37,014 nt of DNA from Octopus sinensis (Eukaryota), in contig NW_021836880.1 of assembly GCF_006345805.1 (NCBI RefSeq), positions 1 to 37,014 of the forward strand, in the 5' to 3' direction. A program made the position numbers and the translations under genes. The notes beneath the pieces are model-generated. The model was not told the origin of the DNA. It saw only the letters and a program-made list of their open reading frames with translations, and ran no database searches. Below are positions 1-37,014 of this stretch, in pieces (the first letter of the stretch is position 1; each line of letters starts with the position of its first letter).

Positions 1-676
1 GTGTGTGTGTGTGTGTGTTTGTCTCTATCTGTGTGTTAGTATAGTAACTACGAATATAAAGTGAGATCAGCTAAGACTGTTTGACTGATGTTGTCAGTAG
101 GCTGATAGAAGTTTCAGGCATTTCATACGATATGGTTCTGTAAATGCCTTTACCAAAATGCTTACACGAATCTGTATACACTTCCTGGAGTGTACCTTGC
201 TGACTATACCAATATTCAGAAAAGGCTGCATGTTAGATTTTACTGTGTTAAATATCGTTTTTATTTGAATGGCCACAATGCTAAGTAGATATATATATAT
301 ATAAAAATAAAAAAAAAGTGGTGGGTGTCTGAGTCGATGAGACAGGAAAGTTTCAATCCCAGAAATCTTAAGAACAACATCTGTACTCAGACCTAAACCG
401 ATTTATTGTACTAAATCAATATGCCGAAGACTGTGATTCAGCCATTGATACACCGGGAGTAGTCAGGCTCTAATCCCAGTAACTCTTAAGGAGTATGAAA
501 TAATGTGATTGACAGATAACGTCCATTAAATCGATGTTATCCATCAATTGTTCATACACCTCTCTCTTTCGTTCACACGTACTTAACACATTTTTCAACA
601 TGCAAAAAACTTCTGCTAACGATTTGATAACTGCTTTTAATCTATAGACAAGGCCAGTCAATTAACATTAATTGAC

Positions 677-852
677 AAGTGTAGTCAATTAAAATGACTC
701 CAGTACGTGACTGATACTTCTTTATTTTGTTGAGTCAGGAAGCATGAAAGGCAAAATTGATCTCAGTGAGGGATTTGAACTCAGAATGTAAAACTTCGGA
801 ACTTATATCGCAAAGTATATTTCTACGATGTTTTAAAGATTCGGTCAAAAGG
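677..852 (-). mobile_element. Diverged copy of tRNA-derived SINE family B
   Basis: Reverse complement resembles 27467-27703 (gactccagtacgtgactgatacttc...atgaaaggcaaaattgatctc...atttgaactcagaatgt). Confidence 0.7.
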
Positions 853-1083
853 CTTCCTTTTACTCGTAAAATCACCTGATTTAGACACAAACGGAAAATT
901 GTTCTAGGTGGAATTTGAACCCAGAAAGAAAAGAACTGAAAGTCATACTGCAATACGTTCGTGAAACTTTCTCAGAATTCTGTCAATAAATCGCGTCTTT
1001 TCAAAAGAGTTTTAATTGCGAAATATGATTTCTTCATTTGGTACGAAAAGTCACTACGAATATTTAATAGTTTATAATCGTAT

Positions 1084-1159
1084 ATAGATACACACACACA
1101 CACACATGCATATATATATATATAAATATATATAATACATATATATACATACATATATA

Positions 1160-1220
<61 letters not shown>
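1084..1220. repeat. (CA)n/(TA)n microsatellite
   Basis: Direct reading. Confidence 0.95.
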
Positions 1221-1223
<3 letters not shown>

Positions 1224-1365
1224 GAGTGTATGTTTAATTGTTAACAATTAACACGGAAAAATAAATAAATAGTTACCAAGGCAGCAAAAATCTCACAAGT
1301 AAAGGTGTTGTAACTCCTTGTTTATAAAGGTAGAAACTTCGTGTTTACTTTGAATATTTTGAATA

Positions 1366-1777
1366 ATATGAATAAAAAATGGAGTTAACGCAGGTGTAAT
1401 CAAATATTTTGACTTTCGACACATGTTTCGAAAATTCCACTGATACTATTCAAAAGAATTATATATAATCTAAACTTTAATTTCCTTTATATTTAACATT
1501 CACTTTTAATATCCCTACTCTTTCTGTTAGCTACTTATGACGTTATATCATATAACGTTTTTTTAAACAATATTAATAGCGTTCTGTCTATCGCTATACA
1601 AATCCATCATTTTTTGCTAAAATGTCTTATTGACGAGTTTCGTTTTTTTCACTTTCCTGAGGAAGATTGCATTGTTTATACCATTATTCTTTTGAATAGT
1701 ATCAGTGGATTTTCGAAACATGTGTCGAAAGTAAAATATTTGATTACACCTGCGTTAACTCTATTTTTTATTCATAT
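1366..1777 (+). mobile_element. Penelope-like pLTR fragment with inverted partial copy
   Basis: ~93-bp near-perfect inverted repeat, 1366-1459 vs 1686-1777. The right arm overlaps a hammerhead-like motif. (TA)n tracts lie nearby on both sides. Confidence 0.7.
1651..1732 (+). ncRNA. Type I hammerhead ribozyme-like motif (degenerate)
   Basis: ACTTTC-CTGAGGA-[long stem II]-GAAAC-ATGT-GTC-GAAAGT. 6-bp helix I, GUC triplet, palindromic ACATGT helix III. The helix II register is imperfect. Confidence 0.65.
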
Positions 1778-1799
1778 ATATATAAATATATAATATATA

Positions 1800-1943
<144 letters not shown>

Positions 1944-2429
1944 GTCGTTAAGGATCAACAAAAACGCATTCCATCTAGTCAGAAATAAATATCATTTAAT
2001 GTACAGTGTATTAGAATAAGTGCTGCTAAAAGTTTCTTGCCATTGAGACACGGGGTTCGGCGGATGTGTATAAAGTGCCTTGTGTCGCCAAAGAATCTTC
2101 GGGCTCAGAGCACGTAGTTTGTTCTGTCTGAAAATCAAGACGCTCATGTATACAGATAGGTTTAAGATCTATGTATATATAGATTAACTGTCGCATGTCT
2201 GACAAATGTTTAGAAATATTCTATACTATATGAATGACTGGTGTCCATCAATGGGCAATTACTGTTATTGAAGAAAGGGTATGACATGAAATGGGACCTG
2301 TGAGACAACGATGAAGAAAACAACATCTATGAAGAAATCGAGGTCGATGACAGTGAGGACGGCAACGAAGACGATGTTGTGGGGGGGGTGACGTTATTGT
2401 CGTTTTTGATGGTAGTATTAATGATGATG

Positions 2430-2605
2430 AGCGAGCGAACGGTTTTCGTCCCAGAGCTCGCAAGATGGGAGAAGACCGAAACGTGGTCCTTTTGCTATTC
2501 GTAAGACCCGCAGAAGAGAAAGCAGGTCAACCTCCGACACCGAGAGCATCGATGGCTGGCTGAATGCGCATCCAGGCTCAGCGGTTACGTAGGAAGTCGG
2601 AGATA
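2430..2605 (+). mobile_element. Unclassified GC-richer interspersed repeat followed by (GAT)n
   Basis: Complex-sequence island bracketed by GAT repeats. Its 3' part can fold (CTCCGAC 2532-2538 / GTCGGAG 2596-2602). Family not assignable from the sequence alone. Confidence 0.4.
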
Positions 2606-2939
2606 TGATGATGATGATGCTAATGATGATGATGACGACGATCACGACGATGATGGTGGTGATGATAATGATGGTGGCGATGATCATGTACGTTTATCAT
2701 GACGATGAAGAAAAGGAAAGAGATAACTATGAGAATGATGGCCATAGTAAAGACGACAGAGATGCTGCTGTGGATACTGGTGCTGCTGCTGGTGGTGATG
2801 CTGGTGCTGGTGGTGCTGCTGCTGATATTGGTCAGCTTCAGCCACGTCTTCTGTTTAATCTAAACATATTTCAGAAAAACCGTCTATCTAATCCTGATTC
2901 TGTTAGATCTTTTGAGCAACAGGTAGCATTCAAACGGGA

Positions 2940-2949
2940 ACACACACAC

Positions 2950-2985
<36 letters not shown>

Positions 2986-2987
2986 AT

Positions 2988-3028
<41 letters not shown>

Positions 3029-3086
3029 GTTTATACATACGTAACATATGTGTATATATATGTTGTGCGTGTGTATACACATACAC

Positions 3087-3147
<61 letters not shown>

Positions 3148-3370
3148 GAATATATTACATACACACACATAATACATACATACATACTAATGCACACACA
3201 CACACACCACACACACACACACACACACACCATATATAATATATATATATACTACAGATGTATCATTATTGAAACATCATACATATATACATACATGCTT
3301 ATATATTCACACACTTATATTAATATATACCACACATATGTATATATGTGTGTGTTTATGCATACAAATT

Positions 3371-3410
<40 letters not shown>

Positions 3411-3962
3411 TATATATGCGATGTGTGTGTGTATTATTTACTTAAGTGTACTTACGTATATATTTCATGTAAGTCTATAATATATATAATATAATGTATG
3501 TATATGTGTATATTATACATATACATACATATACATATATAACATACATCTGTGTGTGTGTGTGTAATACACACACACAACACACACACTATTATATATA
3601 TATATATATTATATATATGTATACCTTAACTTATGTACATATAGCATTGTCTAGTGTAGATTATGTTATTATGAAGGGCGGATTTTCTGATTCACAAGGA
3701 GATTGGAAGATTGCCGTCTCTGTAACATCGTAGAATGCGACGTTTCCAATAAAGATTAACTTTGCTTAATTCCACTTGTTAAAGACAAAGATTGGAAATT
3801 GTACAGAGGCCAAATATATGCAAGGCAGATGTAATATTTGATCTAGAATGGTCTGATATATTACAAACACGTATAAGTACACACGTACACATATAAAATA
3901 TATCTATCCATGAGGCACACGCATATATGGCACACACACACATATATATTTATGTATGCTTG

Positions 3963-3993
<31 letters not shown>

Positions 3994-4441
3994 TATATAC
4001 CTATACATATATATCATATATCATACATACATACATACATACATACATACCACATACATACATACATACATATTATATATGTGTGTGTGTGTGTACATAT
4101 ATACATGTATATATGTGCTTATATTCTCACACATATAAATCCATATATCTGTGTTATATACTTATATGCTTATCATATATATATCATATTATATATATAT
4201 ATATGTATATACATATATATATACACATATATATATTGACATATGTATATATAAATATATATATACATGTATATATATGTATGTGTGTATATATATATAT
4301 GTGTGTGTGTGTATATATATGTATATATATATATGCATACACGTATATAAACAAAGGAATGGAAGTAGATACATGAATATAGATAAATGCAGACATACAC
4401 ACACCCATACACACACATATATATATGTATATATATATATG
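2940..4441. repeat. Compound degenerate (CA)n/(TA)n/(TG)n microsatellite fields
   Basis: Direct reading; interrupted by a complex island at about 3640-3900. Confidence 0.9.
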
Positions 4442-4989
4442 TAAGTATATGTTTATACCTAGGAGCTATAATTCAAATGAAAATCTGTGTAGGACAATTG
4501 TCAGTGAATTACAAACAGCTTTCAAACAGTATCAGATAACTAACACGCTAATCCAATAGAACTTTTGATTGGTCGCTATTCTTATAATGTCCAATCGATA
4601 CGGAATAAAGATACACGCTTAACGCCTTAATCTAGACTATCACCTTCGATAAAGCCGCAGACTTTATCTTGGACATACGCACTTACGCTCTCCACAGGCA
4701 CAAACACACACAGAGATATATCTACAGATGCACGCCATTCTCACATTCACACCGACACACACGGGTGCATGTGATATCACACAGTTGCTTTTGTTGTTGC
4801 TGCTGTTGTTGTTGTTGTTGTTGTTAAAACACGGTTGTATAATAGATCTATATACAAGGACCGGTAATCAATAGTACAAGTGCATAATGTGTATATATAT
4901 ATTCTATACATGATTTAGAAATGTCTGCCTGTATATGGATATCTATCGACGTATCTGTCTATCTGTGTATGTATCTCAGTGTGTGTGTG

Positions 4990-5027
<38 letters not shown>

Positions 5028-5137
5028 CGTGTGTGAATGTATATGATTGTCCATTATGATTCTACACCTACAAATATGCTCGCAGGAATGCATTTAGAAA
5101 TACATAAACACTATGCATATATACAGTCGTGCAAGAA

Positions 5138-5270
<133 letters not shown>

Positions 5271-5599
5271 ATCGGTCTGTCTATCACATATATTTAAATG
5301 TATATATGTATATATATGTATTGTCCATTTTTTCCGTCCTTGTTTTTATACACATTCGCTGCTTTCTTCCAAGGAATCTAATGCTCTGAGGTTAGCTCTT
5401 CCTTGGAGCTGACCAGATTGGAACAATCTCAAGTATTAGCAGCCGAAATTGCGAATATAACCTGGAACTCGACTGAAGAAAGAAAACCCCGAATGACAGG
5501 TCCTTGTTTTCTTTGTATCGTCTATCTGGATGTTTGGTGTCCCATTTTTGTATCACCTAACTGTCCGGATGTTTTGATTGCTTGTCTAATTTTGTATTT

Positions 5600-5630
<31 letters not shown>

Positions 5631-5738
5631 AGTTCAGCAAAATTTAGATTCAAATGAATATGGTACTTAAGTTAGATACACCAGAATTTTGTATGGTGTT
5701 ATCCATATAAATATGTATTAATGGAAAACCTCTATAAA

Positions 5739-5822
5739 TGGCTGATGGTTGCTCAACATTTTAAAACTGTTGTAATACTTACAATGTTTAATAAAACGAT
5801 GTAGCGTGAAACGATCGTACCA
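5739..5822 (+). ncRNA. Type I hammerhead-like motif (core A9->G)
   Basis: TGG-CTGATGG-TTGCT...AGCGT-GAAAC-GATC-GTA-CCA. Helix I TGG/CCA, palindromic ACGATCGT helix III, GUA triplet. Lies in a ~230-bp island between (TA)n/(CA)n tracts. Confidence 0.55.
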
Positions 5823-5855
5823 GATTACCGAAGATATTCTTGTTCCTTATTTGAG

Positions 5856-5891
<36 letters not shown>

Positions 5892-5892
5892 A

Positions 5893-5948
<56 letters not shown>

Positions 5949-6010
5949 TATATATAGGTATTAGTATATATATGGATGTATATATGTTTTACATATGTAT
6001 ATGTATTTAT

Positions 6011-6408
6011 AGTGGCTGTGTGGTAAGTAGCTTGCTAACCACAACATGGTTTCCGGGTTCAATCCCACTACGTGGCATCTTGGGCAAGTGTCCTCTCCCT
6101 GCTATAGCCCCGGGCTGACCAAGCCTGTGAGTGGATTTGGTAGACGGAAACTGAAAGAAGCTGTCGTATATATGTATATATATATGTATGGTGTGTGTTT
6201 GTGTGTCTGTGTTGTTCCCCTAGCATTGCTTGACAACCGATGCTGGTGTGTTTACGTCCCCGTCACTTAGCGGTTCGGCAAAAGGAGAACCGATAGAATA
6301 AGTACTGGGCTTACAAAAGAATAAGTCCCGGGGTCGAGTTGCTCGACTAAAGCGGTGCTCCAGCATGCCGCAGTCAAATGACTGAAACAAGTAAAAGAGT
6401 AAAAGAGT
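6011..6408 (+). mobile_element. tRNA-derived SINE family A, near full length
   Basis: A-box-like TGGCTGTGTGG, B-box GGTTCAATCCC, internal TA/TG microsatellite, tail GCGGTGCTCCAGCATG..CAGTCAAATGACTGAAAC(AAGTAAAAGAG)n. About 11 full or partial copies in the window. Confidence 0.9.
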
Positions 6409-6889
6409 ATATATATATATATGTGTGTGTGTGTTTGTGTGTTTGTGTGTGTGTGTGTATATATATTAATATATGTATGCTTGTATGCATGTATGTATGT
6501 ATATAGCGCTCTTTTTAGGTTTGAACTCAAAGTAGATAATAACAAACATTATGATGCACATCATGACAAACATGACAGATGTGCTACCATTGGACAAAAG
6601 CGAACCATCGAATTTTTCTTTGCATTTTAGCTTTACTCTTCCCAGTGAGACAAAAGGGGTAAGAGGCTATTCGAAATGGAAAACAGAATATTATTTATGA
6701 GTGCAAAATCTCGTGCGTAACATCTAGCTATTAGACTATCACGTTACAGATCTTCAGACTAGATATGAAGTCCGGTAAATATGATCCGATATTCAGAATA
6801 TATAGGGAAGTGTACAGGGAACAGCTACTATGTAAGATAAATGGATAAGAGTCTTTTCGAACTTTCTGTTAAGTTTGGTTAACAATAAT

Positions 6890-7177
6890 TTTCCTGGAAC
6901 TTAGACACCATTTTGCTCAAAACCTTCAGGATTGGCGAAAGCGATGTGGTGGACAACGAAAAACCTGGCTGATGACAGTCAAGGCTGATCTGGAACCCAA
7001 CCTAGGCACACATATCTACGGCGTTCGCCGCTGGAATAAGGAGTGGTTGGAGATCACGCGGTCATTAGCCTCAAATCTCTAGGCCTGGTCGGCGTTTGTG
7101 AGAGATGCAGCATTGAGGATGAATGAAGCCAGCTCAACCCACTCCGGGTGAATGCTGTCTCAAGTCAAGTCAAGTCA
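6890..7177 (+). mobile_element. RTE-clade LINE 3' fragment
   Basis: Translates DWRKRCGGQRKTWLMTVKADLEP...YGVRRWNKEWLEITRSLASNL*AWSAFVRDA, a typical RTE C-terminus, and ends in a (CAAGT)n tail. Confidence 0.85.
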
Positions 7178-9164
7178 AAATAAAATGAGAAGGATTACGA
7201 AATAAATGCAAGTAAGGCATTAAATTTTTCTTGTAAAATGTCACCCATTATTGATTCGGATGGAAGCTTCATGCTACACTCAATGATATCGCTGCTATTC
7301 TTGGAAACGTTACATTGATAATAGAATTCGATGAAGAACTGTTTAATGGGTTCTTATGACAAAGCTGAAACATGCAAAACTGTTGTTTTGTGCATTCATG
7401 ACGAAATGTACAAACGGTCTCCGAAAATTTGAGAGGACATATATTGAGATGATGGCACCTTCCATTAAAGAAACATGAAATGCTATTTTATGGGCAAAGT
7501 TAGGAAAGTTCTTCAGGTATTTCGGGAAGACCGAAAATGGCTTGAAAGTCAGAACATCTCGGCGGGAAATAACATCACTAGGTGAGACAAGCTGACACTG
7601 AATCAGCTTCGCTGACTGACAGGTAACGATCGTTTAGAGAATGCGCGAGCTAAAACAACGCGCTTTCACTAATCAGTTAAGGTGAGACAGTGTCACGTGA
7701 CAACTTGCTGGGGCTGCATGCTAGAGCCTAGCGGCAGGTATCTGAAGAGAAAAATTTGACAAGTCAGTCAGTCACCGGCTGACACTCGCTGACAATACAT
7801 CGAAGAGGCCAGGGAACAGAAGAAAGAAGACATGCACCCAACACCAGAGCTGAAGACACCTCCGAAAGTGGTGGCCCCGCAACGTCAAAACGGTAGAGGA
7901 GTAGGGGCCAAAACCGGACGTGGTTTCTCCTGATGATGTCTTGAGATAACTGGATCCTATAAAGGAGCTGTTGTGGTAGCGGTCCACGAAACACAGTTTT
8001 AATTCCTCTTTCAGAGTTAGCTTTTTAGAAGTAACCTAAAATTATCCGTCAATTTGGACTATAGAAATATTTCAAAGCCGCTAATTTTTTCCCGTATGAT
8101 ACAAAAAACTGAAAAATGATTCCATTCCTATAATAATCCCAGTCATTCGCCAAATATTCTTTGTGGCACGATCCTCGCGATCAATACACGAATTTCGTCA
8201 TTATCCTCCTGTGAAACAGAATTTAACAATTCGAATTATTACAACGAGACATTTGAAACAAGAAGGCATTCAGCAAGACTGAAGTATACAAATGTTAAGT
8301 ATTCTTGATTGCAAATGCAGACCCTGAAATATAGCATGGTATAATCTACCATTTAACTTGGATATAAATGTACATATATTAATGAGATTCCTGGATTTCA
8401 TTTACTTAGAGTTCCCAAGAACCCATAGGTAACTTAGAATCTTCAATAGGCTACTAAACTTCCTGCTTTTGTTGTATTTAAGAATTGCGTGTAAGAACAT
8501 TGCAAATACGGTCAGCGCATTAAATGTAAAACCTCTAAACAGTAGTAACACCACCTAATCTGCACAAAGCATGGATTGTAGGAAGCTTTCCAACTTTTTA
8601 ACGGATACTGTTTCACTTATACGCTGGTATACTGTATCAAATTCCATTGAACGATGAATTCAAGCCAAAATTATATAACATCGGATTTATAAGAGACAGC
8701 TTTGAGACAAAGTACTATTGGCGTCGATATTGATTAATCAATTTGATTAGGTAATCTTCTATCAGCTTATCCAGCTATATATAGTGACCTCGCTAAATCA
8801 GTAATAGTACGTTTAAAATATCGTAAACCAGCCTTGATTGCGCACCCACCAATAGACAACGGAACGCAGGAACCAACCACAGATGCCAGCTTCACTTAGG
8901 GAAGAAATTTGCCATTTTGGTTCAAGATGAAAATAGTCCGAATACTAATAATATATTATTGTGCATGAGTCAAATTAATTGCTAAAACATTACAAACAAC
9001 AAGACTTGACTTCCCTTGTAGCGGGGCTCCTGTTCATTTATAATCGGCGGCGTTCCGGTTTTTCAGCTCAAGATAACGGCAAACCACTCTGTCATGAAAG
9101 GCGAGGCCAGTTTGAGGAAAGTAACTGTGTCGTCTTAAGAGGCATTATCGCCGAAGCGAACAAG

Positions 9165-9460
9165 ACTCAACCAATCAGATCGGCTTTGTGTAACAAACTG
9201 AACTGAAATATTCCCGGTCAACTTTTCTAGAAATTCCGTGTAATGTTATAAAAGCATGGATTATGAATTCCCAGACAGAACAAACTCAAGTGCTGTATAA
9301 ACCACGGTTGGTCAGTTTTGTGATAAGGTTTTTCTCACAGTTTTCTACTTTTTCTGTCTTTAATAACAGCCATGAACAATTTTCTTAGGAAAAATTATTT
9401 TATACAATGAAGGCTTGTAACTATCACATTCACAATCTGCTGTATGATGTATTCAGGTAA
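9165..9460 (+). promoter_or_regulatory. Candidate Pol II promoter and first exon
   Basis: CCAATCAG at 9171, TTCTAGAA at 9225, TATAAAAG at 9247, ATG at 9407, donor-like CAG|GTAACT at 9456/9457, all in the longest simple-repeat-free stretch of the window. Motif-level evidence only. Confidence 0.3.
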
Positions 9461-9648
9461 CTATTATACATATGTAAATTCAAATGATCCGAAGAGTAAA
9501 AATAAATATGGACATCTATATACGAAAATATACGACAATACTAGTGTGGTCATTCTCACCATTACAAGACCCTTGCCTAATATTTTGTGTTTCCAACGAC
9601 GGATTAAAGATTAAAGCCCGCCTTAAAACCTGAATAAATTCGACGAAT
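9391..9648 (+). repeat. 258-bp segment duplicated at 14765-15013
   Basis: By-eye alignment gives about 9 substitutions plus a 9-bp indel (CTGCTGTAT). Confidence 0.92.
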
Positions 9649-9686
9649 ACAATAAAGGGCTGAGAACTAAGCTACATCGCCATATC

Positions 9687-9936
9687 ACTCTTTACTCTCT
9701 TTTACCTGTTTCAGTCATTTGACTGTAGCCATGCTGGAGCACCGCCTTTAGTCGAACAAATCGACCCCAGGACTTATTCTTTGTAAGCCTAGTACTTATT
9801 CTATCGGTCTCTTTTGCCGAACCGCTAAGTTACCGGGACGTAAACACACCAGCATCGGTTGTCAAGCAATATTGGGGGGAAAAACACGGACACACAAACA
9901 CACACACACACACACGTACATACACACACACACACA

Positions 9937-9975
<39 letters not shown>

Positions 9976-10240
9976 AATGAGAGGGATGACCACTATGTGG
10001 ACAATCCTTATGCTAGAAGTAGATCCGCTATGGTCTTACCACGAAGAAATGTTCTCAAGAAAAATTTAGCAAACATCAGAACGTACATATGTATATGACG
10101 GGCTTCTTTCAGTTTCCGTCTACCAAATCCACTCACAAGGCTTTGGTCAGCTCGTGGCTATAGTAGAAGACACTTGCCCAATGTGCCACGGCCGGAACTA
10201 TGTGGTTCGTAAGCAAGCTACTTACCACACAGCCACTCCT
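9687..10240 (-). mobile_element. SINE family A with ~105-bp foreign insert (about 9975-10082) in its internal microsatellite
   Basis: Reverse complement of 6011-6408, with extra sequence aatgagagggatgaccactatgtggac... inside the TA tract. Confidence 0.88.
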
Positions 10241-11130
10241 ATCGATATGCAACTAATGGACCTTTCTTCTAACAAGTTCAATTACTGTCATTTTCTATAA
10301 TTAATCAATCCCCATCATTTCATTCTTTCGTTTATTCGTAATTTTCTCAAGCACCCACTTCTCCTCTCACCTTCACTCAGTTCAACCCATTCCGCTACAA
10401 TAGACCTTTACATTTTCACTCATTCAAATGCTTGAAATTAAACATCGTTTTCAAATAGCATCATCCGCTAATTAGCACGAAAATAATTTTCGCGTTTTTT
10501 CAAAATGTTGCATGTTGACCAAACTTTTAGAATATTTTTAGACTCTTCAAGACGCGTTTGAACACATATTCTAGATAGGCTCGTATATAACCATAACATT
10601 TCTAATCACATGGACATAAAAGATGCGGCATGTGTATATATGTATGTATGAGTGTATATTATATGTTATGCATGTATATGTATATAACACGCTACAAGGA
10701 GTAGTCAAAATCCAAACCACAATTATGGGTAATTTCGAATGGAATGAAAAATATAAACATTTACCATCTTTCTCCTGGGCCATGGTATCAAACTCTGTTT
10801 ATCAAATAAAGTAATTTGCCAGGCGAAGTTCTCATCAGCAGGAGCGTCAAGATTAACATACAAATACGAGGCAATACAGTTCATGCTTCGTGCTTACATA
10901 TTATAATTTTTCAAATCCACCGAGCAAGCGCAGTATTTTCTCGGCAGCAAATAAAAATAACGCCGACTTCCCTCAAAAAATTATTAATAAATAAATATCA
11001 GGATAGAAATTTTTTACTACCAGTGGCCTATTATGTAGAAAACTAATCAATAGGCTATATATTATTCATATAAAAACAATGCCGACAAAAAACTGCGCTC
11101 TTTTTGTCTGCACTGCGTATATATATATAT

Positions 11131-11340
11131 ATACGACGGGCTTCTTTCAGTTTCCGTCTACCGAGTACACTCACAAGTCTTTGGTCGGCTAGAGGCTATA
11201 GTAGAAGACATTTACAGAAGGTGCTACGCAGCGGGACCGAACCCGAAACCATGTGGTTAGGAAGCAAGCCGTGCCTGATATTCTTTTACATCATAAGTGG
11301 CTTCAGCCAATGGGCGGAGCCATGCTGGAGCACTGTCGTT
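11131..11340 (-). mobile_element. SINE family A head plus adjacent variant tail fragment
   Basis: acgggcttctttcagtttccgtctacc...gaacccgaaaccatgtggtt, then cttcagccaatgggcggagccatgctggagcac. Confidence 0.8.
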
Positions 11341-11403
11341 CGGTGTGTTTGAGTTTCCATTCTGTTCTGTTTTTGTTGAAGTAGCGTGTTAGACAGAGAG
11401 CAC

Positions 11404-11459
<56 letters not shown>

Positions 11460-11639
11460 GACACTACACACTGATGTCTATTCGTCAATATGTGCACGTG
11501 TGCCTCTCATGAACAATAAGACACTCTTCGTATTGTCTTTGTGTATACGGATGAGCTGTCTACTCTTTATATTAACATTCTATGTAATATATATATAGAT
11601 ATGCATGCATATATGTGTTTGTGGGAGTGTATGCTATGA

Positions 11640-11669
11640 GTAGTATATATATCATATACATTTTATATA

Positions 11670-11722
<53 letters not shown>

Positions 11723-11774
11723 AACGTACATATATATACATATATATGCATATACATGAATAAATACCTATATA

Positions 11775-11822
<48 letters not shown>

Positions 11823-11823
11823 A

Positions 11824-11857
<34 letters not shown>

Positions 11858-11960
11858 GGACATATATATCATATATATGCATATACATGAATAAATACCT
11901 AATATGTACATATATATATATATAATATATATATATATATAATATATATATATATATACA
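11640..11960. repeat. (TA)n field with internal ~70-bp duplication
   Basis: taaacg.acatatatat..atatatatgcatatacatgaataaatacct occurs near 11720 and again near 11853. Confidence 0.85.
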
Positions 11961-12579
11961 CACACCATATATCTATGAGAGGTCGTATAACACAAGGGTT
12001 TAATTTCAAAGTAAATCTCAGAGTCTGTGTGTAGATTGCGATAAAAATCAGATGCTGTAGAACCTGAAGAGATAAGCAATATACAGAATTCTAAGAAACG
12101 AAATAAAGATGACGAAAAACCATCCTTTCATTTCATCTGATCCTCAAAACCTGTTCAATCAGTGATTTGTTTGATAAAAGCCTTAGATGCCAACAGAAAG
12201 CTCTGCTAACATTCTGATATCCTGCCTTTTACTACATAAATATATCTCCTCTTTTACTAACACTGTGAAAGTATTTCTCAATTCTACGTATATATATGAG
12301 TGTTCCTAATATCTGTCTATGAATCGGTCTGTCTGTCTGTTTAACTGTCTGCCTATCTGTCAGTCTGTCTGATTGCCTGCCTATCTGTGTGTCTGTCTAT
12401 CATCTTACATTTTATCTATATTTATAGATAATTACATATATATATATATATATGTATATAGGGAGAGAGAGAAAGAGAGAGAGAGGGGGAAGAGTGACAG
12501 ACAGACAGAAACAGAGACAGAAATGAATATTAATTCATATTTGTGTGTATATACGTGTATATGTGTATATACATATATG

Positions 12580-12905
<326 letters not shown>

Positions 12906-12997
12906 AGTATATACACATATACACATAGATACGCACAAATATGAATTAATATTCATTTGTCTCTCTCTCTCTCTCTCTGTCTCTCAAGCTATACACA

Positions 12998-13037
<40 letters not shown>

Positions 13038-13449
13038 ACACACCTGTATACAGATATGTATAGAATTGCACATAGCTATGGGTATGTCTCCTGGTTATAC
13101 AATCTACGTTTATTCCTATTCTTGTAACGTATGTCTTAGGAATAAGTGATTATAGCATTGATGGTTGAGACACTTTTAGTGCCTATCGTCTGGAGCCATC
13201 TTTCTATGATTTGTTGGTGCAATAACAATGGAATAATTGTGCAGCTGTGTCTTGAGAATGTCGGAATGATGTGAAGAATCACGATGTGTCACGTGGGATG
13301 CGATATCAGTTTGATTTCTTTTTCTTAGACTTTAAAATTGTGATGATTTATTCCAGCTTTCAGATCCCGAGACTTGGTAGAGAGGCACTGCTCGTAGAAA
13401 CAGCAGCAGTTTTTAGTATTAGTGAAATTTGTAAGAATTTTAGCAACTG

Positions 13450-13651
13450 TATTAGTAGTATTGGTAGCAGCAGTAGTAGTAGCATTAGTAGTAGTAGTAG
13501 TAGTAGTAGTAGCAGAAGCGGCAGCGGTTGAAGTAGTATTAGTAGTACTAGTAGCAGCAGCAACGTTAGAAGTAGTAGTAGTAATAGTAGTGGTGGCAGT
13601 AGTAGCAGCAGTAGCAGCGGTTGAAGTAGTAGTAGTAGTAGTAGTAGTAGT

Positions 13652-13700
<49 letters not shown>

Positions 13701-13762
13701 CGGCAGTAGTCGTAGTAAGTAGTAGTAGTGGTAGTAGTGCTAGTAGTGGTAGTAGTAGTAGT

Positions 13763-13798
<36 letters not shown>

Positions 13799-13868
13799 CG
13801 GCAGTAGTCGTAGTAAGTAGTAGTAGTGGTAGTAGTGCTAGTAGTGGTAGTAGTAGTAGTAGTAGTAG
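13450..13868. repeat. (AGT)n array with ~98-bp higher-order duplication
   Basis: The variant block agcggcagtagtcgtagtaagtagtagtagtggtagtagtgctagtagtgg occurs near 13699 and near 13797. Confidence 0.9.
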
Positions 13869-13875
13869 ATTTCAC

Positions 13876-14070
13876 TGTTTTAGCCCTGGGTCAATGCTGA
13901 TATACCAGGCCATTGATCTAGTATAGTCCATCCAGCTATGATCAATTATCCACTCTTTTAAAATGTGTTAAGTATTATATCACTCGACGTATCACATTCT
14001 AAGTGTTGGCTGGATATGACATAACAGTGATTTGGCTACTATTTCTAGCATATCTAGCAACCGCGTAGCT
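13876..14070. mobile_element. Old interspersed repeat; related copies at 14115-14700, about 20830-21005 and (inverted) about 33990-34090
   Basis: Shared motifs tttagccc.gggtca...tgatc...tccagctatga...gatttggct.ctatttctagca. Family unassigned. Confidence 0.55.
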
Positions 14071-14180
14071 GTTTTCCCATCGACTCACGCGTAGCAGTTG
14101 TAGTATTTTTAGTTGTTCTTTAACCCCGAGTTAGACTTGACCAAGCAGACTTATGATCAAAAATATTCCAACTATTGTTA

Positions 14181-14580
14181 TCTTTATATATATAAAAGTA
14201 AGGTTGTGTGTCTGTCTCCTACGATTTAGATTCCTAACTACTCCCACATTTTGCGGTGCAGTTTAACCAAAACCGGGTATCTTATAGTCGTGATTCATAT
14301 CGAGCCCTTCTGGGTATTAGCGCGCGTCTACGATGAGTCTATGATTTAAAAAAAAAATTACCATCATTTTTTTCCATTTTAATGCATTTTTTCGCTATTA
14401 TATAAGGGAAGTAACTCTCTAAAAAGGTCTACGATGAGTCAACGATTTAAAAAAAAATTTACCATAATTTTTTTTCCATTTTTAATGCATTTTTTTGCTA
14501 TTTTTTGGCTATAACTCTCTAAACATGCTTATATAGTTATTTCCCTTACAAACCCGAGCAACGCCGGGCGATACTGCTAG
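14181..14580 (+). mobile_element. Non-autonomous Helitron (400 bp)
   Basis: Starts TC, ends CTAG, inserted between A (14180) and T (14581) with no TSD. Subterminal hairpin CCCGAGCAACGCCGGG about 12 nt from the 3' end. Internal ~100-bp tandem duplication (about 14326-14424 / 14427-14523). Confidence 0.9.
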
Positions 14581-14756
14581 TACTAAATAATTTTAAAAGA
14601 TTGTACGTCTTGGAACACGTTATCTAATATTTCCTTCCGTCTTAAAATGGAAAGGTACGGCTTGAGGGTGATTTCACTGTTATTGTTAGCAATCATAACG
14701 AGATTTTTCTCTTTTGCTTCTAGACGTTGGGGCGTGCAATTATGTGTTTAGATTCT

Positions 14757-15064
14757 TGATGTTCAAAATTATTTTATACAATGAAGGCTTGTAACTATCA
14801 CATTCACAATGATGTATTCAAGTAACTATTGTACATATGTAAATCCAAATGATCCGAAAAGTAAAAATAAATATGGACATCTATATACGAAAATATACGA
14901 CAATACTAGTGTGGTCATTCTCACCGTTACAAGACCCCTACGTAATATTTTGTATTTCCAACGACGGATTAAAGATTAAAGCCCGCCTTAAAACCTGAAT
15001 AAATTCGACGAATTGATGTTCAAAATTATTTTATACAATGAAGGCTTGTAACTATCACATTCAC
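14757..15064 (+). repeat. 1.2 tandem units (257-bp period) homologous to 9391-9648
   Basis: TGATGTTCAAAATTATTTTATACAATGAAGGCTTGTAACTATCACATTCAC occurs at 14757 and again at 15014. Confidence 0.9.
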
Positions 15065-15417
15065 GAAGGATTACTGGAGTAATGTTACTCAACAGGGTGC
15101 GTACCTAGGGGACCAGGACATCTCTCCAGACTGAGCTGCTGCTTTCTACATATTTGAGAGGTCACAGGTCCGGTATTAGAATGGCGCAGGAAAGAATCGC
15201 AAGACGGATTCTTCACACCGAGCCGACTGGCAGGACACCAAGTGATACACTAAGAATGAGATGATTAAATGACATCCACATAGTTTTAGTTGGTCGAATT
15301 TAGGAATCCTCCAAGATTTCCAAACGTTGCTTCTTATGGAATCTTATTAAGGAGATGCCTGAGAGTCCTACCCAACGATCTTTCCAGGAATAGTGGACGG
15401 AGAAAATGGATGGATGG
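15065..15417 (+). mobile_element. RTE (Expander/Rex3-like) LINE 3' fragment
   Basis: Translates IRMAQERIARRILHTEPTGRTPSDTLRMR*LNDIH and ends in an ATGGATGGATGG tail. Confidence 0.8.
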
Positions 15418-15635
15418 TTGTTCAGTACTTGGTTTGCAATTCAGCTAGGCATTGAGTTTTGTAAGTTTTAGGATTTCCAGTGAGTTTTACTGGATTAATC
15501 TCCCGGACTGTGGTCAAGCTGGGGCACTACTATTAAAGATTTTGTCATCAACCAATATTCATCGATCTATTTTTATTGATAAGTATTATAGGACAGGCTT
15601 CTGTCCACTTTTCTGGTTCCAAATTGAGCATTGCG

Positions 15636-15812
<177 letters not shown>

Positions 15813-16339
15813 ACTCTTTCTCTCTCTTTCTCTGCTCGTGTATACGTTTGTGTGTGTGTATACGTTTGTGTAATGGGTAATCACGTGCGATGAAAATGAA
15901 AGCAGAGTATTTGATCAGACACAGTGTCAAAGTCGGAAACTTCGTTGCAAGAATGGCGGATTCCGCAAAACTGCTAAAAGATAAAAAAACAAACAAACAA
16001 ACAAATAAATAAATAAATAAATAAGAGAAAAAGACGACAGATTCGGTATAATTTGCATGGAATATGAGGTGTGTATGTGGGAGGTGGCGGAGGGGAATTG
16101 AGATGGAAATGAGTCTGTTGGTGTATAGTGAACGGAAGTGAAGATTGATGGAATCGATAGATACAAATATGTCAAAGAAGATATTGGTGGTTCTGGGAAT
16201 GGTGAAGAATATTCCACTACAGAATGGAAATTATTATCTTAGGAAATAACAAGGCTGAATTGCAATGTGGTAAGTGATATCATGTGGATGTAATCATCGA
16301 TGCTGTGATTTTACAGTTTAGGGGTCAACTCATTAAAAA

Positions 16340-16931
16340 AATGTTTATTGTGGTTTTCGGGCTTGTCTTCATATATGGTCAAGAATGTTGGATAATCACA
16401 GAAAGAGTAAAATGAGTAAAGACTCCCTTCAGTCATGAATGACCATGAGATTGCACCTAGAAGGTTCTCATCCGGGCACAAGTCCAGGTAAGGCTGTTTA
16501 TGGAAGATCAGCAGTCGGCCATGCATACCAGCTTACCCTCTCCACGGCACCTTTGTTATCCAAGGAAAAGGCAAAGGCGATACAATTCGGTCACATCGGG
16601 ACATCGCAATTCATTTCTACAGCTGAGTGAACTGGAGCAGTGTGAAATGTGTCTTGCTCAAGAACACAACACACAGCTCGGTTCGGGAATCGAACTCACT
16701 ACTTCATGATTGTGAGCCCGACGCTCTAACTATTGAGGTATGCGTCTTCACCAAGAGAGTGTAATTACGAATACATGCATCCGAAATGGGAACCCTCCAA
16801 TGTGCAGCATTGAGGCGTCACAATTCTAGTAATATGAACACGTGATTAAAATGACACAGGAAAGAACTGCAAGATGGATTCTTGAGCCGTGCTAACCGGC
16901 GGAAAAACCTAAGAGTAGACAAAAAACGAGA
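16340..16931 (+). mobile_element. RTE (Expander-like) RT C-terminal fragment split by a SINE insertion
   Basis: VFIYGQECWIITERV (to about 16410) resumes after about 16757 as LRIHASEMG...IEASQF**YEHVIKMTQERTARWIL, matching the RTE motifs YGHELW...RIQAAEM...GHxxRM. Confidence 0.75.
16411..16752 (-). mobile_element. tRNA-derived SINE family C
   Basis: Minus strand has a tRNA-like head with GTTCGATTCC B-box, a TGTGTTCTTGAGCAAGACAC central motif and a (TTTAC)-like tail. It interrupts the RTE fragment. Confidence 0.85.
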
Positions 16932-16977
16932 AGGATATAGTATCTCTCTCTATATATATATACATATATATATATAG

Positions 16978-17188
16978 TGAGAATTTACAAAAAAAAAAAA
17001 CTCGAAAACAAGTGAGTAAATAATAAACAGATGTATTAGTTTAACGCTCGGGAAGTGAGAAAGTCTTTCACGTTTCGAGTTTACGCTCTTCGACCAAAAA
17101 GAACACAGAAATAAACAGAGAGGGAAATAGAAAAAGTTTAGTGGCTAACGATCTATCTTGGCGAATGCCGAACAGAGGGGTTACACAG
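16978..17188 (-). mobile_element. Penelope-like pLTR fragment with degenerate minimal hammerhead (about 17065-17100)
   Basis: Minus strand TGGTCGA-AGAGC-GTAA-ACTC-GAAACGTGAAAG, related to 27113-27149. Bracketed by (TA)n. Confidence 0.55.
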
Positions 17189-17356
17189 TATATATATATA
17201 TATATATATATATATGCAAGCAGAGAGGTAGAAAGAGAGGTAGACAGAGTGGAGGGGAGATATATTTACAACCGAAAAGAGCCATCAACGCATTTTGTAG
17301 AATCTGTATCGTGTTTACATCAACAGCTTGACTGAGAATTGCATTACTGCAAGTTT

Positions 17357-17390
<34 letters not shown>

Positions 17391-17692
17391 TACATGCACA
17401 CACGCACACACACACACAAACATATGCACACACACACACGCATATACACACACAAACACATTTGTGCGATGGACTTTATATATACAAACACACACACTCA
17501 CACACACACATGTATAAATATGTATATACGCATACATGTATGTATACATAGATGTGAATATATGTATGTATAAATAAATATATGTTTAAACACGCACATA
17601 TATTTCAATAAATATATGAATTAATATATGTATATCTATATATATATGTCGATATATATATACATACATATATATACTTACATATATATACT

Positions 17693-17727
<35 letters not shown>

Positions 17728-18412
17728 AATATATATATACGTGTATCATCACACATACACACACGCACACACACATATACGCGTACACACACACACACAT
17801 ATTCTTCTATGGACTTAATCCATTCCTTCGCTGTATAGTTTGTTATATAATCATTGTCGATTACATTTCTTTAACGTTTATCTGTTCCTCCATTTTAAAA
17901 TTATTATCTCTTTCATTTCACGCTTTTATCAACGCGTCCTCTCGTACTTTCTTTAGATTCAACAACCATTCTCTCTTCCTTTTTGTTTGTTTTATGTTTC
18001 TTATTTTCTTCGTCTTTCTTTCTTGTTTTCTTTCTTTCCGGCATTCATTCATTGGTTTGTTTTTGTATTTATTTATTTATTTATTTGTGTATATATTTTT
18101 CTTCTATGCCTATACATTGTTTCTTTCGTGACTTCGCCTTATTTTTGAGAGTTTCTAAAAATCTGTCGAGAATTAGAGAGCGAGAGAGAGAGAGAGAGAA
18201 AGAGAGAACGTGTGAGAGAGAGAGAGAGAGAAGGAGATACACAGAGAGAGAGAGAAGGCGATACAGAGACAGAGGGACAGTAAGTGAATGACAGAGGGGA
18301 CCATAGAAAGGCTCGCACATTCAGTTCAGTGAAAGATAGAGTAAGAAGAGAAGGAAGGATACTGAAAGGGAGAGAAGGGAAGATACATAGACAGAGAGCC
18401 GAAGGTATAACG

Positions 18413-18455
<43 letters not shown>

Positions 18456-18487
18456 CATATGCAAGCATATATATGTATATGTATGTA

Positions 18488-18518
<31 letters not shown>

Positions 18519-18809
18519 ATATAATATATATACACATATATTACACATTACGTGCGCATACAAACATATATGTTAAAGAGAGAGGAAAAGGGAGAGATAA
18601 GGAAGTGCCGGGCTATAATAGAAACGAAGAGTTTAGATGAGGTGGGGGTTGGGGAAGTTAAGATATCTTAAAAGAAAAAACACATACAAAAAACATATTT
18701 TAAAAAGGCAATAACAAAATATATAAAAACAAGTCTAAAAGTCTCTAAACCTTAGCGAGCCCTTATAACTGCCAATACATTGATACGGCGGCCATTGTAC
18801 AGATATTTT

Positions 18810-19580
18810 CCCTCCGTCGTCTCCCCGTCCTCTCTCGTGTTCCCTTCTATTTCTCACACCACATTTCCCCCTCCCTTTATCTGCGTCTCCTTCACTTTTA
18901 CTCCCTCCCTATCACCCTCTCGTTTGTTCTGTTACACTCCTCACGCTACAACTTTCTTCTTCCCTTTATCTGTATCTGCACCTCCTTTGCTATTACATTC
19001 TCACCCTTCCCCCTCTGCTTTATGCTCTTGCTTTTCTCCCACCGCGTTCTCCCACTGTTTATCTGCAACTCTTTCACTTTCACCACCTCTCCCTTCATCC
19101 TGTACGTTGTTCTCTTACACCCCCTTACTCCACAACATTCCTCCTCCCTTTATCTGCACCTCCTTCACTTTTTCTACCTCCTCCTGCACCCTCTCTTGTT
19201 TTAGCTCCAACACACGTTTTCTATTTTGCTTTATCTTGCAAATTTCCAAAGATATTTCTTCGCCCATCCAGAACCTCCACCCCGCAACAAACTACCCGCC
19301 CGTCCTCCACCTTCTGTCCTTTCCTTCCTTCCTTCCTTCCTTCCTTCTCCTCCTTCCACCACTCTCCTCCCTACTCTCTCTGCCACTCCTAACTATATTA
19401 TATTTCTCACACAATCTTGTACATGGAATCTATCTCCGACATTACGCCACCACCTTCCTTCTAAATCTCCTCCTACCCCCGACTCTCCTACCACATCTAC
19501 CTCCTACTCACATACTTTCATTTATCTCCTCCTCCTTCTCCTCCTCCTCCTCCTCCTCCACTCCTACTCCCACCATAGAG
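18810..19580. repeat. Pyrimidine-rich low-complexity tract
   Basis: Strong C/T strand bias with degenerate internal repeats (ctccctttatctgc.cctccttcactttt). Confidence 0.8.
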
Positions 19581-19689
19581 TTTTTTTTTATCTTGTATTG
19601 TTTACACGATAAGGCCCTCTTTTTTGTCCTAAAACCCAGCAACTTATCTCTCACGGTATTTAATTACAATTAAACCCTGTTGGCTTGCT

Positions 19690-19808
19690 GTCGTCGTCGT
19701 GGTGGTCGTGGTAAGCTTTGTTGTTGAGGTGGTTGTCACTGTCCCTGTTACTATTGTATCTTTGGCTGATCCTGTAGTAGCAGCAGCAGCAACAGTAGCA
19801 GCAGCTGC

Positions 19809-19845
<37 letters not shown>

Positions 19846-20335
19846 ACAGCAGCAGCAGCAGTGTTAGTAGTAGTAGTAGTAGTAGTAGTAGTAGCAACGG
19901 TGGTGGTGGTTATTGCTGTTAATGTTCAGGCTACGGTTGCTATGGCAACATTTCTACTGTTTCATAATTTTATTATTGCCGTTATAACTGCTGTTATTGC
20001 TGTTGTTGTTGTTGTTCTCGTTGTTGTTATACGTGCTGTTGCTATGGTTACTGTTGTCATGGATTACTGTAATACTTAATGTTACTACGCTTCCTGTTAT
20101 TGTTAACGTTGCTATACACACTGTTGTTATGGCAACAGGTGTCATGGCTACTGCTGTTATAGCTACCGTTGTTATAGGTTACTGTTGCCATAGCTACAGT
20201 TGTTAAGTTTCCTATTGCTATGGGTTACTGTTGTTACGACACCTGTTATTATAATTACCCCTGTTGTGGGTATTATTGTTATACTTGTTGTCATATGATG
20301 GTTCCTGTTGCCATGGGATACCGTTGTTATGGTTT
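19690..20335. repeat. Degenerate trinucleotide field (GTA/GCA/GTT)
   Basis: Direct reading. Confidence 0.85.
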
Positions 20336-20344
20336 TGTAAATGT

Positions 20345-20422
20345 CTGCTATAGCCTCAGGCCGACCATAGCCTTGTGAATGGATTTGGTAGACGGAGCTG
20401 AAAGAAACAAGTCCTATATATG

Positions 20423-20456
<34 letters not shown>

Positions 20457-20472
20457 TATATATATATAATAT

Positions 20473-20533
<61 letters not shown>

Positions 20534-20737
20534 GTGTCTATGTGTCTGTGTTTTCCTCCGAACATCGCTTGACAACCGATGGTGGTGTGTTTACGTCCCC
20601 GTAACTTAACGGTTCGGCAAAAGAGACCGATAGAATAAGTACTAGGCTTACAAAGAATAAGTCCTGGGGTCGATTTGCTCGACTAAAGGCGGTGATCCAG
20701 CATGGCCGCAGTCAAATGACTGAAACAAGTAAAAGAG
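20345..20737 (+). mobile_element. SINE family A, 5'-truncated
   Basis: Matches 6100-6408, including the tail. Confidence 0.9.
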
Positions 20738-21096
20738 GGTCATCCAATCACCTTCTTATATTCCTATCAAAGTTGCTACATTACAGATATTTTTTGCTGC
20801 TATTTTTTATCGTTGTTGTTTGTGGTATTGTTGTCTTTAGACTTCTACATCCGGGTTGACCGGGACACACCAGACTGATGGTCAAAGGTAATCCAACCAT
20901 GTCCATCCAATTAATTTTTCCCAGAAACCGTGTACGCTGGGCCATATTTACTGTTTAAAACAGTAGGGTGTGATTTTAGGGGCTTTTGGCTTCCTCGTGG
21001 ACTCCTTCCTCTACATCGTTAATGTTGTCGACCATATTATTTTCCTCGTTGTCGCTGTAGTTGGCGTATTTGCTAATAATTATATCTCACTGTGAT

Positions 21097-21310
21097 ATTG
21101 GTTTCAACTTTTGGCACAAGGCCAGCAATTTCGGGGTATGTTGTTTGGGTCAAGTCGATTACATCAGCCCCAGTGATCAGCTGTTATTATTTTATCGAGT
21201 CCAAAAGAATGAATGGTAAAATCGACTTCGTCGGAATTTGAACTCAGGACGTAAAGACGGACGAAATGTCACTAAGTATTTTGTACGGAATACTAAGGAT
21301 TCCGCCAGCT
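21097..21310 (-). mobile_element. SINE family B
   Basis: Reverse complement of 31128-31336 / 27467-27703. Confidence 0.85.
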
Positions 21311-21702
21311 GGAAGACGATAAACGATCTAGAAAACCTGCCACGTGATTCACACCCGGAGATGTGGAGAAAATTCATCAGCTTGTGCATGAGGTCCCTTG
21401 GAGGACAATCAGCGACCCTGCTGATCTTGTTGGTCTGTCGTATGGGTCGTGCTGGCAATCCTAAATGGTTGAGCAATAGTTATTATAAGGAAGATATGAA
21501 ATACAGTGAAGTGGAGGAAGGAAAACAGACGTGAGATACGTAAGGATATTGCATCTGCAGTTCCATTATTTGAGTAGAATGGTGTTTACATAAGTTTCCT
21601 GTACCTTGTGTGTGGGTTCCAATGTTGCTTATAATTGGTCATTCCAAGCATAGTCTTATAAAAGGTGTTATTCGATGAAGGGTTATATTATATATAATCT
21701 AT

Positions 21703-21760
<58 letters not shown>

Positions 21761-21901
21761 TATACAATTGAAATGACTTAAAAGTCGGGAATGTATTTGT
21801 AAGTCAAATCAAAAATAGGAAGAGAGAAGAAAGAAAGGAAAAAAAGAAGAGAGAAGTAAAACAAAGGGGAGATAATACATATGTATATATATATATAGAT
21901 A

Positions 21902-21952
<51 letters not shown>

Positions 21953-21953
<1 letters not shown>

Positions 21954-22535
21954 TCGGCATGAGGCGAAGCAGCCTACTGCTAGCCCTCTTATTTACTTTA
22001 TTATATAGAACCTTACAAAGCTCCTGACGATGAATTTGTCGTATTACATACCGAAATTTACCGGTAAATAAGTTGGTTACATGAAAAACCACAGAAAAAT
22101 TATTTACCATTTTATTGCATTACCATGTGGATTCCTCATTCCATTACGATTACCCAGAAGGCGCGCATGGCAGAATTTTGGAGGGAAATTTACGTTCCCA
22201 GTCGTTACTTAGTTTTAACATCTGCACACTTCCCTCCACTATCTGATGTCGCTGGGTCAGAAGTGAGGGCCTGTGGCATTTGGTAAATCTATCGAATATA
22301 GCGCCGATGAAGAAATCAAACTACTTTTCTGAGTTTGTGATCCAGAAACATGTCGTTATTAACGGTAAGTGACTGTTTGCGTCTATTTGCTCCTCCGGTT
22401 TTGTGTAGTGAGCCGCACGGGCCTTCGTTTTTGGAATCTCCACTTACAGAAAATGGAAAAAACAGTCTTTGACTGCCATTTCTAATTCCTTCGGCATGAG
22501 GCGAAGCAGCCTGCTGCTAGCCCTCTTATTTACTT
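21953..22535 (+). mobile_element. Retrozyme/Penelope-pLTR-like non-coding element with 46-bp terminal direct repeats
   Basis: TTCGGCATGAGGCGAAGCAGCCT(A/G)CTGCTAGCCCTCTTATTTACTT at 21953-21998 and 22490-22535. Two hammerhead-like motifs inside. (TA)n on both sides. Confidence 0.75.
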
Positions 22536-22667
22536 ATATATATATATATATATATATATATCAAGAAAAGGTTAGTAACCTTTTCTTCGCCACATGTAGA
22601 ATATATACTGTCTTTAAGTAGATTGTCTAATCCTTCAACTAATGTTTTACTATTTTATATCAAGATT

Positions 22668-23205
22668 TTTTGCTGTAGTTTCAGCTCATAGCTGCGGCCA
22701 TGCTGATGCACCGCCGTTTGGCTACACTGTTATTACTGAGAGCCTCCTCCAATATGTGGCAATTGGTGAAGAATGGAGTTTGATGTAGCTACCCACATTT
22801 ACACCTCTTGCCGTGAGGTAGGTTCGTCTGGGACTCTCGACAGGGAGATGTCCAGCTTTGATTTGAAAACCCCTGCATCTACTTTGTGCAGGTTCCTCAG
22901 GCTCTTTGGGAGAATATTAAAAAGCTGTGGGCCCCTGAAACACAGGCTATTGCAGTAACTGGTCCTGAAGCGTGATGGCATTGCTGGGATCTTTGGCACT
23001 ATGCAGTGTCGTCCCGTTCTGGCATTGGTATAGCTTTCAATGCCAAAATTTGGCACAATTGCTTCCAGGATCTTCCAGATGTATATTACTGCATAACCCT
23101 CCCGCCTTCTCTCCAGGGAGCAGAGTAGAGTCTTAGCTGTTTCAGCCTTTCCCAGTAGCTGAGCAGATGCAAGGGACGATCTTCTTTGTGAACCTTCTCT
23201 GTACA
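22668..23205 (-). mobile_element. CR1-group LINE 3' fragment (RT C-terminus plus 3' UTR)
   Basis: VQRRFTKKI..SYWERLKQLRLYS / SLERRREGYAVIYIWKILEAIVPN...GPQLFNILPKSLRN...FKSKLD..LSRVPDEP, with frameshifts. Confidence 0.9.
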
Positions 23206-23229
23206 TAAAACACATAACGATACAAAACA

Positions 23230-23295
<66 letters not shown>

Positions 23296-23350
23296 AGTGA
23301 ATGGAAGAAATGGAGTTGAACGAAGATTGTACAGAATTCCTTTTATTACA

Positions 23351-23430
23351 TTCTACACATGTTTCAAAGGCCACAATTTTCCAAATTCTGATTAAATAAG
23401 GATACCATATTGCAGCTTTCTCTTCAGGAA
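23351..23430 (-). ncRNA. Type I hammerhead-like motif in a (TA)n-bracketed island (about 23290-23657)
   Basis: Minus strand TTC-CTGAAGA-GAAAGCTGCAAT...ATTGTGGCCTTT-GAAAC-ATGT-GTA-GAA. Intact core, ~12-bp helix II with one mismatch, 3-bp helix I. Same architecture as 1651-1732. Confidence 0.7.
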
Positions 23431-23652
23431 AAACCAGGAATTACGTTGTCAGAACAAAACAAAACAAAGGCGCAGCAAAGCAATTCGAATGAGGACGCTC
23501 CTTAAGAGCCCATGGGTAAAAAAAAACAAAAAAAAAAAACACCATATGGTCTTATCTCCAACCATGTTTTCTCTGCTGTGATTTTTGCTACCCAGGTATC
23601 GGTTAAACTTTTGAATAATCCGTAACAAGATATTCATCTTTCCATTTCACAA

Positions 23653-23694
<42 letters not shown>

Positions 23695-23715
23695 CATATA
23701 TATATAAATACATAT

Positions 23716-23793
<78 letters not shown>

Positions 23794-23799
23794 ATATAT

Positions 23800-23888
23800 A
23801 AGTTAATCCAAACAAGAAACACAAAAGACAACAACGCGAGGATGTGGAACAAATAAAGTATTATTGGGCGCTCAGGAAAGAAGGGAAA
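23800..23888 (-). mobile_element. Penelope-like pLTR 3' fragment
   Basis: Reverse complement resembles 27155-27225 (tttcctgagcg...aatacttt...ttccac.t.ctc.cgttgttg). Confidence 0.6.
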
Positions 23889-24267
23889 TATATGGATATA
23901 TATGTATATATGTATATATCTATGTATGCATGTATGTATGTATTTCGATATGTATGTTTTGTGCATGGTCTGACTGAAATAGTAAGCTGTTTATATTTTA
24001 TTTACTTCGAGTCTGTTGTAGATATTTCCGCTGCAGATGGGAAGCTTCCTTTAAAAATAAATGTCAATTGTTTTAGAAAAATTTCAGAAAAAAAAGTAAA
24101 CATTCTTTCTTTTTGAGACGACATTTTCCGGTGAAGGAAGATGTAGGAGCTACTTTCACATACCTCTGTCTCTTATCGCCGAATGATTCTTTCCTTCAGG
24201 ACATTACACATACATACAGATGTATGCATGTTTGTATGTATATACGTACGTACGTATTTATGTATAC

Positions 24268-24681
24268 TTTTTTTATCTTTTACTTGTTTTAGTCATTTGA
24301 CTGCGGCCATGCTGGAGCACCGCCTTTAGTCGAGCAAATCGACCCCAGGACTTGTTCTTTGTAAGCCTAGTACTTATTCTATCGGTCTCTTTCGCCGAAC
24401 CTCTATGTCACGGGGACGTAAACTCACCAGCATCGATTGTCAAGCGATGTTGGTGGGGACAAACACAGACGCACAAACATATACACACACATCCATATAT
24501 AGATATATACATATATACGACAGGATTCTTTCAGTTTCCGTCTACCAAATCTACTCACAAGGCTTTGGTCGGCCCGAGGCTATAGTACAAGACACTTGCC
24601 CAAGGTGCCACGCAATGGGACAGAACCCGGAACCATGTGGTTGGTAAACAAGCTACTTACCACATATCCACTCCTACGCCT
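24268..24681 (-). mobile_element. SINE family A, full length
   Basis: Head AGGCGTAGGAGTGG through tail; reverse complement of 6011-6408. Confidence 0.92.
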
Positions 24682-24768
24682 ATAACAATGATGAACAACC
24701 TTAATCGATTTTCAAACCTTATTGGGTTTTCATCAGAGGCATCTACATCATTTTAAACAGTATCATCA

Positions 24769-24769
<1 letters not shown>

Positions 24770-24845
<76 letters not shown>
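24770..24845. repeat. (TTA)n microsatellite at the 3' end of the Dong element
   Basis: Direct reading. Confidence 0.95.
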
Positions 24846-25422
24846 GCCTTTGCACAGCTTCTAACGCTGGAGATGTACTACAGTGTCAGCTGATCACTAC
24901 CAGTGAACTAAGTTAACACCTCTTATTTTTCGAACACCTTCCGGAGTGTTCGAGCAGTGCTGTTTTCTGCAAGTGCTCCACCCTTATTGCAGCCCCTATT
25001 TGTTCCACGTACTTCTCGAGATTTTTGCTCACGCTTCCCAGGACTCCGACAATTATTAGTACTACTGCTACCTTTTTCCCCGTCCCCAACTGCTAAACTT
25101 CCCAAGCTAACCTGTCATATCTCGACTTTTCTTTCTTCCTTATCGCATACCTTGTTGTCAGCTGGACATGCCATATCTATGATCCAGCAAAGTTTGCTTT
25201 CTTTCTCAATTAAGACTATGTCCGGCTTCCTATTCTCTATTTCATGGTCGCACTAAATCATAAATTCCCATAGGATCTTTGCATTTCTGTTTTCGACGAT
25301 GCGTTCAGGTTTGTGGTTGTACCAATATTTTGCTCTGTCAAATCCATACTTGTTGCAGAGTGTCCAATGGACAAGCCTGGCTATATTGTCGTGGCGTCTC
25401 TTATATTCCTTCTGGGCTAGTG
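24846..25422 (-). mobile_element. R4/Dong-clade non-LTR retrotransposon 3' fragment (restriction-like endonuclease domain)
   Basis: LAQKEYKRRHDNIARLVHW...KILWEFMI*CDHEIENRKPDIVLIEK...IIDMACP...ARTLRKVFEK*, carrying the RHD and PD..D motifs. The 3' end abuts (TAA)n. Confidence 0.92.
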
Positions 25423-25430
25423 CCTAACCA

Positions 25431-25623
25431 CGAACGCACGGGGGACGTAAACAAACCAGCACTGGTTGCCAAACAGGTGTGGTGGTGACACCAACACACA
25501 CAGACACACATACACACGCACACGTACACACACAGAGTAACATATACGATGGGCTTCTTTCAGTTTTCTTTCACAACATCATACGCAACCGTCTAGACAG
25601 CCCAGGCTACAGCAGAAGACACT
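25431..25623 (-). mobile_element. SINE family A, internal fragment
   Basis: ggggacgtaaacaaaccagcac...gggcttctttcagttt...agaagacact. Confidence 0.75.
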
Positions 25624-25627
25624 CGTT

Positions 25628-25848
25628 AGTGGTGGTGGTGGTGGCGGTAATAATTGTAGCGGTGGTGGCGATGGCGGTGGTAATGAAGGTAGTGATGTGG
25701 TGATGGTGATGGCAACGCTGATGAGAGTAGTGGTGGTGGTGATGATGATGATGATGATGATGATGAAGATGACGATTATTAATGATGACGGTGATGATGA
25801 TGACGATGATGATGATGACGATGATGATGATGACGATGATGATGATGG

Positions 25849-25887
<39 letters not shown>

Positions 25888-25888
25888 C

Positions 25889-25927
<39 letters not shown>

Positions 25928-26090
25928 GATGATGATGATGGTGATGATGATGATGATCATGATGATGAGGTTAAGGCTAATGATGTTTGTGGTGGTGGTG
26001 ATGACGACAATGATGATAATGACTATGATGATGGTGGTGGTGGTGATGATGGTGATGACTACGATGATGATGATGATGATGATGGTGTTG
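25628..26090. repeat. (GGT)n/(GAT)n trinucleotide array
   Basis: Direct reading; source of the spurious poly-D/M/H/I ORFs. Confidence 0.95.
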
Positions 26091-26242
26091 TTGACAGACA
26101 GGAATTGTTGTCAGCTTGTTCCCATCCTTGCATGGTAATGCATGTGCGATAAAGATAAGATGACGGTTGCAGTAACACACACACACACACACACACACAT
26201 GAATATAAACATTAATCTTAAAAAAAAACACACTCATAAGAA

Positions 26243-26804
26243 TTACAATAACAAGGACAATAGTAGCAGCAGTAGCCGCAGCAGTAGCAATAGCCGTAGC
26301 AGCAACAGCAGCAGCTTTAACAATAACACTATGAACAACAACAACGTGTAACCACCACTACCAGTGTCGTCATCCTCCTCCTCCTCCTCCTCTTCCTCCT
26401 CCTCCTCCTCATCATCATCATCATCATCAAAATCATCGTCGTCGTCGTCGCAACAAACAAGCGTCTTCCATACTATTGTTACTAATGCCACCGTCACCTC
26501 TACCACCACCACCACCAACACCATCATCAACATCAACAACAACAATGAGAACAGCACCAACAACAATAACAACGACGACGTCGCTACCGCAACATAAATA
26601 ATATCATCGCCGCGACCACCACCACTACCAGCACCGACACCAGCATCTCCAACGCTCTTAGCAACTAATATCGCAGCCACCACCACCACCACCACCACCA
26701 CCACCACCACCACCATTACCACTACCACCACCACCACCACCATTACCACTACCACTACCAGCACCACCACCAGCTCCATCACCAGCTCCATCACCAGCAC
26801 CACC

Positions 26805-26836
<32 letters not shown>

Positions 26837-26980
26837 TACCACTATCAGCAAGAGCAGCGGCACCACCACCACTACCACCACTTGCAACATCAGCACCACC
26901 AGCACCAGCACCACCACCACCACTACCACTAACACCACTATCAGCAGCAGCACCACCACCTAAACCACCACCACCACTAC
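26243..26980. repeat. Compound (AAC/AGC/TCC/TCA/ACC)n trinucleotide array
   Basis: Direct reading. Confidence 0.92.
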
Positions 26981-27112
26981 TGAGTGGATTTAGCAAACGG
27001 AAACTGGAAGAAGTCCGTCGTATATATATATTCCAAAATGTAACTACACGGAGACAGTTGGCATCTTTTTTTCCCTCCGTCTTCCTTTTCTTTCAGACTT
27101 TCCTCTGTCTCC

Positions 27113-27149
27113 TGTTTCTGAAGAAGAGCTTTGCTCAAAACATAAAACA
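27113..27149 (+). ncRNA. Minimal type I hammerhead relic inside a pLTR-like fragment (about 27035-27310)
   Basis: TGTTT-CTGAAGA-AGAGC-TTT-GCTC-AAAACATA-AAACA. Helices I and II are perfect; two CpG-type G->A changes restore GAAACGTA. Confidence 0.7.
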
Positions 27150-27466
27150 CCCTTTCTTTCCTTTCCTGAGCGTTTTATTAATTAATACTTTGCATGTACC
27201 ACGTTCTCACGTTGTTGTTTTTTTTTTCATGTCTTTTTCTCCGTTTTTGCCTTTTCCCATTGTCGTTTCTACCCGCTCTGGTTGTTCTTACTCTGTTTTC
27301 TCTAATCTGCATATATATTTATGTGTGTGTTGTGTGTGTGTGTAGAGGAAGCAGGAATTCGCTCCAGCTCGCAATATACACCTTCTCCATATCGCAGTTT
27401 GTTACTTAAGCTTACGTCGATTCCTCCATGGTGTTGTTTAGCATTCATAATAAAATAAATATATAA

Positions 27467-27703
27467 GGTGGTGAGCTGGCAGAAACGTTAGCACGTCGGG
27501 CGAAATGCTTAGCGGTATTTCGTCTGCCGTTACGTTCTGAGTTCAAATTCCGCCGAGGTCGACTTTGCCTTTCATCATTTCGGGGTCGATAAATTAAGTA
27601 CCAGTTTCGCACTGGGGTCTATCTAATCGACTTAATCCGTTTGTCTGTCCTTGTCTGTCCCCTCTGTGTGTAGCCCTTGTGGGTAGTAAAGAAATAGGTA
27701 TTT
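27467..27703 (+). mobile_element. tRNA-derived SINE family B, near full length
   Basis: A-box-like TGGCAGAAACG, B-box GAGTTCAAATTCC, central GCCTTTCATC.TTTCGGGGTCGATAAATTAAGTACC domain. Confidence 0.88.
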
Positions 27704-27914
27704 CACCGTTCCTAAAAACAATTGTCTCATTTTCATATTCTCGAAGTTTCTTAAGACTTATCATGTTACCAATACACCCCCCACACACACACATAACCAC
27801 ACATACACACACACACACACATACACACACACACACACAGATACATACACACACGTACACACTCACACACACTCATGTCTGCCTACCTATCTTCATACAT
27901 ACATATATGTATCC

Positions 27915-28309
27915 CAGCGCCGGATGAACCATTAGCGCGTGCTTAGGGTATCAAGGGAAGGCGGGGCCGCCGCAGAAATGATAAATGTTTTACGGCACAA
28001 AAAAATCACTTTAAACTCTCTAAAACAACATTGGCAGTGATTTCTATAATCGAAAATATAATTTCGAAGTGTTCATGGTAAAAGAGTGATACAGTTAAAC
28101 AAAGGTAAGAGAAAGCTTTCTAAATATAAATAAACCGGAAGTAATCAAAAATAAACATTATTTTCAATCTTACTGTTCGTTTACTTTCATTTTGAAACAT
28201 AAAAATTAATTTTATTGTTTATTATTGTTTATATTTTGAATTACATATATACGGGGGCACTAAATTATTTAAAGTGTTTTGGACCTCTGTGGGTCTTAAT
28301 CCGGCTCTT
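27915..28309. mobile_element. Probable hAT-type MITE
   Basis: Imperfect TIRs CAGCGCCGGATGAA / TTAATCCGGCTCTT (11/14), GC-rich ends around an AT-rich core. No 8-bp TSD visible. Confidence 0.55.
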
Positions 28310-28710
28310 TCTACATTCATCCATCAATACATATATACATACTAGACGTAGAGGTATAAATACGTACATGAATTCACCCAAGGATTTACACACACATACA
28401 CACACACACATACACACACACACATATATACAATTGAAAAATATGATAAAATCTTTATAAGAATTTATCAAGTAGTTAACGGGAAAAACCTCATAAGGGA
28501 AAAATCCATCAATTATGCCTCTTAAATACATTTATGGATATTAAGGGCAGTACTATACATAAATGCCTCATGCTAGGAGGGACTCTTAAAGTCAAAACTA
28601 CCATAATAAATGAAACATAATAAATAAACACAAATAATATATATACATATAAGGCACAAATACACAGATACAACATATGCACATATACGCAGGTACATAT
28701 ATGCATACAT

Positions 28711-28943
28711 CATTACGTGACCACGTGATCGACCAAACTATCCCTTGTTACAAATGGCTGGTCACTGTGTTTTGCATTGTTTTAGCCTTCGAATGACACC
28801 TCCCCAATGACTAGATGGCGAGGAGGTGCAACATGAAATGTAGTGGTTTGCTCAAGAATACAACCTGCCGCCCAGTTTGGGAACCGAACCTACGATCTGC
28901 CGATCATGAGTGCATCACCTTAACCACCAGGCAACACGCCTCC
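28711..28943 (-). mobile_element. SINE family C-related copy
   Basis: Minus-strand head GGAGGCGTGTTGCCTGGTGGTTAAGG...GGTTCGGTTCCC...TTCTTGAGCAA. Confidence 0.7.
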
Positions 28944-29038
28944 ACGCATACATGCATATATACATACATATATAGACCACTTGCACTGACTCCATATACT
29001 GGAAATATACACATATACATGCAAAAATATTCTGTTGC

Positions 29039-29611
29039 TGTTGTTGAAATCCCAATAGAGGTGCCTTGGATCTAGGTTAGAAACCGGCTCTTTCTCTATT
29101 GGCAAGAAATCGTGAACCAAAACTGAACAATGGCATACATACATACATACATACATACATACATACATACACATACACATACATACGTACGTACGTACAT
29201 ACATACGTACGTACATACATACATACGTACGTACGCACGTACATACATATATACATTCATACATACATACATACATACATGCATACATACATACATACAT
29301 ACATACATCGTACGTACATACATACGTACGTACATACATACATACGTACGTACGTACGTACATACATATATACATTCATACATATATACATACATACATG
29401 CATACATACATACATACATACATGCATACATACATACATACATAAATACATACATACATACATGCATACATGCATACATACATACATACATACATACATA
29501 CATACATACATACATACATACCCTGTTGTTGAAATTCCAATGAAGGAGGCTTGGATCTAGGTTAGAAACCAGCTCTTTCTCTATCGGCAAGAAATCTTGA
29601 AACAAAACTGA
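29039..29611. repeat. Two ~90-bp direct repeats (29039-29128, 29523-29611) enclosing an (ACAT)n/(ACGT)n array
   Basis: ctgttgttgaaat.ccaat...cttggatctaggttagaaacc.gctctttctctat.ggcaagaaatc.tgaa.caaaactgaa occurs twice. Confidence 0.9.
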
Positions 29612-30127
29612 ATAGATACATACGCCCGTACGTAAATACATACCACAATCTTAGGGAGGAAAAACAACAAAAAACAACAAACACTCAAAATAATTGTAAG
29701 ATGTCTTGGTTGGTTAACTTTATATATGAGGTGTGTGATTTGACATTGAACAATGTATGCTGGGTAATTGTATGAACGTCAACTCAGCGACGGCACGGTT
29801 TTACTATATGAATACAGCAGCAAGATGAGTAGGTGTTCAGGATGTTGATAATATCACATTTGTAATATTAGATAAATCTTGAATGATCGCCATTTTACAG
29901 ACAACTAAGCTAAGATTTGGGTCAAGTGGCATAATGGAGAGATAATTAAACGTAGATACGCACGCATGCACACGCGCACACGCACACACACACACACACA
30001 CATATATAGGTGCTTTCTTTGTGAGTGTATGTGTGTATTAATGTGTGTATATATATAATATATTGTGTGTAGATGTAGATGTGTATGTGTATATGTGGTT
30101 TGTTGCATGGCTGTCTGTGTATTCAGG

Positions 30128-30166
30128 TCTATCTATCTATCTATATCTATCTATCTATCTATCTAT

Positions 30167-30209
<43 letters not shown>

Positions 30210-30600
30210 GTCTGTCTGTCTCTGTCGTCCTCGTCTGTCTATCTATCTATCTATCTATCTATCTACTATCTATCTATCTATCTACTATCTATCTATCTAT
30301 CTTTCTGTCGGTCTGTCTGTCTGTCTGTCTATCGGATCTATCTATTATCTATCTATCTATATAGATCTATATATCTATCTATCTATCTATATTCTATCTC
30401 TATCTATCTATCTATACTTCTATCTATCTATCTATCTATCTATTTATTTATCTATATTTCTTTCTATGTTATGTATTATTATATCTAATCTATCTATCTA
30501 TCTATCTATCTATCTAGCTGTATGTCTGTCTGACTATCTATAGATAGATACATAGAAAGAAATATAGATAATAAATAGATAGATAGATATACAGATAGAT
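30128..30600. repeat. (ATCT)n switching to (AGAT)n
   Basis: Direct reading; orientation flips near 30540. Confidence 0.9.
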
Positions 30601-30746
30601 AGAGCATAGGAACGTGAAACACTGTGTAACAGTTTTTGTTATATTTCTGCTGCTTTTAAATAAAGCCTATTACTCTACCTCTGGTATTTGAGTACTCTTT
30701 TTTCCACCTTGTTTCACGTTTATGTGCTTACTCCGGCACATATACA

Positions 30747-30782
<36 letters not shown>

Positions 30783-30856
30783 TATATATACATATACATA
30801 CATGCACACACTCACACACACACACACAACACACACACATATATATATATATATAC

Positions 30857-30921
30857 AGGCGCAGGAGTGGATGTAATAGCTGTATGGTAAGAAGCTTCTT
30901 ACCCAAACACATAGTTCTGGG
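30857..30921 (+). mobile_element. SINE family A head fragment
   Basis: AGGCGCAGGAGTGG...TGGTAAGAAGCTT. Confidence 0.65.
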
Positions 30922-31127
30922 TATTTGACATATAATACACACTTTTTCAATATACAAGTGAATAAACAAATATCAAAAGCAACCATCCCGGTCCAATATG
31001 CAGAGTTGAGCTTTCACTACATGTTTTAATGTGGAACAGGTAAAAAGAATAAGAAGGAAAATACGAAATATCTTCGAAAATTTTCAGCAATCTCATTTCC
31101 ATTTTCAAAATTGATATAACGAAAATT

Positions 31128-31336
31128 GAAGGCAGCGAGCGGGCAGAATCGTTTCCGCACCGGACAAAATACTGCTAAGCATTTTGTCCGTCTTTACGTC
31201 TTTTCAAAATCTGCCGAGGTCGACTTTGACTTTTATCCTTACGGATTCGATAAAATAAGTACCAGTTGATCCCTGGGGTTGATGTAATCGATTGACTCCT
31301 TTGTCCAAATTTGCTTGTCTCGAATTTTGAAACCAG
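31128..31336 (+). mobile_element. SINE family B with 13-bp target-site duplication
   Basis: TATAACGAAAATT at 31115-31127 and 31337-31349 flanks a copy homologous to 27467-27640. Confidence 0.9.
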
Positions 31337-31696
31337 TATAACGAAAATTCAGGCCTTGTGTTTGAGTATTGAGTTCTGACTATAAAGCAATCGCCAACTT
31401 TTGCTTGTGTGAATCCAAATGGACTCTCAAATGATGTTGAGGAAAACTTGAATATCCTGTTCCAACCAATTTGAAATCTCAATTTATTTATTATTTGTTT
31501 CTGTGGCAGCTGGTAAACTCTTTTTACTTACCACCCGAGTTTATGCTGAAATTCAAAACCTTACCAGAATTCTTTATATTTTTTCTTTTTTCTTTTTGTG
31601 AATCAATCGTCTCTTCGTCTGCTTCTCCCCGTTTCCAGGTATTTCTTTCTTCGTTTGTTCTTCCTCATTTATGTCAGTTTCACTGATGGACTGGAT

Positions 31697-31890
31697 GAGT
31701 TTGTGATGTCCTTCTTGCTTGAAGAAATTGGTTCGTTATACCATAAAAGGGTTTTCTCTTGCTGGTAGGCTTAATGACGATATTTTCCCGTTTTCAGAGT
31801 TTCCAATTGGGGTGAGGGCATTGAGTTCCGATGGGAGAGGGTTTGAACTTTTTGTCTCGTTTGTTGAATTTGATGATGTTCAATTGTAAC
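31697..31890 (-). mobile_element. Decayed Penelope-like RT N-terminal fragment
   Basis: SNPLPSELNALT / RENIVIKPTSK / FKQEGHHKL across frameshifts resembles the PLE motif NL..E..AL..L....IVIKPADKG...Y..E..RQL. Confidence 0.6.
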
Positions 31891-31984
31891 GGCAATCATT
31901 TGCAGTTAACATAACTGAATGGTGCAGGCCCAAGCTGCACCATCCAGTTGGAGTTGCGCTCGAAATGCACATCATTGAGCGTTC

Positions 31985-32278
31985 CATTTGGTTCGATCAA
32001 CGGAACAACCTGCTCATGACAATAACGTACAAGTGACTGTGCACTTCACAGACACGCGTAACCTTGACGTAGTTAAGAGAGATTCAGTGCGACACAGAAT
32101 GTGACAAGGCTGGCCCTTTGAAATACCGGTACAATTCCTTTTTGCCGACTGACTAGACTGTTTGAACGTGAAATAAAGTGTCTTGCTCAAGGACGCTATT
32201 GAACTCACGTCGCAGAGATTGAACTCATGACCATGCAATCGAGAGCCGAATATCTTAACTACTAGGCTAAGCGCCTTC
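31985..32278 (-). mobile_element. tRNA-derived SINE, family C head with a different 3' half
   Basis: Minus strand GAAGGCGCTTAGCCTAGTAGTTAAG...GAGTTCAATCTC...TCCTTGAGCAAGACACTTTATTTCAC. Confidence 0.8.
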
Positions 32279-32490
32279 GTAAAATGAACATCTAGTCTCA
32301 ACAGGAAATTAATTCCAGAAACTTGACATTCTCGTGAAGAACTAAGTGTGGTTGTTAGGGTGAGGTGTAGAGAATATGGGTGGCGATAGATTGGAAGAAG
32401 AGTAAATCAGAAGTACAAGCAAGGACCTTGCTGTGATAGCTAGAATTTTCCACTCTCTACGACGCATTAAAACAAGCAACTTTATCAGGC

Positions 32491-32567
32491 TTACATTATT
32501 TACATTATTTACATTATTTACATTATTTACATTATTTACATTATTTACATTATTTACATTATTTACA
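32491..32567. repeat. 9-bp minisatellite (TTACATTAT) x ~8.5
   Basis: Direct reading; the unit is the reverse complement of TGTAAATAATGTA near 33810. Confidence 0.95.
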
Positions 32568-32690
32568 TTTGACGGATATTTGTATCAACCAACGTTTTGG
32601 TTGATACACCCTCCAGCCTTCATCAGGTGTCTTGGGGAAATTTCAAACCTGGGTTCTTATTCCTAACGTATTTTTTGATGTTGTTGTTAT
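32568..32690 (-). mobile_element. Inverted copy of the hammerhead block at 33663-33825
   Basis: Minus strand GACAC-CTGATGA-AGGCTG-GAGGGTGTAT-CAACC-AAAACGTT. Confidence 0.85.
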
Positions 32691-32765
32691 GGCATATGGC
32701 GTAGTGGTTAAGTGCGCGGGCTACTAGCCCCAAAATTCCTAGTTCAATTCCAAGCAGTGACCTAA
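32691..32765 (+). mobile_element. tRNA-like Pol III head (not a functional tRNA)
   Basis: A-box TGGCGTAGTGG at 32697, B-box AGTTCAATTCC at 32741, anticodon-arm-like GGGCTACTAGCCC. The acceptor stem does not pair. Confidence 0.7.
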
Positions 32766-32795
32766 ATAATAAGGATAATAATAATAATAATAATA

Positions 32796-33017
32796 ATCCT
32801 ACGCAAAATACTCTCTATGTAATCCCAAGGTTTAAAACAAACTTTTTAAAAAAATTTATCTATTAGACATTCACTAGTACAACACCAAAAAAAAAACCCC
32901 AAATATATGGCCCACTAGGCATAACAACAACGTGAACTTCCAACCTGTTGTCTTTTGAGGTCTCTGGGTGAGACTTGGAACCAACTTGTTCAGACATAAA
33001 GCAAAAGTCAAACATAG
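32796..33017 (+). mobile_element. Second R4/Dong-type 3' fragment inside (TAA)n
   Basis: Begins ILRKILSM* (compare TLRKVFEK* at 24923), followed by a 3' UTR. (TAA)n on both sides. Confidence 0.7.
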
Positions 33018-33040
33018 AATAATAATAATAATAATAATAA

Positions 33041-33070
<30 letters not shown>

Positions 33071-33072
<2 letters not shown>

Positions 33073-33611
33073 CAGGCAGTAGCTCTCATGGCTTCTGATC
33101 TTAACTGATTGGAAGTGTTATCATGTACATTGTTTTGTCTTGGTATAAAAGATGGGCTACAGCAAATATTCTGCTCAATACCACAGATTTGCTTGTCAGT
33201 TGTTTGACCTTAACCAGTTGAGCATGTCCCTTAGTGGCTGAAGATATGTGCATCTCTGATCACGAGCAGAAGTAGTGGGGGAGCATCATAGCCATGTGTT
33301 GAGAGGGATTCTTTGGGGTTTGAATAGTTCACCTCTGGAAACATGGGTGGTTCTTTCAACATCCTTAAACAACCCTTATTCAGGGACCGTTTGAGCGGGA
33401 TGGGCTACTCAACCTGAAGAAAATTCTAACTGGGCCCCACCTGCAAGGTCATGTGCTGTTTATCTTGATATGAGATCACCATGTCGCGCACATATGGTTG
33501 TGATGCATGTGCCTGGTGTACCTTTATCAGACGGGTAGTCATGATGGGTATATTGGGCTTCGTATATTTTACCCCAGTGTCACTTTGATGGCATGAACTG
33601 CTCTCTCACTC
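33071..33611. mobile_element. 541-bp non-coding insertion bracketed by (TAA)n
   Basis: Sharp boundaries to pure TAA arrays on both sides and no long ORF. Probably a TAA-targeted retroelement 3' UTR or non-autonomous element (inference). Confidence 0.6.
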
Positions 33612-33664
<53 letters not shown>

Positions 33665-33727
33665 AATAACAACAACAACATTGAAAAATACCTTAGGAAT
33701 GAGAACTCAGGTTCAAAATTTCCCCAA

Positions 33728-33773
33728 GACACCTGATGAAAGCTGGAGGGTATATCAGACGAAACGTTGTGTT
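33728..33773 (+). ncRNA. Minimal type I hammerhead-like motif
   Basis: GACAC-CTGATGA-AAGCTG-GAGGGTATAT-CAGAC-GAAACGTT-GTGTT. Intact core, helix I GACAC/GTGTT, palindromic AACGTT, two mismatches in helix II. Confidence 0.75.
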
Positions 33774-34121
33774 AACAACAAACAAGATGAGGACAAATAT
33801 CCATCAATTGTAAATAATGTACATAATTCCTCATCTGTTAAATATAGAACTGTGTTTAATTAGGCTTAAATCGTCAGCAGAATGTCTAAGTTGTTCTTCG
33901 ATCTGGGCGAAATAACAAATTACTCTCAAACTGTGTTAGAAGGAGAGGAACAAAGGAGTTGAGAAAGAGAGGCCATGCTGGATTAGCTTGAAGGGAAAAT
34001 AAACAGGAGGGTCACAGACAGAACGCCCTTTTTGTTTTAATATCATAGGTCTATTTAAGTATGGCTGACCTGGGAGCTAGACACCAACGACAGTTAACAT
34101 GAGCACATGAACGACAACAAA

Positions 34122-34194
<73 letters not shown>

Positions 34195-34539
34195 TTATAG
34201 AATACACTGCTTGTCCTCCACACAGCCTCTTTAACCATCAATAGATTTTGTTCGAATTCTCGTCGTGATTATCTTTGTAAATTTATCTCACTGTCAATAA
34301 CAACTCTGACAATCTGCATATTGGGCCACACACAAACACACACGCAAACAGACACACACACACACACACTCTCTCTCTCTCTCACACACACACCATATAT
34401 AATCACACACACACACACACACACACGCGAATAATTTATCTAATATCCTTATCTGTCTTATGTCTTATCTGGCACACTCACATTTCTTTCATACGCTCTT
34501 ACTCTTTTATTTCGTCTAGCTGCTATTTTCTTATCTTTC

Positions 34540-34952
34540 TCCTTCTTTCTTTCGCCCTCTCTGTCTCTCTGTCCCTCTCTCACTCCCCCTCTCTCTCACT
34601 CTTTTCTTCTTATTCCTTTCCTTGCATGACTTTCACCCCTCTTCTTCCATTCTCTTTGATTTTTTTCTTCTCTTTTCTGTTTAGTCTTTGTCTATAAACC
34701 ACCAGCGCGTCGTTCACTCTCTCCTTCCTTACTCTCTCTCTCATTCTTTTCCCTTTCTCCCTCTCTCGTCACTCTCTCTCTCTTTCTCTTTCCTTTTTCG
34801 CTTTGTGACTCACTCTCTTTCTCTCTCTTTCTCTCTCTTTATTTATCTCTATTTCTCTCTCTTTTCCATTTCTCTCTCTCGTCACTCAGGTCCCACTCTT
34901 TCCCTTTCTCTCTCTCTCTTTCTTCCCCTTTTCTCCCTCTCTCTCCTCTCTC

Positions 34953-34995
<43 letters not shown>

Positions 34996-35400
34996 TCGTT
35001 CTTTCTCTCTCTCCCTCTATCACCTTGCGTTTCACTGTTACCTTCTCTGACTCTCTGATTAATTCTCCCTCTCTCTCTCTCTCTTCCATTTCTCTCTCTC
35101 GTCACTCACGTCTCTCTCTTTCCCTTTCTCTCTCTCTCTTTCTTCCTTTTTTCTCCCTCTCTCTCTCTTTCTTTCTCTCTCTCTCCCTCTTTATCATTTT
35201 GCGTTTCACTGTTACCATCTCTAACTCTCTGATTAACTCTCCCCCTCTCCCATCACTCGCTCCCTTTCTCTTCACTTTTTCTTTCAGGTCACTCTCACTT
35301 TCTCTCTCTCCTTCTCTTTATCATTTTCTTTTTCACTTACCCTCTCAGATTAACTTTTTCCCTTTCTCTCTCCTCCTCCTCCTTTTCTCTTAGTCCCTGT
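34540..35400. repeat. (CT)-rich polypyrimidine tract with ~220-bp-period internal duplication
   Basis: tccatttctctctctcgtcactca...ttgcgtttcactgttacc.tctct.actctctgattaa starts near 34865 and again near 35085. Confidence 0.9.
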
Positions 35401-35492
35401 CTGCATGACTGTCGAATTTCTGTCTGTCTGTGTGTCTGTATATTTTCCAATCTTCCAATTTCCAATTTTTGCTATATTTTTTTCGTATTTTT

Positions 35493-35661
35493 CTTTATCT
35501 TTTACTTGTTTCAGTCATAGGATTGTGGCCATGCTGGAGCATTTCGTTCAAACGTTTAATCCAGCAAATCGACTCCAGCACTCATGTTTTTTAAAGTATG
35601 TTTCTTATTCTATCGCTCTTCATTGTCGAACTGCTATGTTATAAGAACAAACCAATACCAG
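35493..35661 (-). mobile_element. SINE family A 3' half, diverged
   Basis: cttttacttgtttcagtcataggattgtggccatgctggagca...cttattctatcg. Confidence 0.8.
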
Positions 35662-35894
35662 AAAGTCAAGTCGTGGTGGTGGTAGGAGTGGTGGTGGTGG
35701 TAGTGATGGTGGTCGTCGTCGTAGAGGTAGTGGTGGTTTAGGAGTGGTGGTGGTAGCAGTGGTGGTGGTAGTGGTAGTGGTAGTGGGGGTGTAGTAGTGG
35801 TGGTGATGGTAGTGATGGTCGTGGTGGTTGTGGTGGCGACATACACAAACACAACGACATACACATTCATACACATACATACATACATTCACAC

Positions 35895-36270
35895 AGCTTG
35901 CTTCCGAACCACATGGTTCCGGGTTCAGTTCCATTGCGTGGCAACTTGGGCAGGTGTCTTCTACTATAGCCTCGGGCCAACCAAAGCCTTGTGAGTGGAT
36001 TTGGTAGACCGAAACTGAAAGAAGCCCGTCGTATATATGTATATGTATGTGTGTGTGTGTTTGTGCGTCTGCATTTGTCACCCCCTCCCCAAGTCGCTTG
36101 ACAACCGATGCTGGTGCGTTTACGTCACCGTAACTTAGCGGTTCGCCAAAAGAGATCGATAGAATAAGTACTAGGCTTGCAAAGGACAAGTCCTGGAGTT
36201 AATTTGCTCGACTAAAGGCTGTGCTCCAGCATGGCCACAGTCAAATGACTGAAACAAGTAAAAGAGTAAA
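35895..36270 (+). mobile_element. SINE family A, near full length
   Basis: Matches 6028-6408. Confidence 0.92.
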
Positions 36271-36274
36271 GGGT

Positions 36275-36690
36275 ATACATACATACATACATTCATACAT
36301 ACATACATACATACATACATACATACATACATACACACACATACATACATACATACATACATACATACATACATACACACATACATACATACATACATAC
36401 ATACATACATGCATACATTGGTACATACATACATACATACGTAATACATACATACATACATACATACATGCATACATTGGTACATACATACATACATACG
36501 TAATACATACATACATACATACATACATACATGCATACATACATTGGTACATACATACATACATACATACGTAATACATACATACATACATACATACATA
36601 CATGCATACATACATACATACATACATACATACATACATACATACATACATGCATACATTCGTACATATATATACGTACTTACATACAAT
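36275..36690. repeat. (ACAT)n array with three ~60-67-bp higher-order units
   Basis: The landmarks gcatacattggtac...cgtaatac recur three times between 36410 and 36580. Confidence 0.92.
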
Positions 36691-36850
36691 GAGCTTCCAC
36701 ATTTTCCGTCAACCGAAATCCCCTCACAAGGGCACTGGTTTGCCCAGGGCTATAATAGAAGACATTTGCCAAAAGGTGCTGCGCAATGACACGGTTCCCA
36801 AAACCACGAAGCTTCAAAACAAATTTCGTAATCGCAATCATTCTTGCGTA
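36691..36850 (-). mobile_element. SINE family A head, diverged
   Basis: ttccgtcaaccgaaatcccctcacaagg...ggctataatagaagacatttgccaaaaggtgc. Confidence 0.75.
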
Positions 36851-37014
36851 TCGTTGCTTTAATTATTTTTGTTGTTAATTTCTTTCTATTTCATTCTATT
36901 TTCTCCTACGTTTTTGTTTACAGTTCATTGGGTTTTTTGTTTTGTTATTTATTTACTCATTCTCTTAACTTTTTTCATTCTCTTATTCTGTTATTCTTTT
37001 GTTCTCTTTTCTAT

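Follow-up and report, generated by a model that had tools for sequence, protein, structure and literature searches.

A head-to-head terminal-repeat copy of an abundant Penelope family in Octopus sinensis carries a tRNA-derived segment likely to serve as an internal Pol III promoter

The stretch of DNA analyzed here (the window) comprises positions 1 to 37,014 of contig NW_021836880.1 of Octopus sinensis (assembly GCF_006345805.1). An earlier note, made from the letters alone, described a composite element close to the end of this stretch, in which a tRNA-like head is followed by a (TAA)n linker with two insertions and by a block containing a hammerhead, with an inverted arm upstream, and all of these parts are present in the sequence. 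The features of the locus are as follows:

32481..32493, plus strand: left copy of a probable target-site duplication, 13 nt compared with 33856-33868, 2 mismatches
32491..32569, minus strand: local tandem expansion of a 9-nt unit, 8.8 copies, at the outer end of the short arm
32549..32688, minus strand: inverted "short" arm of the block of the Penelope terminal repeat (pLTR), tail-less, with an internal deletion (alignment and end class)
32586..32631, minus strand: minimal hammerhead in the inverted arm, damaged by an altered GAAA core and a mismatch in stem II
32690..32764, plus strand: tRNA-derived head, the 5′ part of the Penelope pLTR, colinear with genomic tRNAs, no cloverleaf
32697-32707, plus strand: A box of the head (motif position)
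32741-32751, plus strand: B box of the head (motif position)
32765..32797, plus strand: first part of the (TAA)n linker of the pLTR (repeat finding)
32798..33017, plus strand: later insertion 1, a LINE 3′ end that terminates in (TAA)n; a relative at locus L013 reads as a restriction-like-endonuclease LINE
33072..33611, plus strand: later insertion 2, a TAA-targeting repeat of ~550 bp whose 5′ truncation point differs by locus
33612..33678, plus strand: remaining (TAA/CAA)n linker (sequence and repeat finding)
33679..33854, plus strand: "long" pLTR-block arm with tail, 93-95% identical to the best genomic copies (also by end class)
33699..33854, plus strand: Penelope ORF codons 1-52, without a stop in the window copy and crossing the hammerhead and the tail
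33728..33773, plus strand: type I minimal hammerhead with its core intact and stem II mismatched at 2 positions at its base; cleavage is predicted after 33768
33828..33854, plus strand: Penelope "tail", in one arm only
33856..33868, plus strand: right copy of the probable target-site duplication, 13-nt match with the left copy, 2 mismatches

The head and the block were both correctly recognized in the earlier note, with boundaries that had to be moved from 32691-32765 to 32690-32764 for the head, and from 33663-33853 to 33679-33854 for the block proper. The inverted upstream copy of the block is also real, but it is not complete, as its last ~30 nt, which form the tail, are missing. This arm (32549-32688, minus strand) is 80% identical to 33671-33827 with one gap, and it is prolonged to 32491 by the tandem of the 9-nt unit, which is present as about 1-3 perfect units at the arm ends of other copies versus 8.8 in the window. 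The LINE of insertion 1 (32798..33017) we take from its motifs to be R4/Dong. Runs of TAA separate the two insertions (33018-33071) and follow the second one (33612-33663); both insertions are present elsewhere with differing 5′ truncations, and the TAA linker frequently takes up other elements. The ~550-bp repeat (window 33072-33611) is abundant in its own right and occurs also away from the Penelope element, with seven 3′-complete copies in a 400-kb unselected sample, six of which are followed by TAA runs. Taken together, the window locus is a dead, ORF-less, head-to-head copy of a Penelope end-repeat, which, as we infer, later received two TAA-targeted insertions and decayed. Elsewhere in the window there are copies of another dispersed SINE-like repeat family (6011-6422, 9682-9924, 20495-20737, 24220-24676 and 35895-36320) and a direct duplication of 258 nt with 93% identity (9391-9648 and 14765-15013).

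That the head and the block form one linked unit, as the earlier note proposed, was borne out across the genome, where a same-strand block was found within 1.3 kb downstream of 79 of 86 heads. Three of the seven blockless heads enter further linker insertions, two are second arms starting in the linker, and two (L045, L053) are unexplained. An unselected sample of forty evenly spaced 10-kb stretches (399,900 bases) contained four elements, in each of which head and block occur together, and a weak head-like match of 31 nt, from which the number of insertions in the genome is estimated at about 27,000 (95% interval 7,400-70,000). The block gave 3,303 first-look candidates, the best of them 93-95% identical, and the copies differ from the majority by ~5% outside CpG. 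A search with a negated pattern upstream of the block (62 matches) returned no recurrent alternative upstream sequence. In a search of sequencing runs, the matching runs bore six organism labels, with no RNA run on record among them, and contigs from three span the ORF-to-block stretch piecewise.

The origin of this unit is indicated by eight heads that extend upstream into a common sequence. A motif taken from this sequence had 467 matches in the genome and none in the control, and in all 30 loci fetched with this motif the head lies ~30 nt past an ORF stop codon, the upstream sequence being the end of an RT and GIY-YIG ORF. In 23 of 30 loci the long end of the block adjoins the N-terminal part of the ORF; at L351 the ORF has a pLTR on both sides, and at L359 as many as 198 codons are open from an ATG inside the block, through the hammerhead and the tail. 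The ORF majority, built from 109 fragments that are 6% diverged, remains open for a further 782 codons beyond the 52 of the block, which gives about 834 in total, and the full-length ones among its 109 homologues have 825-885 aa. No intact full-length copy was found among the fetched copies. The full unit can be written as head-(TAA)n-block-[ORF of ~834 codons, ATG in block]-30 nt-head-(TAA)n-block. The autonomous element sharing the block, which the earlier note suggested looking for, is therefore at hand, with the block as the N-terminus of its ORF. Mobilization by a Penelope RT, as proposed in that note, agrees with the insertion geometry and with the RT and GIY-YIG ORF flanked by head and block, while the further proposal of an independent SINE or retrozyme borrowing a PLE enzyme is not supported, as head and block together make up the pLTR of such an autonomous element and overlap the start of its ORF.

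Several properties place this element among the Penelope/Poseidon elements. It has a single ORF with RT motifs followed by a C-terminal GIY-YIG, an assignment that rests on motifs and homologues, as Pfam made no call on two fragments. The endonuclease contains CxC at 731/733 and His at 769 and in the 790-791 region, with no linker CxxC; a CCHH endonuclease without the CX2-5CxxC linker finger is the Penelope/Poseidon arrangement described in PMC8557442, and the Neptune ORFs of the same genome do carry the linker CxxC. A hammerhead motif in the pLTR is a further Penelope/Poseidon trait. Hence, the sequences point firmly to a Penelope family that is abundant and decayed and whose terminal repeat, unusually, starts with a tRNA-derived head, and a repeat with tens of thousands of copies that resembles a tRNA SINE should be annotated as Penelope. 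Two candidate observations were discarded along the way: Neptune-type PLEs, found via Pfam GIY-YIG and considered as the partner, have nothing in common with the block, and long copies seemed to share a fixed 5′ end only because the reference was truncated.

Other elements were also observed in these searches. In L289 and L295 the RT region is internally inverted relative to other copies, in a twin priming-like manner. Several Neptune-type PLE families (L131-L137, L150) have open ORFs of 762-883 codons, stop to stop, and longer-stem hammerheads; the 3′ ends of L148, L146 and L140, from a Neptune-like family, contain near the end what may, as judged by eye, be a hammerhead whose core carries a change of the U3-A8 type. 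The GIY-YIG matches at L110 and L111 resemble an SLX1-type host gene or a retrocopy more than a PLE. A second minimal-hammerhead repeat of ~210 bp (L151, L241-L260; e.g., G000:C1:57408-57608) has the same core layout with different stems, lacks a tRNA head, is inserted in (TA)n and gave 2,388 first-look candidates, with no ORF-linked copy in 20 loci.

Over its full length the head can be aligned with genomic tRNAs, its first base corresponding to tRNA position 1. In a comparison set of 28 ARAGORN sequences representing six real isotypes, the best match was tRNA-Arg(TCT) with z=9, compared with z of 4-7 for other tRNAs, although the alignment does not make this isotype a firm one. Both the A and B boxes are intact in the family majority, in which the cloverleaf is lost. 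Neither the head nor the hammerhead was detected by Rfam or ARAGORN, both being recognized by motif and alignment; the Rfam matches inside the window were microsatellite artefacts. RNase P processing at the head was also considered, and it is unlikely because the fold, by inspection, has no cloverleaf and no acceptor stem. The short copies (about 270 nt plus linker) resemble SINEs in being short and in having a tRNA-derived head with A and B boxes. They do not form a separate non-autonomous family moved by a LINE RT with a simple-repeat 3′ tail, as the SINEBase definition has it, because the unit is part of an autonomous PLE and its 3′ ends are two fixed PLE sites.

The two hammerheads of the window are damaged in different ways, as had been noticed earlier: the downstream one keeps its core, with stem II mismatched at two positions at its base, while the upstream one has lost a core base. 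The ancestral form reconstructed from them (stem I, CTGATGA, unpaired A, stem II, GAAACGTT, stem I′) is identical to the majority of 43 genomic block copies, and the consensus that the earlier note called for consequently has an intact core. This majority contains the CUGANGA, GAAA and NUH core elements, stems I and II and a palindromic stem III of a minimal hammerhead. The pattern has 8,301 exact matches in the genome versus 22 for the reversed control, which is above chance, and 82 of the first 100 matches listed belong, by eye, to the tRNA-headed Penelope family. Stem III is a palindrome without a loop, and therefore could form only between two copies. A dimer fold was feasible in computation, and the minimum free energy folds of monomers were no better than those of shuffled sequences. 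Head-to-head insertions have one sense motif per strand, and such copies could therefore cut only in trans. Among 145 copies chosen without use of the hammerhead motif, the free core position N7 is the sole non-CpG core site with a common variant (29 copies: 27 A, 2 C), which is a subfamily variant; it alters an amino acid, while the adjacent synonymous core site is invariant. As this pattern amounts to one event, the sequence comparison lends weak support to a function of the hammerhead. At the predicted cut site there was no DNA end among 127 arm ends and no end in three RNA-seq runs; a search for a circle junction at this site in three RNA-seq runs from one study, which is a weak test, also gave none. 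No retrozyme-type tandem monomer arrays were present in any locus examined, the direct repeats being ORF-separated partial tandems. It is predicted that the hammerhead would cleave only as a dimer or with the help of protein, and it is probably unnecessary for insertion.

The ends of the arms define how the copies are inserted. The 127 arm ends are bimodal, with 56 short (block position 133-149), 69 long (168-176) and two between, and both block ends also occur as loose ends of RNA reads. As many as 36 of 39 head-to-head pairs combine one short, tail-less arm with one long arm bearing the ~30-nt tail, and in loci not picked for length this combination was seen in 18 of 21 pairs (P=0.0007). Target duplications of at least 9 nt flank 28 of the 39 pairs, compared with 8% of shuffled pairings, so that the inverted copy, which the earlier note had taken as a Penelope hallmark, is a family-wide product inside one target duplication. 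Solo copies starting at the head mostly lack an adjacent target duplication. PLE hallmarks described in the literature include an inverted 5′-truncated arm and, at one end, a tail of 30-40 nt (PMC8557442), and the octopus family has these together with partial-tandem pLTRs and the target duplication, as expected of Penelope/Poseidon. In the description of PAc, the Penelope of the green anole, the protein cuts both strands and extends them from two sites within the RNA that mark the limits of the tail, and ribozyme cleavage is not needed (PMC11167929). The near-universal pairing of tailed and tail-less arms supports, from within a genome, the initiation at two sites and on two strands that PAc shows in vitro. 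For the short ends, a telomerase-like stuttering of the 9-nt unit was considered and rejected, as the number of units is equally variable in both arm classes. The same long and short pattern was seen in an unrelated Neptune pair of the same genome (L148), and in L006 and L012 the second arms start within the (TAA)n linker, not at the two usual sites, which may represent a third priming site.

The opposite ends of the copies bear on the question of where the RNA begins. Of the full heads, 8 of 13 in the unselected set, 16 of 17 picked by the block and 30 of 32 picked by the head stop within 0-7 nt of tRNA position 1. Of 89 arms chosen without reference to the head, 63 end before the head start and 26 reach it; 21 of the latter stop there and 5 extend past it, whereas truncation inside the ORF predicts about 2.5% of stops per 8 nt. 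The sense strand has no TTTT in the head, the block or the ORF majority; there are 0-2 such runs in five natural long copies versus 9-10 in five Neptune ORFs of equal T content, and 2-3 in two shorter Neptune stretches. Compared with codon-shuffle nulls the depletion in the ORF is borderline (P=0.047 and 0.023). Low Phe was set aside as independent support for Pol III, being common to close homologues and within the range of distant ones. In the three RNA-seq runs from one study, reads were equal on both strands and 86% ran into flanks, no pile-up of molecule starts or ends was seen, which is a weak test for a short uncapped RNA. RNA depth at the head dropped by only about half (1,439 at 6021 versus about 710 at 5860-5939). 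The arm stops at the head start and the ORF without TTTT suggest, at the level of sequence, transcription by Pol III, and its use by short copies is likely.

We consider it probable that the locus is an ORF-less head-to-head pLTR insertion of an abundant autonomous Penelope/Poseidon element, in which the tRNA-derived segment with A and B boxes likely sets the RNA's 5′ end as an internal Pol III promoter. The RNA would likely start at the head, and by analogy to PAc the GIY-YIG nuclease of the element would nick both strands about 12 nt apart, after which the RT would prime from each nick at one of two internal RNA sites, around block positions 147 and 176. Such two-site priming would leave a short arm facing a tailed one head to head, both enclosed by a target duplication, with the two cDNAs joining where they are complementary over a short stretch. 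SINE-sized copies, of which the window copy would be one, would result from priming in the first pLTR of a head-started RNA, while priming in the second pLTR of a tandem would give ORF-bearing 5′-truncated copies. The priming sites are only ~250-300 nt from the head, and therefore any head-started RNA, be it a short pLTR transcript or the 5′ end of a full-length RNA, would yield SINE-sized copies that end at the first base of the head. A bolder version, which we regard as tentative and rather doubtful, is that the autonomous coding retrotransposon is itself transcribed by Pol III from the captured tRNA promoter, with a terminator-free RNA of ~2.9 kb starting at the head, cap-less translation from the ATG about 20 nt past the TAA linker, and SINE-sized copies arising from its 5′ end via internal RT initiation.

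A different explanation of the head, which we think unlikely although it has evidence on its side, is that an ordinary Pol II-driven Penelope carries a captured tRNA-derived SINE as a passenger in its pLTR, and that copies pile up at the head through self-priming or cDNA annealing at a palindrome and not at an RNA start. The head start does hold a 10-nt near-palindrome at the boundary, 18 of 54 heads stopping at this boundary keep 5-7 nt and thereby part of the palindrome, and 12 of 32 inverted-junction heads stopping there are symmetric. Palindromes are known from the 5′ ends of Penelope pLTRs, where self-priming has been given as their explanation (PMC3846280), a pLTR promoter of the Pol II type has been described (PMC3846280, PMC8557442), and nothing Pol III-like appeared in the RNA data. 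However, the boundary coincides with tRNA position -2 to +1, and the other 36 of the 54 heads stop within 0-4 nt without the left half of the palindrome. In the remaining 20 of the 32 inverted junctions, which are asymmetric, the partner arm falls short of the head-start palindrome. The preservation of the A and B boxes in the majority despite the loss of the cloverleaf, and the lack of TTTT throughout the unit, also argue against this explanation.

It is improbable, in our assessment, that the short copies constitute an independent tRNA-headed, self-cleaving SINE or retrozyme moved in trans by a PLE, with the ORF-linked copies as a side branch. Such an origin would accommodate the excess of ORF-less over ORF-linked copies, as reflected in the 5 of 89 arms that go past the head; the short copies retain A and B boxes and could serve as secondary source genes, and their length and structure agree with the SINEBase definition (PMC3531059). 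Yet short and ORF-linked copies have the same head, linker and block and a similar divergence of 5-6%, the block is the N-terminus of the ORF itself, and neither tandem monomer arrays in the examined loci nor a DNA or RNA end at the predicted cut site were found. Least credible is that a simple tRNA-(TAA)n SINE and a fragment of a PLE came to lie side by side by chance at the window locus. The TAA linker as a hot insertion target and the two heads without block and without evident reason would fit it, but it is refuted by the linkage counts, which are 79 of 86 heads and all four elements in unselected DNA, and it conflicts with the fixed position of the head between ORF stop and ORF start.

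SM-alpha repeats of Schistosoma have a tRNA origin and are transcribed by Pol III. Like the octopus unit, they are short repeats with a SINE-like part and a type I hammerhead (PMC8490949), while the octopus unit differs in being a pLTR with an ORF start, a tail and inverted arms; the part of that source considered here mentions no autonomous element containing SM-alpha. Non-LTR retrozymes are also non-coding, hammerhead-bearing derivatives of PLE pLTRs, but they consist of tandem units each with a hammerhead, in contrast to the dispersed, head-to-head octopus family (bioRxiv 10.64898/2026.07.22.740005), and a term search of the text of that preprint gave no tRNA, Pol III or promoter. The motif itself shows no substantial difference from the minimal hammerheads of metazoan PLEs, as far as these are described in PMC4209133, sharing type I, a 5-bp stem I, an unpaired nucleotide before stem II and a palindromic stem III without a loop; dual motifs on opposite strands, 100-700 bp apart, are also described for metazoan PLEs (PMC4209133).

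The closest counterparts of the coding element are PAc (PMC11167929) and the Penelopes of Adineta vaga (PMC3846280), which, as described there, share the single RT and C-terminal GIY-YIG ORF of ~840 aa, the ORF start inside the pLTR, the pLTR hammerhead, partial tandems, the inverted 5′-truncated arm, the optional ~30-nt tail and target duplications of 8-14 nt. The octopus pLTR differs from them by its 75-nt tRNA-derived start with A and B boxes, the (TAA)n linker and the lack of sense TTTT. The literature search, which covered publications and not the repeat libraries Repbase and Dfam, found no PLE with a tRNA-derived pLTR segment, and the Penelope pLTR promoters described in PMC8557442 and PMC3846280 are of Pol II type. 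Pol III promoters in mobile elements have been described for non-coding parasites, namely SINEs and TRIMp3 (PMC10886601). The TRIMp3 elements Cassandra, Helenus and Ajax share with the octopus pLTR the Pol III boxes derived from a small RNA in a terminal repeat, the loss of the parent fold, and a probable origin by insertion of a SINE into the repeat (PMC10886601). They are non-autonomous LTR elements, whereas in the octopus family the coding element itself bears the head. For autonomous partners, the authors of the TRIMp3 paper expect transcription by Pol II and a repeat that is not shared (PMC10886601). If a coding Penelope does have a terminal repeat with a tRNA-derived promoter, it would break this Pol II rule, and would also provide a direct route from a PLE to SINE-like offspring.
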